A DNA stretch of 64,000 nucleotides, taken from the NCBI RefSeq assembly GCF_055900595.2, contig NZ_CM148325.1. The stretch is one strand, 5' to 3'. How positions within the stretch are numbered: position 1 is the first letter of the stretch; each line of letters begins with the position of its first letter. Both the position numbers and the translations under genes were made by a program. The notes under the pieces are model-generated. The model worked only from the letters and a program-made list of their open reading frames with translations, was not told where the DNA came from and did no database searches. Positions 1 to 64,000 of this stretch are shown here, piece after piece.

Positions 1-461
1 ACGCATTTGCCTATACGTTAGCAATTCTTTACTACGAAAACTTTAAAAATGCTTATCGTTCGGAGCAGGGATATATTAAAAAAGATGTTCTGATAAAAGA
101 TATTCTTTTCTATCTGAATAATAATTATCGCGAAAAAATCACTTTAGAGCAGTTATCGAAAAAATTTCGTGCCAGCGTCAGTTATATTTGCCATGAATTT
201 ACCAAAGAGTATCGTATTTCCCCTATTAACTATGTTATTCAACGGCGTATGACGGAAGCGAAATGGTCACTCACCAATACTGAATTATCACAGGCAGAGA
301 TCTCCTGGCGTGTGGGTTATGAAAATGTCGATCACTTTGCCAAACTGTTTTTGCGCCATGTCGGCTGTTCGCCCAGCGATTACCGCAGGCAATTTAAAAA
401 CTGTTTTGCGGAACAAGAAATCTTATCTGAATTTCCTCAACCGGTAAGTCTTGCCGGATAA
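1..461 (+). CDS. ydiP: AraC-family transcriptional regulator, C-terminal HTH portion; 5' end lies outside the window
   Basis: Open frame runs from the window edge to TAA at 459-461; C-terminal AraC-type HTH sequence (ISWRVGYENVDHFAKLFLRHVGCSPSDYRR); convergent with ydiO as in E. coli. Confidence 0.7.
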   Translation, partial: AFAYTLAILYYENFKNAYRSEQGYIKKDVLIKDILFYLNNNYREKITLEQLSKKFRASVSYICHEFTKEYRISPINYVIQRRMTEAKWSLTNTELSQAEISWRVGYENVDHFAKLFLRHVGCSPSDYRRQFKNCFAEQEILSEFPQPVSLAG

Positions 462-503
462 ATCTGGCGGCGCAGTTTGTTAAGAAGCTGCGCCGCCTGC
501 AGA

Positions 504-1655
504 TTATTTGTTCTGATAATCTTTCAGGATCTGCCGACCCGCTACGTAAATCATAATTTCGTCTGTACCGCCGCCGATACGTTCACAACGGACATCACGC
601 CAGAAGCGAGAGACGCGCGCCTCATCGGTATAGCCCAGACCGCCCATGATTTGAATCGCATCATCAATAACTTCCATTGCGGTACGTGCGCAGTACAGTT
701 TTGCCAGCGCCGCGCTGGTGCGCAGTGACTGATGCTGATCGGCTTGCCATGCCACTTTCAACACCATGTTGCGCATGTTGTCGATCTTAATCGCCATCAG
801 CGCCAGTTTTTCCTGGATCATCTGGTTATGACCAATGGGTTTACCAAAAGCGATACGTTGGTTGGCATAGCGGGCGGCATCTTCGAATGCGCATTCGGCA
901 AAGCCGGTGCTGCGCGCGGCGTTGATCAGGCGCTCCATCTCAAAGTTGTACATCACATTGAGGAAACCCATTCCTTCTTCGCCCACCATGTCGCTCTCTT
1001 CAACCTCTACGTTGTCGAGATAGACTTCGCAGGTGCTGAGCATATGCCAGCCGATTTTATGCAGCGGGTTAATCTTAATGCCGGGCTTACTGGAGTCGAC
1101 CCACCACAGGGTGAAGGCTTTTTTGGGATCTTTCGGTTCTGGATCGCGCGCCAGCACCAGCATATATGGGTACTCTTTCGCGCCGGTAATAAAGGTTTTC
1201 TGGCCGTTGATGTAAACCTTGCCATTTTTACGCGTGTAAGTGGTAGTGGCACTGTTATTGTCTGAGCCTGCGCCTGGTTCCGTCAACGCCAGGGCATAGG
1301 CGGGATCACCCGTTTCCAGGGTGCTCTCTGCCGTTTTACGTAGCTGCTCAGCAGAACCGAAACGGCGCATGCTGTGAATACATTGACCGTTGGTAATCAA
1401 AAATGCCGGAGCACCGCATTTTGACACTTCCATCAGCGCCAACATCTGGGTGACGTAATCCGCAGGGATGCCACCAAATTCTTCCGGCACGCCAAGCATA
1501 GAAATGCCGTTATCCGCCAGTGCCTGCATAAACTCACGCGGGTATGTCCCGTTTTGATCGCAGGTGCGGAAATACTCTTCCGGGAAGTTGGTCGTAATCA
1601 ATTCGCGAATACTGGCCAGCAGCAGTTCTTGTTCTTCAGTTAAAGAAAAATCCAT
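504..1655 (-). CDS. ydiO: acyl-CoA dehydrogenase (383 aa from internal ATG, MDFSLTEEQ...)
   Basis: ORF 504..1709; acyl-CoA dehydrogenase fold motifs; ATG at 1653-1655 preceded by AGGAGTA RBS gives the 383-aa product; synteny with ydiF. Confidence 0.85.
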   Translation of the reverse strand: MDFSLTEEQELLLASIRELITTNFPEEYFRTCDQNGTYPREFMQALADNGISMLGVPEEFGGIPADYVTQMLALMEVSKCGAPAFLITNGQCIHSMRRFGSAEQLRKTAESTLETGDPAYALALTEPGAGSDNNSATTTYTRKNGKVYINGQKTFITGAKEYPYMLVLARDPEPKDPKKAFTLWWVDSSKPGIKINPLHKIGWHMLSTCEVYLDNVEVEESDMVGEEGMGFLNVMYNFEMERLINAARSTGFAECAFEDAARYANQRIAFGKPIGHNQMIQEKLALMAIKIDNMRNMVLKVAWQADQHQSLRTSAALAKLYCARTAMEVIDDAIQIMGGLGYTDEARVSRFWRDVRCERIGGGTDEIMIYVAGRQILKDYQNK

Positions 1656-1668
1656 CATTATACTCCTG

Positions 1669-3264
1669 TTAATGAGCCGCTTCAGGCAGGACAAAACCCA
1701 TCGCCGCATCGATAAATAATCTTTCGTCCATCAGTTTGAGTTCTGGCGAAATCACTGGGGTGAAATCCATTTTGTCGAGAATATCTTTTTGTAAATCGAC
1801 GCCAGGAGCGATTTCGATTAAATGCAGGCCGTCTTCTTTTAGCGTGAATACGGCGCGCTCAGTGATATAACGAACATCCAGTCCTCGCTCGAGAGCGATT
1901 TTTCCGCTGAAAGTAATTTCCGGTAGTTCCCGAATAAATTTCTTCACCCGTCCTTCCTGGACGATATTTAATTTTCCGTCGGTAATTTCTGTTTTTAAAC
2001 TGCCCGCAGTTAATGTGCTGCAGAAAACGATTTTCTTCGAAGTGGCACTGATATCAATAAATCCACCGGTGCCCATGATTTTACCATTGAATTTATGCAC
2101 GCCGACGTTACCGTGCTGGTCGACTTCAGCAAAACTCAAATAACAAACATCCAGACCACCACCGTGATAAAAATCAAACTGGGACGTCATATCCAGAATG
2201 GCACGGGTATTCACGTTCGCGCCAAAGGCGATCCCCTGTGAAGTAATACCGCCAATTGGGCCTGTTTCTACCGTCAGAATAAAGTCATCAGCACAACCTT
2301 CTTCCCGGGCGACCAGGCCAATGCCGTCGGCAATACCGACGCCGACATTCCCCACCGCGCCTTTGCGCATTTCGAATAATGCGCGCCGCGCAACTAATTT
2401 ACGTTGGTTTAGGGGTAGGCTAAGTTTGGTGCTGTCATCAAGGGTGAAGTCACCAGAAATAAAGCGGTTAACCGGCGCACCGCCATACAGTTGGGTTTGA
2501 TCCGGATCGACTACCACAATATCCACCAGATAACCCGGAATACGGACAGATTTAGGATGCAGCGTGGCTTTCTTAACCATCTTCTGCACCTGCATCATCA
2601 CAATACCGCCGTTATTGTGCACCGCCTGAGCAATAACCAATGCGTCGAGATACATCACCTCATCTTCAAAAGTGGCGTAGCCTTCACTGTCGCAGGTGGT
2701 AGCGCGAATGAAGGCGATATCTGGCGCTATCGCTTTGTAATAGAGATATTCTTTGTTATCAAACTCGACCAGTTTAATCAGGTCTTCTTTAGTGACTTCA
2801 TTCAGTTTGCCGCCTTGCTGGCGTGGATCGACAAATGTTCCGATGCCAATATCACTAATAATACCAGGCTGGTGGGCTGCGGCGGCGCGTAAGGTTTGTG
2901 TAAGTACACCTTGTGGATAGTTATAAGCAATAATTTTATTTTGTTCTGCGAGATCAGAAATACGCGGCGATTGTCCCCAGTGACCGCATAATGCCCATTT
3001 CACCAGACCTTCTTGCGCCAGCGGACTAATACCACGGTCGGCGCGATCGCCAAGCCCTGTTGGACTAATAATCGATAAATTACGTGGTGTTTGAGTCTGT
3101 TTATATTTATCAGCAAGAGCAGTAATTAACGTGGTGGCTTCCAGAATACCGCCGCCAGCGCCTAACACACAAAGTGTTGCTTCGTCGGGAATATAATTCA
3201 CCGCTTCCTGTGCCGACAGGACCGGCACTCGTCCATTAATACGAGGTGGTTTTACAGGTTTCAT
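1669..3264 (-). CDS. ydiF: fused alpha/beta short-chain acyl-CoA:acetate CoA-transferase (531 aa)
   Basis: 531-aa ORF with family I CoA-transferase character; position between aroD and ydiO. Confidence 0.85.
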   Translation of the reverse strand: MKPVKPPRINGRVPVLSAQEAVNYIPDEATLCVLGAGGGILEATTLITALADKYKQTQTPRNLSIISPTGLGDRADRGISPLAQEGLVKWALCGHWGQSPRISDLAEQNKIIAYNYPQGVLTQTLRAAAAHQPGIISDIGIGTFVDPRQQGGKLNEVTKEDLIKLVEFDNKEYLYYKAIAPDIAFIRATTCDSEGYATFEDEVMYLDALVIAQAVHNNGGIVMMQVQKMVKKATLHPKSVRIPGYLVDIVVVDPDQTQLYGGAPVNRFISGDFTLDDSTKLSLPLNQRKLVARRALFEMRKGAVGNVGVGIADGIGLVAREEGCADDFILTVETGPIGGITSQGIAFGANVNTRAILDMTSQFDFYHGGGLDVCYLSFAEVDQHGNVGVHKFNGKIMGTGGFIDISATSKKIVFCSTLTAGSLKTEITDGKLNIVQEGRVKKFIRELPEITFSGKIALERGLDVRYITERAVFTLKEDGLHLIEIAPGVDLQKDILDKMDFTPVISPELKLMDERLFIDAAMGFVLPEAAH

Positions 3265-3408
3265 TGTTAATTCCTGATTCAGGTGTGATTTTCCCTACGC
3301 CAGATGGAGAATTAGAGCGCAGAGACTCACGAAATATTTTTATTAAATACGGTTGAATATATTTTTTTAGTTCGGCGGGGGAGGGTATTCCCGCCGAAAT
3401 ATTATTGC

Positions 3409-4167
3409 TTATGCCTGATGTAAAATAGTTAATACCGTGCGCAAATCATTTACCGAGATTTGCCCTGGCGCAGAGGCTTTTTTTACCGCACCAAAAGTTG
3501 CCGCCGAGCCAAATACTTCACCAGCCAGACGAGAAATTACGCCAGTTTTTGCCATTGACATCGTGATGATTGGACGATCGGCATACTGCTCCTGCATCTC
3601 CAGGGTCGCAGCAAGCAACGTCAGCACATCGCTGGTACTTTGCGGCATCAGCGCAATCTTAGGAATATCGGCATCGAAGGACTGCATTTTGCGCAGACGG
3701 GCAATGATTTCTTCGGCTTCCGGCGTTTTATGGAAGTCGTGGTTGGACATGACAACTTTCACATCATGCGCGTGGGCGTAGGCGACGGTTTCTTTAACCT
3801 GATCATCGCCGGTAAATAACTCCAGATCGATCATATCAACCAGGCCACTATCGATGGCTGCACGATTGAGTGCAATATAAGCCTCGGTGGAAATCGCCTG
3901 CTCGCCGCCTTCTTTGGCACTGCGGAAGGTAAACAGCAGTGGTTTTTCTGGCATGGTTTCACGGAGAATTTTTGCTGCCGCCATGACAGACTCCACATTG
4001 GAGAGGTCGGCATAGTGGTCCACACGCCATTCCAGAATATCAAAGTCCGCTTCACGATAGGCGAGAGCTTCGGATTTCACGCTGGCGATATCTTTCGCCA
4101 TCAGCGAGACGATGATTTTAGGTGCGCCCGTACCAATGACGAGATCTTTTACAGTTACGGTTTTCAT
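3409..4167 (-). CDS. aroD: 3-dehydroquinate dehydratase, type I (252 aa)
   Basis: 252-aa ORF recognised as AroD ([30 protein letters not shown]...). Confidence 0.95.
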
Positions 4168-4197
4168 TTTTTACCCTTTCTGCACGCGGTCAGCCTG

Positions 4198-5064
4198 TCA
4201 GGCACCGAACCCCATGACCTGTTTAACATATTCCAGAGGGAAATCTTTGCCAGTCCATAACGTGAACTGTTCAGCCCCTTGCCACAACAACATGCCGTAT
4301 CCATCAATCGTTTTGCAACCAGCTTGTTGCGCCTGCTGCAATAACTTCGTCATATGCGGGTTATACACGCATTCAGTGACCAGAAGTCCCGGATGTAACA
4401 GACTGATATCATTAACCAATGATTCATTCTCAAGGGGTTTCATACCCACTTTTGTGCCATTGGTTAAAATGTCGGCGGAAGCCAGGGCTTCAGCAAAGGC
4501 TTGCTGATCGGCGAGATCGGTAACCGTGACGACACAATCGGTGTTTTCGTTAACCCGCTGCGCGAAGGCGAGGGCTTTATCGAAGAACTCATCCCGACGG
4601 TTAAAGAGTTTAATTTCTTTTAAACCTTCAATTGCCCCCTGCGCGCCAATCGCCGTTGAGGCACCTCCGGCCCCTAACAGCACCATTGTTTTGCCTTTGA
4701 TATCAAAACCGCTCTCTTTAATGGCGCGAATATGGCCCGTGCCGTCGGTGTTATAGCCACGCAGATAGCCATCATCATTAACGATGGTGTTGATGGCACC
4801 CACAAGTTTGGCCGCTGGTGTTAATTCATCAACATATTCACACGCCAGTTGTTTGTTCGGCATTGATACACCAGTTCCGCGCATTTTGAGGGCTTTTAAT
4901 CCTTCAATTGCTCCGGGAAAACTATCGTTATCCACTTCAAAGGCCATATAGGTAAATGGCAATCCCGCTTTTTCTAAGGCTTTATTCTGCATTTCAGGCG
5001 ATAAACTGTGGCGGATAGGATAGGCCATCAACCCAATCAATTCGTATTTTGCGGTAACATCCAT
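4198..5064 (-). CDS. ydiB: quinate/shikimate dehydrogenase (288 aa)
   Basis: 288-aa ORF, shikimate dehydrogenase family with GAGGA Rossmann motif; immediately upstream of aroD. Confidence 0.9.
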
Positions 5065-5075
5065 AATTAACTCCT

Positions 5076-6341
5076 TTAACCTCTATGCTTAATTGTGTTT
5101 AACCGGGTGCTAAATTTACGCTCGCCAAACCGCACATCATTCTCAGGAATAATAAAAACGCGGTAATAGCGGATAAAAACAATAATTGCGGTAATCAGGG
5201 CCAGCAGCGCGAAAGTAAAATCGAGAACGATGATATATTGCAGGCCGATGTTCGACAGATAACCGGTAATCAGCGGAATAACAAAATTAGCCAATCCACC
5301 CATCATCATATAAATACTGGTGACTTTGGCTTTGCTTTTGGGGAAAAACTCTGACATGACCGAAACGCCGAGCTGTAAAATGCCGCCAGCTGCTGAGAAA
5401 CCGATAACAAAGGCTCCGGCATTACACACCAGTGGAGAAGGGTACAGGTAGATAATGGCTGATGTTATTGTTGCCAGTGCAGAGTTAAATACATTAGCCC
5501 ATATGGGCCGGACCATTTTTTTCAGTAGTGCGGCAAAAATAAAGACACAGACCAACGAGCCCATACTGTAATAAGAGATGGTTTTTAATGCCTCAGCTTC
5601 TGACATACCAGCAAAAGCCATCGCATATTTGGGCATCCACACCACAATCACATAAAAGGTCGAGAATGCAGCTACACCGAACAGTACCGATGAAACACCT
5701 TCCAGCCAGACTAACGGTTTGCTGTTCATTTGCGGTAATTCATTAGCTACGCTGGCGTCCACCAACTGGTTGGGGAATTTGCTTTTCAATAGCATCAGCG
5801 TGATCAGTACAAACAGAATACCCGGAATAATCAGCCCATAGCCGTACCAGATGTTATTGAGCAACATATAGCTCACCAGCATTGGGTAGAACATTTGTCC
5901 GAATGACACCATCGCTTTAACCAGTATGACCGCCGAACCAGAGGCTTTCGGAAAGCATTCCATGAGCGCAGGGTAGCCACCCGTATCCAGCGCTGAGTTA
6001 GCGATACCTACGCACACTGCCAGACAGTAGGCGAGAGTTAAATTCGGGCAAGCGGGAATACCAAAGAAGAATAGCAGATACATTATTACTGCCATTAATA
6101 TCACCGCCCGACGACCAAACTTATCGGAGATCACACCGAAGAATAAAATACTGATCAATCGCCCCAAACCGATACCGGAAATTAAATAGGCAATGCCCGC
6201 GTTGTCAGTGGAAAACTTTTCTGCCAGAGATGACATATTTTGGGCAAGCGTTATAACACTAATGCCGTGCAGGAAATAGCTAAAGTAAATACAAAGAACA
6301 GCCAGGATAAATGGCGTGCTGAAAGCCTTATTTTGAGACAT
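5076..6341 (-). CDS. ydiN: MFS transporter (421 aa from ATG; ORF track adds a GTG-Lys extension)
   Basis: 12-TM-like hydrophobic ORF; ATG at 6339-6341 gives MSQNKAF...; synteny ydiN-ydiB-aroD. Confidence 0.85.
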
Positions 6342-6567
6342 TTTCACAGCTCCTTGCTGAAAGATAATTTCGTTACCGTACGTATTGTTCTCCGACGGTT
6401 TACATAATTACTATACTGAAGATGATTTTCCCTGGGTACATGGCATAAAGTTTATGTTTCCAGGAATATTGCATGTCATAGTTTGTTTTTTATCGCGATT
6501 TTCCTTAGTTGGCGCAGAAAGAGTTATTTATCCGTAAGATCTTGCATGACCTGAAAAGAATATTGCA

Positions 6568-7782
6568 TTACCCACCCGGAGCGACATTTTCCTTTAGCGA
6601 GTGATGCCACGTTTCTTTGCGGCTGCGTAAGCTGATAAACAGTGCCAGTAAAAAGCCGATGGCAGCGATGGCGGTATCGAACCACATAATATCGGCAATA
6701 CTTCTTTGGGATAGATGAGCCGTAATCAACGGAATAGTAAAGGTCGCAATACTGCCCGCACTGTAATAGATCCCTGTAGCTTTACCTTTAGCGTAGGGGA
6801 AACGTTCAGCCATTAATGTCAGGCCAATTTGCACAACACCTCCAGCAGAGGTAAAACCAATGACAAAAGCAAATATTATCACCACATAAAATGTGGGATG
6901 CAGACAGACGGTAAACAGAGCAATAAATGAGATAAAGGTGTACAGCATGAGTAATGTTGTTGGGCGAACGGTATTACGAATGAGTGGAGCGGTAATAAAT
7001 ACACAAAGCAGCGAACCCACGGTGTAGATACTGAGTAGTTTGATCGACATAGTGTATGACATGCCTGCAACAAATTGTCCGTACTGTGCCAGCCACTGGC
7101 TAACCAGATAAAAGGTTGCCATTGAGATATAGCCATATAAGGTATAACTGGCTAAATCGATAATTGAACAGCGATGTTCCGTAGAGTTGGTGGCTTTCTC
7201 TATGACAGGTAAGCGACGACCCGGATGGGGTGGGAACGTACAACGGTATAAAAACAGAGCATTAATAAACATAATGCCTGCGGCAATCATAAAGGACCAG
7301 CCGAACCACAGTTCAGCCCACACTAACAGGCTGATGATTAGCGGTAATAAAAATTGCCCGCTGGAAACAAATGCTTTAATTAAAATATTAGCTGTACCCG
7401 GTGAACGTGGAAAAGCTTCCATCAAACTGGGATAGGTGCCTGCATCGAGAAAACTGTTTGCCATTCCCGCCAGAAAGCCCAAACCATAAGCGATAATGAT
7501 GTTATTGGTGTGCAGGATGCCAAAAAAGAAGGCCATATAGCAGCACATCCCGAGCATGATAAAAGGGCGGCGACCAAAGCGATCGGATAATAATCCTGCA
7601 AAAAGCAAGACACTTAATCGACCAATACCCAGCGATGAGATAACTATTGAGACGCCTGCGGCATTAGTCTGCCAAAGCGTCTCCAGCGAGGCCATATTCA
7701 GGCTCATCAAAATGACGCCCATACCATGCACCAGGTAATTAAAATACAACCCAAGTGCGGTAGGGAAATAGGGATTTTTCAT
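6568..7782 (-). CDS. ydiM: MFS transporter (404 aa), paralogous to ydiN
   Basis: 404-aa hydrophobic ORF with MFS D-R-x-G-R-R motif (SDRFGRRP); synteny. Confidence 0.85.
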   Translation of the reverse strand: MKNPYFPTALGLYFNYLVHGMGVILMSLNMASLETLWQTNAAGVSIVISSLGIGRLSVLLFAGLLSDRFGRRPFIMLGMCCYMAFFFGILHTNNIIIAYGLGFLAGMANSFLDAGTYPSLMEAFPRSPGTANILIKAFVSSGQFLLPLIISLLVWAELWFGWSFMIAAGIMFINALFLYRCTFPPHPGRRLPVIEKATNSTEHRCSIIDLASYTLYGYISMATFYLVSQWLAQYGQFVAGMSYTMSIKLLSIYTVGSLLCVFITAPLIRNTVRPTTLLMLYTFISFIALFTVCLHPTFYVVIIFAFVIGFTSAGGVVQIGLTLMAERFPYAKGKATGIYYSAGSIATFTIPLITAHLSQRSIADIMWFDTAIAAIGFLLALFISLRSRKETWHHSLKENVAPGG

Positions 7783-7880
7783 AGGTTCTACTTAGCAAAG
7801 GTGCTTTAAAAAGTGAAGCGATGTTGTGTCAGCATCCGTTCATTATTGTTATAACAACGACAATTCCTTTCTTTGGAAAA

Positions 7881-8237
7881 TTAACAAAGGCGCTCCAGAT
7901 CGTGTGCATATAATTCAGCGGCTACCGATTGATAGATCTTCCAGTCAATAAAATTGCCATCAGGGTAGACACGTTGAAACGCGGTTAAGTCAGGGAAAAA
8001 ACGCATGGTGTTGTTGCCGATGCGGTTATTTATTTTCTCTATGATGGCATGAAGATGTTTTTTTCGTTGCTGTCGCATAGCCAACAGTTGCTCGACCACA
8101 CGATCAGGAATGGCGCATTTGCCATTTTCCCACTGACGCCAGCTTTCACTGTCACCGGTCTGGGCAATCCAGGTCGCGCATTCATCAATAGTCATGGCAA
8201 AAATATGGCGAAGTGCCTGGAGTTCATAAGCGTTCAT
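7881..8237 (-). CDS. ydiL: small DUF1870-family protein (118 aa from MNAYELQALR)
   Basis: ORF 7881..8264; internal ATG gives the 118-aa form; synteny next to rprA. Confidence 0.75.
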   Translation of the reverse strand: MNAYELQALRHIFAMTIDECATWIAQTGDSESWRQWENGKCAIPDRVVEQLLAMRQQRKKHLHAIIEKINNRIGNNTMRFFPDLTAFQRVYPDGNFIDWKIYQSVAAELYAHDLERLC

Positions 8238-8375
8238 CGTGTAATGGCTGCATGAAATAAACAATAAAATATAAATAACATTATCAGCCTGCCGACGGCT
8301 TGAAGAGAGTCACAGTATCTTGTGCAACATTATTGGAAAGAGTGAGGGGGCGAGGTAGCGAAGCGGAAAAATGTT

Positions 8376-8481
8376 AAAAAAAAGCCCATCGTGGGAGATG
8401 GGCAAAGACTACACACAGCAATTCGTTGTTTCACTCAGGGGATTTCCATGCTTATAAATCAATATGTTGATTTATAACCGT
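8376..8481 (-). ncRNA. rprA: RprA small regulatory RNA (rpoS translational activator)
   Basis: Minus-strand sequence ACGGUUAUAAAUCAACAUAUUGAUUUAUAAGCAUGGAAAUCCCCUGAGUGAAACAACGAAUUGCUGUGUGUAGUCUUUGCCCAUCUCCCACGAUGGGCUUUUUUUU recognised as RprA; ends in a GC hairpin plus U8 terminator; located between ydiK and ydiL. Confidence 0.9.
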
Positions 8482-8666
8482 GAGCTAATAGTAGGCATAC
8501 GGACTTTTTGCGTCGATCAGATTCGTCTCATTAGTTTAAAAACTGTAAAGAATTTGCGACAGGTACTACCAGCTGAATGGCGGTAAGCAGGAAAATATAG
8601 TGAAGAGCAAGCAAATATCAATTAGCGGTGGTTAACAATCAGGCGGCAGAACCGCCTGATGAGAAA

Positions 8667-9779
8667 TTACTTATTCGGTTTCTCGATTTCGCCAAGTTCT
8701 TCGAGAATTTCTTCCGGTTGATCCGTCGGCGGTGGGACCTCTTCCACCCACGCGGCAAACAGACGCCAGGAAACGGCTAACAGAACCGGACCAATAAACA
8801 GACCGATCATCCCGAAAGCAATCAAACCACCAATAACGCCAGAGAGGATCAGGATCAGCGGTAAATCGGCACCCATGCGAATTAACATTGGGCGGATGAC
8901 GTTATCCAGCGTGCCAACCACACCGCTCCACACTAACAATACCGTTCCCCAGGTGGTATCGCCGGTCCAGTAGAGCCAGATAATCGCCGGAATCAGTACC
9001 GGCAATGGGCCAAGCTGGACAAGGCAGGAGAGGATCATTAACACCGTGAGCAACGTTGCATAAGGTACGCCGGATACCGCGAGGCCGATACCACCAAGCA
9101 CTGCCTGTACTAACGCAGTCACCACAACACCCAGCGCCACTGCGCGGATAGCTTGTGCCGCTAGCAGCACGGCGGCATCTCCACGAACGCCTGCCAGACG
9201 GGTAGCAAAATGGCGAATGCCTTGCGCCACTTGTTCACCGCGCCAGTACAGCAGGGCGCTGAAGAGAAGCATCAGCGCACAATGCACCATAAAGCGCCCG
9301 ATATGCGCCGCCTGCCCAACGAACCAGGTGGTGGTGGTGCCAATATAAGGACGGACTTTCGCCATGATCGCCGTACCCCCCATATCCAGCAAGTTGTGCC
9401 AGCCTGCATATAGCTTCGCGCCAATCACCGGAATGGTATTAAGCCACGCCAGATCGGGTAACGTCATGTCACCGCTGGAAATAGCTTTAATAAGCGGGCC
9501 GCTGCCATCGACAATACTGTTAACCAACAAGGCAATAGGGATGATAAACACCATCACTAATAACAGCGTCATCACCAGAACGGCGAGAGAGCGGCGGCCA
9601 AACATTATCTTTTGCAAACGTAACAATACCGGCCAGGTGGCGATAACCACCGTACCGGCCCATGCAAAGCCGAGAATAAAGGGTTGAACAATCCACAGAC
9701 ATGCCACAATCATGATGGCTAAAAACAGCACCGAAAGCAGAATTTGTGCGACATCCCTGGGCTGACGAACATTTACCAT
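8667..9779 (-). CDS. ydiK: AI-2E/UPF0118 family inner-membrane transporter (370 aa)
   Basis: 370-aa multi-TM ORF; synteny. Confidence 0.85.
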   Translation of the reverse strand: MVNVRQPRDVAQILLSVLFLAIMIVACLWIVQPFILGFAWAGTVVIATWPVLLRLQKIMFGRRSLAVLVMTLLLVMVFIIPIALLVNSIVDGSGPLIKAISSGDMTLPDLAWLNTIPVIGAKLYAGWHNLLDMGGTAIMAKVRPYIGTTTTWFVGQAAHIGRFMVHCALMLLFSALLYWRGEQVAQGIRHFATRLAGVRGDAAVLLAAQAIRAVALGVVVTALVQAVLGGIGLAVSGVPYATLLTVLMILSCLVQLGPLPVLIPAIIWLYWTGDTTWGTVLLVWSGVVGTLDNVIRPMLIRMGADLPLILILSGVIGGLIAFGMIGLFIGPVLLAVSWRLFAAWVEEVPPPTDQPEEILEELGEIEKPNK

Positions 9780-9989
9780 AACTACTTTTCACCTTTTTTG
9801 TGCGTCAAATCGTCGACGCGACGTGAACACGCGAAACTCACCTGCATAATGATGAGCAATTTCAGCGGTTTTTAACAGGCCGATTCTGCCCTTAATTCTG
9901 ATGGGCGTGTTAGAAAAAAATGTGGTACAACAACTCAGGCAACACGCAAACGATTTACTCGTCGTATTTCAAATTGCATGTGCTGCGGC

Positions 9990-10075
9990 TACGTTCGTTC
10001 ACCCCAGTCACTTACTTTGTAAGCTCCTGGAGTTCACTCGCTTGCCGCCTTCCTGCAACTCGAAATCCATAGAGT
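9990..10075. repeat. Structured intergenic repeat-like element, possibly a box C-type repeat
   Basis: GC-rich segment cgttcaccccagtcacttactttgtaagctcctggagttcactcgcttgccgccttcctgcaactcgaaatcc with internal inverted repeat (cttac/gtaag); resembles an E. coli intergenic repeat family from memory; not verified. Confidence 0.3.
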
Positions 10076-10164
10076 AAACAAACATCACCTTTCAGTGCGC
10101 TATTAGCAGCCTGAAAGAACAGTGTATCGTTCTACATCACAGACCGCAGGAAAGGGTCAATATA

Positions 10165-13100
10165 ATGATTCCACAGATTTCCCAGGCACCCGGCGTCGTT
10201 CAATTGGTGCTTAATTTTTTGCAAGAGCTGGAGCAACAGGGTTTTACCGGCGATACGGCGACAAGTTATGCCGATCGTCTGACAATGTCGACCGACAACA
10301 GTATTTACCAACTTCTCCCCGATGCGGTGGTATTTCCGCGTTCAACCGCAGATGTGGCGCTGATCGCCCGTCTTGCCGCGCAGGAACGCTATTCATCGCT
10401 GATCTTTACCCCCCGCGGCGGCGGCACCGGCACTAACGGTCAGGCGCTCAACCAGGGGATTATTGTTGATATGTCCCGCCATATGAACCGCATCATCGAA
10501 ATTAACCCTGAAGAGGGCTGGGTGCGCGTTGAGGCCGGGGTGATAAAAGATCAACTCAATCAGTACCTGAAACCATTCGGCTACTTTTTTGCGCCGGAAC
10601 TTTCGACCAGCAACCGGGCAACGCTCGGTGGGATGATCAATACCGATGCATCCGGTCAGGGATCGCTGGTCTATGGCAAAACGTCAGATCACGTACTTGG
10701 CGTACGCGCGGTGTTGTTGGGGGGCGATATTCTCGATACGCAACCTTTACCCGTCGAACTGGCGGAAACGCTGGGTAAATCCAATACTACAATCGGGCGA
10801 ATTTATAACACGGTTTATCAACGTTGCCGTCAGCAACGCCAGTTAATTATCGACAAATTCCCCAAACTTAACCGTTTTCTGACGGGTTACGATCTGCGTC
10901 ATGTCTTTAACGATGAGATGACTGAGTTCGACCTGACGCGCATTCTGACGGGTTCAGAAGGGACGCTGGCCTTTATTACCGAAGCGCGGCTGGATATTAC
11001 GCCCTTGCCTAAAGTGCGCCGTCTGGTGAACGTCAAATATGACTCTTTTGACTCCGCGCTGCGTAACGCGCCGTTTATGGTTGAGGCGCGGGCGCTTTCG
11101 GTAGAGACGGTAGACTCAAAAGTGCTGAATCTGGCGCGGGAAGATATTGTCTGGCATTCCGTCAGCGAGTTGATTACCGATGTGCCTGACAAAGAAATGC
11201 TCGGGCTGAACATTGTGGAATTTGCTGGTGATGATGAGACGCTGATTGATGAGCGGGTAAATGCACTCTGTGCGCGGTTGGATGAACTGATTGCCAGCCA
11301 ACAGGCAGGTGTGATTGGCTGGCAGGTGTGCCGCGAACTGGCAGGTGTTGAGCGTATTTATGCCATGCGCAAAAAAGCCGTCGGCCTGCTCGGTAATGCC
11401 AAAGGAGCAGCCAAACCGATTCCGTTTGCTGAGGATACCTGCGTACCGCCGGAACATCTGGCGGATTATATTGCTGAATTTCGCGCGCTGCTCGACAGCC
11501 ACGGCTTAAGCTACGGTATGTTCGGTCACGTCGACGCAGGTGTCTTGCACGTCCGTCCGGCACTGGATATGTGCGATCCGCAACAAGAGATTTTGATGAA
11601 GCAAATCTCTGATGATGTAGTGGCGTTGACTGCGAAATACGGTGGTTTGTTGTGGGGCGAACATGGTAAAGGTTTTCGTGCCGAATACAGCCCGGCGTTT
11701 TTCGGTGAGGAACTTTTTGCAGAACTGCGCAAAGTGAAAGCGGCATTTGACCCGCATAACCGACTCAACCCAGGGAAGATTTGCCCGCCAGAAGGTCTCG
11801 ATGCGCCGATGATGAAAGTGGACGCGGTGAAGCGTGGCACATATGATCGACAGATCCCCATCGCGGTACGCCAGCAGTGGCGCGGGGCAATGGAGTGTAA
11901 TGGCAACGGTTTATGCTTCAACTTTGATGCCCGCAGTCCGATGTGCCCGTCGATGAAGATTACTCAGAACCGGATTCATTCACCGAAAGGACGCGCAACG
12001 CTGGTGCGTGAGTGGCTGCGTTTGTTGGCAGATCGCGGCGTTGACCCACTCAAACTGGAACAAGAACTGCCTGAATCCGGAGTCAGTTTGCGGACGTTAA
12101 TTGCCCGCACGCGCAATAGCTGGCATGCGAATAAAGGCGAATATGACTTCTCACACGAAGTCAAAGAGGCGATGTCGGGTTGCCTGGCCTGTAAAGCGTG
12201 TTCGACTCAGTGCCCCATCAAAATTGACGTGCCTGAGTTTCGTTCTCGCTTTCTGCAACTCTATCACACCCGTTATTTGCGCCCCCTGCGCGACCACCTC
12301 GTCGCCACGGTCGAGAGCTACGCACCGCTGATGGCTCGTGCACCGAAGACTTTTAACTTCTTCATTAACCAGCCGCTGGTGCGCAAACTCTCCGAAAAAC
12401 ATATCGGCATGGTTGATTTGCCGCTGCTGTCGGTTCCCTCGCTGCAACAACAAATGGTGGGGCATCGCTCGGCAAACATGACGCTGGAACAGCTTGAAGT
12501 TCTCAATGCAGAGCAGAAAGCGCGCACGGTGTTGGTGGTGCAGGACCCCTTTACCAGCTATTACGATGCGCAAGTGGTGGCGGATTTTGTCCGTCTGGTC
12601 GAAAAATTAGGTTTCCAGCCCGTGTTACTGCCATTTTCGCCGAATGGCAAAGCCCAGCATATCAAAGGCTTTCTTAATCGTTTTGCGAAGACGGCGAAAA
12701 AGACGGCGGATTTCCTCAACCGTGTGGCGAAGCTGGGGATGCCAATGGTGGGCGTCGATCCGGCGCTGGTACTTTGTTATCGCGATGAATATAAACTGGC
12801 GCTGGGCGAGGAACGTGGCGAGTTTAACGTCTTACTGGCGAATGAATGGCTGGCAAGCGCACTTGACTCACAGCCAGTGGCTACAGTCAGCGGTGAATCA
12901 TGGTATTTCTTTGGTCACTGTACCGAGGTTACCGCTTTGCCGGGCGCGCCAGCACAATGGGCTGCGATATTTGCCCGTTTTGGCGCGAAACTGGAAAATG
13001 TCAGCGTGGGTTGCTGCGGCATGGCAGGGACTTACGGACATGAAGCGAAAAATCATAAAAACTCGCTCGGGATCTATGAGTTATCCTGGCATCAGGCGAT

Positions 13101-13221
13101 GCAGCGACTGCCGCGTAACCGCTGTCTGGCGACCGGATATTCCTGTCGCGGCCAGGTAAAACGGGTTGAAGGCACGGGGGTACGCCATCCTGTGCAGGCT
13201 TTACTGGAGATTATTAAATGA
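10165..13221 (+). CDS. ydiJ: large FAD-linked oxidase fused to Fe-S/CCG domains (1018 aa)
   Basis: 1018-aa ORF; N-terminal FAD-binding oxidase region, C-terminal ferredoxin-like CLACKACSTQCP and GCCGMAG motifs; ATGA overlap with menI. Confidence 0.9.
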   Translation: MIPQISQAPGVVQLVLNFLQELEQQGFTGDTATSYADRLTMSTDNSIYQLLPDAVVFPRSTADVALIARLAAQERYSSLIFTPRGGGTGTNGQALNQGIIVDMSRHMNRIIEINPEEGWVRVEAGVIKDQLNQYLKPFGYFFAPELSTSNRATLGGMINTDASGQGSLVYGKTSDHVLGVRAVLLGGDILDTQPLPVELAETLGKSNTTIGRIYNTVYQRCRQQRQLIIDKFPKLNRFLTGYDLRHVFNDEMTEFDLTRILTGSEGTLAFITEARLDITPLPKVRRLVNVKYDSFDSALRNAPFMVEARALSVETVDSKVLNLAREDIVWHSVSELITDVPDKEMLGLNIVEFAGDDETLIDERVNALCARLDELIASQQAGVIGWQVCRELAGVERIYAMRKKAVGLLGNAKGAAKPIPFAEDTCVPPEHLADYIAEFRALLDSHGLSYGMFGHVDAGVLHVRPALDMCDPQQEILMKQISDDVVALTAKYGGLLWGEHGKGFRAEYSPAFFGEELFAELRKVKAAFDPHNRLNPGKICPPEGLDAPMMKVDAVKRGTYDRQIPIAVRQQWRGAMECNGNGLCFNFDARSPMCPSMKITQNRIHSPKGRATLVREWLRLLADRGVDPLKLEQELPESGVSLRTLIARTRNSWHANKGEYDFSHEVKEAMSGCLACKACSTQCPIKIDVPEFRSRFLQLYHTRYLRPLRDHLVATVESYAPLMARAPKTFNFFINQPLVRKLSEKHIGMVDLPLLSVPSLQQQMVGHRSANMTLEQLEVLNAEQKARTVLVVQDPFTSYYDAQVVADFVRLVEKLGFQPVLLPFSPNGKAQHIKGFLNRFAKTAKKTADFLNRVAKLGMPMVGVDPALVLCYRDEYKLALGEERGEFNVLLANEWLASALDSQPVATVSGESWYFFGHCTEVTALPGAPAQWAAIFARFGAKLENVSVGCCGMAGTYGHEAKNHKNSLGIYELSWHQAMQRLPRNRCLATGYSCRGQVKRVEGTGVRHPVQALLEIIK

Positions 13222-13628
13222 TATGGAAACGAAAAATCACCCTGGAAGCACTGAATGCAATGGGTGAAGGAAACATGGTGGGGTTGCTGGATATTCGCTT
13301 TGAACATATTGGTGATGACACCCTTGAAGCGACAATGCCAGTAGACTCGCGGACAAAGCAGCCTTTCGGGTTGCTGCATGGAGGGGCATCCGTGGTATTG
13401 GCCGAAAGTATCGGTTCCGTTGCCGGTTATTTATGTACCGAAGGTGAGCAAAAGGTGGTTGGTCTGGAAATCAATGCTAATCATGTTCGCTCGGCACGAG
13501 AAGGGCGGGTACGCGGCGTATGTAAACCGTTGCATCTCGGTTCACGTCATCAGGTTTGGCAGATAGAAATCCTCGATGAGAAAGGGCGTTTGTGCTGTTC
13601 GTCACGATTGACGACAGCCATTTTGTGA
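13218..13628 (+). CDS. menI: 1,4-dihydroxy-2-naphthoyl-CoA thioesterase, hotdog fold (136 aa)
   Basis: 136-aa ORF MIWKRKITLEALNAMGEGNMVGLLDIRFEH...; start overlaps the ydiJ stop. Confidence 0.9.
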   Translation: MIWKRKITLEALNAMGEGNMVGLLDIRFEHIGDDTLEATMPVDSRTKQPFGLLHGGASVVLAESIGSVAGYLCTEGEQKVVGLEINANHVRSAREGRVRGVCKPLHLGSRHQVWQIEILDEKGRLCCSSRLTTAIL

Positions 13629-13727
13629 CGTTGTCACCAGAAAAATGTGACGCATATTGCTTTTGGTCATTATCTGCACAGTAAACGGTGGTATACTGTG
13701 CAGGTCTTGTCTAAAAGCGAGGATGCT

Positions 13728-13916
13728 ATGTCTACTCAACTTGATCCCACCCAGCTGGCCATTGAATTTTTACGCCGTGACCAAAGCAATCTTTCACCTG
13801 CCCAATATCTCAAACGTCTGAAACAATTAGAACTTGAATTCGCTGACTTGCTTACTCTCTCTTCTGCTGAATTAAAAGAAGAAATCTACTTTGCCTGGCG
13901 TTTGGGCGTGCATTGA
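13728..13916 (+). CDS. ydiH: small protein of unknown function (62 aa from MSTQLDPTQ)
   Basis: ATG at 13728 within ORF 13647..13916; synteny between menI and sufA. Confidence 0.7.
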   Translation: MSTQLDPTQLAIEFLRRDQSNLSPAQYLKRLKQLELEFADLLTLSSAELKEEIYFAWRLGVH

Positions 13917-14054
13917 TCCTGACGTAATGCCGCGAGTTCGCCAAATCGGCCTGGATTAATCTTCGTCCAGGTTCGAGGGCCTTCTTAATACTGCTTATCT
14001 ACCCGCCTGATAACGTTCAAAAATAATACAAATCGCAGTTTGTGCTAAAACGGC

Positions 14055-14177
14055 GGCTTAGCTTTATGAGACTATTCTTATCGCCCCTTCGAGCTAAGCC
14101 ACTGTGAGTGCCGGAGATAAGCGCCGGATGGGGTAGAAACCCTTAAGCCTGTGATGCACAGACTTAAGGGTTTTCTT
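14055..14177 (+). ncRNA. Candidate small RNA locus ending in a strong intrinsic terminator (position matches rydB; sequence not verified)
   Basis: Nested inverted repeats (gcttagc/gctaagc, cttatc/gataag) followed by an 11-bp perfect stem aaacccttaag/cttaagggttt and a T-tract; about 220 nt downstream of ydiH and 290 nt upstream of sufA. Confidence 0.35.
14137..14177 (+). terminator. Rho-independent terminator (11-bp perfect stem plus T-tract)
   Basis: aaacccttaag-N15-cttaagggtttt followed by cttatttc; U-tract only on the + strand. Confidence 0.7.
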
Positions 14178-14267
14178 ATTTCTGAACGCTGCACTTTTTT
14201 ACCTATCTCTTAAATAGTCATTTTCAATACAACTTTTTCTTTTTCATCACAGCCTTAATGCTCCTTA

Positions 14268-14283
14268 GATAATAATCATTATC
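14268..14283. promoter_or_regulatory. Distal Fur-box-like motif (GATAATAATCATTATC)
   Basis: Shares the 12-mer ATAATCATTATC with the promoter-proximal site 133 bp downstream; matches Fur consensus GATAATGATAATCATTATC. Confidence 0.45.
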
Positions 14284-14403
14284 TAACAATGAGATACCTA
14301 ATTCTTAGCGTGCCTGTTAACCCACACATCAGGGTCTATGCTTATTAAAAGCAGGCAAAAAGCATGTTTTACGGTAAAGCCCCTGCGTTTGCTGGGTTGA
14401 ACT

Positions 14404-14416
14404 GATAATCATTATC
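14404..14416. promoter_or_regulatory. Promoter-proximal Fur box of the suf operon, overlapping the core promoter (TTGAAC -35-like just upstream)
   Basis: GATAATCATTATC about 47 bp upstream of the sufA ATG; suf operon is a known Fur target. Confidence 0.7.
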
Positions 14417-14462
14417 ACTAACATGCTGTTATACGCTGAAAGCGATGAAGTGAGGTAAATCG

Positions 14463-14831
14463 ATGGACATGCATTCAGGAACCTTTAATCCACAGGATTT
14501 CGCCTGGCAGGGTTTAACGCTGACACCCGCAGCCGCTGTCCACATCCGTGAGCTGGTGGCAAAGCAACCAGGTATGGTCGGCGTGCGCTTAGGCGTGAAG
14601 CAAACGGGCTGCGCGGGATTTGGCTATGTGCTCGACAGTGTTAGCGAGCCAGACAAAGACGATCTGCTGTTTGAACATGACGGCGCGAAGCTGTTTGTCC
14701 CGCTGCAAGCGATGCCGTTTATTGATGGCACGGAAGTCGATTTCGTTCGTGAAGGACTTAATCAGATATTCAAATTTCACAACCCGAAAGCCCAGAATGA
14801 ATGTGGCTGTGGCGAAAGCTTTGGGGTATAG
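14463..14831 (+). CDS. sufA: Fe-S cluster A-type carrier (122 aa)
   Basis: 122-aa [21 protein letters not shown]..., C-terminal CGCGESF motif. Confidence 0.95.
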
Positions 14832-14839
14832 GCGGTACT

Positions 14840-16327
14840 ATGTCTCGTAATACTGAAGCAACTGACGATGTCAAAACCTGGACCGGCGGCCCGCTGAATT
14901 ATAAAGAAGGATTCTTCACCCAGTTAGCCACTGATGAGCTGGCAAAGGGGATAAACGAAGAGGTGGTGCGCGCAATATCGGCGAAGCGTAATGAGCCGGA
15001 GTGGATGCTGGAGTTTCGTCTCAATGCCTATCGCGCATGGCTGGAGATGGAAGAGCCGCACTGGCTGAAAGCGCACTACGACAAGCTGAATTATCAGGAT
15101 TACAGCTACTACTCAGCACCATCGTGCGGTAATTGTGACGACAACTGCGCGTCTGAACCCGGCGCGGTGCAGCAAACTGGCGCGAACGCCTTTTTAAGTA
15201 AAGAGGTGGAGGCGGCGTTTGAGCAGTTGGGCGTTCCCGTGCGGGAAGGCAAAGAGGTGGCGGTGGATGCCATTTTCGACTCTGTTTCGGTTGCCACCAC
15301 TTATCGCGAAAAACTGGCGGAGCAGGGAATTATTTTTTGCTCCTTTGGCGAGGCGATCCACGATCACCCGGAACTGGTGCGTAAATATCTCGGCACCGTG
15401 GTGCCGGGGAATGACAACTTCTTTGCCGCGCTTAATGCGGCGGTAGCCTCTGACGGTACGTTTATTTATGTGCCTAAAGGCGTGCGCTGCCCGATGGAAC
15501 TTTCCACCTATTTTCGCATTAACGCGGAAAAAACCGGGCAGTTTGAGCGCACCATTCTGGTGGCCGACGAAGACAGCTACGTCAGCTACATTGAAGGCTG
15601 TTCCGCTCCGGTGCGTGACAGCTATCAGTTACACGCGGCGGTGGTGGAAGTCATCATCCATAAAAACGCCGAGGTGAAATATTCCACGGTACAAAACTGG
15701 TTCCCTGGCGATAACAACACCGGCGGTATTCTCAATTTCGTCACCAAGCGTGCTTTGTGCGAAGGCGAAAACAGCAAAATGTCATGGACGCAATCAGAAA
15801 CCGGGTCAGCGATTACGTGGAAATATCCCAGCTGCATTTTGCGCGGCGATAACTCCATTGGTGAGTTTTACTCGGTGGCACTGACCAGCGGTCATCAGCA
15901 AGCGGATACCGGCACCAAGATGATCCACATCGGTAAAAACACCAAATCGACCATTATCTCGAAAGGGATCTCTGCCGGACATAGTCAGAACAGTTATCGC
16001 GGCTTAGTGAAAATCATGCCGACGGCAACCAATGCGCGCAATTTCACTCAGTGCGACTCAATGCTGATTGGCGCTAATTGTGGGGCGCATACCTTCCCGT
16101 ATGTCGAATGTCGCAATAACAGCGCACAACTGGAGCACGAGGCAACGACATCACGTATTGGTGAAGATCAACTGTTTTACTGCCTGCAACGCGGGATCAG
16201 CGAAGAAGACGCCATCTCGATGATTGTTAACGGTTTCTGCAAAGACGTGTTCTCAGAACTGCCGCTGGAATTTGCCGTTGAAGCACAAAAACTCCTCGCC
16301 ATCAGTCTTGAACACAGCGTCGGATAA
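14840..16327 (+). CDS. sufB: Fe-S cluster assembly scaffold SufB (495 aa from [10 protein letters not shown])
   Basis: ATG at 14840 within ORF 14801..16327; SufB sequence. Confidence 0.95.
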
Positions 16328-16336
16328 GGAATAAAC

Positions 16337-17083
16337 ATGTTAAGTATTAAAGATTTACACGTCAGCGTGGAAGATAAAACTATCCTGCGCGGATTAAGCC
16401 TCGACGTTCGTCCCGGCGAAGTTCACGCCATTATGGGACCCAATGGTTCGGGGAAAAGTACCTTATCGGCAACGCTTGCCGGACGCGAAGATTATGAAGT
16501 GACGGCTGGCACGGTTGAGTTTAAAGGCAAAGATTTGCTTGCGCTGTCGCCGGAAGAACGTGCAGGCGAAGGCATCTTTATGGCCTTCCAGTATCCGGTG
16601 GAAATACCCGGCGTCAGTAACCAGTTTTTCCTGCAAACGGCACTTAATGCGGTACGCAGCTATCGCGGCCAGGAAACGCTCGACCGCTTTGATTTTCAGG
16701 ATTTGATGGAAGAGAAAATCGCTCTTCTGAAAATGCCGGAAGATTTATTAACGCGTTCGGTAAACGTTGGTTTTTCCGGCGGCGAGAAAAAGCGCAACGA
16801 TATTTTGCAAATGGCGGTGCTGGAACCGGAGTTATGCATTCTTGATGAGTCGGACTCCGGGCTGGATATTGACGCATTAAAAGTGGTTGCCGATGGCGTG
16901 AACTCGCTGCGTGACGGCAAGCGTTCATTCATCATTGTTACGCACTACCAACGCATTCTCGACTACATCAAGCCTGATTACGTCCATGTGCTGTATCAGG
17001 GACGAATTGTGAAATCCGGCGATTTCACATTGGTCAAACAACTGGAGGAGCAGGGTTATGGCTGGCTTACCGAACAGCAGTAA
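16337..17083 (+). CDS. sufC: Fe-S cluster assembly ATPase SufC (248 aa)
   Basis: Walker A GPNGSGKST; ABC signature FSGGEKKR. Confidence 0.95.
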   Translation: MLSIKDLHVSVEDKTILRGLSLDVRPGEVHAIMGPNGSGKSTLSATLAGREDYEVTAGTVEFKGKDLLALSPEERAGEGIFMAFQYPVEIPGVSNQFFLQTALNAVRSYRGQETLDRFDFQDLMEEKIALLKMPEDLLTRSVNVGFSGGEKKRNDILQMAVLEPELCILDESDSGLDIDALKVVADGVNSLRDGKRSFIIVTHYQRILDYIKPDYVHVLYQGRIVKSGDFTLVKQLEEQGYGWLTEQQ

Positions 17084-18329
17084 CGTGCTGCAACAGTGGC
17101 ATCATTTGTTTGAAGCCGAGGGTGCAAAACGCTCCCCGCAAGCACAGCAGCATTTACAACAATTGCTGCGTACCGGACTGCCGACACGTAAACATGAAAA
17201 CTGGAAATATACGCCGCTGGAAGGGCTGACCAATAGCCAGTTTGTCAGCATTGCGGGAGAGATATCCCCACAGCAGCGTGATGCCTTAGCGTTAACATTA
17301 GACGCTGTGCGGCTGGTTTATGTTGATGGACGCTACGTGCCAGAACTTAGCGATACAACTGAAGGCAGCGGGTATGAAGTGAGCATTAACGACGACCGTC
17401 AGGGATTGCCCGATGCTATTCAGGCGGAAGTATTTCTCCATCTGACGGAAAGCCTGGCGCAAAGCGTGACGCATATCGCCGTGAAGCGCGGTCAACGGCC
17501 GGCAAAGCCATTACTGTTAATGCATATCACCCAGGGCGTGGCAGGTGAAGTGGTGAACACAGCTCATTACCGGCATCATCTGGATCTGGCTGAAGGTGCC
17601 GAAGCGACGGTGATTGAGCATTTCGTTAGCCTGAATGACGCTCGTCATTTCACCGGAGCGCGCTTTACCATCAATGTCGCAGCGAACGCCCACTTGCAGC
17701 ATATCAAGCTGGCGTTTGAAAACCCGGTCAGTCACCACTTTGCCCATAACGATTTGTTGCTGGCTGACGATGCCACTGCAATTAGCCACAGTTTCCTGCT
17801 GGGTGGCGCAGTATTACGACACAACACCAGTACGCAACTCAATGGCGAAAACAGCACGCTGCGGATCAATAGTCTGGCGATGCCGGTGAAAAACGAGGTG
17901 TGTGATACCCGTACCTGGCTGGAACACAATAAAGGTTTTTGTAACAGCCGACAGTTGCACAAAACTATCGTCAGCGACAAAGGCCGCGCGGTATTTAACG
18001 GTTTGATCAACGTCGCGCAGCACGCCATCAAAACGGATGGTCAGATGACCAACAATAATCTGCTGATGGGCAAACTGGCAGAAGTGGATACGAAACCGCA
18101 GCTGGAAATCTATGCAGATGATGTGAAATGCAGCCACGGCGCGACGGTGGGGCGTATTGATGATGAACAGATGTTCTATCTGCGCTCGCGTGGGATCAAT
18201 CAGCAGGATGCCCAGCAGATGATCATTTACGCCTTTGCTGCCGAACTGACGGAAGCACTGCGTGATGAGGGGCTTAAACAGCAGGTGCTGGCCCGAATCG
18301 GTCAACGACTGCCAGGAGGTGCAAGATGA
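17058..18329 (+). CDS. sufD: Fe-S cluster assembly protein SufD (423 aa)
   Basis: 423-aa ORF overlapping the sufC 3' end by 26 nt. Confidence 0.95.
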
Positions 18330-19546
18330 CTTTTTCCGTCGACAAAGTGCGGGCCGACTTTCCGGTGCTTTCTCGTGAGGTAAACGGTTTGCCGCTGGCT
18401 TATCTCGACAGCGCTGCCAGTGCGCAAAAACCGAGCCAGGTGATTGATGCCGAGGCGGTGTTCTATCGTCACGGCTACGCGGCGGTACATCGCGGTATTC
18501 ATACCTTAAGCGCCCAGGCGACCGAGAAAATGGAAAACGTGCGCAAGCGTGCTTCGCTGTTTATCAATGCCCGTTCCGCGGAAGAATTGGTGTTTGTCCG
18601 CGGCACCACGGAAGGCATTAACCTGGTCGCCAATAGCTGGGGCAACAGCAACGTGCGAGCGGGCGATAACATCATCATCAGCCAGATGGAGCACCACGCT
18701 AACATTGTTCCCTGGCAAATGCTTTGCGCGCGAGTGGGTGCAGAGCTGCGTGTGATTCCTCTCAACCCCGACGGTACGTTGCAGCTGGAGATACTGCCTA
18801 ATCTGTTCGATGAGAAAACTCGCCTGCTGGCAATTACCCATGTCTCCAACGTGCTTGGGACAGAAAATCCGCTGGCCGAGATGATCACCCTTGCACACCA
18901 ACATGGCGCAAAAGTACTGGTGGATGGCGCTCAGGCGGTGATGCATCATCCGGTGGACGTTCAGGCGCTGGATTGCGATTTTTACGTGTTCTCCGGGCAT
19001 AAACTGTATGGCCCCACTGGAATTGGCATTCTTTATGTCAAAGAAGCCTTGTTGCAGGAGATGCCGCCGTGGGAAGGGGGCGGTTCGATGATTGCCACCG
19101 TCAGCCTGAGTGAAGGCACTACCTGGACTAAAGCACCATGGCGGTTTGAAGCCGGCACACCCAATACCGGAGGCATCATTGGTCTTGGCGCGGCACTCGA
19201 GTATGTTTCGGGGCTGGGGCTTAATAACATAGCCGAGTATGAACAGAATCTGATGCATTACGCGCTGTCACAGCTGGAGTCTGTACCGGATCTCACTCTC
19301 TATGGTCCCCAGAACAGACTTGGCGTTATTGCTTTTAATCTTGGTAAACACCACGCCTATGATGTTGGCAGTTTTCTCGATAATTACGGCATTGCTGTGC
19401 GTACCGGACATCACTGCGCTATGCCATTAATGGCCTATTACAACGTTCCTGCCATGTGTCGGGCGTCGCTGGCTATGTATAACACCCATGAAGAAGTGGA
19501 TCGTCTGGTGACCGGCCTGCAACGTATTCACCGTCTGCTGGGATAA
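18326..19546 (+). CDS. sufS: cysteine desulfurase SufS, PLP-dependent (406 aa)
   Basis: 406-aa ORF; class V aminotransferase features; ATGA overlap with sufD. Confidence 0.95.
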
Positions 19547-19558
19547 CAGGGAGGCACT

Positions 19559-19975
19559 ATGGCTGTATTGCCGGATAAAGAAAAATTGCTGCGTAATTTT
19601 TTACGCTGCGCCAACTGGGAAGAGAAATATCTCTACATTATTGAGCTGGGCCAGCGTCTGCCAGAATTACGCGACGAAGACCGAAGCCCACAAAATAGCA
19701 TCCAGGGCTGCCAGAGTCAGGTATGGATTGTGATGCGTCAAAATGCGCAGGGAATTATTGAATTACAGGGCGACAGCGATGCGGCGATTGTGAAAGGGCT
19801 TATTGCGGTCGTCTTTATTCTTTACGATCAAATGACACCGCAGGATATTGTCAATTTCGATGTGCGCCCGTGGTTTGAAAAAATGGCGCTCACCCAACAT
19901 CTCACCCCATCACGCTCACAAGGTCTGGAAGCGATGATTCGCGCAATTCGCGCCAAAGCCGCTGCACTTAGCTAA
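19559..19975 (+). CDS. sufE: sulfur acceptor SufE (138 aa)
   Basis: 138-aa ORF last in the suf cluster. Confidence 0.95.
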
Positions 19976-20123
19976 ACTAAAGGGACAGCTTTCATCCGGT
20001 TGACTCACATTGCCGGGTGGTCAATGTTTACACTGGCCTGCACAGGAGTGTTTTGGTTTCAGGTGAACATAAGCGCCATCCGACGTTTCAGCGTGAGTCT
20101 CCGGCAAATACAGGAGGTTTACA

Positions 20124-21128
20124 ATGAAACGCGCGTCTTTGCTTACACTCACGCTTATCGGCGCTTTTAGCGCCATTCAGGCTGCCTGGGCGGTTGATTA
20201 TCCGCTACCACCAACCGGAAGCCGACTGGTTGGGCAAAATCAAACGTATACGGTGCAAGAAGGGGATAAAAACCTTCAGGCCATCGCCCGACGTTTTGAT
20301 ACTGCGGCAATGTTGATACTTGAAGCCAATAACACTATCGCTCCGGTGCCAAAACCCGGTACGACGATAACGATTCCTTCGCAACTGTTATTGCCTGATG
20401 CGCCGCGTCAGGGGATTATCGTTAACCTTGCAGAGCTGCGCCTTTATTATTATCCGCCGGGAGAAAATATCGTGCAGGTCTATCCGATAGGTATTGGATT
20501 GCAGGGGCTGGAAACGCCGGTGATGGAAACGCGTGTGGGGCAGAAAATCCCTAATCCAACCTGGACGCCAACGGCGGGCATTCGTCAGCGTTCGCTGGAG
20601 CGTGGCATTAAATTACCGCCCGTCGTTCCTGCCGGGCCAAATAACCCGCTAGGACGTTACGCACTGCGCCTCGCGCATGGTAATGGCGAATACCTCATTC
20701 ATGGCACCAGTGCGCCGGACAGCGTCGGTTTGCGCGTCAGTTCAGGGTGTATTCGCATGAATGCACCGGATATTAAAGCCTTGTTCTCCAGCGTGCGGAC
20801 GGGAACGCCGGTGAAAGTGATCAACGAACCGGTGAAATATTCTGTGGAGCCTAACGGGATGCGTTATGTGGAAGTGCATCGACCACTATCAGCAGAAGAA
20901 CAGCAGAACGTTCAGACAATGCCTTACACACTGCCAGCAGGCTTCACGCAATTTAAAGATAATAAGGTTGTAGATCAGAAGTTAGTCGATAAAGCGTTGT
21001 ATCGTCGGGCAGGGTATCCAGTTGCCGTGAGCAGTGGAGCAACTCCCGCAGCCAGCAATGCGCCTTCAGTAGAGTCAGCGCAGAATGGTGAACCAGAACA
21101 AGGGAATATGTTACGCGCGACGCAGTAG
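20124..21128 (+). CDS. ldtE: L,D-transpeptidase with LysM and YkuD domains (334 aa)
   Basis: 334-aa ORF with signal peptide and catalytic HGTS...SSGCIRM motif; synteny next to lpp. Confidence 0.9.
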
Positions 21129-21146
21129 CGGTAAATGGCAGGCAAA

Positions 21147-35620: not shown

Positions 35621-36262
35621 ATGTTTACGGGGATTGTACAGGGCACCGCAAAACTGGTGTCGATTGACGAGAAACCAAATTTTCGCACACATGTGGTTGA
35701 GTTACCTGACTACATGCTGGACGGTCTGGAAACCGGTGCGTCCGTGGCGCATAACGGTTGCTGCCTGACCGTGACGGAGATTAACGGCAACCATGTCAGT
35801 TTTGACCTGATGAAAGAAACGTTACGTATTACCAATCTTGGCGATTTAAAAGCGGGGGATTGGGTAAATGTTGAGCGGGCGGCGAAATTTAGCGATGAAA
35901 TTGGCGGACACTTAATGTCAGGTCATATTATGACCACCGCTGAAGTGGCTAAAATATTAACCTCGGAAAATAATCGCCAGATCTGGTTTAAAGTCCAGGA
36001 TAGTCAGCTGATGAAATATATCCTGTACAAAGGATTTATTGGAATCGATGGTATTAGCCTGACAGTCGGCGAAGTAACGCCAACGCGTTTTTGCGTCCAT
36101 TTAATTCCGGAAACACTGGAACGCACTACCCTTGGGAAGAAAAAACTCGGCGCACGCGTCAATATTGAGATCGATCCACAAACTCAGGCAGTGGTAGATA
36201 CGGTAGAACGTGTGCTGGCGGCACGAGAAAATGCCATGAATCAACCAGGTACAGAAGCCTGA
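35621..36262 (+). CDS. ribC: riboflavin synthase alpha subunit (213 aa from MFTGIVQG)
   Basis: [15 protein letters not shown]... and the internal repeat typical of riboflavin synthase. Confidence 0.9.
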
Positions 36263-36301
36263 TCTGAAATCGCCCCCGGAGCGGGGGCGATAGAATAGCC
36301 T

Positions 36302-37450
36302 CTAGCGAGCGACTCGAAGGCCGTTTTCGACTCCGCGAGAGAACACCACCTGCCAGAGCTGAATATCACGGGCGCGGAAAGCACCTGCACAGGCATTTAG
36401 ATAATAGGTAAACATCCGTTTAAAGCGTTCACTGTAATTATCCGCAATTTCTGGCCATGCGGCGAGGAATCGTTCATACCACGCCATCAACGTAGTATCG
36501 TAATCAGCACCGAAGTTATGCCAGTCTTCCATCACAAAGTGGGGTTCGCTGGACTGAGCAATCTGGCGTACAGAGGGCAGGCAACCGTTCGGGAAAATAT
36601 ATTTATTAATCCAGGGATCAACATTCAGATCGGTTTTTTTCGAACCGATAGTATGGAGCAGGAATATACCTTCCGGTTTCAAATTACGATCCACCACCGC
36701 AAAATAGGTATCGTAATTTTTCGGTCCGACGTGCTCGAACATCCCCACAGAAACAATACGATCAAACTGGTCGTTCAGGTCACGATAATCTTGCAGCAAA
36801 ATGGTGACATCCAGGCCTTCACAGCGTTCCTGAGCCATTTTTTGCTGTTCAGCAGAAATGGTGACGCCCACCACGCTTACGTCATAGTTAGACGCCATGT
36901 AATGCGCCAGTCCGCCCCAACCACAGCCAATATCCAGTACGCGCATCCCTGGTTTTAACTGCAATTTTTCACAAATCATTTTGAGCTTCGCCTGCTGGGC
37001 AGATTCCAGATTATCAGCATCTTTCCAGTAAGCGCAGGAATATTGCATGAAGGGATCAAGCATGCGGCTGAACAAGTCATTACCTAAATCGTAATGCTCT
37101 TTGCCGACTATCCAGGCACGTTTTTTACTCTGCAGATTGAAGAGACGAGCGCCGGCAATACGCAGCGTGTCTTTGAAATGATGGGGGAGTTGGTTCTCGA
37201 GACCTGCGCGTAAGACTTTGCTAAAAAACATATCCAGTCGGTCACATTCCCACCAGCCATCCATATAACTTTCGCCTAACCCCAACGATCCTTCCTGCAG
37301 AACGCGTTTAAAAAAATCGGGGTTTTTGACACGAATATCCGCCGGGGCAGAACCGTTAATGGCTATACCGGCACGGCTAAGTAATTCGTTGGCGATACGG
37401 TACCAGTTGTCATCCGGTACACTGACTTCTTCTATACACGATGAACTCAT
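36302..37450 (-). CDS. cfa: cyclopropane-fatty-acyl-phospholipid synthase (382 aa)
   Basis: SAM-methyltransferase motif VLDIGCGWGG; 382 aa. Confidence 0.95.
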   Translation of the reverse strand: MSSSCIEEVSVPDDNWYRIANELLSRAGIAINGSAPADIRVKNPDFFKRVLQEGSLGLGESYMDGWWECDRLDMFFSKVLRAGLENQLPHHFKDTLRIAGARLFNLQSKKRAWIVGKEHYDLGNDLFSRMLDPFMQYSCAYWKDADNLESAQQAKLKMICEKLQLKPGMRVLDIGCGWGGLAHYMASNYDVSVVGVTISAEQQKMAQERCEGLDVTILLQDYRDLNDQFDRIVSVGMFEHVGPKNYDTYFAVVDRNLKPEGIFLLHTIGSKKTDLNVDPWINKYIFPNGCLPSVRQIAQSSEPHFVMEDWHNFGADYDTTLMAWYERFLAAWPEIADNYSERFKRMFTYYLNACAGAFRARDIQLWQVVFSRGVENGLRVAR

Positions 37451-37740
37451 AGTTTCTCCATCACTGGTCGGTGATCAGAACCTTAAAACAGCGTAGACGC
37501 TTTTTGGGCTTTGTGAGAAATCTCGCAGAAAAAACCGCGAGTCTATAATCCGACGTAGAACAGAGGGAAAGGAGGAACCCTTGCCGAAATGACCATCCAT
37601 AGTGAGTCGGGAACGATCCTGTCCCCGTAAAAACATAATATTTATCGTAGCTTTAACAACTCGAAATTAGTATAGGCCGCTAATTTCAATCATACAACAA
37701 AATTTTGTTAGCAGCCTAAGTATAAGCATATCGATATAGA

Positions 37741-38952
37741 TCAGTGTGATTCGCTATGAGCGACTTCGGCATTGCCATGATTCTGGCAGTCTACTTCTTC
37801 ACAACGTTGCATCATGTAACCCAGAGCGACCAGCACTACTGTTGATAACATCACGCTGGTGGTGGTGAGCAATGGCGTGCTGATACTGATAAGCCAGGAA
37901 ACTACCAGACTTGCGAGGAAGCACAGACCCAGTTGTAGAGTGTTCTGCAACGCTGCGGCGCGACCAGTTGCATGTGGGAAAGGACGCAGTGCCTGGGCGA
38001 CAACAATCGGGTAGATCGCGCCGTTGGCAATCGCCATCACACAGAATGGGATCAGGATTTCGGCCAGCGACACATGGCTAATGAAGCCCGCAGCCCAGGT
38101 CGCAATGACGCTGACAGCAAACAGCACCAGCAACCACGGTAATAACTGCTTGCCTTGCCATTTTTGTAGTGCGGCGCGACAGCCATAGCCACCAATCAGA
38201 AACGCGATAGTTTGCGGGACATAGCTTAAACCAATCACTGCCGGGCTGTAACCCATTTCGCTAAGGATGAACGGTGAACCGGTCAGCCATGCAAAAAAAC
38301 TGGCTGAACAGGCCGCGTATACCAGCACGTTGCCGCGATAGGTTTTAGAACGTAGCAGATCGGTAAAGGTCAGACCATCCTGACTATTGTTACGGGCCTT
38401 CGTCGTGGGTTTGAGCCAGAAAATAGGCAGAATCAGCACCACGGTAATGGCAAACAGGGTGGCGAATATCGCCTGCCAGGAAAAATGGACCAGCAGCCAG
38501 CTTCCTAAAAGAGGAGCCAGTGCCGGAGATAGACCCACCAGCGGCATGATGGTCGCAAAAATACGGTTAACTTTCTGTGAAGGATAATAATCCGTCACTA
38601 ACGCTTGCCAGATAACCGCCGCGGCGCAGACACCTACAGCCTGTACAAAACGCAATACCAGCAGCGTGGCGGCGTTTTCAACCCACAGCATCCCCAGACT
38701 ACCTAACGCAAAAATTGTCAGGCCGATGAATAACACCGGTTTACGACCATAACGGTCGGAGAGCGGCCCCCACAGAAGCTGGGCTGCGGCAAATCCGGCA
38801 AGGAACAGACTAAGGCTGGCACTGACAGCAGACGCAGGCGTTTGCAGGTCGGCCTGTATGGCGGCGAAAGCAGGCAGATACATATCGGTTGCCAGAAAAC
38901 CGAGTACGCTCAAACCTGCCAGCCAGACTAAAAATCTTTTCCCAGGTTGCAT
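37741..38952 (-). CDS. punC: MFS transporter (403 aa), purine nucleoside exporter, formerly ydhC
   Basis: 403-aa MFS ORF divergent from a LysR regulator; synteny cfa-punC-punR-purR. Confidence 0.8.
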
Positions 38953-39064
38953 GTATATTCTCTAAATCTCTCAATTAAACACCGCCGCAAAGTGTAGGGA
39001 GTGAAATTAGTGTTGTGAAACGGTAATATTTGATGACTGGTTTCAAAAATTTTGCAGGCAGACT

Positions 39065-39997
39065 ATGTGGTCAGAATATTCACTCGAAGTTGTTGATGCG
39101 GTAGCGCGTAATGGTAGTTTTAGCGCTGCAGCCCAGGAGTTGCATCGCGTTCCTTCTGCGGTCAGCTATACCGTGCGTCAGCTGGAAGAGTGGCTGGCGG
39201 TGCCTCTGTTTGAACGACGTCACCGTGATGTGGAACTGACCGCTGCCGGGGCGTGGTTTCTCAAAGAAGGGCGCTCTGTTGTCAAAAAAATGCAGATCAC
39301 TCGGCAGCAATGTCAGCAGATAGCGAACGGCTGGCGCGGTCAGTTAGCTATCGCAGTGGATAATATTGTCAGGCCAGAACGTACACGGCAGATGATCGTT
39401 GATTTTTATCGCCATTTTGATGATGTCGAACTTCTTGTCTTTCAGGAAGTGTTCAACGGTGTCTGGGATGCGCTTTCCGACGGGCGCGTGGAACTGGCGA
39501 TTGGCGCAACACGCGCGATTCCGGTAGGCGGTCGTTATGCCTTCCGGGATATGGGGATGCTAAGCTGGAGTTGCGTTGTTGCCAGCCACCACCCGCTGGC
39601 GTTGATGGATGGCCCGTTCAGCGATGATACGTTGCGCAACTGGCCGTCATTGGTGCGCGAAGACACCTCGCGAACGCTACCTAAACGTATTACCTGGTTG
39701 CTGGATAACCAAAAAAGACTTGTCGTGCCTGACTGGGAATCATCGGCAACCTGTATCTCGGCAGGATTATGCATAGGGATGGTGCCAACACATTTCGCCA
39801 AACCGTGGCTTAATGAGGGGAAGTGGGTAGCATTAGAACTGGAAAACCCCTTTCCGGATTCGGCATGTTGTCTGACATGGCAGCAAAATGATATGTCGCC
39901 TGCGTTAACCTGGTTGCTTGAGTATCTCGGCGATAGTGAGACGCTGAATAAGGAGTGGCTGCGGGAGCCGGAAGAGACTCCCGCAACGGGTGATTAA
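39065..39997 (+). CDS. punR: LysR-family transcriptional regulator (310 aa), formerly ydhB
   Basis: N-terminal LysR HTH; divergent from punC; 3' end overlaps convergent purR by 4 nt. Confidence 0.8.
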
Positions 39998-41019
39998 CGA
40001 CGATAGTCGCGGAACGGGCCGTCAGCCACGGAGCGGCGTTCAATCAACCGCGGATGCACTTCAATGGACTGCGGTTCTTCACGTTTGTTGACGATACGAT
40101 CCAACAGCATGTTGAACGCTGTTTCACCCAGCGAATCTTTTGGCTGATGGATCGTGGTCAGCGCCGGCGTAAAATAGCGGGCGTTGCGCACGTTATCATA
40201 ACCGATCAGCGAAACATCCTGTGGGACGCGCAGACCCATTTCATCAGCAGCACAAAGTGCGCCCATTGCCATGATATCGCCACCACAGAAGACGGCAGTA
40301 GGGCGATGCGGCTGCGACAGTATTTGCTGCATGGCGCGATAACCGGATTCAGGTTCAAAGTCACCCTGTACAATCCAGCTTTCTGGCACCTTGATCATCG
40401 CTTCTTCCATCGCCTTCATAAAACCGGCAAGGCGGCCTGCGCCAGTGTTACGTTCCAGCGGGCCGGGGATAACGCCGATTTCGCGGTGACCGCGTTCAAT
40501 CAGATAACGCCCGGCCATGTAGCCGCCTTCGAACGCGTTATCAATGACCGCATCGGTGAAGTCAGCTTTTGCTTCACCCCAGTCCATTACCACCATTGGG
40601 ATATGGCGATACTCTTCCAGCATCGCCAGCAACGGCTCTGGGTACTCAGAACACATCACCAGCAGACCATCGACGCGTTTTTGCGCCATCATCGACAGAT
40701 AAGCCCGCTGTTTCTCAAGATTGTTCCACGCATTACCCAGAATCAGGGTGTAACCTTTCTGGAAGCAATTTTTTTCAACCGCTTCAATGATCTCGGCAAA
40801 ATAGGCCGCTTCGCTGCTGGTCGCCAGCAAACCGATAGACTTGGTGTGGTTAACCTTCAGGCTACGCGCCACCGCGCTAGGGGAGTAGTGTAATTCTTTA
40901 ATCGCTGCCCACACGGCGTTGCGCGTTTCTTCAGCGACGAAACGTGTTTTGTTGATGACGTGTGACACAGTTGTAGTGGAAACGTTTGCTCGTTTCGCTA
41001 CATCTTTTATTGTTGCCAT
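39994..41019 (-). CDS. purR: purine repressor, LacI family (341 aa)
   Basis: [36 protein letters not shown]... recognised as PurR. Confidence 0.95.
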
Positions 41020-41063
41020 TCCATTTCACTCCAGACCCTAACTTCAGCTCCTGCAAAATCGCA

Positions 41064-41079
41064 AGGTAAACGTTTGCCT
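41064..41079. promoter_or_regulatory. PurR operator-like site (aGGTAAACGTTTGCCt) in the purR leader
   Basis: Matches the pur-box core GCAAACGTTTGC at 11/12 positions; about 45 bp upstream of the purR start; purR is autoregulated. Confidence 0.55.
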
Positions 41080-41317
41080 TTACACACCTTACGCACAACA
41101 AAAGTGTTGCGGTACGCCGGAAAAACGACACGGAGCGTCAGGAAGGGGTCAATGGCCAGTACGCAAATAGTGTAAGCGTGGAATTTTGGCCGATCTTGAC
41201 GAAAAGGGGAAGTGGTAAAAACACTTATCATTATAAATGACGGGAGATTTTTTCATCACAGTGTGTAAAAATGCGTAATATCACTTTTTGTGTGGTAATA
41301 AAAAAGGAGAAAACTTG

Positions 41318-41407
41318 ATGAGCACCGACCTTAAATTTTCACTGGTAACAACGATTATCGTCCTCGGTTTGATCGTAGCCGTGGGTTTGACTGCCGCGCT
41401 GCACTGA
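41318..41407 (+). CDS. ynhF: 29-aa hydrophobic small membrane protein (MSTDLKFSLVTTIIVLGLIVAVGLTAALH)
   Basis: ATG at 41318 preceded by AAAAAGGAGAAAA RBS; single TM helix; followed by hairpin cgagggag/ctccctcg; absent from the ORF track because it is under 60 aa. Confidence 0.75.
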   Translation: MSTDLKFSLVTTIIVLGLIVAVGLTAALH

Positions 41408-41572
41408 TTTCCTCTCGAGGGAGCGCGTTCTCCCTCGCATCTCCTTCCTGTTTGTTAGCAAAATGGCAAAAGTGTTTTCTCTTTTTGTTATTTTCATTTT
41501 TTTGTGATTGCTGTCATGCTTTCGCCACTTTAATGAATATCGCGTAATGACGCGAAGAGGTGGAGATAAGGC

Positions 41573-42742
41573 ATGAAAATTAACTATCCGTTGCTGGCGC
41601 TGGCGATTGGCGCGTTTGGTATCGGGACAACGGAGTTCTCGCCAATGGGCTTGTTGCCCGTCATTGCGCGCGGTGTGGATGTCTCGATTCCCGCTGCCGG
41701 AATGTTAATCAGTGCCTATGCAGTTGGCGTAATGGTGGGCGCGCCGCTGATGACGCTTCTACTTTCTCATCGTGCCCGCCGCAGTGCGTTGATTGTCCTG
41801 ATGGCGATTTTCACGCTTGGCAACGTACTTTCCGCCATCGCGCCGGATTATATGACCCTGATGCTTTCACGCATTTTGACCAGCCTGAATCACGGAGCAT
41901 TTTTTGGTTTGGGTTCAGTTGTGGCCGCAAGCGTGGTGCCAAAACATAAACAGGCCAGCGCAGTTGCCACTATGTTTATGGGGTTAACCCTGGCAAATAT
42001 CGGTGGTGTTCCGGCGGCGACCTGGTTGGGTGAAACCATCGGCTGGCGGATGTCATTTCTGGCAACGGCGGGGCTGGGCGTGATTTCAATAGTAAGTCTG
42101 TTCTTCTCATTACCTAAAGGTGGCGCAGGGGCGCGACCTGAAGTGAAAAAAGAGCTGGCGGTATTAATGCGTCCGCAGGTGCTGTCTGCATTGCTGACGA
42201 CGGTGCTGGGAGCTGGCGCCATGTTTACCCTCTACACCTATATCTCTCCGGTACTGCAAAGTATTACCCACGCAACACCGGTGTTCGTCACGGCAATGCT
42301 GGTGCTGATTGGTGTCGGGTTCTCTATTGGGAACTATCTCGGCGGCAAACTGGCAGATCGTTCAGTTAACGGCACGTTGAAAGGCTTTTTGTTGCTGCTG
42401 ATGGTGATTATGCTGGCAATCCCGTTCCTGGCCCGCAATGAGTTCGGCGCAGCTATTAGCATGGTGGTGTGGGGAGCTGCAACCTTTGCGGTCGTACCGC
42501 CGTTACAGATGCGCGTGATGCGTGTCGCCAGTGAAGCGCCTGGTCTGTCTTCATCAGTCAATATTGGTGCCTTTAATCTTGGAAATGCGCTGGGAGCAGC
42601 TGCTGGTGGTGCGGTAATTTCCGCTGGGCTGGGATACAGTTTTGTGCCGGTGATGGGGGCGATTGTCGCGGGACTGGCATTATTGCTGGTGTTTATGTCA
42701 GCCAGAAAACAACCTGAGGCAGTTTGCGTTGCCAACAGCTAA
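41573..42742 (+). CDS. ydhP: MFS transporter (389 aa)
   Basis: 389-aa 12-TM ORF; synteny between purR and sodB. Confidence 0.85.
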   Translation: MKINYPLLALAIGAFGIGTTEFSPMGLLPVIARGVDVSIPAAGMLISAYAVGVMVGAPLMTLLLSHRARRSALIVLMAIFTLGNVLSAIAPDYMTLMLSRILTSLNHGAFFGLGSVVAASVVPKHKQASAVATMFMGLTLANIGGVPAATWLGETIGWRMSFLATAGLGVISIVSLFFSLPKGGAGARPEVKKELAVLMRPQVLSALLTTVLGAGAMFTLYTYISPVLQSITHATPVFVTAMLVLIGVGFSIGNYLGGKLADRSVNGTLKGFLLLLMVIMLAIPFLARNEFGAAISMVVWGAATFAVVPPLQMRVMRVASEAPGLSSSVNIGAFNLGNALGAAAGGAVISAGLGYSFVPVMGAIVAGLALLLVFMSARKQPEAVCVANS

Positions 42743-42804
42743 TTAAACAAAAACGCAGAAGGATAACCTTCTGCGTTACAGTTGCTGGCAACGTGCGATT
42801 TATC

Positions 42805-42875
42805 TTGCCGGATGCGGTGTTAACGACTCATCCGAGTTGGCATGGTAAGCGAAGCGCATCAGGCAATGTTGCATT
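42805..42875. repeat. REP/BIME-like element: two degenerate REP units in inverted orientation
   Basis: gccggatgcggtgttaacgactcatccgag and ggtaagcgaagcgcatcaggcaat resemble the REP consensus in opposite orientations; lies between convergent ydhP and sodB. Confidence 0.5.
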
Positions 42876-42887
42876 TGCCATCAGTTA

Positions 42888-43469
42888 TTATGCAGCGAGA
42901 TTTTTTGCTACGAATTCCCAGTTCACCAGCGCCCAGAAGTGCTCCAGATAGCCAGGACGTGCATTGCGATAGTCGATGTAATAAGCGTGTTCCCAGACAT
43001 CAACGGTCAGCAGTGGAGTCGCATCGGTGGTCAGCGGAGTACCCGCGTTAGAGGTTGAAACGATAGCCAGTTTGCCATCGCTGTTTTTCACCAGCCAGGT
43101 CCAGCCAGAACCAAAGTTTTTGATTGCTGCATCAGTAAACTGTGCTTTGAAATCGGCAAAGCTGCCAAAAGATGCGGCGATAGCTTCAGCGACTTTTCCA
43201 GTTGGTTCGCCACCCGCGTTCGGTGCCAGGCAGTTCCAGTAGAAAGTATGGTTCCAGACCTGAGCTGCGTTGTTGAATACGCCACCTTCAGAGCTGCGAA
43301 TAATCTCTTCCAGTGATTTACCTTCAAACGCGGTACCTTTAATCAGGTTGTTCAGGTTAGTGACATAAGTCTGATGATGCTTGCCGTAGTGATACTCGAT
43401 GGTTTCCGCAGAAATGTGCGGTGCCAGAGCATCTTTAGCATATGGTAGTGCAGGTAATTCGAATGACAT
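42888..43469 (-). CDS. sodB: iron superoxide dismutase (193 aa)
   Basis: [36 protein letters not shown]... recognised. Confidence 0.97.
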
Positions 43470-43596
43470 TGCTACTCTCCTTTATTATTAATTTGCATAC
43501 GTACAATAGCCTTATTGTGCGTATGGATAGGGTAGCAAATTAAAAGGTGAGACAAAAGATGAACTTACCCTGTTGCCGTAACAACAGGGTAGAGTT

Positions 43597-44424
43597 TTAG
43601 CGAAGTGTTTTTGGGGTCATTACCCGGCGAGCGCCAACATAGTGGCGCTGCCAGTAGTCTTCACTGAGAGAAGTGATTTGAATTTCCTGACCCGTACGCG
43701 GTGACTGAATAAATTTGCCGTTGCCGACATACACGCCGACATGATCGGCTGTACCGCGTCCCTGAGTACGGAAGAAGACCAGGTCGCCGTTTTTCAGTTC
43801 ACTACGTTCGATAGGTGCTGCATCACGCAGGTGATACATTTCATTCGCCGTACGCGGAATACGAATTTTCACCAAATCTTTATAAGCGTAATAAACCAGG
43901 CCGCTGCAATCAAAACCGGTACGCGGTGAGCTGCCACCCCAACGATATGGCTTACCAATTTGCTGCATCAGTTTATTCATTGCCACTTTTGTGGCTTTTT
44001 GCACCTTCGCTTTGTGTGCGTCGGCAAGGGTTCCTGACGCGGCATTTTTGACTTTCACACAATGCGATTTATAGCCCTTACGTTTGGTACACTTTTCGGT
44101 AAAGCTGGCTGAGGCCGTTTTATTGACGACGTGTTTGCTGCGAGTTTTGGCGTTTTTAGAAGCGGTAATGGAAGATTTTTTAGCGGAAGAAGCGGTTTTG
44201 CTTTTGGTCGTACTTTTACTGGCGGCTTTTTTCGCTGTTTTCTGGCTGGCTTTCTGGGTCTTTTTGGTGGTTGCCGTGCTTTTCTTTTTATCTGCTTTTT
44301 TGGTGATATGAGTGGTAGCAGAACTCTCCCTGGCTTGCTTTGAAGCATGGGCCATAGGCGTTAAAGGCAGGGTGGTAAAAAGTAAAGCACAGAGCGTGAT
44401 CGAAATACGGTTTATCCGCGCCAC
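43597..44424 (-). CDS. mepH: NlpC/P60-family peptidoglycan DD-endopeptidase with a Lys/Thr/Ser/Ala-rich linker (about 271-275 aa)
   Basis: C-terminal NlpC/P60 domain (catalytic Cys in GFDCSGLVYYAY; His in DHVGVYVG); signal peptide; low-complexity KKADKKKSTATTKKTQK... tract. Confidence 0.85.
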   Translation of the reverse strand: MARINRISITLCALLFTTLPLTPMAHASKQARESSATTHITKKADKKKSTATTKKTQKASQKTAKKAASKSTTKSKTASSAKKSSITASKNAKTRSKHVVNKTASASFTEKCTKRKGYKSHCVKVKNAASGTLADAHKAKVQKATKVAMNKLMQQIGKPYRWGGSSPRTGFDCSGLVYYAYKDLVKIRIPRTANEMYHLRDAAPIERSELKNGDLVFFRTQGRGTADHVGVYVGNGKFIQSPRTGQEIQITSLSEDYWQRHYVGARRVMTPKTLR

Positions 44425-44758
44425 TGAGCGTCCCTCTGTTAAGGCAGGTCTATCATGCCTGCGTCTGATTTACAAAACTTGATGATTCTAATGCATAGAA
44501 GAAGAGAAAGTTAATAGCTTTTATTGTTAAAAAATACGTTTCGTCGGCGAGCGCAAAAAAATGCAGCAGTGGAAGCTAAAAATGGTTATAAATGCGCCAG
44601 TTTGCCGTGCGTAAGGGAAGAAACGAATATTTGAAATGCAACAAATAGAACAAAGGGATAAAATAGCAAAAGCGTGATGAAAATGTTATTTTCCGATGCC
44701 GCACTGACCCGCTACAATGTCAGATTACTGCCGTAAAGAAGTTTGAGGAAGCAAGACA

Positions 44759-45106
44759 ATGAGCACCACTATCGAAAAAATCCAACGCCAGATTGCTGAA
44801 AACCCGATCCTGCTGTACATGAAAGGTTCACCGAAACTGCCGAGCTGCGGTTTCTCTGCCCAGGCAGTCCAGGCGCTTGCCGCATGTGGCGAACGTTTTG
44901 CCTATGTTGATATCCTGCAGAATCCGGACATTCGTGCGGAACTGCCGAAATATGCTAACTGGCCGACCTTCCCGCAACTGTGGGTTGACGGCGAGCTGGT
45001 CGGCGGTTGTGATATCGTGATCGAAATGTATCAGCGTGGCGAACTGCAGCAGCTGATCAAAGAAACTGCCGCTAAATACAAGTCTGAAGAGCCGGACGCT
45101 GAATAA
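44759..45106 (+). CDS. grxD: monothiol glutaredoxin Grx4 (115 aa)
   Basis: CGFS active-site motif (KLPSCGFSAQ); 115 aa. Confidence 0.95.
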   Translation: MSTTIEKIQRQIAENPILLYMKGSPKLPSCGFSAQAVQALAACGERFAYVDILQNPDIRAELPKYANWPTFPQLWVDGELVGGCDIVIEMYQRGELQQLIKETAAKYKSEEPDAE

Positions 45107-45120
45107 TCCGTCCTGCAATA

Positions 45121-45150
45121 CTGACGGATGCGAACGGGCATCCGTCAGTC
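45121..45150. terminator. hairpin terminator between convergent grxD and lhr
   Basis: actgacggatgc-gaacg-gcatccgtcagt, a 12-bp perfect stem, followed by a CT-rich tract. Confidence 0.6.
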
Positions 45151-45156
45151 CTTTCT

Positions 45157-48100
45157 CTATCCCCAATCCAGTCCTTGTGGCGAACTTGAAAATCCCGCCT
45201 CACGCAGCAGCGTAAACATCGGCGTTTGCCGGACCGGTAGGTCATTCACTTCTGTTAGCGTAAAGCGCAGCCGTGGTTCGCGACGCAGTGCGGTAGTCAG
45301 CGCGTGGAAAATCTCTGGGGCGAGTAATTCCTCTTTTTCCTGCCAGACCAGCATTTTTTTGCCACCTTGCGCCAGATAGAGTAACAATTTGCCGCCAGAA
45401 ACGACCACCAGCGCACCCGCCCGACGCGTTGGTATCAGCGTTGCCGGATGTGCAGGCCAGGGCAGAAGATTTCCCCATGCATTAGCCGGATCGTTGGCAG
45501 AGAGCGCCACTGGTGTATAGTGGCGCGTTTGCGTGGCTTGTGTCGCCAGATCGCGCAATCGGTCAATAGTCAGACGTTCAGCGAATTGCGCGCCACCCAG
45601 ACCTTCTACAAAACGACCTCGCATAATTCGCCCGGAGTCTTCCATACTTCGACAAAGCGTTTGCATCGATGGAAACCCGCCAGGGATATTTTCGGCTATC
45701 ACCGCCTGACGACTGATGATGCCGTAGCGGTCGAGCATATTTTCCGCCAGCGCCAGCATCCTTTCGGTATCGTTTAGTGGCTCCACCTGCAATAACGACC
45801 AGCGTCCAGCCAGATTTGGTGTGTTGTAAGATAGCAGCGGCGAGACGGGTTGCGCATAGACAGGACGTCCACGACGAGCCCGGTGGCTGCGACGAGTTGA
45901 GGTGCGTGTGTTGGTACTGCTGCGGGTGAGGGCGCGTAACGGTGCCCAAATGTCGCTGGTGATGACGCCTTGCCAGACCAGCGCCCATAACGCCTCTTGC
46001 AGGGCTGAGGGATCAACCGATTCGTCGATTTTATCGCGTATCCGTTGGCTGATTTGTTGTGCAAACCAGGCTCCTCCGTCAGCCAGAACCGTGACTATCG
46101 CTTGCTGCAGCGCCGAACGATTCGCCTGATTCGCTTCGGCGGGAGTGAACGATTCTGCGGCATATTCCTGTAGATGCAGTGCCACCAGACCGTCATCTTC
46201 ACCCAGTTTTTTTTGCCCCGACCAGATAACCGCACCGGTTGCCAGTAATTCATCGAGCATTTCTGGCGAATAGTCGCGTACGCGGGCAGGCAGGATCTGG
46301 CTTTCCCAGAGTGAGGCGGGTAAACCGACTCCGGCAAGCTGTTCGATCACCCGCATGACGCCATCCACGCCCTCATAAACGCCTGGCGATGTTGAGGCAA
46401 AGAGTGCCGGGCTACCATCGGTGGCGGGTAATACGCCCTGACGTTCCAGCAGCAATCGCGCATAGGTCGTGGCCGCAACGGGACGTGTCGCTTCTCTGGC
46501 GGCTTGCAGCGAGCGCAAACGCAGACGACGAAATACTTCATCGCTCACCCAGATGTCTTGTTGCAGATTCATCACCAGCCCCTGTTCGCGCAGTTGCTGA
46601 AGTTGCTCTTCGACAATGGCAATACCGAGACTAAACTCATGAGCCAGTTGTTCAGACGTGACCAGAGCATGAGCCCGGAGATAGCGCAGAAAGAGGTCGC
46701 GAAGCGGGTAACTGACTCGGTGCAAATAAATCTCTGGCAGTGACTCTGGTAGTCGTACGCCGAGGGCATCGCGCAGCCTGGCGGCATCATCCATACAGGC
46801 AAGACGCTCCTGCCCGCTAATCATCGTCGGGAAGATTCGTTTTACTGCAAGAAGATTTTCCAGATACGACGCAATCTCTTCACTGCTGCCTGTATGCCGT
46901 TGCGCCAGGTCTTCAACGGTCATTGGCCCCAGTTCGCGCAGCAGGTCGAACAATCCTTCTTCACCTTTCGCTCTTCTACCAGAAGCCAGTCGTTGCAACT
47001 CTTCTTCCACCTGGCGAATGACCTGCGGGTCGAGTAATTCCCCCGGATCGACCTGTCCGAGTAGATTGCGCAGTAACTCGCTGTCCAGCGACAGTACGGA
47101 TGCCCGGCGCTCTGCCAGCGGGGCGTCGCTCTGGTACATAAATTCCGCGACATAGCCGAACAATAAACTGGCGGCGAAAGGCGAAGGCGTAGTGGTCGTT
47201 ACATCGGAAATTTGAATTTCGCCACCGTTCAGACGACGCATCAAACGCTCCAGAGCGGGAAGATCATAAACATCTTGCAGACATTCGCGTAGGGTTTCGA
47301 GAATGACAGGAAAATCCGGATATCCCTGTGCGATTTCCAGCAACTGACTGGCGCGTAGCCGTTGTTGCCAAAGCGGGGTACGATGTTCCGGCGTGCGGCC
47401 CGGCATTAATAATGCCCGAGCGGCGCATTCACGAAAACGGGCGGCGAAAAGTGCCGAGCTGCCTACCTCCTCGCGGACAATTTGCAGCAACTTTTCTGGT
47501 TCAAACAAAAAAATCGCGGCATCGGGCAATTTACCATCGGTGTCAGGAATGCGCGCAACAATGCCGTCATCACTGGCAACCACAGACGCGTCAGCGCCCC
47601 ATAGTGCATGTATTCGCCCGGCAATCGCCAGCGCCCAGGGTTCATGCACCCGTCTTCCATAGGGAGAGTGCAAAATAATACGCCAGTCGCCAATTTCATC
47701 ACGGCACCGTTCGAGGACCAGATGACGACTACCCGGAACGATGCCCGTCGCGTTGCGCTGCTCGTCAATCAACCCCTGAATATTGGCGATCGTATTTTCT
47801 TCTGCCAACCACGGGGGAATAGTCCCGGAAAAGAACGCGCCATCCGCCAGTAAATGGAGAAAATCGCCGATCATCTCGCCTAATTCTGCCGGACGTCCGT
47901 TACCTTCACCACGCCAGAAGGGAAGGCGGGCAGAACGACCTGGAGCAGGAGTCACAATCACCTGATCGCGGGTGATTTGCTGGATCCGCCATGAGGTAGC
48001 GCCGAGAGTGATAATGTCGTTCACCCGCGACTCATATACCATCTCCTCATCCAGTTCACCCACCCGCCGCGAACCGGCCTGTTCTTCACCTTCGGGTAAT

Positions 48101-49773
48101 AACACGCTATACATGCCACGATCCGGAATGGTGCCACCGCTGGTAACCGCCAACAGCTGAGCGCCAGGTCGGGCGGTCAATATCCCGGTCTCCCTGTTCC
48201 AGACCAGTTTTGGTCGAAAAGGAGAAAAATCGCCAGAGGGATAGCGCCCGGAAAGCATATCCAGCGTGGCGTCAAAAACACGTCTTGGCAGATCTTTCCA
48301 CGGTGCGGCACGGCGTACGCGGGAGTACCATTCGTCTGCCTGTAATGCATCCATCGCCGCGGCGGCAACGGTCTGCTGTGCAAGGACGTCGAGTGGATTA
48401 TGCGGTGGTGTCAGGTTTTCCAGCCTGCCTGCGAACATACACTCAACAATGACTGCGGAATCGACTAAGTCACGCCGGGTTCGGGGGAAAAAAAGCCCTT
48501 TGGAGATACCACCTACCTGGTGTCCGGCACGTCCAATGCGTTGTAACCCACTGGCAACAGAAAGCGGCGTTGCCACCTGAATTACCAGATCCACCGCGCC
48601 CATATCAATCCCCAGTTCGAGACTGGAGGTTGCGACCACGCAGCGTAATTCACCCGATTTCAGCGCCTGTTCGGTGATTGCTCGTTGTTCTTTAGACACG
48701 GAGCCGTGGTGTGAGCGGGCAATAAAAATGTCGCTACTTTGTACACGGTTAGAGGTTGCGCCGGAGGTCGACTCGAAATGGGCCGCATCAACGGCGATAG
48801 ACGGGGAACGCTGTAAGCGTGCGGCGTAAAGCTCATTCAATCGTGCCGTCAGTTTTTCCGCCAGCCCGCGTGAATTAGTAAAGACAATGGTCGAGCGATG
48901 GCGCAAAACTTCATCAAGGATACCCGTTTCAATATATGGCCAGATGGAGCCTTCTCGGCCGGCATGGCTGTCTTCGCCGGTGCCGCTGGCGACCGATGAG
49001 ACATCATCCATATTGGCGACCGGTACGACAATCCGTATCTGCGGATGGCGCATTGCAGGCGGGTTGACTACCGTAACCGGGCGATCGCCACCAAGAAATG
49101 CTGCCACATCGCTGGCTGAGCGTACAGTGGCAGAAAGGCCAATTCGCTGTGCTGAGGTGTGGAGCAGCGCATCGAGCCGCTCCAGACTTAACGCCAGATG
49201 CGCACCACGTTTACTGCCCGCTACCGCGTGGACTTCATCAATAATTACCGTTTCGACGCCGCGTAGCGTTTCGCGCGCGCGGGAGGTCAGCATCAGATAG
49301 AGTGATTCGGGTGTGGTGATCAGAATATCCGGCGGATTACGGGTGAGTTTGCTGCGTTCCTGTGCAGGCGTATCGCCAGTACGGATCCCCACGCGAAGAT
49401 TGACTTCCGTTTCGCCGCGCCGCCGCCGTTCATCGGCAATACCCTGTAACGGGATCTGCAAGTTGCGCTGAACGTCGGTGCCCAGAGCTTTGATCGGTGA
49501 AATATAGAGAATGCGTGAGGTTTTACGCTTATGCGCCTCGCGGGTATCTTCGCCGCCTTCGCGGAAGAGCTGATCGAGGGCGTAGAGAAATGCTGCCAGC
49601 GTTTTCCCGGAGCCAGTCGGTGCAATCACCAGCGCATGTTCGCCTCGCGCCGCCACATGCCAGGTTTGCGACTGGACAGCGGTCGGCTGTTTAAAGGCGC
49701 GAAGAAACCAGTCGCGGGTCGCCGGTGAAAACACGTCCGGCAGGGGCGATGAAGGGTTTAGATTATCTGCCAT
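45157..49773 (-). CDS. lhr: large ATP-dependent helicase Lhr, superfamily 2 (1538 aa)
   Basis: 1538-aa ORF with Walker A (APTGSGKT), DEVH box and SAT motifs. Confidence 0.95.
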   Translation of the reverse strand: MADNLNPSSPLPDVFSPATRDWFLRAFKQPTAVQSQTWHVAARGEHALVIAPTGSGKTLAAFLYALDQLFREGGEDTREAHKRKTSRILYISPIKALGTDVQRNLQIPLQGIADERRRRGETEVNLRVGIRTGDTPAQERSKLTRNPPDILITTPESLYLMLTSRARETLRGVETVIIDEVHAVAGSKRGAHLALSLERLDALLHTSAQRIGLSATVRSASDVAAFLGGDRPVTVVNPPAMRHPQIRIVVPVANMDDVSSVASGTGEDSHAGREGSIWPYIETGILDEVLRHRSTIVFTNSRGLAEKLTARLNELYAARLQRSPSIAVDAAHFESTSGATSNRVQSSDIFIARSHHGSVSKEQRAITEQALKSGELRCVVATSSLELGIDMGAVDLVIQVATPLSVASGLQRIGRAGHQVGGISKGLFFPRTRRDLVDSAVIVECMFAGRLENLTPPHNPLDVLAQQTVAAAAMDALQADEWYSRVRRAAPWKDLPRRVFDATLDMLSGRYPSGDFSPFRPKLVWNRETGILTARPGAQLLAVTSGGTIPDRGMYSVLLPEGEEQAGSRRVGELDEEMVYESRVNDIITLGATSWRIQQITRDQVIVTPAPGRSARLPFWRGEGNGRPAELGEMIGDFLHLLADGAFFSGTIPPWLAEENTIANIQGLIDEQRNATGIVPGSRHLVLERCRDEIGDWRIILHSPYGRRVHEPWALAIAGRIHALWGADASVVASDDGIVARIPDTDGKLPDAAIFLFEPEKLLQIVREEVGSSALFAARFRECAARALLMPGRTPEHRTPLWQQRLRASQLLEIAQGYPDFPVILETLRECLQDVYDLPALERLMRRLNGGEIQISDVTTTTPSPFAASLLFGYVAEFMYQSDAPLAERRASVLSLDSELLRNLLGQVDPGELLDPQVIRQVEEELQRLASGRRAKGEEGLFDLLRELGPMTVEDLAQRHTGSSEEIASYLENLLAVKRIFPTMISGQERLACMDDAARLRDALGVRLPESLPEIYLHRVSYPLRDLFLRYLRAHALVTSEQLAHEFSLGIAIVEEQLQQLREQGLVMNLQQDIWVSDEVFRRLRLRSLQAAREATRPVAATTYARLLLERQGVLPATDGSPALFASTSPGVYEGVDGVMRVIEQLAGVGLPASLWESQILPARVRDYSPEMLDELLATGAVIWSGQKKLGEDDGLVALHLQEYAAESFTPAEANQANRSALQQAIVTVLADGGAWFAQQISQRIRDKIDESVDPSALQEALWALVWQGVITSDIWAPLRALTRSSTNTRTSTRRSHRARRGRPVYAQPVSPLLSYNTPNLAGRWSLLQVEPLNDTERMLALAENMLDRYGIISRQAVIAENIPGGFPSMQTLCRSMEDSGRIMRGRFVEGLGGAQFAERLTIDRLRDLATQATQTRHYTPVALSANDPANAWGNLLPWPAHPATLIPTRRAGALVVVSGGKLLLYLAQGGKKMLVWQEKEELLAPEIFHALTTALRREPRLRFTLTEVNDLPVRQTPMFTLLREAGFSSSPQGLDWG

Positions 49774-49865
49774 TAACGCTATTCCCCGTGAATATCATGC
49801 ATGATGCGTGGAATAGCCTCACTATAGATGCCTGAATCATTGCATGTCATCAGGCATCGACTCGA

Positions 49866-50513
49866 TTACACCTCTTCGGCGGCAGGTAGCGGCCAGCCTC
49901 CCAGACGTTTCCAGCGGTTGACGATTTCACAAAACAGCACAGCAGTGCGTTCGGTGTCGTACAGCGCGGAGTGCGCCTGGGTGCTGTCGAAGTCCATGCC
50001 AGCGGTCTGGCAAGCCTTTGACAATACGGTTTGTCCGAGTGCCAGCCCGGCCAGTGCAGCAGTGTCAAAAGTGGCGAAAGGGTGGAACGGGTTACGTTTC
50101 AGTGAGGCGCGTTCTGCGGCGGCCATCATAAAGCTGTGATCGAAATTGGCGTTGTGCGCCACCATAATGGCGCGGTTACAGCCGCTCGCTTTAATGCCTT
50201 TACGTACAACTTTAAAAATTTCGTGCAGCGCCTCGTATTCGCTGACCGCGCCGCGATCGGGATCGTTCGGGTCAATGCCGTTGAAGGCGAGGGCCTCTGG
50301 CTGCAAATTTGCGCCGACAAATGGTTCGACGTGGAAATGTAATGTGGTGTCCGGCATCAGCCAGCCTTGTTCATCCATTTTCAGGGTGATGGCGGCAATC
50401 TCAAGCAGCGCATCGGTTTTGGCGTTAAATCCAGCTGTTTCAACATCGATCACAACAGGATAAAAACCACGAAAACGGTCGCACAGACCGGTAAGTTGAG
50501 CGTTATCGGACAT
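49866..50513 (-). CDS. rnt: ribonuclease T, DEDD exonuclease (215 aa)
   Basis: [29 protein letters not shown]...; DEDDh motifs. Confidence 0.95.
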
Positions 50514-50615
50514 CTGATTCTCTTAATACGGATAAATTGCAGCGCGCATTATGACAAATATTACTTGTCGATGCAGTAAAGATGCGGGCGCGATGAGTTC
50601 ACGCCCGGCAGGAGA

Positions 50616-51023
50616 TTAGTTGCCCAGACCGCGACCGGCGTCTTTCTCTTCGATTAATTCAATTTTGTAACCGTCCGGATCTTCCACAAATGCGATAACC
50701 GTAGTGCCGCCTTTTACCGGACCCGCTTCACGGGTGACGTTACCGCCGTTCTGACGGATTTTTTCGCACGCTTCAGCGGCGTTATCTACGCTAAGCGCGA
50801 TGTGACCATAAGCAGTGCCGAGTTCGTATTTATCCACGCCCCAGTTGTAGGTCAGTTCAATCACCGCTTCTTCGGTTTCCGGGCCATAGCCAACAAACGC
50901 CAGTGAGTATTTGTATTCCGGGTTTTCGCTGGTACGCAGCAGTTTCATGCCCAGTACTTTGGTATAAAAATCGATGGAGCGTTGCAGATCGCCAACGCGC
51001 AGCATGGTATGAAGAAGACGCAT
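50616..51023 (-). CDS. gloA: glyoxalase I / lactoylglutathione lyase (135 aa)
   Basis: [30 protein letters not shown]... recognised. Confidence 0.95.
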
Positions 51024-51103
51024 CTTTATATCCTCAAAATGGCTAACAGATTCAAAATGTTGTTTTAGTATAGCGGCGGCTTTGCGCCGCTCGCAATGTT
51101 GGA

Positions 51104-52201
51104 TTACAGCGTCGGGTAATCGGTATAGCCTTCCGCGCCGCCACCGTAGAAACTTTCGGCACGCTGTGGGTTAAGCTCAGCTTTGCGCTGCAAGCGGGCA
51201 ACCAAATCCGGGTTCGCAATCCAGTCACGACCAAATGCCACCGCATCAATCAATCCTTTGCCGATCAACGTTTCGGCTTTTTCTACCGTGTATGCCCCTG
51301 CGCCGATAATCGGACCGTGGAAACGGGCACGTACTTTTTCGCGGAACGCATCAGTATACGGTTCACCTCCCGCCCAATCTGGTTCTGACATATGCAGATA
51401 AGCAATGCCGCGTTTGCCCAGTTGTTCAATCAGATACAGTGCATCGGCTTCTTCATTTGGGCCATTATCCGTGTTCTGGAAAGTACCGATTGGCGAAACA
51501 CGAATGCCAATGCGATCGGCACCCCATTCTTCAATCCCGGCATCGACCACTTCCAGCACCAGACGTGCGCGATTTTCCACGCTGCCGCCGTACTGATCGG
51601 TACGATGGTTTGAAGAAGGAGAAAGGAACTGATGCAGTAAATAACCGTGAGCAGAGTGTAGCTCCACCAGATCAAACCCAGCTTCACGGGCATTAGCGAT
51701 GGCCTGGCGGAAATCATTGACGATGCCCGGAATCTCTTCCCGTTCAAGTGCACGTGGCATGGATGTTTCAACGCGGATCGCCTGACCTTTTTCATCGCGC
51801 AGAGAAGTACGCGTTCCCGCGCTAAGTGCAGAAGGCGCTACCGGTGCCTGACCGCCAGGCTGCAGGCTGGCGTGAGAAATTCGCCCCGTGTGCCACAGCT
51901 GCACGGCCATATGACCATTTTCAGCATGAACGCCAGCGGTGATTTTTTTCCATGCGGCAATTTGCTCCGGACTATGGATGCCAGGCGCGCCTGCATATCC
52001 TTTTGCCTGGGCGGAAATTTGCGTGGCTTCGCTAATAATCAAACCGGCACTGGCTCGTTGGCGATAGTATTCCGCCATCAACGGGGTAGGGATGTCACCC
52101 GGTTCAATACTGCGCAGACGCGTCAGCGGTGCCATAAAAATACGGTTTGCCGCCGTGATCGCGCCCACTTTCAGTGGGGAATACAGTTTTTCAGATGACA
52201 T
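51104..52201 (-). CDS. nemA: N-ethylmaleimide reductase, old-yellow-enzyme family (365 aa)
   Basis: 365-aa OYE-family ORF; nemR-nemA-gloA arrangement. Confidence 0.95.
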
Positions 52202-52237
52202 AAAGGCTCCCGGTGGTCTGGTGATAAAAAATGCCTG

Positions 52238-52837
52238 CTAAACGGCAGGCGTCGCAATAATGGTTTTTACATGGGCCAGCGCGTTTTCCAGTGGCTCGAA
52301 ACTGCGCGAAATTTTGGCCTGCAAATTCGCGCCAAGCCACAGTGCGTAAAGCACTTGTGCCTGTTGCAGCGGTTCGCCACAAAAGGTTAAACAATGGTTC
52401 TCACGGCCATTTTCCAGCGCCTGAGAGAGCAGGGCGATTACGCCGCGAGCCCCTTTATCCATCGCGCTGCGCATATCTTCTGACAGATCGCACACTTCGG
52501 CAGAGAGTTTTACTGTCAGGCAACCACTGATGGTTCCATGTTGGCAAAATTGGTTCAGTGTTTGCTGGTAATAAGCCAGTATGCGGTCGCGGTAGTTACC
52601 TTCGCCGGATTGCAGCAACTCCGTCAGTCGCTGGTGATATGCGGCGTAATGGCGCTCAAGCATGGCAACGCCAAACGCTTCTTTAGAGCGAAAGTAGTGA
52701 TAGAAGGACCCTTTCGGTACTTCAGCAGTTTTTAGTAATTCGCTTAGCCCCATCCCGGTGAATCCACGTTGCAGGCAAAGTTGCTCGCCCGTCGCCAGGA
52801 GATGTTCGCGAGTATCATGTTCGGTGTGTTTGTTCAT
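52238..52837 (-). CDS. nemR: TetR-family electrophile-sensing repressor (199 aa)
   Basis: TetR-type N-terminal HTH; upstream palindromic operator. Confidence 0.9.
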   Translation of the reverse strand: MNKHTEHDTREHLLATGEQLCLQRGFTGMGLSELLKTAEVPKGSFYHYFRSKEAFGVAMLERHYAAYHQRLTELLQSGEGNYRDRILAYYQQTLNQFCQHGTISGCLTVKLSAEVCDLSEDMRSAMDKGARGVIALLSQALENGRENHCLTFCGEPLQQAQVLYALWLGANLQAKISRSFEPLENALAHVKTIIATPAV

Positions 52838-52852
52838 GTGTTGGAGTGTAGT

Positions 52853-52868
52853 AGACCAGTCGGTCTAG
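52853..52868. promoter_or_regulatory. NemR operator, perfect 16-bp palindrome (TAGACCGACTGGTCTA on the minus strand)
   Basis: tagaccagtcggtcta lies 16 bp upstream of the nemR start codon. Confidence 0.8.
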
Positions 52869-52939
52869 TGCAAGTAAAGTTGCTACTTTGGGCATTAACA
52901 GCTTCAATAATGGTAATAATCTTATCTGAGGAGGGCGAG

Positions 52940-53179
52940 GTGGCGGAGCAATTAGAGTTCTTTCCCGTCCAGAGCCCGTGCCGGGGAATTTGCCAGTCTG
53001 ACGAACGCGGATTTTGTCGCGGCTGTTTTCGTAGTCGGGATGAGCGTTTTAACTGGAATAAAATGAGCGATGGCGAAAAACAAGAGGTGCTGCGCCTTTG
53101 TCGGCAGCGATTAATGCGCAAATTACGTGCAAATAAGCCAGCGTCATCAGACGAACCGGAGCAACCATCACTCTTTTGA
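52940..53179 (+). CDS. ydhL: DUF1289-family Cys-rich small protein (79 aa, GTG start)
   Basis: GTG at 52940 preceded by GAGGAGGGCGAG RBS; CRGICQSD...CRGC motif; the longer ORF-track extension overlaps nemR. Confidence 0.7.
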   Translation: MAEQLEFFPVQSPCRGICQSDERGFCRGCFRSRDERFNWNKMSDGEKQEVLRLCRQRLMRKLRANKPASSDEPEQPSLF

Positions 53180-53227
53180 GCATAATCTTGCGTATACTCC
53201 TCTCATATCTGATAAGAGGAAGCGATT

Positions 53228-54124
53228 ATGGTTCAGCGTATTACTATTGCGCCGCAAGGCCCGGAGTTTTCCCGTTTTGTGATGGGCTACTGGCGATTGA
53301 TGGACTGGAATATGTCCGCCCGCCAGCTGGTCAGCTTTATTGAAGAGCATCTGGATCTCGGCGTAACTACCGTGGACCACGCTGATATTTATGGCGGCTA
53401 TCAGTGCGAAGCAGCGTTTGGCGAGGCGCTGAAACTGGCACCTCATCTGCGTGAACGGATGGAAATTGTCAGCAAATGCGGTATCGCGACGACCGCGCGT
53501 GAAGAAAACGTCATTGGTCATTACATTACTGACCGCGATCACATCATTAAGAGCGCCGAACAGTCGCTAATTAATCTTTCGACCGATTATCTGGATCTAC
53601 TGTTAATCCACCGACCAGACCCGTTAATGGATGCCGATGAAGTGGCGGACGCCTTTAAACATCTGCATCAGAGCGGCAAAGTTCGCCATTTTGGCGTATC
53701 GAACTTTACGCCTGCGCAATTTGCGCTGTTGCAATCACGCCTGCCGTTTACCCTTGCCACTAATCAGGTGGAAATATCCCCGGTGCATCAGCCGTTACTG
53801 CTGGATGGCACGCTCGACCAACTGCAACAACTGCGTGTTCGTCCGATGGCGTGGTCTTGCCTTGGTGGTGGTCGTCTGTTTAATGATGATTATTTCCAGC
53901 CTCTGCGTGATGAACTGGCTGTGGTGGCGGAGGAGTTAAACGCGGGCTCTATTGAACAGGTGGTTTACGCCTGGGTTTTACGTTTACCGTCGCAGCCGCT
54001 GCCGATAATCGGCTCCGGTAAAATTGAGCGCGTGCGAGCAGCTGTTGAAGCAGAAACCCTGAAAATGACTCGCCAACAATGGTTCCGTATCCGTAAAGCG
54101 GCACTGGGTTACGACGTACCGTAA
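53228..54124 (+). CDS. ydhF: aldo-keto reductase family oxidoreductase (298 aa)
   Basis: 298-aa AKR-like ORF; synteny. Confidence 0.85.
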   Translation: MVQRITIAPQGPEFSRFVMGYWRLMDWNMSARQLVSFIEEHLDLGVTTVDHADIYGGYQCEAAFGEALKLAPHLRERMEIVSKCGIATTAREENVIGHYITDRDHIIKSAEQSLINLSTDYLDLLLIHRPDPLMDADEVADAFKHLHQSGKVRHFGVSNFTPAQFALLQSRLPFTLATNQVEISPVHQPLLLDGTLDQLQQLRVRPMAWSCLGGGRLFNDDYFQPLRDELAVVAEELNAGSIEQVVYAWVLRLPSQPLPIIGSGKIERVRAAVEAETLKMTRQQWFRIRKAALGYDVP

Positions 54125-54203
54125 GCACTTTAGGAATAGCCGCCGTTCAAAAATGTGTCACTGGTTTACACTTATTCAGGAATGCACAATGAACGGAGGT
54201 CCT

Positions 54204-54725
54204 ATGAAACGTTTTAGTCTGGCTATTCTGGCGCTGGTTGTTGCTACCGGCGCGCAAGCTGCCAGTGAAAAAGTCGAGATGAACCTCGTCACGTCGCAAG
54301 GGGTTGGGCAGTCAATTGGTAGCGTCACCATTACTGAAACCGATAAAGGTCTGGAGTTTTCGCCCGATCTGAAAGCATTACCCCCCGGTGAACATGGCTT
54401 CCATATTCATGCCAAAGGAAGCTGCCAGCCAGCTACCAAAGATGGCAAAGCCACAGCGGCGGAATCCGCAGGCGGGCATCTTGATCCACAAAATACCGGT
54501 AAACATGAAGGGCCAGAAGGTGCTGGGCACTTAGGCGATCTGCCTGCGCTGGTTGTCAATAATGACGGCAAAGCTACCGATGCCGTCATCGCGCCTCGTC
54601 TGAAATCACTGGATCAAGTCAAAGATAAAGCGCTGATGATCCACGTTGGTGGCGATAATATGTCCGATCAACCTAAACCGCTGGGCGGTGGCGGTGAACG
54701 CTATGCCTGCGGTGTAATTAAGTAA
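54204..54725 (+). CDS. sodC: periplasmic Cu,Zn superoxide dismutase (173 aa from MKRFSLAIL)
   Basis: Signal peptide; Cu/Zn-binding His-rich motifs (HGFHIHAKGSC, GGHLDPQ); ATG at 54204. Confidence 0.95.
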   Translation: MKRFSLAILALVVATGAQAASEKVEMNLVTSQGVGQSIGSVTITETDKGLEFSPDLKALPPGEHGFHIHAKGSCQPATKDGKATAAESAGGHLDPQNTGKHEGPEGAGHLGDLPALVVNNDGKATDAVIAPRLKSLDQVKDKALMIHVGGDNMSDQPKPLGGGGERYACGVIK

Positions 54726-56738
54726 CTAAGAGGCCAGCGTACCTTGCGGCGGTGCTTGCTCAAGTTGCGAAAGCGAGCAGTACAGCCGCCAGACAATTGC
54801 CGCCAGCTCCTGGGCGGCAGGTTGATGATGACGGGCAAGGCTGTCGCAAATCCGCTGTAATTCTGCAAGTGTGGCCGCCAGTGATTTTTGCTGAACGCCA
54901 CGCTCACTCATCACTCCACGTAACAATGAAATACAGTTATCCCGTACTCGCGATAACGGATCGGAACGCGATTCCCATTCGCGCAATTGCCAGACAACAT
55001 GAGAACAGTTCAACAACACCACCCCCCAGCGTAATAACCAACGGCGAGCCAGCGCATCCTGGCTGTTACTTAACTGACTGACGTGATGATAAGTGAGTGA
55101 TTCAAAATCGCTTTCACTCAGTGTTGGATGGCGGCTTAGTTGGTCGACAAAATCCCGGCGCAGTGCGCGAATATGACGACGGCTTTTACGAGCGTCAGAC
55201 CCAGGTCGCAGAATGGCGAACGCTAGCCACGCCAGCGCTACGCCAACAATTTTTGCCAGATTGTCATTAAGAAAATCAGCGAAATCATACACCGGTGGAT
55301 TAGTGACAGCGATAAACGACCCCATAAATACAATCAGTTGCCCCCACAGTGCGGCAAATTTGGGCATCTGCAATTTAAGAAGCTGCATCGTCGCCAGCAG
55401 TGGAAAGAGAAACAGTAAAAATTGCCACAGATCGCTAATCTGGACCATCAGGCCAAATTTGACCACAAAGCTGAATAGCGAAAGTAACACTAGCGTGCGC
55501 ATTAGCAGTGACAAGGACTTAAACGGTGCCGCGACGGCGGAGTAGAGTACGCAGCTAATTGCGGCCAGCGTTAATGCATTGGCACCGGCATCCCATTGTG
55601 AAGCGATACTCCATGCGCCAATTATCATCAATGTACAAAATGTTCGTAGTCCGCTCCACATAGCTTCGGCGTTATCGGTATGACGTGCCAGGCCGGATGT
55701 CCGTGGGAGTTTGGCATGATCATCTACGCCGCTTTGCAGACGATGTAATTCCTGACTGCTTTGCAGATAAAGATGGCAAAAATAGCGTAGTCGCTGCCAG
55801 AAGGCGACGTGCCGGTAGTCGGCGACGTTGGTCGGGCGTAGCGGGGCAATAATACGTGCGACGGTGTAAAAATCTGTTTGCGAACTGGCGAGCGCGGTCA
55901 GCAACTGGTCGAGAATTTCTCGTGTGGCACCTGGCGGTGAGGGCCAGTTGAGCAACATACGTCGCAGGCTGGAAATGACGCTGGTCATACGTAATTGCTG
56001 GTGGAGCAGCGCATTAAGGCGCGCGTTTTGCTGGCGAAAACGATAGTGGCTCCAGAAAGCCTGGATACGCAGCAAATTCATGGTCAGTATCTGTCCAATC
56101 ACCCCCTCATGTGCTGCACGAATGGCATCGGTTGTTTCAGGCTGCCAGAGTAAACTGGCATGTTCAAGTAGTCGGGCGTGCATGTTTTTCAATGCGGTTA
56201 AAAGGGCTGTAGCATCGGAACTGCTAGGCAGGATCATCATCATCATGCCGCCGCACAAAATACCGACAATCACCTCGCAAACGCGCGCCTGAGCGATATC
56301 CCACAGCTGGCTGGCCTCAGTAATATTAACCATCGGAAAGGCGATGATGGCAGCCGTGTAGCCCGCCAGTTGAAATGCATACGCGACGTTATTCGTGAAG
56401 TGCGCACAGGCCCAGGTACAAAAGCCAAGCCACGCCGACATACTCAATAGAAAAAACCAAGGTTCGTTGAGCGTATGTCCGGCAAGAATCAGTGCTGCAA
56501 TGGCTCCCAGTAAACTGCCAGCGATGCGTCCGAGGCTTTTGCTGATGACACCGCCAACGGTGGGAAAGCTAACCACGGCAGCCGAGGTCATCGCCCAATA
56601 GGGCTCATCAAGATTCAAATAATAGGCAATCGTCAGCGCCAGACACATGGCAAGGGTATTGCGTAACGCATAACGCCATTGCGCCAGCGTGGCCCTGAAC
56701 CAGGGCAAATTGCGCAAGGACCATGACGATGCACTCAT
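54726..56738 (-). CDS. ydhK: FUSC/AaeB-family membrane protein, putative efflux pump (670 aa)
   Basis: 670-aa ORF with two hydrophobic halves; paralogous architecture to AaeB. Confidence 0.85.
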
Positions 56739-57595
56739 TATTGACCTACGGCAATGCTACAGGTGGTGCCCGACACCAGCGTGACATCGCCTGGGACTTT
56801 ATCCAGCGCAAAGCGGACCGGAACACGTTGGGCGAGGCGAACCCAGGGGACGTTAGGTTTCACATCCGGAATAAGGCTTGAGTCACTTTCAACGCTCTGA
56901 TCATAAATCGCCCGACCGATACTGGAAACGTGACCCTGTAACGTTTTGTTATCACTATAGAGGGTAATTTGTGCTGGTGCACCTTCGCGGATATGGCGCA
57001 ACTTGGTTTCTTCAAAATAACCAATGACGTAAAACGAGTGGCTATCGACAAGAGCAAACAGCGGTTTCCCGGTGTCAGCGTAATCGCCGATGCGGGTAGT
57101 AAGATTAGTCACCCATCCGCTCACCGGGGCGCTAATTTCCGTTTGCGCCAGTTGCCATTGTGCCTGTTTCAACGTCGCCTGTGCGGCATCAACACTGGCC
57201 TGCATCGCTTTAACATTGAGGTTAGCGGTATCGAGTTCTTCGGCAGAAATAAAATTTTGTGAGAGATGACGACGACGATTCGCTTCGTTATTGGCTTTTG
57301 CGAGGTCAGATTGCGCTTTCGCCAGCTGAGCCTGTGCGTTGAGCTCGGCGATCTGAAAGGGCGTTTTATCGATCGTGAGCAGAAGATCCCCCGCGTTAAC
57401 CAGCTGGTTGTCTTTTATATTCAGCTCAACAATACGTCCCGACACCTGTGGGGTGATAGAAACCTGTTCTGCGCGTATTTTCCCGTCGCGTGTCCACGGA
57501 GATTGCATGTAATAATTCCACAGCCACCATCCGGCAAGAACCGCAACTACCGCTACAATGATTGTTGAGAAATACTTAATTGTTTTAATTGACAT
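56738..57595 (-). CDS. ydhJ: HlyD-family membrane fusion protein (285 aa from MSIKTIKYF)
   Basis: N-terminal TM, coiled-coil region and beta-barrel segment typical of membrane fusion proteins; 1-nt overlap with ydhK. Confidence 0.85.
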
Positions 57596-57597
57596 AG

Positions 57598-57834
57598 TTA
57601 CCACGCATTCAGTATTGCCAGGGAAAGGCAAACGCAAATCGCAAACAGCGATAAATCCATTAACAAGGGATGCCAGATGTCACCGGCGTAGATCCAGCCA
57701 CGAAGCAGGCGGTGTACGACAAGCCAGATGACGAATCCAAACGCGAAGGCTTTGAAAAACGGAGGAAAGTAGACGGACGCACCGAACACCAGATCTTGTA
57801 AGGGCAATCCTGTTGCATTGAGCATAAACTTCAC
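57598..57834 (-). CDS. ydhI: DUF1656 small membrane protein, AaeX-like (78 aa)
   Basis: Two-TM 78-aa ORF directly upstream of ydhJ. Confidence 0.8.
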
Positions 57835-58006
57835 AAAGTAGATTCCTTTACGACCGAATATATTGCGTTAGATTAATAAATATTCTTTAAGTGCGAAAAA
57901 TTTACGCGCAATTTCTGAAAAATATGTCTGACGGTAACCAAATGCAGCAATACATTTGTTTTAGCAATACAATTGCTGCACACTATTCTAAAAGCCGCAT
58001 AATATC

Positions 58007-58018
58007 TTAGCAAGCTAA
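58007..58018. promoter_or_regulatory. SlyA binding site, perfect palindrome TTAGCAAGCTAA
   Basis: Exact 12-bp palindrome matching the SlyA consensus, 11 bp upstream of the slyA ATG; a second inverted repeat agcaat-acaa-ttgct lies at 57962-57976. Confidence 0.8.
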
Positions 58019-58028
58019 TTATAAGGAG

Positions 58029-58469
58029 ATGAAATTGGAATCGCCACTAGGTTCTGATCTGGCACGGTTGGTGCGCATATGGCGTGCTCTGATAGACCAT
58101 CGCCTGAAACCGCTGGAGTTAACACAAACCCATTGGGTTACGTTACACAATATCCATCAGTTACCTCCAGACCAGTCGCAAATTCAACTGGCAAAAGCGA
58201 TTGGCATCGAGCAGCCATCACTGGTCCGTACTCTGGACCAACTGGAAGAAAAAGGGTTAATTTCGCGTCAAACTTGTGCCAGCGATCGTCGGGCTAAACG
58301 TATTAAACTGACGGAAAAGGCAGAGCCGCTGATCAGCGAAATGGAAGCTGTTATTAACAAAACCCGCGCGGAAATTTTACATGGCATCTCCGCAGAGGAA
58401 CTGGAACAACTGATTAAGCTCATCGCAAAACTTGAGCATAATATCATTGAGTTACAGGCCAAAGGGTGA
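58029..58469 (+). CDS. slyA: MarR-family transcriptional regulator SlyA (about 144-146 aa; start codon ambiguous between ATG 58029 and a nearby TTG)
   Basis: [39 protein letters not shown]... recognised. Confidence 0.95.
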
Positions 58470-58515
58470 AATGAAGGGGGCGTGTGGTCAGTAACCTGAC
58501 CACACGCAAACTTAT

Positions 58516-58983
58516 TTAGCGCGGGGAAACGGTCACCTGACTGCCATTGCTGGCCAGTACGACACGTTGGCCCGGAGAGAAACGAGTGTTGCCTTGTTTC
58601 TGTACCACCATGATGGTATTACCATCGTCTTTACGAATTTCCAGCTCGACACCCTGCGTTTTGTTCATTGCACTCTGTACGCCCTGACCGGCTACGCCAC
58701 CTGCAACAGCGCCTGCTGCAGTAGCCAGAGAACGCCCGGTTCCGCCACCAACAGTATTCCCCAGGAAACCACCAAGAACAGCACCGCCAATTGCGCCGAT
58801 AACGTTGGAATCATCACCGCCCTGAATCTGTACCGGACGTACGTTAACGATGGTGCCATAGCTGACATTCTGTACTTGTTTCGCTTCAGAAGCGGTATAA
58901 ACATCCCCTGACAGGGTGTCGTTATTAACACAACCGACAAGAGACAGACCTACCATTGAAACAACCAATACGCGTTTAATCAT
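58516..58983 (-). CDS. slyB: outer membrane lipoprotein SlyB, glycine-zipper (155 aa)
   Basis: Lipobox LVGC; Gly-rich repeats (GAIGGAVLGGFLGNTVGGGTG). Confidence 0.95.
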   Translation of the reverse strand: MIKRVLVVSMVGLSLVGCVNNDTLSGDVYTASEAKQVQNVSYGTIVNVRPVQIQGGDDSNVIGAIGGAVLGGFLGNTVGGGTGRSLATAAGAVAGGVAGQGVQSAMNKTQGVELEIRKDDGNTIMVVQKQGNTRFSPGQRVVLASNGSQVTVSPR

Positions 58984-59256
58984 TGAAAAATCTCCTGTTC
59001 ACCATGAAACGCCACGCAAGCATCCCTCATGGTCAAAGTATATGGCATATGTGAATCCATGGTTACATGTTCTACCAAATATGAGCAAATCATAATGAAA
59101 GTAGGATCAACCAATTATAAACAAAACATTCATGATGATTATTGATTTGAAGATAATGTTTTACTACCAACGGTAAAAATCGGTCATTCCGCATGGTATT
59201 CACGAAAAGTTTATGTTTGAGTGGTGCGCAAACGTCAGATTGAAAAAGGATGAACT

Positions 59257-60366
59257 ATGAAATCGGGCCGCTTTATTGGCGTTATGTCAGGCACCAGCCT
59301 TGATGGTGTTGATGTTGTGTTGGCGACAATTGATGAACACCGGGTCGCACAGCTGGCAAGTTTGAGCTGGCCGATCCCGGTGTCTCTGAAACAGGCTGTA
59401 CTGGATATTTGCCAGGGCCAGCAGCTTACACTTTCGCAGTTTGGACAGCTTGATACTCAACTCGGGCGACTTTTTGCTGATGCGGTCAATGCCTTGCTTA
59501 AGGAACAAAACCTGCAGGCGAGAGATATCGTTGCGATCGGCTGTCACGGTCAAACCGTCTGGCATGAACCGACGGGCGTGGCACCACACACTTTACAGAT
59601 TGGCGATAACAATCAAATTGTGGCACGCACCGGAATTACGGTTGTCGGTGATTTTCGCCGTCGCGATATTGCCTTGGGAGGACAAGGCGCACCGCTGGTA
59701 CCTGCGTTCCATCATGCGCTGCTGGCCCACCCAACCGAGCGACGAATGGTGCTCAATATTGGTGGCATCGCCAATCTGTCACTGCTCATTCCTGGGCAGC
59801 CGGTAGGGGGCTACGATACCGGCCCTGGTAACATGCTGATGGATGCCTGGATCTGGCGTCAGGCAGGTAAACCTTACGATAAAGATGCCGAGTGGGCACG
59901 GGCGGGTAAAGTTATTCTCCCACTGCTGCAAAATATGCTCAGCGACCCATATTTCTCGCAACCCGCACCGAAAAGCACCGGACGCGAATACTTTAACTAC
60001 GGCTGGCTGGAGCGCCATTTGTGCCATTTTCCGGGTGTTGATCCCCGAGATGTACAGGCGACACTGGCAGAACTCACCGCCGTGACCATTTCTGAACAAG
60101 TTTTGTTGAGCGGTGGCTGCGAACGATTGATGGTATGTGGTGGAGGAAGTCGTAATCCGCTACTCATGGCGCGTCTGGCGGCATTACTGCCAGGCACAGA
60201 AGTCACCACCACCGATGCCGTTGGCATTAGTGGCGATGACATGGAAGCATTGGCTTTCGCCTGGCTTGCCTGGCGGACGCTGGCGGGATTACCAGGAAAT
60301 CTGCCTTCCGTCACTGGCGCAAGCCAGGAGACGGTACTGGGGGCTATTTTCCCCGCTAACCCGTGA
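59257..60366 (+). CDS. anmK: anhydro-N-acetylmuramic acid kinase (369 aa)
   Basis: [28 protein letters not shown]... recognised. Confidence 0.95.
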
Positions 60367-60463
60367 TATCAGAGTTAACTGAATTTTTCTTACCGCGTCT
60401 GCCGTTACACTTGGAACGTTAGGGAGGGCGTATTGCCCTCCAGACCAGGAAAGTCTTCGGGAT

Positions 60464-60793
60464 ATGTCTATGAAAAAACTGTTACTGATCTGTTTGCCGG
60501 TCCTTCTCACCGGCTGTAGCGCGTTCAATCAACTGGTTGAGCGCATGCAAACCGATACGCTGGAATACCAGTGTGATGAAAAACCGTTGACGGTCAAACT
60601 GAATAATCCGCGCCAGGAAGTCAGTTTTGTTTACGATAATCAACTACTGCATCTCAAACAGGGCATTTCTGCGTCTGGTGCACGTTACACCGACGGGATC
60701 TATGTTTTCTGGTCGAAAGGCGAGGAAGCGACTGTCTATAAACGCGACCGCATCGTCTTGAATAACTGTCAGTTACAAAATCCACAGCGTTGA
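60464..60793 (+). CDS. mliC: membrane-bound lysozyme inhibitor of C-type lysozyme, lipoprotein (109 aa)
   Basis: Lipobox LTGC; 109 aa; synteny anmK-mliC-pdxH. Confidence 0.9.
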
Positions 60794-60851
60794 GATTTTT
60801 CCAGGGGCGGCGCACAATAGCGTCACCCACTGACAATCCGTAAAGAAAACC

Positions 60852-61508
60852 ATGTCTGATAACGACGAATTGCAGCAAATCGCGCATCTGCGCCGTGAAT
60901 ACACCAAAGGCGGATTACGCCGCCGCGATCTTCCCGCCGATCCATTAACCCTTTTTGAACGCTGGCTCTCTCAGGCGTGTGAAGCCAAACTGGCGGACCC
61001 TACCGCGATGGTGGTCGCTACCGTGGATGAACATGGTCAGCCTTATCAGCGCATCGTTTTACTCAAACATTACGACGAAAAAGGCATGGTGTTTTACACC
61101 AACCTCGGCAGCCGTAAAGCACATCAAATCGAAAATAATCCGCGCGTTAGCCTGCTGTTCCCGTGGCATACCCTTGAGCGCCAGGTGATGGTGATCGGTA
61201 AAGCGGAACGACTTTCGACTCTCGAAGTGATGAAATATTTTCATAGTCGCCCACGTGATAGCCAGATTGGTGCATGGGTTTCGAAGCAGTCCAGTCGCAT
61301 TTCTGCCCGCGGTATCCTTGAAAGTAAATTCCTGGAGCTGAAGCAGAAGTTTCAACAGGGCGAAGTGCCATTGCCGAGTTTTTGGGGCGGTTTTCGCGTC
61401 AGCCTTGAACAGATTGAGTTCTGGCAGGGCGGTGAGCATCGCCTGCATGACCGCTTTTTGTACCAGCGTGAAAATGATGCGTGGAAGATTGATCGTCTTG
61501 CCCCCTGA
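60852..61508 (+). CDS. pdxH: pyridoxine/pyridoxamine 5'-phosphate oxidase (218 aa)
   Basis: [38 protein letters not shown]... recognised. Confidence 0.95.
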
Positions 61509-61636
61509 AAAGATGCAAAAATCTTGCTTTAATCGCTGGTACTCCTGATTCTGGCACTTTATTCTATGTCTCTTTCGCATCTGGCGAAAAGTCGTGTACC
61601 GGCAAAGGTGCAGTCGTTATATACATGGAGATTTTG

Positions 61637-62911
61637 ATGGCAAGCAGTAACTTGATTAAACAATTGCAAGAGCGGGGGCTGGTAGCCCAGGTGACGGACG
61701 AGGAAGCGTTAGCAGAGCGACTGGCGCAAGGCCCGATCGCGCTCTATTGCGGCTTCGATCCTACCGCTGACAGCTTGCATTTGGGGCATCTTGTTCCATT
61801 GTTATGCCTGAAACGCTTCCAGCAGGCGGGCCACAAGCCGGTTGCGCTGGTAGGCGGCGCGACGGGTCTGATTGGCGACCCGAGCTTCAAAGCTGCCGAG
61901 CGTAAGCTGAACACCGAAGAAACTGTTCAGGAGTGGGTGGACAAAATCCGCAAGCAGGTTGCCCCGTTCCTCGATTTCGACTGTGGAGAAAACTCTGCTA
62001 TCGCGGCGAACAACTATGACTGGTTCGGCAATATGAATGTGTTGACCTTCCTGCGCGATATTGGCAAACACTTCTCCGTCAACCAGATGATCAACAAAGA
62101 AGCGGTTAAGCAGCGTCTCAACCGTGAAGATCAGGGGATTTCGTTCACCGAGTTTTCCTACAACCTGTTGCAGGGTTATGACTTCGCCTGTCTGAACAAA
62201 CAGTACGGTGTCGTGCTGCAAATCGGGGGTTCTGACCAGTGGGGTAACATCACTTCTGGTATCGACCTGACCCGTCGTCTGCATCAGAATCAGGTGTTTG
62301 GCCTGACCGTTCCGCTGATCACCAAAGCAGACGGCACCAAATTTGGTAAAACTGAAGGCGGCGCAGTCTGGTTGGATCCGAAGAAAACCAGTCCGTACAA
62401 ATTCTACCAGTTCTGGATCAACACTGCGGATGCGGACGTTTACCGCTTCCTGAAGTTCTTCACCTTCATGAGCATTGAAGAGATCAATGCCCTCGAAGAA
62501 GAAGATAAAAACAGCGGTAAAGCTCCGCGCGCTCAGTATGTTCTGGCGGAGCAGGTGACACGTTTGGTGCACGGTGAAGAAGGTTTGCAGGCAGCAAAAC
62601 GTATTACCGAATGTCTGTTCAGTGGTTCCTTGAGTGCGCTGAGTGAAGCGGACTTCGAACAGCTGGCGCAGGACGGCGTACCGATGGTTGAGATGGAAAA
62701 AGGTGCAGACCTGATGCAGGCGCTGGTCGATTCCGAACTGCAACCTTCCCGTGGTCAGGCGCGTAAAACTATCGCCTCCAATGCCATCACCATTAACGGT
62801 GAAAAACAGTCCGATCCTGAATACTTCTTTAAAGAAGAAGATCGTCTGTTTGGTCGTTTTACCTTACTGCGTCGCGGCAAAAAGAATTACTGTCTGATTT
62901 GCTGGAAATAA
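61637..62911 (+). CDS. tyrS: tyrosyl-tRNA synthetase (424 aa from [15 protein letters not shown])
   Basis: HIGH motif (HLGHL) and KMSKS-type motif (KFGKT); ATG at 61637 inside ORF 61625..62911. Confidence 0.95.
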
Positions 62912-62969
62912 TGCATTAAGTGGAAAGGGGGAGTGAGAAATCACTCCCCCTGGTTTTTATACAGGGAAC

Positions 62970-63833
62970 ATGATGAAAAATATTCTCGCTATCCAGTCTC
63001 ACGTTGTTTATGGTCATGCGGGTAACAGTGCGGCAGAGTTTCCGATGCGCCGCCTGGGCGCGAACGTCTGGCCGTTGAACACCGTTCAATTTTCTAATCA
63101 CACTCAATACGGCAAATGGACTGGCTGCGTGATGCCGCCCAGCCATTTAACCGAAATTGTGCAAGGCATTGCCGCCATTGATAAATTACACACCTGTGAT
63201 GCCGTATTAAGTGGCTATCTGGGTTCGGCGGAGCAGGGTGAACATATCCTCGGTATCGTTCGTCAGGTGAAAGCAGCGAATCCGCAGGCGAAATATTTTT
63301 GCGATCCGGTAATGGGTCATCCGGAAAAAGGCTGTATCGTTGCACCGGGTGTCGCAGAGTTTCATGTGCGTCACGGTTTGCCTGCCAGCGATATCATTGC
63401 GCCGAATCTGGTTGAGCTGGAGATACTCTGTGAGCATCCGGTAAATAACGTCGAAGAAGCGGTTCTGGCAGCGCGTGAACTCATTGCGCAAGGGCCACAA
63501 ATTGTGTTGGTTAAACACCTGGCGCGGGCTGGCTACAGCCGTGACCGTTTTGAAATGCTGCTGGTTACCGCTGATGAAGCCTGGCATATCAGCCGTCCGC
63601 TGGTGGATTTTGGTATGCGCCAACCGGTAGGTGTCGGTGATGTGACGAGCGGTTTACTGCTGGTGAAACTGCTTCAGGGGGCAACGCTGCAGGAGGCCCT
63701 GGAACATGTGACCGCTGCAGTATACGAAATCATGGTGACCACCAAAGCAATGCAGGAATATGAGCTGCAAGTGGTTGCTGCTCAGGATCGTATTGCCAAA
63801 CCAGAACATTATTTCAGCGCAACAAAGCTCTGA
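62970..63833 (+). CDS. pdxY: pyridoxal kinase 2 (287 aa)
   Basis: [34 protein letters not shown]... recognised. Confidence 0.95.
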
Positions 63834-63845
63834 AATATCTCATTT

Positions 63846-63869
63846 CGGCCCACAACAACCTGTGGGCCG
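63846..63869. terminator. intergenic hairpin between convergent pdxY and gstA
   Basis: cggcccaca-acaacc-tgtgggccg, a 9-bp perfect stem; flanking U-tracts are weak. Confidence 0.45.
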
Positions 63870-63876
63870 ATAGCTA

Positions 63877-64000
63877 TTACTTTAAGCCTTCCGCTGACAG
63901 CGCGTCTTGTACTTCCGGACGTTCAGCCATACGTTGCATAAATGCCGCGATGTGCTCTAACCCTTCCAGATTCAGTTTCACCGCGTATGCCCAGCGCAGA
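63877..64000 (-). CDS. gstA: glutathione S-transferase, C-terminal fragment; 5' part lies beyond the window
   Basis: Minus-strand frame ends ...[10 protein letters not shown] at 63877; convergent with pdxY. Confidence 0.8.

Follow-up and report, generated by a model that had tools for sequence, protein, structure and literature searches.

The low-complexity segment near the 5′ end of mepH very probably encodes an N-terminal spacer of the periplasmic peptidoglycan DD-endopeptidase MepH. The three open reading frames that overlap it in other frames are by-products of its base composition, and the 12-bp deletion that distinguishes its two common length variants would have been mediated by short direct repeats. 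These features were studied in a window of 64,000 nucleotides, i.e. the whole stretch of DNA analysed, from contig NZ_CM148325.1 (assembly GCF_055900595.2; Table 1). The protein consists, in order, of a putative signal peptide, a spacer of about 83 residues dominated by K, S, T and A, a predicted hairpin with two cysteines, a predicted helix, and the NlpC/P60 domain. Codons of the spacer are mostly AAA/AAG, ACN, GCN, AGC and TCN, which makes the sense strand poor in T, leaves several other frames open and thereby yields the three ORFs. Short direct repeats and A-runs abound in the same DNA, so that it also collects in-frame indels and frameshifts; in the common event, 12 bp lying between two CCAGAAA repeats are deleted, which turns the ancestral 275-aa allele into a 271-aa allele. 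The mepH gene is already known and well studied, and a disordered basic spacer with small indels between strains is an ordinary, expected feature of such a protein; the biological weight of the present observations is small.

The mepH locus and its product

The identification of the gene as mepH is secure on the grounds of identity and gene order. By megablast, 5425 of the 5426 complete E. coli genomes match it, with the RefSeq annotation "mepH: peptidoglycan DD-endopeptidase MepH". The best RefSeq match shows 99.8% identity and the same neighbours (grxD-mepH-sodB), a synteny also found in E. albertii, Salmonella, Citrobacter and Leclercia. The exact 275-aa protein occurs under the name MepH on 362 contigs in a collection of about 15 billion proteins. 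In NCBIfam, the best model for the protein was the MepS equivalog, at 85.7 bits versus a cut-off of 186, and no MepH-specific model passed, so that the assignment rests on identity and synteny. Signals read from the flanking sequence are listed in Table 1. A search of positions 42800-45200 against Rfam gave a single, sub-threshold match, to the SodB 5′ UTR thermometer (RF02775; 43440-43544, minus strand, upstream of sodB; 31 bits versus a gathering score of 98, E=0.003).

Table 1. Features of the mepH region, in coordinates of the window.
Feature	Position	Strand	Basis or remarks
sodB	42888-43469	minus	flanks mepH
Terminator-like hairpin just 3′ of the mepH stop	43566..43591	minus	11-pair stem; consensus match only
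mepH CDS, peptidoglycan DD-endopeptidase MepH (YdhO)	43597..44424	minus	GTG start, 275 aa, stop included
NlpC/P60 (C40) catalytic domain, residues 157-267	43624..43956	minus	Pfam, PDB matches, invariant columns
Conserved helix, residues 133-156	43957..44028	minus	AlphaFold2 and alignments; precedes the catalytic domain
Predicted beta-hairpin, residues 108-126	44047..44103	minus	AlphaFold2 strands 108-113 and 121-126, pLDDT about 73
Alternative-frame ORF, 97 aa, K/R/P-rich product, judged spurious	44055..44348	minus	+1 frame of mepH, ATG at 44348
Antisense ORF, 75 aa, judged spurious	44084..44311	plus	ORF list
Low-complexity basic linker, residues 28-110	44095..44343	minus	80% K/S/T/A, net charge +20
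Antisense ORF, 70 aa, judged spurious	44131..44343	plus	ORF list
A6 run (GTT/GCT AAA AAA TCT), A7 in a rare frameshift allele	44176..44181	minus	alignment, translations
12-bp indel CCAGAAAGCCAG, residues QKAS 57-60, present in the window (long allele)	44246..44257	minus	alignments
Putative signal peptide, residues 1-27, MARINRISITLCALLFTTLPLTPMAHA, A-H-A cleavage motif before Ser28	44344..44424	minus	sequence features
Shine-Dalgarno-like GAGGGA	44431..44436	minus	read from sequence; six bases to the GTG start
Sigma-70 promoter-like site 5′ of mepH	44485..44514	minus	9/12 matches; count no higher than in shuffles, so weak
grxD	44759-45106	plus	flanks mepH on the other side; lhr beyond

Several irregularities of the locus were noted in other genomes. 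In RefSeq, strain BL21 carries a 50-aa hypothetical protein (WP_001299740.1; L004, 49-201) between mepH and grxD. Its counterpart in the window (44524-44634, plus strand) has just 36 aa and a TTG start, so that this ORF is probably a spurious call. In TUM2805, an E. coli genome of 4.09 Mb (NZ_CP128950.1; L005, 2503-2616), mepH has lost its first ~712 bp, and the entire mepH-grxD intergenic region is gone as well. The last 116 bp of the gene, annotated as an incomplete endopeptidase, abut the start of grxD. One of the 5426 complete E. coli genomes is without any mepH match. A long-allele copy of mepH is placed on a sequence record bearing a plasmid label, and the short-allele junction was matched twice within a single genome. 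Two orthologue clusters, from Salmonella enterica and S. bongori (P0056 and P0058), are annotated with an N-terminal extension of 11 residues (MNRLPLTEDCS-V-ARINK); the V corresponds to the GTG used as start in E. coli, so the Salmonella start was probably mis-called upstream.

The n-, h- and c-regions of the N-terminal segment are legible (MARINR, ISITLCALLFTTLPLTP and MAHA-S, respectively) and conserved, the whole being nearly invariant across genera, with a helix at residues 7-15 in the AlphaFold2 model. These features suggest a Sec-type signal peptide that would direct MepH to the periplasm; the ITLC that it contains presumably does not fit a lipobox. Between linker and helix, C112 and C122 are invariant in 35 of 35 orthologues and lie one on each strand of the predicted hairpin, which makes them candidates for a periplasmic disulfide; such a bond finds no mention in the literature searched. 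The catalytic domain matches Pfam NlpC/P60 (PF00877, MEROPS C40) over profile positions 1-105 of 105 (E=8e-37, 125.9 bits versus a gathering score of 23). Its C173 and H228, within DCSG and HVG motifs, are invariant in the 35 orthologues and align with PDB relatives, the sequence matches in the PDB including MepS/Spr and others. MepH is described as a DD-endopeptidase active on 4-3 cross-links and redundant with MepS and MepM in literature cited by PMC11211486 and PMC8996183.

Synonymous divergence along mepH between the window and E. albertii (L014, 601-1428) is very uneven. The 22 synonymous sites of the signal peptide are unchanged (dS of 0), and dS rises to 0.23 for the linker, 0.33 for the hairpin and helix, and 0.84 for the catalytic domain. 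Possible causes are a codon-usage constraint acting on the 5′ end and a mosaic history of the gene.

A basic linker of two common lengths

The linker comprises 21 K, 16 S, 15 T and 14 A among its 83 residues, and its compositional entropy is 2.94 bits, versus 4.12 in the catalytic domain. The first-pass annotation had quoted a peptide from this segment, KKADKKKSTATTKKTQKASQKTAKKAASKSTTKSKTASSAKK, which indeed corresponds to residues 42-83 of the 275-aa MepH ORF. The interval 43900-44350 that it assigned to the linker does contain it but is too wide, the rest reaching the catalytic domain and its cysteine. Its description of a basic linker that precedes the NlpC/P60 domain and is probably disordered is borne out: in an AlphaFold2 model built from a 35-sequence alignment, residues 31-100 have pLDDT values of 25-28 and no secondary structure, against 50-75 for other residues. 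This model is poor overall (mean pLDDT 49), so that the contrast between linker and domain is clear and yet falls short of a rigorous call of disorder. A charge-hydropathy test placed all three segments, the folded domain included, on the 'disordered' side and is hence non-discriminating. No solved structure covers the linker; alignments to PDB chains begin around residue 127, except for one with LytE that starts at residue 56.

Comparison of orthologues gave a consistent picture of a segment conserved in kind. Among the 91 orthologue clusters having both anchors, the median K+S+T+A fraction is 0.73 and the median net charge +19, and intact linkers range from 69 to 94 aa with an overall median of 81. 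The linker sequences themselves align poorly. At the DNA level the linker is the most diverged part of the locus, with 43-56% identity to Salmonella and Citrobacter, compared to about 80-88% for the catalytic domain. These patterns point to selection on composition and charge and not on sequence or exact length. By its composition, the absence of predicted structure and a conservation confined to composition, the segment of residues 28-110 may be classed as an intrinsically disordered, low-complexity region.

The bias of the linker is compositional and not repetitive, since Tandem Repeats Finder (positions 43500-44600, minimum score 30) detected no array. Identical 8-mer pairs number 5, versus an average of 1.9 in shuffles; A-runs of at least 5 nt number six in the 249 nt of the linker, versus four in the remaining 579 nt of mepH. 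A tandem-repeat (VNTR-type) coding region was considered for the linker and rejected on account of the missing array and the small number of 8-mer pairs.

That such linkers can differ in length between strains had been predicted, and was confirmed: linker length and sequence are not identical in all strains, and two length alleles were seen. The 275-aa allele of the window is shared with a bovine isolate, an O25:H4 strain, strain 042 and O111:H8. O157:H7 and BL21 carry a 271-aa allele without QKAS, a length that we also take to be that of the K-12 reference protein. Junction searches in complete E. coli genomes gave 1875 matches for the long allele and 3547 for the short allele, of which about 3546 are true short alleles. 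The allele-specific queries were such that the opposite allele shares fewer than 28 contiguous bases, and strain 042, which is long, cross-matched the short query. Of the 5423 genomes in which most of mepH is present, 5421 carry one or the other of the two alleles, the long at a frequency of 35% and the short at 65%.

The indel responsible is bounded by two copies of a 7-bp direct repeat, CCAGAAA (44251-44257 and 44239-44245), which leaves an ambiguity of 7 nt in its position; in strain 042 the repeat extends to 9 bp (CCAGAAAAC). The idea of tandem-repeat indels was dropped, for lack of an array, in favour of slippage between short direct repeats. E. albertii and other genera have residues at the QKAS positions, and the 12 bp are not a copy of the adjacent 12 bp, which they match at just 7-9 nt. 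The long form is therefore taken as ancestral and the short form as a deletion, which we infer to have arisen by replication slippage between the CCAGAAA repeats. Among 18 sampled haplotypes, no fewer than three SNP backgrounds carry the short allele. The short allele of BL21 type differs from the O111:H8-type long allele by 2 SNPs over the gene and its flanks, with an identical CDS, and from other short haplotypes by 12-17 SNPs. Either recurrent deletion or a single deletion moved by recombination would produce this distribution, and 18 haplotypes cannot separate the two.

Selection on linker length offers a different account of the two alleles, in which the linker is a functional module, docking to NlpI/Prc or anchoring the enzyme electrostatically to peptidoglycan or the outer membrane, and the indel represents adaptive tuning as opposed to neutral slippage. 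The linker has a dN/dS of 0.18 between E. coli and E. albertii, indicative of purifying selection, and is strongly positively charged in 91 of 91 orthologue clusters. Both alleles are also frequent. Moreover, MepH is degraded by Prc, a degradation promoted by NlpI (PMC8996183), and the related MepS binds NlpI through its disordered N-terminus (PMC11211486). Nevertheless, the drift of the linker in sequence and length between genera argues against a selected length. The unit that the indel takes out is also just one among many QKT/QKA units of a similar kind, and the ends of the indel fall exactly where slippage between direct repeats would place them. We thus regard adaptive tuning of a functional module as unlikely, and favour a spacer whose length changes by slippage. 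Quite improbable, too, is the bolder idea that the linker acts as a mutational hot spot, at which recurrent slippage at CCAGAAA and frameshifts in A-runs would repeatedly tune or switch off a redundant MepH in natural lineages; paired frameshifts might be tolerated, with the enzyme still functional, as the +1 peptide is likewise basic and rich in K, R and P.

Alternative frames and rare variants of the linker

The three alternative-frame ORFs reported over the linker (97, 75 and 70 aa) are present exactly where the first-pass annotation had placed them. It had called them artefacts of repeat composition. The first half of this statement holds, in view of the lack of family matches and gene calls, the closure of the frames in Salmonella and the dN/dS values given below; the second does not, as the cause is a T-poor bias and there is no repeat array. 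The sense strand of the linker consists of 42% A, 29% C, 16% G and 13% T, and because TAA, TAG and TGA all require a T in the sense strand, whichever strand is read, the scarcity of this base keeps other frames open. In its 249 nt, the other two sense frames contain 0 and 5 stops and the three antisense ones 2, 1 and 7, a total of 15 compared to about 20 expected at the rate of the catalytic domain, which is a modest reduction. Over the whole window, each kb of coding DNA holds on average 1.9 nested alternative-frame ORFs with a length of 70 aa or more, and triple-overlap pile-ups were found at 8 places (the linker and 7 others) amounting to 1.7% of coding DNA. The three ORFs are hence mildly unusual, standing weakly above the background of coding DNA in the window.

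An overlapping gene, in particular one encoded by the 97-aa ORF, is the alternative that this region invites. Its +1 frame has an ATG, the open stretch measures 101 codons in E. coli and reaches 118 in E. albertii and 120 in Citrobacter, and its product is found within annotated proteins of a frameshift allele (cluster P0041, 101 members). The frame was open in 2000 of 2000 codon-order shuffles of the linker, however, so that composition alone suffices and its openness needs no selection. In Salmonella, where the linker is less T-poor (19% T), these frames are closed and the longest +1 open run, of 42 codons, lies elsewhere in the gene. The open runs of E. albertii, Citrobacter and Leclercia end differently and mirror the local mepH sequence. 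Searches of Pfam and NCBIfam with the three ORF products gave no matches, and the exact products are not among about 15 billion predicted proteins. In the comparison of E. coli with E. albertii, the +1 frame of the linker has a dN/dS of 1.3, in contrast to the 0.18 of the mepH frame. In the antisense direction the ratio is 3.5 in the frame of the 70-aa ORF, 1.4 in another frame, and 0.36 in the frame of the 75-aa ORF, which shares wobble positions with mepH such that its ratio is lowered by construction. The appearance in P0041 is solely due to joining by the frameshift. We consider a real overlapping gene very improbable; as judged by these comparisons, the three ORFs evolve neutrally and are not genes. 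As candidates for overlapping genes they were rejected with respect to frame conservation, purifying selection, homologues and gene calls.

The frameshift allele just mentioned has seven instead of six A residues in the A6 run of Table 1. Its 101 member sequences come from many independent sequencing runs; among complete RefSeq E. coli genomes, a 56-nt query in blastn mode found it in 0 of 5424. In this allele the true mepH frame ends after 87 residues, and gene calls start at the ATG of the 97-aa ORF and cross the frameshift into the C-terminus of MepH, giving a 246-aa 'putative exported hydrolase' that lacks a signal peptide. The ORF thus enters databases as a false N-terminus of a broken mepH. 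This calls for caution in annotation, since the open +1 frame makes a frameshifted mepH look like an intact 246-aa 'exported hydrolase'.

Other rare variants of the E. coli linker are found in single-member clusters with larger in-frame deletions, of 9-61 residues, and in one further cluster the deletion affects the helix downstream of the linker. Microhomology at the junctions of the rare deletions ranges from 1 to 9 nt, and some of the large deletions may be assembly errors. Two E. coli clusters (P0039 and P0049, 214 and 210 aa) share the same 61-residue deletion, one of them on the long background and the other on the short, with a junction AKK|AASGTL and a 5-nt GCCGC microhomology; the second half of the linker and the two-Cys hairpin are removed. 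P0013 has two homopolymer indels that compensate each other, and about 55 linker residues between them are read in the +1 frame. In its source assembly (GCA_900448615.1, UGAW01000002.1; L013), grxD is fragmented (84 aa versus 115) and lhr is in pieces, which suggests widespread homopolymer errors in this assembly and makes P0013 probably a sequencing error. In strain FCI5 (NZ_CM172810.1; L006, around 720-735), a 5-bp gap and substitutions lie exactly at the site of the 12-bp indel, and RefSeq labels the gene 'frameshifted'; the gap could be a real hot-spot mutation or an assembly error. That length differences in general are errors of sequencing or assembly in low-complexity DNA, as P0013, the FCI5 gap and the larger deletions, most of them singletons with little junction microhomology, might suggest, has next to no probability, given that the 12-bp indel, for which error is already refuted, is in frame, divides the complete genomes 1875 to about 3546, is linked to SNP haplotypes and known lineages, and has its long form in E. 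albertii too.

Linker role and related systems

No paper on the function of the MepH linker was found in the literature searched. Most likely it acts as a flexible, positively charged spacer or tether that would allow the catalytic domain to reach peptidoglycan. By analogy with MepS, it possibly also serves as a handle for the NlpI/Prc degradation system. The two natural linker lengths, each common in complete genomes, and the natural deletion alleles provide material for studies on the regulation of MepH by NlpI and Prc.

Among systems to which the linker may be compared, contingency loci and other slippage-prone coding repeats resemble it in having short direct repeats and A-runs that give rise to in-frame indels and on/off frameshifts. 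Unlike these, the MepH linker is without a tandem array; its repeats are of 7-9 bp, its runs are A5-A6, A7 is missing from the complete genomes, and nothing suggests reversible switching. With LytE and CwlO of B. subtilis and RipA of M. tuberculosis, MepH shares a C-terminal NlpC/P60 domain preceded by a variable N-terminal region, and LytE is the sole PDB chain with an alignment reaching the linker. The N-termini of these enzymes hold folded modules such as LysM repeats and coiled coils, whereas Pfam detected none in MepH.

MepS (Spr) has the same catalytic domain as MepH (PDB 2k1g, 7v6s and 8xud; E about 1e-19 to 1e-20), and likewise an unstructured segment ahead of it and degradation by Prc with the help of NlpI. 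It differs in being a lipoprotein, with an N-terminal segment of roughly 36 residues that folds on NlpI by hydrophobic contacts (PMC11211486). The corresponding segment of MepH is longer, at about 83 residues, highly basic and of low complexity, and a contact with NlpI may be proposed for it by analogy. Its hydrophobic residues are few, 5 in P0001, a near-identical member of the cluster to which the window belongs, and a median of 6 in orthologues. E. coli MepH (YdhO) itself is the same gene, at 99.8% identity and with the same neighbours, the window carrying the 275-aa allele where BL21 and O157:H7 carry that of 271 aa.

Follow-up and report, generated by a model that had tools for sequence, protein, structure and literature searches.

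The 16-bp inverted repeat lying just upstream of nemR in the DNA considered here (the window, i.e., the whole stretch of 64,000 nucleotides that was analysed) is very probably the operator of NemR, at which the bound repressor would block the leaderless nemR-nemA(-gloA) transcript and from which modification of its cysteines would release it. The proposal of the earlier note, namely a NemR operator serving the autoregulation of nemR-nemA-gloA, is thus supported by (i) the identity of the adjacent regulator as NemR, (ii) the conservation of the element over 33 loci, (iii) its position in the promoter, and (iv) the literature on NemR repression. The anatomy of the element, its conservation across species, the geometry of the promoter and the linkage to nemR-nemA were established directly in the present analysis; the operator, its regulator, the inducers, the cross-binding of RutR and the leaderless start had all been published already.

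On the sequence of the window, the 16-mer tagaccagtcggtcta (TAGACCAGTCGGTCTA), hereafter the NemR box, is located at 52852-52867 (Table 1), one base away from the position 52853-52868 given in the earlier note, which reads AGACCAGTCGGTCTAG. It had been described as an exact 16-bp palindrome situated 16 bp upstream of nemR, neither of which holds: its reverse complement, TAGACCGACTGGTCTA, disagrees at positions 7-10 (AGTC vs GACT), and 14 nt lie between it and the nemR ATG (minus strand, 52837-52835), the box occupying positions -30..-15 relative to this ATG with its centre at -22.5. The dyad symmetry of a TetR-family operator (about 15-16 bp) is present in the form of perfect 6-bp arms, TAGACC and GGTCTA, on either side of a non-symmetric 4-bp centre, and these arms lie within a longer imperfect repeat, with 11-nt arms at 52847-52857 and 52862-52872 showing 82% complementarity. 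The motif TAGACC-N4-GGTCTA occurs only once in the window, and no extra NemR box was found there at two mismatches or fewer, which is uninformative, such a tolerance yielding about one match by chance. The 16-mer is the same as in K-12 (1725993-1726008 in U00096.3), and the "NemR box" footprinted by Umezawa et al. in 2008 we take to be this very 16-bp sequence. Elsewhere in the window, the sole true perfect 16-bp palindrome is CCCTGAAATTTCAGGG at 27780-27795, which overlaps the stop codon of the open reading frame 27126..27785 and ends 2 nt ahead of the open reading frame 27798..28517.

Table 1. Position of the NemR box and of the surrounding promoter elements and genes, in window coordinates.
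Feature	Position	Strand	Description
NemR box	52852..52867	.	+ strand TAGACC-AGTC-GGTCTA; nemR-coding strand TAGACCGACTGGTCTA
NemR box, arms	52852-52857 and 52862-52867		TAGACC and GGTCTA
NemR box, centre	52858-52861		non-symmetric
nemR -35 hexamer	52868..52873	-	TTGCAC; abuts the NemR box; TTG invariant in 33 loci
nemR -10 hexamer	52845..52850	-	TACACT; one base downstream of the box; TAnnnT invariant in 33 loci
nemR transcription start site (predicted)	52837	-	A of the ATG; from the published K-12 start site and the identical 35-mer
nemR CDS	52238..52837	-	TetR-family repressor, 199 aa
nemA CDS	51104..52201	-	N-ethylmaleimide reductase, co-transcribed target
gloA CDS	50616..51023	-	glyoxalase I; expressed by read-through from nemRA (PMC3739934)
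ydhL promoter	52880..52915	+	-35 TTGCTA 52880-52885, 17-nt spacer, -10 TTCAAT 52903-52908, transcription start site 52915
ydhL Shine-Dalgarno	52928-52934	+	GAGGAGG
ydhL CDS	52940..53179	+	GTG start at 52940, stop at 53179; DUF1289 protein, 79 aa

Regarding the genes at the locus, the one adjacent to the box encodes NemR and is followed by nemA and gloA, all three on the minus strand, while ydhF lies with ydhL on the plus strand; the gene order is that of the K-12 record and the window is from E. coli. The NemR of the window is identical to K-12 NemR at 198 of 199 residues, the sole substitution being N192T (T192 in the window, N192 in K-12), and matches PDB entry 4YZE, named "HTH-type transcriptional repressor NemR", with an E-value of 2.6e-126; no NemR-DNA co-crystal was found among the PDB sequence matches to NemR. 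On the divergent side, YdhL is identical to its K-12 counterpart, likewise annotated with a GTG start, which bears out the start codon and the own Shine-Dalgarno sequence previously assigned to ydhL. The 102-nt nemR-ydhL intergenic region differs from K-12 by four SNPs, all outside the 35-mer comprising the -35 hexamer, the box and the -10 hexamer (52840-52874), which is itself identical to that of K-12.

Within the species, a 1,051-bp query over the region (52200-53250) finds a match in 5,425 out of 5,426 complete genomes of E. coli, with nemA, nemR, ydhL and ydhF as the annotated genes. Only 12 of these 5,425 genomes are at least 99% identical to the window over that region, the remainder being at 95-99%, so the window comes from an uncommon E. 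coli lineage. One of the complete assemblies carries the nemR locus on a record typed as plasmid. Of the 5,426 genomes, 5,205 carry an identical 35-mer, another 219 show at most one difference, and two lack it altogether. Three natural variants of the 35-mer were sampled: strain ECE218, a urine isolate (locus L084), carries a G-to-T change at 52862 within a box arm (coding strand TAGACA...), and two other E. coli strains carry changes in the nemR -35 hexamer, at 52869 in one (L083) and at 52873 in the other (L085), which also differs at 52843, outside the hexamer.

Conservation across species was considered over 80 loci harbouring relatives of NemR (97-39% identity), with one genome per species and chosen without regard to the DNA box, of which 33 Enterobacterales-type loci with an aligned start codon and a NemR identity of 97-51% entered the profile. 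The best match to TAGACC-N4-GGTCTA reaches 10-12 of the 12 arm positions in all 33 loci and begins 29-31 nt before the ATG. Respective to information content, the arms range from 1.35 to 2.0 bits per position, against at most 0.31 bits further than 7 nt upstream, and the centre is variable and not symmetric (G-A-n-Y); no inverted repeat other than the box is conserved upstream of nemR across the 33 loci. Loci of Serratia, Hafnia and Erwinia with shifted start predictions carry the same box too and, together with the 33 loci, those of Serratia and Hafnia extend its conservation upstream of nemR orthologues over a NemR identity of 97-47%. In some species, e.g., Yersinia thracica and Vogesella oryzae, the box is a perfect palindrome, TAGACCGATCGGTCTA. 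As for linkage, every box-bearing Enterobacterales locus that extends far enough has nemA downstream of nemR (one locus, L003, ends short), and the box stays with this gene pair irrespective of ydhL, which may be the immediate divergent neighbour, lie some 1.8 kb off or be absent.

Within the operon of its regulator, the box falls in the core promoter; more precisely, it fills the spacer of the nemR sigma-70 promoter, the 17 bp of which correspond to the 16-bp box plus 1 nt. In the 33-locus profile, the -35 hexamer reads TTGCAt (box positions -6..-2 for its conserved bases), where TTG carries 2.0 bits each and the following C and A are strongly conserved, and the -10 hexamer reads TAcAgT, in which the bases at box positions +18 (T), +19 (A) and +23 (the final T) are invariant. 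From the end of the -10 hexamer to the ATG there are 7 nt in the window and 6-8 nt across the 33 loci, a distance that predicts transcription to start at or next to the start codon and that, in the window, places the hexamer 7 nt upstream of the published start site. In K-12, this site was mapped to 1724047, i.e., the first base of the coding sequence, giving a 5'UTR of 0 supported by 15 reads (Kim et al., 2012; PMC3415461, Table S1), and the list of "Leaderless mRNAs" in the same study (Table S4) includes nemR of E. coli as well as the orthologous ydhM of Klebsiella, the sequence upstream of the latter being TTGCAT-TAGACCAATCGGTCTA-C-TACAGT (PMC3415461). As such, the nemR mRNA is leaderless, the start having been measured in K-12 and Klebsiella and being assigned to the window by sequence identity. 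A leaderless mRNA explains both the missing Shine-Dalgarno sequence, none being found in the 14 nt CTACACTCCAACAC between the box and the nemR ATG, and the fixed distance from box to ATG.

A scan of 52760-53000 for consensus sigma-70 promoters and terminators gave no match at a threshold of 9/12, but it was blind to the nemR promoter because its hexamers score 7/12 (TTGCAC 3/6, TACACT 4/6), and the empty result is accordingly no evidence against this promoter. The motif TTGAAG-N16-TAGCAA was considered as an alternative nemR promoter and rejected: its distance to the box varies by species from 31 to 54 nt, it is present only beside ydhL and, read on the other strand, it fits the published ydhL start site. 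In line with this, only loci with ydhL as the immediate divergent neighbour show the bipartite motif ATTGAAG-N16-nnGCAA, and the published ydhL start site, with a 25-nt 5'UTR (PMC3415461), is equivalent to window position 52915 by homology with K-12. A role of the box as an RNA hairpin was rejected as well, since it lies upstream of both mapped start sites, i.e., those of nemR and ydhL. Two further start sites are reported in PMC3415461 (Table S1), namely a weak one 19 nt upstream of nemA (3 reads; K-12 1724664 in U00096.2, about 52220 in the window) and a stronger one inside nemA and assigned to gloA (31 reads; K-12 1725179 in U00096.2, about 51705 in the window), which suggests NemR-independent entries into the operon.

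As RutR binds the same 16-mer, which protein acts at the box does not follow from conservation alone. NemR is known to repress nemRA from an inverted-repeat operator that it binds within its promoter (PMC13178969), and NemR modified by electrophiles or HOCl binds the nemRA promoter more weakly, with read-through into gloA (PMC3739934). Spontaneous mutations in the nemR promoter suppress the loss of rutE as a nemR null does, and their authors predicted that NemR repression was eliminated; the numbering of the reported derepressing SNP in the nemR promoter, 1,684,163, disagrees with the location of nemR in MG1655 (about 1,724,0xx, U00096.2). In the full text of the literature searched, the 16-mer or the term "NemR box" was found only in the RutR paper (PMC2475637). 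On this basis, a NemR dimer would recognise the arms TAGACC and GGTCTA, the centres of which are about one helical turn apart, the exact contacts being presumptive. The geometry points to promoter occlusion, in that NemR sitting on the box and filling the 17-bp spacer would exclude RNA polymerase and so repress the leaderless nemR-nemA(-gloA) transcript predicted to start at the A of the nemR ATG. Following the binding and release described in the literature, electrophiles or reactive chlorine would then modify the cysteines of NemR, which would leave the box, and the operon would be derepressed.

The element could in principle be an inverted repeat that arose by chance in the spacer of a promoter and is devoid of any protein-binding role, but this explanation is effectively refuted and its probability is practically nil. 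Perfect 6-N4-6 inverted repeats are common, 23 being present in the window for about 16 expected, so that such a repeat is not unusual per se; promoter spacers are normally without sequence conservation, whereas the 12 arm positions of this one are near-invariant across genera and the neighbouring intergenic positions random. It is because of this conservation in both sequence and position across species that the box is regarded as more than chance and, moreover, a TetR-family protein occupies the site in vivo and also binds it in vitro (PMC2475637). It is also quite unlikely that the box constitutes a shared divergent operator through which NemR would control ydhL in addition to its own operon. 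The nemR and ydhL promoters do stand back-to-back, with 6 bp between their -35 hexamers, a NemR footprint as wide as that of RutR (26-28 nt) would approach the ydhL -35 hexamer, and genomic SELEX counts two NemR peaks and four target genes. However, the ydhL promoter is outside the operator, which ends 12 nt from the ydhL -35 hexamer, i.e., upstream of that promoter and not over it; the box is kept where ydhL is distant or missing, the spacing from box to ydhL promoter differs by more than 20 nt between species, and no report of NemR controlling ydhL was found in the literature searched.

A further rival reading has RutR as the binding protein, the element being primarily an operator maintained by RutR binding and tying nemRA expression to uracil availability. 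The K-12 16-mer TAGACCGACTGGTCTA, identical to that of the window, is a RutR ChIP-chip target, one of 20 in vivo, at -22.5 from ydhM (Shimada et al., 2008; PMC2475637, Table 1), is bound by RutR in vitro too and is not among the four RutR targets of low affinity in EMSA. Compared with the RutR consensus TTGACCAnnTGGTCAA, the box matches 11 of 14 positions, including the key bases A4 and T13, and the base contacts of RutR centre on the ACC/GGT core that the box has in common; in addition, loss of nemR suppresses the rutE defect, so the pathways are functionally connected. Against these points, the conserved consensus TAGACC...GGTCTA deviates in all species from that of RutR at positions 2, 7 and 15, none of the orthologous loci has the box uncoupled from nemR, and NemR and RutR are similar only in the HTH, with about 40% identity over 40 residues. 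Furthermore, most RutR targets show little or no effect at the transcript level (PMC2475637), and a review citing the primary work describes RutR binding upstream of nemRA-gloA as without a role in regulation, which altogether makes a primarily RutR-dedicated operator very improbable. An intermediate situation, in which the box is a two-regulator site where RutR modulates nemRA-gloA expression or NemR access under some condition, is considered unlikely.

The operator of NemR, as the box is best read, can be set beside several known systems. That of nemRA-gloA in K-12 (Umezawa et al., 2008; Gray et al., 2013; Lee et al., 2013) has the same 16-mer, 35-mer and gene order, autoregulation by a Cys-modified TetR repressor is alike and no functional difference from the window appears. 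The RutR box (Shimada et al., 2008; Nguyen Le Minh et al., 2010) is likewise 16 bp long, with a GACC-N4-GGTC core and a TetR-family dimer, but differs from the NemR box at the three positions given above, and RutR at nemR has no reported regulatory effect. AltR of Pantoea ananatis (PMC13178969) is a NemR-related thiol-sensing TetR repressor whose inverted-repeat operator overlaps its own core promoter; this operator, CAATCTAC-N6-GTAGATTG, nevertheless overlaps the -10 hexamer and an RBS, whereas the nemR transcript is leaderless and without RBS.

Further away, most of the distant NemR-like TetR genes (39-49% identity) are preceded by a 15-bp site, TAGAC-N5-GTCTA, typically TAGACGACYGGTCTA, in hosts such as Burkholderia, Bordetella, Thauera, Photobacterium, Pseudomonas and others (loci L039-L081); in L072, for instance, the match starts at 2501 and the site precedes it by about 37 nt. 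These sites share with the NemR box the outer half-site bases TAGAC/GTCTA and the place just upstream of the regulator gene but are one base pair shorter, and both the orthology of the regulators and their binding are only putative. Most of these loci are without an adjacent close nemA orthologue, while a few have a 46-64% match nearby.

What is added here consists of corrected coordinates and symmetry, along with a 33-locus view of an operator exactly filling the spacer of a leaderless nemR promoter, attention to RutR as a published binder of this site, and a set of rare natural variants in E. coli isolates. The significance is mainly one of annotation, the box being a textbook-type autoregulatory operator of a well-studied operon of the response to electrophile and bleach stress. 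Were the box a genuine two-regulator site, it would couple pyrimidine degradation to electrophile detoxification, and a candidate condition for an effect of RutR would be active pyrimidine catabolism by the Rut pathway, with toxic intermediates removable by NemA. As for the rare operator and -35 variants found in E. coli, they could shift the basal expression of nemRA-gloA, even as far as constitutive derepression.

Follow-up and report, generated by a model that had tools for sequence, protein, structure and literature searches.

The slyA-ydhIJK Locus

How does SlyA control its own gene and the efflux genes that lie back to back with it, and what does the encoded pump export? SlyA acts globally in enteric bacteria on virulence and on horizontally acquired genes, and ydhIJK is regarded as the ancestral, MarR-style target of this regulator. 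We analyzed a stretch of E. coli chromosome of 64 kb, referred to as the window, and assigned gene coordinates from a list of open reading frames together with the genes that RefSeq annotates in a strain of 100% identity. Four genes make up the locus:

54726-56738, minus strand: ydhK, 670 aa, inner-membrane FUSC / aromatic acid exporter (ArAE, TC 2.A.85) family transporter
56738-57595, minus strand: ydhJ, 285 aa, membrane fusion protein serving as periplasmic adaptor, membrane anchor at the N-terminus
57598-57834, minus strand: ydhI, 78 aa, GTG start, small DUF1656 membrane protein, AaeX/FusD-like accessory subunit
58035-58469, plus strand: slyA, 144 aa, TTG start, MarR-family transcription factor SlyA

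The first-pass annotation of this DNA had described ydhIJK as a tightly packed operon divergent from slyA, with 1-nt and 2-nt junctions, and we find the same layout. The three ydh genes all lie on the minus strand and slyA on the plus strand; read from the sequence, the ydhJ stop codon and the ydhK ATG share 1 nt (CAA TAATG AGT), and a 2-nt spacer separates ydhI from ydhJ (TGG TAA CT ATG). A longer version of ydhJ with a TTG start at 57637, proposed by the ORF tool, differs from the annotated start and was discarded. The stop codons of ydhK and of the convergent sodC directly adjoin each other, and the operon consists of ydhI, ydhJ and ydhK only, with no gene for an outer-membrane factor. The intergenic region between ydhI and slyA (57835-58034, 200 bp) contains 68.5% A+T compared with ~50% for the window. 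It is identical to K-12 at 200 of 200 positions and at least 99% identical in 5405 genomes, and the 4-kb stretch is present in 5425 of 5426 complete E. coli genomes. An Rfam search of 53000-60000 returned no match at E<=1, and a terminator scan of 57700-58150 found none.

The regulator matches the Pfam MarR family and scores 278.9 bits against the NCBIfam SlyA equivalog model (cut-off 120), which identifies it as a SlyA orthologue. It shares 143 of 144 residues with K-12 SlyA, which is itself 91% identical to Salmonella SlyA (PMC5797941), and it matches PDB entries 3q5f and 3deu with E=1e-79 to 3e-80 (3e-80 for the Salmonella SlyA structure 3q5f). By ending the intergenic interval at 58028, the earlier annotation had placed the slyA start at the ATG at 58029, and here it has to be corrected: the true start is the TTG at 58035, as annotated in RefSeq and as stated for the UUG codon in the literature (PMC5797941). 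The ATG directly adjoins the Shine-Dalgarno sequence AAGGAG (58023-58028), and Serratia slyA has a GTG at the position of the TTG and lacks the upstream ATG.

It is very probable that we are looking at the already described divergent slyA-ydhIJK unit of E. coli, a SlyA-regulated, AaeXAB-paralogous trans-envelope-type efflux module that would operate as proposed below. Gene content, homology, site position and conservation are established in this analysis. The anatomy and the regulatory link are nothing new, as every inference of the first-pass annotation is already in print, and the locus is real but ordinary.

Relation of YdhIJK to AaeXAB and Other Efflux Systems

We assigned the three membrane proteins to families. 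YdhK matches the Pfam FUSC profile PF04632 over its full length (E=4e-140, 468.8 bits, cut-off 30.9), with residues 20-661 covering profile positions 1-658 of 660; RefSeq names the product 'FUSC family protein', and YdhK is entered in TCDB as uncharacterised (PMC10971958). YdhJ contains the Pfam domains HlyD_D23, CusB_dom_1, HlyD_3 and Biotin_lipoyl_2 and has a hydrophobic segment at residues 8-30. YdhI is a DUF1656 protein (Pfam, E=2e-14, 53.6 bits versus a cut-off of 26.5) with two hydrophobic segments.

The proposal that ydhIJK mirrors aaeXAB is borne out by the common gene order and by pairwise BLASTP with the K-12 proteins, which finds homology for all three pairs: YdhI and AaeX share 33% identity (E=1e-5), YdhJ and AaeA 40% (E=4e-67), and YdhK and AaeB 23% (E=3e-27). 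Homology between YdhIJK and AaeAB has also been stated by Will & Fang 2025 (PMC12506092). The best NCBIfam models for YdhI, YdhJ and YdhK are likewise AaeX (NF008615), AaeA (NF007850) and AaeB (NF007916). The respective scores of 21.8, 240.6 and 120.4 bits are however far below the equivalog cut-offs of 82, 400 and 870, and the proteins are therefore paralogues rather than orthologues. Both ydhIJK and the K-12 aaeR-aaeXAB locus encode a DUF1656 protein, a membrane fusion protein and a FUSC transporter divergently from a regulator gene, and both operons are without an outer-membrane gene. They differ in this regulator, which is the MarR-type SlyA for ydhIJK but the LysR-type activator AaeR for aaeXAB, and in their junctions, which are tighter in ydhIJK (1-nt overlap, 2-nt spacer) than in K-12 aaeXAB (5- and 7-nt spacers).

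FusCDE/Bucl8 from Burkholderia and FuaABC from Stenotrophomonas also combine a FUSC transporter with a small DUF protein and an HlyD-type adaptor; these systems provide resistance to fusaric acid and are responsive to pHBA-like compounds (PMC7682875). Salmonella ydhIJK confers fusaric-acid resistance as well (PMC6401476). The Fus/Fua operons additionally encode an outer-membrane factor and a LysR regulator, both of which are absent from ydhIJK, and the order fusC-fusD-fusE in the Burkholderia pump is unlike that of ydhIJK.

Predicted Structure of YdhK

The AF2 model of YdhK (pLDDT 80, pTM 0.70) contains a block of six helices and then a helical domain twice, at residues 18-169 and 175-336 and again at residues 356-509 and 515-661. 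When we searched the PDB with this model using Foldseek, the best 10 matches were all plant ALMT channels, each aligned to about half of YdhK with a probability of 1.00, target-normalised TM-scores of 0.43-0.50 and 14-17% sequence identity; the best E-value was 7.6e-4. A sequence search of the PDB gave GmALMT12 as the single relevant match, which is marginal (E=0.44), and there was no bacterial FUSC structure in the PDB copy searched. As judged from the model, plant ALMT/QUAC organic-anion channels would be the nearest structural matches to YdhK, and the ALMT-like pattern of six membrane helices and a helical cytosolic domain is seen twice in the model. ALMTs are homodimeric channels with ~400 residues per protomer, whereas YdhK is one 670-residue chain that would contain two such halves and would work with a periplasmic adaptor. 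An hhalign comparison of the N-terminal with the C-terminal half gave no signal for an internal repeat in a shallow alignment of 47 orthologues (Neff 1.7). The closest solved folds to YdhK are channels, not pumps.

SlyA Sites in the Intergenic Region

We located the following elements between the ydhI and slyA start codons, the SlyA-like sites being given without strand:

57844-57849, minus strand: ydhI Shine-Dalgarno sequence AAAGGA, from the conservation profile of 74 unique intergenic sequences
57868-57879: TTAGATTAATAA, secondary TTAN6TAA SlyA-like site, 9/12 on the reverse strand
57961-57972: TTAGCAATACAA, 9/12 match to the SlyA consensus
57985-58013, minus strand: TTGCTA-17-TAGAAT, putative promoter by consensus match alone, its -35 inside the consensus site
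57998-58003, plus strand: CATAAT, -10-like hexamer, separated by 3 nt from the consensus site downstream
58007-58018: TTAGCAAGCTAA, identical to the high-affinity SlyA consensus in the literature, with arms TTAGC/GCTAA
58023-58028, plus strand: slyA Shine-Dalgarno sequence AAGGAG, 6 nt before the TTG, invariant across genera

An exact palindrome had been reported in the slyA promoter region. The match of TTAGCAAGCTAA to the consensus is indeed exact, but the palindrome is imperfect: the 5-bp inverted arms TTAGC/GCTAA enclose a central AA, and at these two bases the reverse complement TTAGCTTGCTAA reads differently. The same sequence has been named as the SlyA site of PslyA (PMC5797941), and it is the sole exact copy in the window, where 0.004 would be expected from base composition. 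The loose pattern TTAN6TAA was rejected as a genome-wide predictor, since its 15 matches in the window compare with 12.5 expected and are uninformative alone. With TTAGCAAGCTAA, the shared intergenic region contains an inverted-repeat operator for the regulator, as looked for in a MarR-type regulator/efflux pair. The slyA start is 22 nt and the ydhI start 178 nt away from the site, whose centre is 22.5 nt upstream of the TTG. Among 115 enterobacterial slyA loci from many genera, 82 have the site unchanged and invariably 22 nt before the start, and the variants in Serratia, Yersinia and Dickeya retain most of the two arms. Loci without ydhIJ still have the site with at most two mismatches in 7 of 17 cases, and the site therefore follows slyA. 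It is most likely a slyA auto-operator rather than a ydhI operator. The -10-like hexamer reads TATAAT in many other genera; judged by its position, CATAAT would put the slyA transcript start inside the consensus site. A uniquely weakened E. coli -10 behind low slyA expression was considered and dropped, as Salmonella arizonae, Citrobacter and others also have CATAAT.

The two halves of the region differ in conservation. The slyA-proximal 95 bp, including the consensus site, are almost frozen across genera, whereas the ydhI-proximal ~100 bp are not conserved between genera, with the ydhI Shine-Dalgarno sequence as the sole conserved block among the 74 unique intergenic sequences. The centre of TTAGATTAATAA, which has been listed as a candidate SlyA site (Curran 2017, Table 3; PMC5797941), is 39.5 nt upstream of the ydhI start, and this site occurs in Escherichia only. 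At the position of the 9/12 site of Salmonella arizonae, E. coli has only a 6/12 match. TTAGCAATACAA is located inside the direct repeat AGCAATACAnTTG (57946 and 57963) and is flanked by the inverted repeat TGCAGCAAT/ATTGCTGCA (57943-51 / 57972-80); a site with at most three mismatches is found at this position in 18 of the 74 unique sequences.

Could the consensus site alone control both promoters, with the -35 of a ydhI promoter (TTGCTA-17-TAGAAT, running from 58013 to 57985) inside it? A single shared operator of this kind was the implicit model of the first-pass annotation. Our scan does find the promoter-like sequence, both of its hexamers lie within the sequence block that hardly varies between genera, and a shared operator is the usual arrangement in divergent MarR loci. 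We nevertheless consider the model very unlikely. The scan of 57700-58150 gave one promoter-like site compared with 1.0 expected in shuffles, and we do not use it as evidence for a ydhI start; a start at ~57978 would leave ydhI with a 144-nt leader. The promoter and leader of slyA itself account for the conservation of the block just as well, and the site is partly kept where ydhIJK has been lost. In Salmonella, moreover, the ydhI operator is a separate site with a 75% match close to the -35 that belongs to the mapped ydhI start, and not the 100% site (PMC6401476).

The locus resembles marRAB and emrRAB, where a MarR-family regulator is also found beside an efflux operon and an inverted-repeat operator near the regulator's own start. 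Such MarR-type pairs and SlyA have in common that they release DNA when aromatic carboxylates such as salicylate bind (PMC6401476). The arrangement differs in that slyA is divergent from the pump operon, whereas the regulator is the first gene of the operon in marRAB and emrRAB. In addition, SlyA, unlike classical MarR repressors, now functions mainly as an H-NS countersilencer with pleiotropic effects, and its connection to the pump was lost on repeated occasions. The locus is a textbook example of a pump repressor turned countersilencer.

Control of slyA and ydhIJK by SlyA

That SlyA controls both its own gene and the efflux genes, as had been suggested from the operator, agrees with published experiments: a mobility shift on the same fragment and the repression of both promoters in vitro in Salmonella (Curran 2017; Will 2019). 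In the former, SlyA shifts a 200-bp fragment whose primers map to 57835-58034, with a Kd(app) of ~50-100 nM (PMC5797941). In the latter, Salmonella SlyA represses slyA 5.3-fold and ydhI ~19-fold in an in vitro transcription assay, and salicylate relieves the repression (PMC6401476). Repression of ydhIJK by SlyA is also seen by RNA-seq, and 4-HB and 2,3-DHB are SlyA ligands that inhibit the protein (PMC12506092). For Salmonella, repression of the pump operon with relief by a small aromatic ligand is thus documented in vitro and in vivo (PMC6401476, PMC12506092). In Klebsiella, a kvrA knockout raises YdhJ 45- to >100-fold (bioRxiv 10.1101/845925).

The sign of the effect in K-12 is opposite to that in Salmonella and Klebsiella, as overproduction of SlyA increases ydhIJK 2.2-fold (PMC5797941). 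Positive autoregulation of slyA is reported for E. coli (Corbett 2007). SlyA might activate ydhIJK in E. coli through countersilencing, in which it would remove H-NS from the A+T-rich region as it does at hlyE and elsewhere. The overproduction result, for which the operon is marked 'O' in the published table, would fit with this mechanism, and activation of divergent promoters has been proposed by the authors of that study (Curran 2017, PMC5797941). The A+T content of the intergenic region and the divergence of its ydhI-proximal half from Salmonella point in the same direction. The increase is small, however, and is seen only with multicopy slyA, and in K-12 a slyA deletion changes no transcript by 2-fold or more (PMC5797941). 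In a purified system without H-NS, Salmonella SlyA strongly represses ydhI, and the rise of YdhJ upon loss of kvrA in Klebsiella again argues for repression. The SlyA proteins concerned are also closely similar, given the 143 of 144 residues shared with K-12 SlyA and the 91% identity of the latter to Salmonella SlyA. We thus regard activation by countersilencing as rather unlikely.

In E. coli, SlyA could have an activating effect on ydhIJK or none, in contrast to strong repression in Salmonella and Klebsiella, and it could act differently in E. coli because the ydhI-proximal region has been rewritten, with TTAGATTAATAA present in Escherichia only and a 6/12 match in place of 9/12. It is unlikely, in our estimate, that the SlyA-pump wiring differs between genera or that YdhIJK exports the SlyA-inactivating carboxylates 4-HB and 2,3-DHB.

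We favor SlyA acting on both promoters through different sites, and we infer the assignment of sites to promoters in E. coli from the sequence. A SlyA dimer (MarR family) binds the A+T-rich 200-bp intergenic region. The site of presumably highest affinity, 58007-58018, is closely preceded by the -10-like hexamer and closely followed by the slyA ribosome-binding site, a position from which it would mainly set slyA's own expression. The pump promoter would be controlled through weaker sites nearer ydhI. Salicylate, benzoate, 4-hydroxybenzoate and 2,3-dihydroxybenzoate bind SlyA and release it from the DNA, so that pump expression would rise when aromatic carboxylates accumulate.

Function and Substrate of the Efflux Module

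The statement that the substrate of the module is not established still essentially applies to the physiological substrate (Will & Fang 2025), and fusaric-acid resistance has been shown in Salmonella. There, ydhIJK mutants are sensitive to fusaric acid and grow late in its presence, and slyA mutants grow better (PMC6401476). In the module that we propose, ydhI, ydhJ and ydhK would be translationally coupled. YdhK would serve as the inner-membrane FUSC/ArAE-family transporter with two ALMT-like halves, as suggested by its model, YdhJ as the membrane-anchored periplasmic adaptor and YdhI as a small two-helix DUF1656 accessory subunit. This assembly may then export aromatic carboxylates such as fusaric acid.

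YdhIJK may instead export an endogenous aromatic carboxylate, possibly one that inactivates SlyA, in the manner of a relief valve or a channel, with fusaric-acid resistance as a side activity; we find this possible but doubtful. Will & Fang 2025 argue explicitly for a non-xenobiotic role and call the physiological function undetermined, and the same work shows SlyA to be inhibited by 4-HB and 2,3-DHB and describes AaeAB, which exports 4-HB, as a metabolic relief valve (PMC12506092). Organic-anion channels as the sole solved relatives of the predicted YdhK fold would also be consistent with a valve. Against it, no endogenous YdhIJK substrate has been identified, and many lineages have retained slyA and lost ydhIJK (PMC6401476), which argues against an essential feedback role. 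A relief valve would also overlap with the SlyA-regulated carboxylate exporter that we prefer rather than exclude it. If true, export of 4-HB and 2,3-DHB by YdhIJK would complete a feedback loop that acts on a global regulator of virulence. Current views would survive any answer on physiological export, on the outer-membrane partner or on whether E. coli SlyA lowers or raises ydhIJK expression. In E. coli exposed to vanillin, YdhJ increases 3.5-fold (PMC6561319).

Organization of the ydhIJK-slyA Locus and Its Relation to aaeXAB

The window comes from the E. coli chromosome. Several complete genomes match a 4-kb query taken around the locus at 100% identity, and of 5426 complete E. coli genomes, 5425 contain this stretch. 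Gene coordinates were taken from the RefSeq annotation of an identical strain and converted to window positions.

Genes of the locus (RefSeq annotation, identical strain)
54204-54725, plus strand, sodC
54726-56738, minus strand, ydhK, 670 aa
56738-57595, minus strand, ydhJ, 285 aa
57598-57834, minus strand, ydhI, 78 aa, GTG start
58035-58469, plus strand, slyA, 144 aa, TTG start
58516-58983, minus strand, slyB

The three ydh genes are indeed tightly packed, as noted in the first-pass annotation, with a 1-nt overlap between ydhJ and ydhK (TAATG) and a 2-nt spacer between ydhI and ydhJ (TAA-CT-ATG). Pfam assigns YdhI to DUF1656, YdhJ to HlyD-type adaptor domains and SlyA to MarR, and YdhK gives a full-length FUSC match (468.8 bits). 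Two hydrophobic segments are present in YdhI and one N-terminal anchor in YdhJ. The annotation had likened the module to the aromatic acid efflux system AaeXAB, and pairwise alignment bears this out, with detectable homology between YdhK and AaeB.

BLASTP of YdhI/J/K against AaeX/A/B from K-12
YdhI and AaeX, 33% identity, E=1e-5
YdhJ and AaeA, 40% identity, E=4e-67
YdhK and AaeB, 23% identity over 523 columns, E=3e-27

The top NCBIfam equivalog matches score 21.8 bits against a cut-off of 82 for AaeX, 240.6 against 400 for AaeA and 120.4 against 870 for AaeB. YdhIJK are thus paralogues of AaeXAB with the same architecture rather than a second AaeXAB copy. The divergent regulator also differs, being the MarR-type SlyA at ydhIJK but the LysR-type AaeR at aaeXAB. 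No outer-membrane factor is encoded by ydhIJK, and no outer-membrane partner has been assigned to the paralogous AaeAB either (PMC8277102).

A PDB sequence search with YdhK returned no solved bacterial FUSC protein, the sole relevant match being soybean ALMT12 (E=0.44). We built a model from an alignment of 27 orthologues and AaeB (pLDDT 80.1, pTM 0.70), in which YdhK is predicted to have two six-helix blocks, each followed by a helical domain. A profile test for an internal repeat, using a shallow alignment, gave no signal. All of the model's ten top PDB fold matches are organic-anion channels of the plant ALMT type (AtALMT1, GmALMT12, AtALMT9), each covering about half of YdhK (best E 7.6e-4; target-normalised TM-score 0.43-0.50). 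These matches agree with the accepted placement of FUSC and ALMT proteins together in the ArAE family (TC 2.A.85). YdhK itself is listed as 2.A.85.1.6, 'uncharacterized' (PMC10971958).

The Consensus SlyA Site and the slyA Start Codon

The intergenic region contains TTAGCAAGCTAA at 58007-58018. No other exact copy occurs in the 64 kb, where 0.004 would be expected from base composition. It consists of 5-bp arms (TTAGC/GCTAA) around an AA center and matches the published SlyA consensus exactly (PMC5797941). The first-pass annotation was therefore right about an exact operator but not about a perfect palindrome, since the reverse complement deviates at the two central bases. The slyA start is not ATG 58029, which opens the longest reading frame (146 aa); the true start is TTG 58035 (144 aa), as in RefSeq and as the UUG given in PMC5797941. 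The Shine-Dalgarno sequence AAGGAG (58023-58028) directly adjoins the ATG and lies 6 nt before the TTG. Serratia has GTG at the TTG position and lacks the upstream ATG. The ATGAAATTG arrangement (58029-58037) is kept in most Enterobacteriaceae.

The center of the consensus site lies 22.5 nt from the slyA start versus 178.5 nt from the ydhI start. A -10-like hexamer, CATAAT, which reads TATAAT in many genera, lies 3 nt upstream of it, and a slyA transcript initiated from this hexamer would begin inside the site. A minus-strand promoter-like TTGCTA-17-TAGAAT also overlaps the site, the scan giving one match versus one expected by chance.

Scanning GTDB species genomes with a single DNA pattern for a conserved motif in the SlyA coding sequence yielded 120 slyA loci. 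Of the 115 with enough upstream sequence, 82 carry the exact 12-mer, and in most of the 115, including nearly all exact ones, the best match has its center 22 nt before the start codon. The variants found in Serratia (TTAGCATGCTAA), in Yersinia (CTAGCACGCTAA) and in Dickeya (TTAGTATGCTAA) retain most of the arms. Among the 105 loci with 600 nt or more of upstream sequence, 88 have ydhI and ydhJ divergent from slyA. The other 17 (in Dickeya, Sodalis, Y. pestis, Wigglesworthia and others) lack these two genes, and a site with at most two mismatches persists in 7 of them. Given its position, its conservation and its persistence without ydhIJ, the consensus site most likely belongs to slyA's own control region. 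The slyA-proximal 95 bp (57940-58034) are near-invariant between genera and the ydhI-proximal 100 bp vary, except for the ydhI ribosome-binding site, a pattern also described by Will et al. 2019 (PMC6401476).

The Serratia variant (loci L025, L028, L035, L058 and others), at the same offset, is a true 12-bp palindrome, in contrast to the asymmetric AA center in E. coli and Salmonella. The slyA/rovA loci without ydhIJK include L079, L122 (Yersinia), L029/L046 (Dickeya) and L068/L089/L090 (including Candidatus Sodalis), in agreement with the repeated pump loss reported by Will 2019 (PMC6401476). Degraded remnants of ydhI (50% identity over 54 aa) and ydhJ (40% over 207 aa) are found in L122.

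SlyA Binding and Control of ydhIJK

The EMSA primers of Curran et al. 2017 lie at 58012-58034 (TC65) and 57835-57855 (TC66), which makes the published fragment exactly 57835-58034. This interval is identical to K-12 at 200 of 200 positions. SlyA bound it with a Kd(app) of ~50-100 nM (PMC5797941), establishing the binding anticipated for this interval. Table 3 of that paper lists TTAGCAAGCTAA 22 bp and TTAGATTAATAA 161 bp upstream of slyA.

Secondary sites
57961-57972, TTAGCAATACAA, 9/12 match, within a direct and an inverted repeat
57868-57879, TTAGATTAATAA, 9/12 reverse-strand match, 40 nt from the start of ydhI, Escherichia only

Salmonella arizonae instead has TTGGTAAGCAAA, centered 102 nt from the ydhI start, where E. 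coli matches 6/12. Will 2019 (PMC6401476) places the salicylate-sensitive SlyA contact for ydhI at a site of 75% identity close to the -35 of the ydhI start, not at the 100% site. The direct repeat AGCAATACAnTTG (57946-57958 and 57963-75, 17-nt spacing) lies in the conserved slyA-proximal block, enclosed by a perfect 9-bp inverted repeat, TGCAGCAAT/ATTGCTGCA (57943-51, 57972-80). The repeats at 57943-57980 could be extra SlyA half-sites or the site of another factor.

In vitro, SlyA represses transcription 5.3-fold at slyA and ~19-fold at ydhI (Will et al. 2019), and salicylate lifts repression of both; in Salmonella, growth in fusaric acid is delayed for ydhIJK mutants and improved for slyA mutants, and the ydhIJK-slyA linkage was surveyed over Enterobacteriaceae (PMC6401476). 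The proposed fusaric acid phenotyping thus exists for Salmonella only. RNA-seq likewise shows SlyA repression of ydhIJK in a study that states the AaeAB homology and reports 4-hydroxybenzoate and 2,3-dihydroxybenzoate as SlyA inhibitors (Will & Fang 2025, PMC12506092). In that study, what YdhIJK does physiologically 'remains to be determined', consistent with the annotation's view of its substrate. With the published EMSA and fusaric acid data and our alignments, the checks suggested in the annotation have all been done; its observation is confirmed and its interpretation supported. All of this is already described, the locus being a recognized example of a recognized type of system.

In E. 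coli K-12, transcripts were unchanged by deletion of slyA, and ydhIJK rose 2.2-fold when slyA was multicopy (PMC5797941); the title of Corbett 2007 reports positive slyA autoregulation in E. coli. Since the region has diverged in its ydhI-proximal half, SlyA control in E. coli could have a different sign from that in Salmonella. A rewiring of SlyA's control of the pump that is specific to genera, or feedback through export of SlyA's endogenous ligands, is the sole mildly novel possibility here, and we consider it unlikely. YdhJ rises 45- to >100-fold in Klebsiella without the SlyA orthologue KvrA (bioRxiv 10.1101/845925) and 3.5-fold in E. coli with vanillin (PMC6561319).

Sequence Divergence at sodC-ydhK

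The convergent sodC and ydhK have adjoining stop codons (TAA 54723-54725 and CTA/TAG 54726-54728; 54718-54729), leaving no space for a terminator between them; the joined stops form a chance TTAN6TAA match, TTAAGTAACTAA. In 250-nt bins, sodC-ydhK (54109-56858) is 91-97% identical to K-12 and ydhJ, ydhI, slyA and slyB are 98-100% identical, with 14 amino acid differences in YdhK and one each in YdhJ and SlyA. The sodC-ydhK segment is a local patch of raised allelic divergence, possibly originating from recombination. Left of ~54109, K-12 colinearity ends at an indel between ydhF and sodC.
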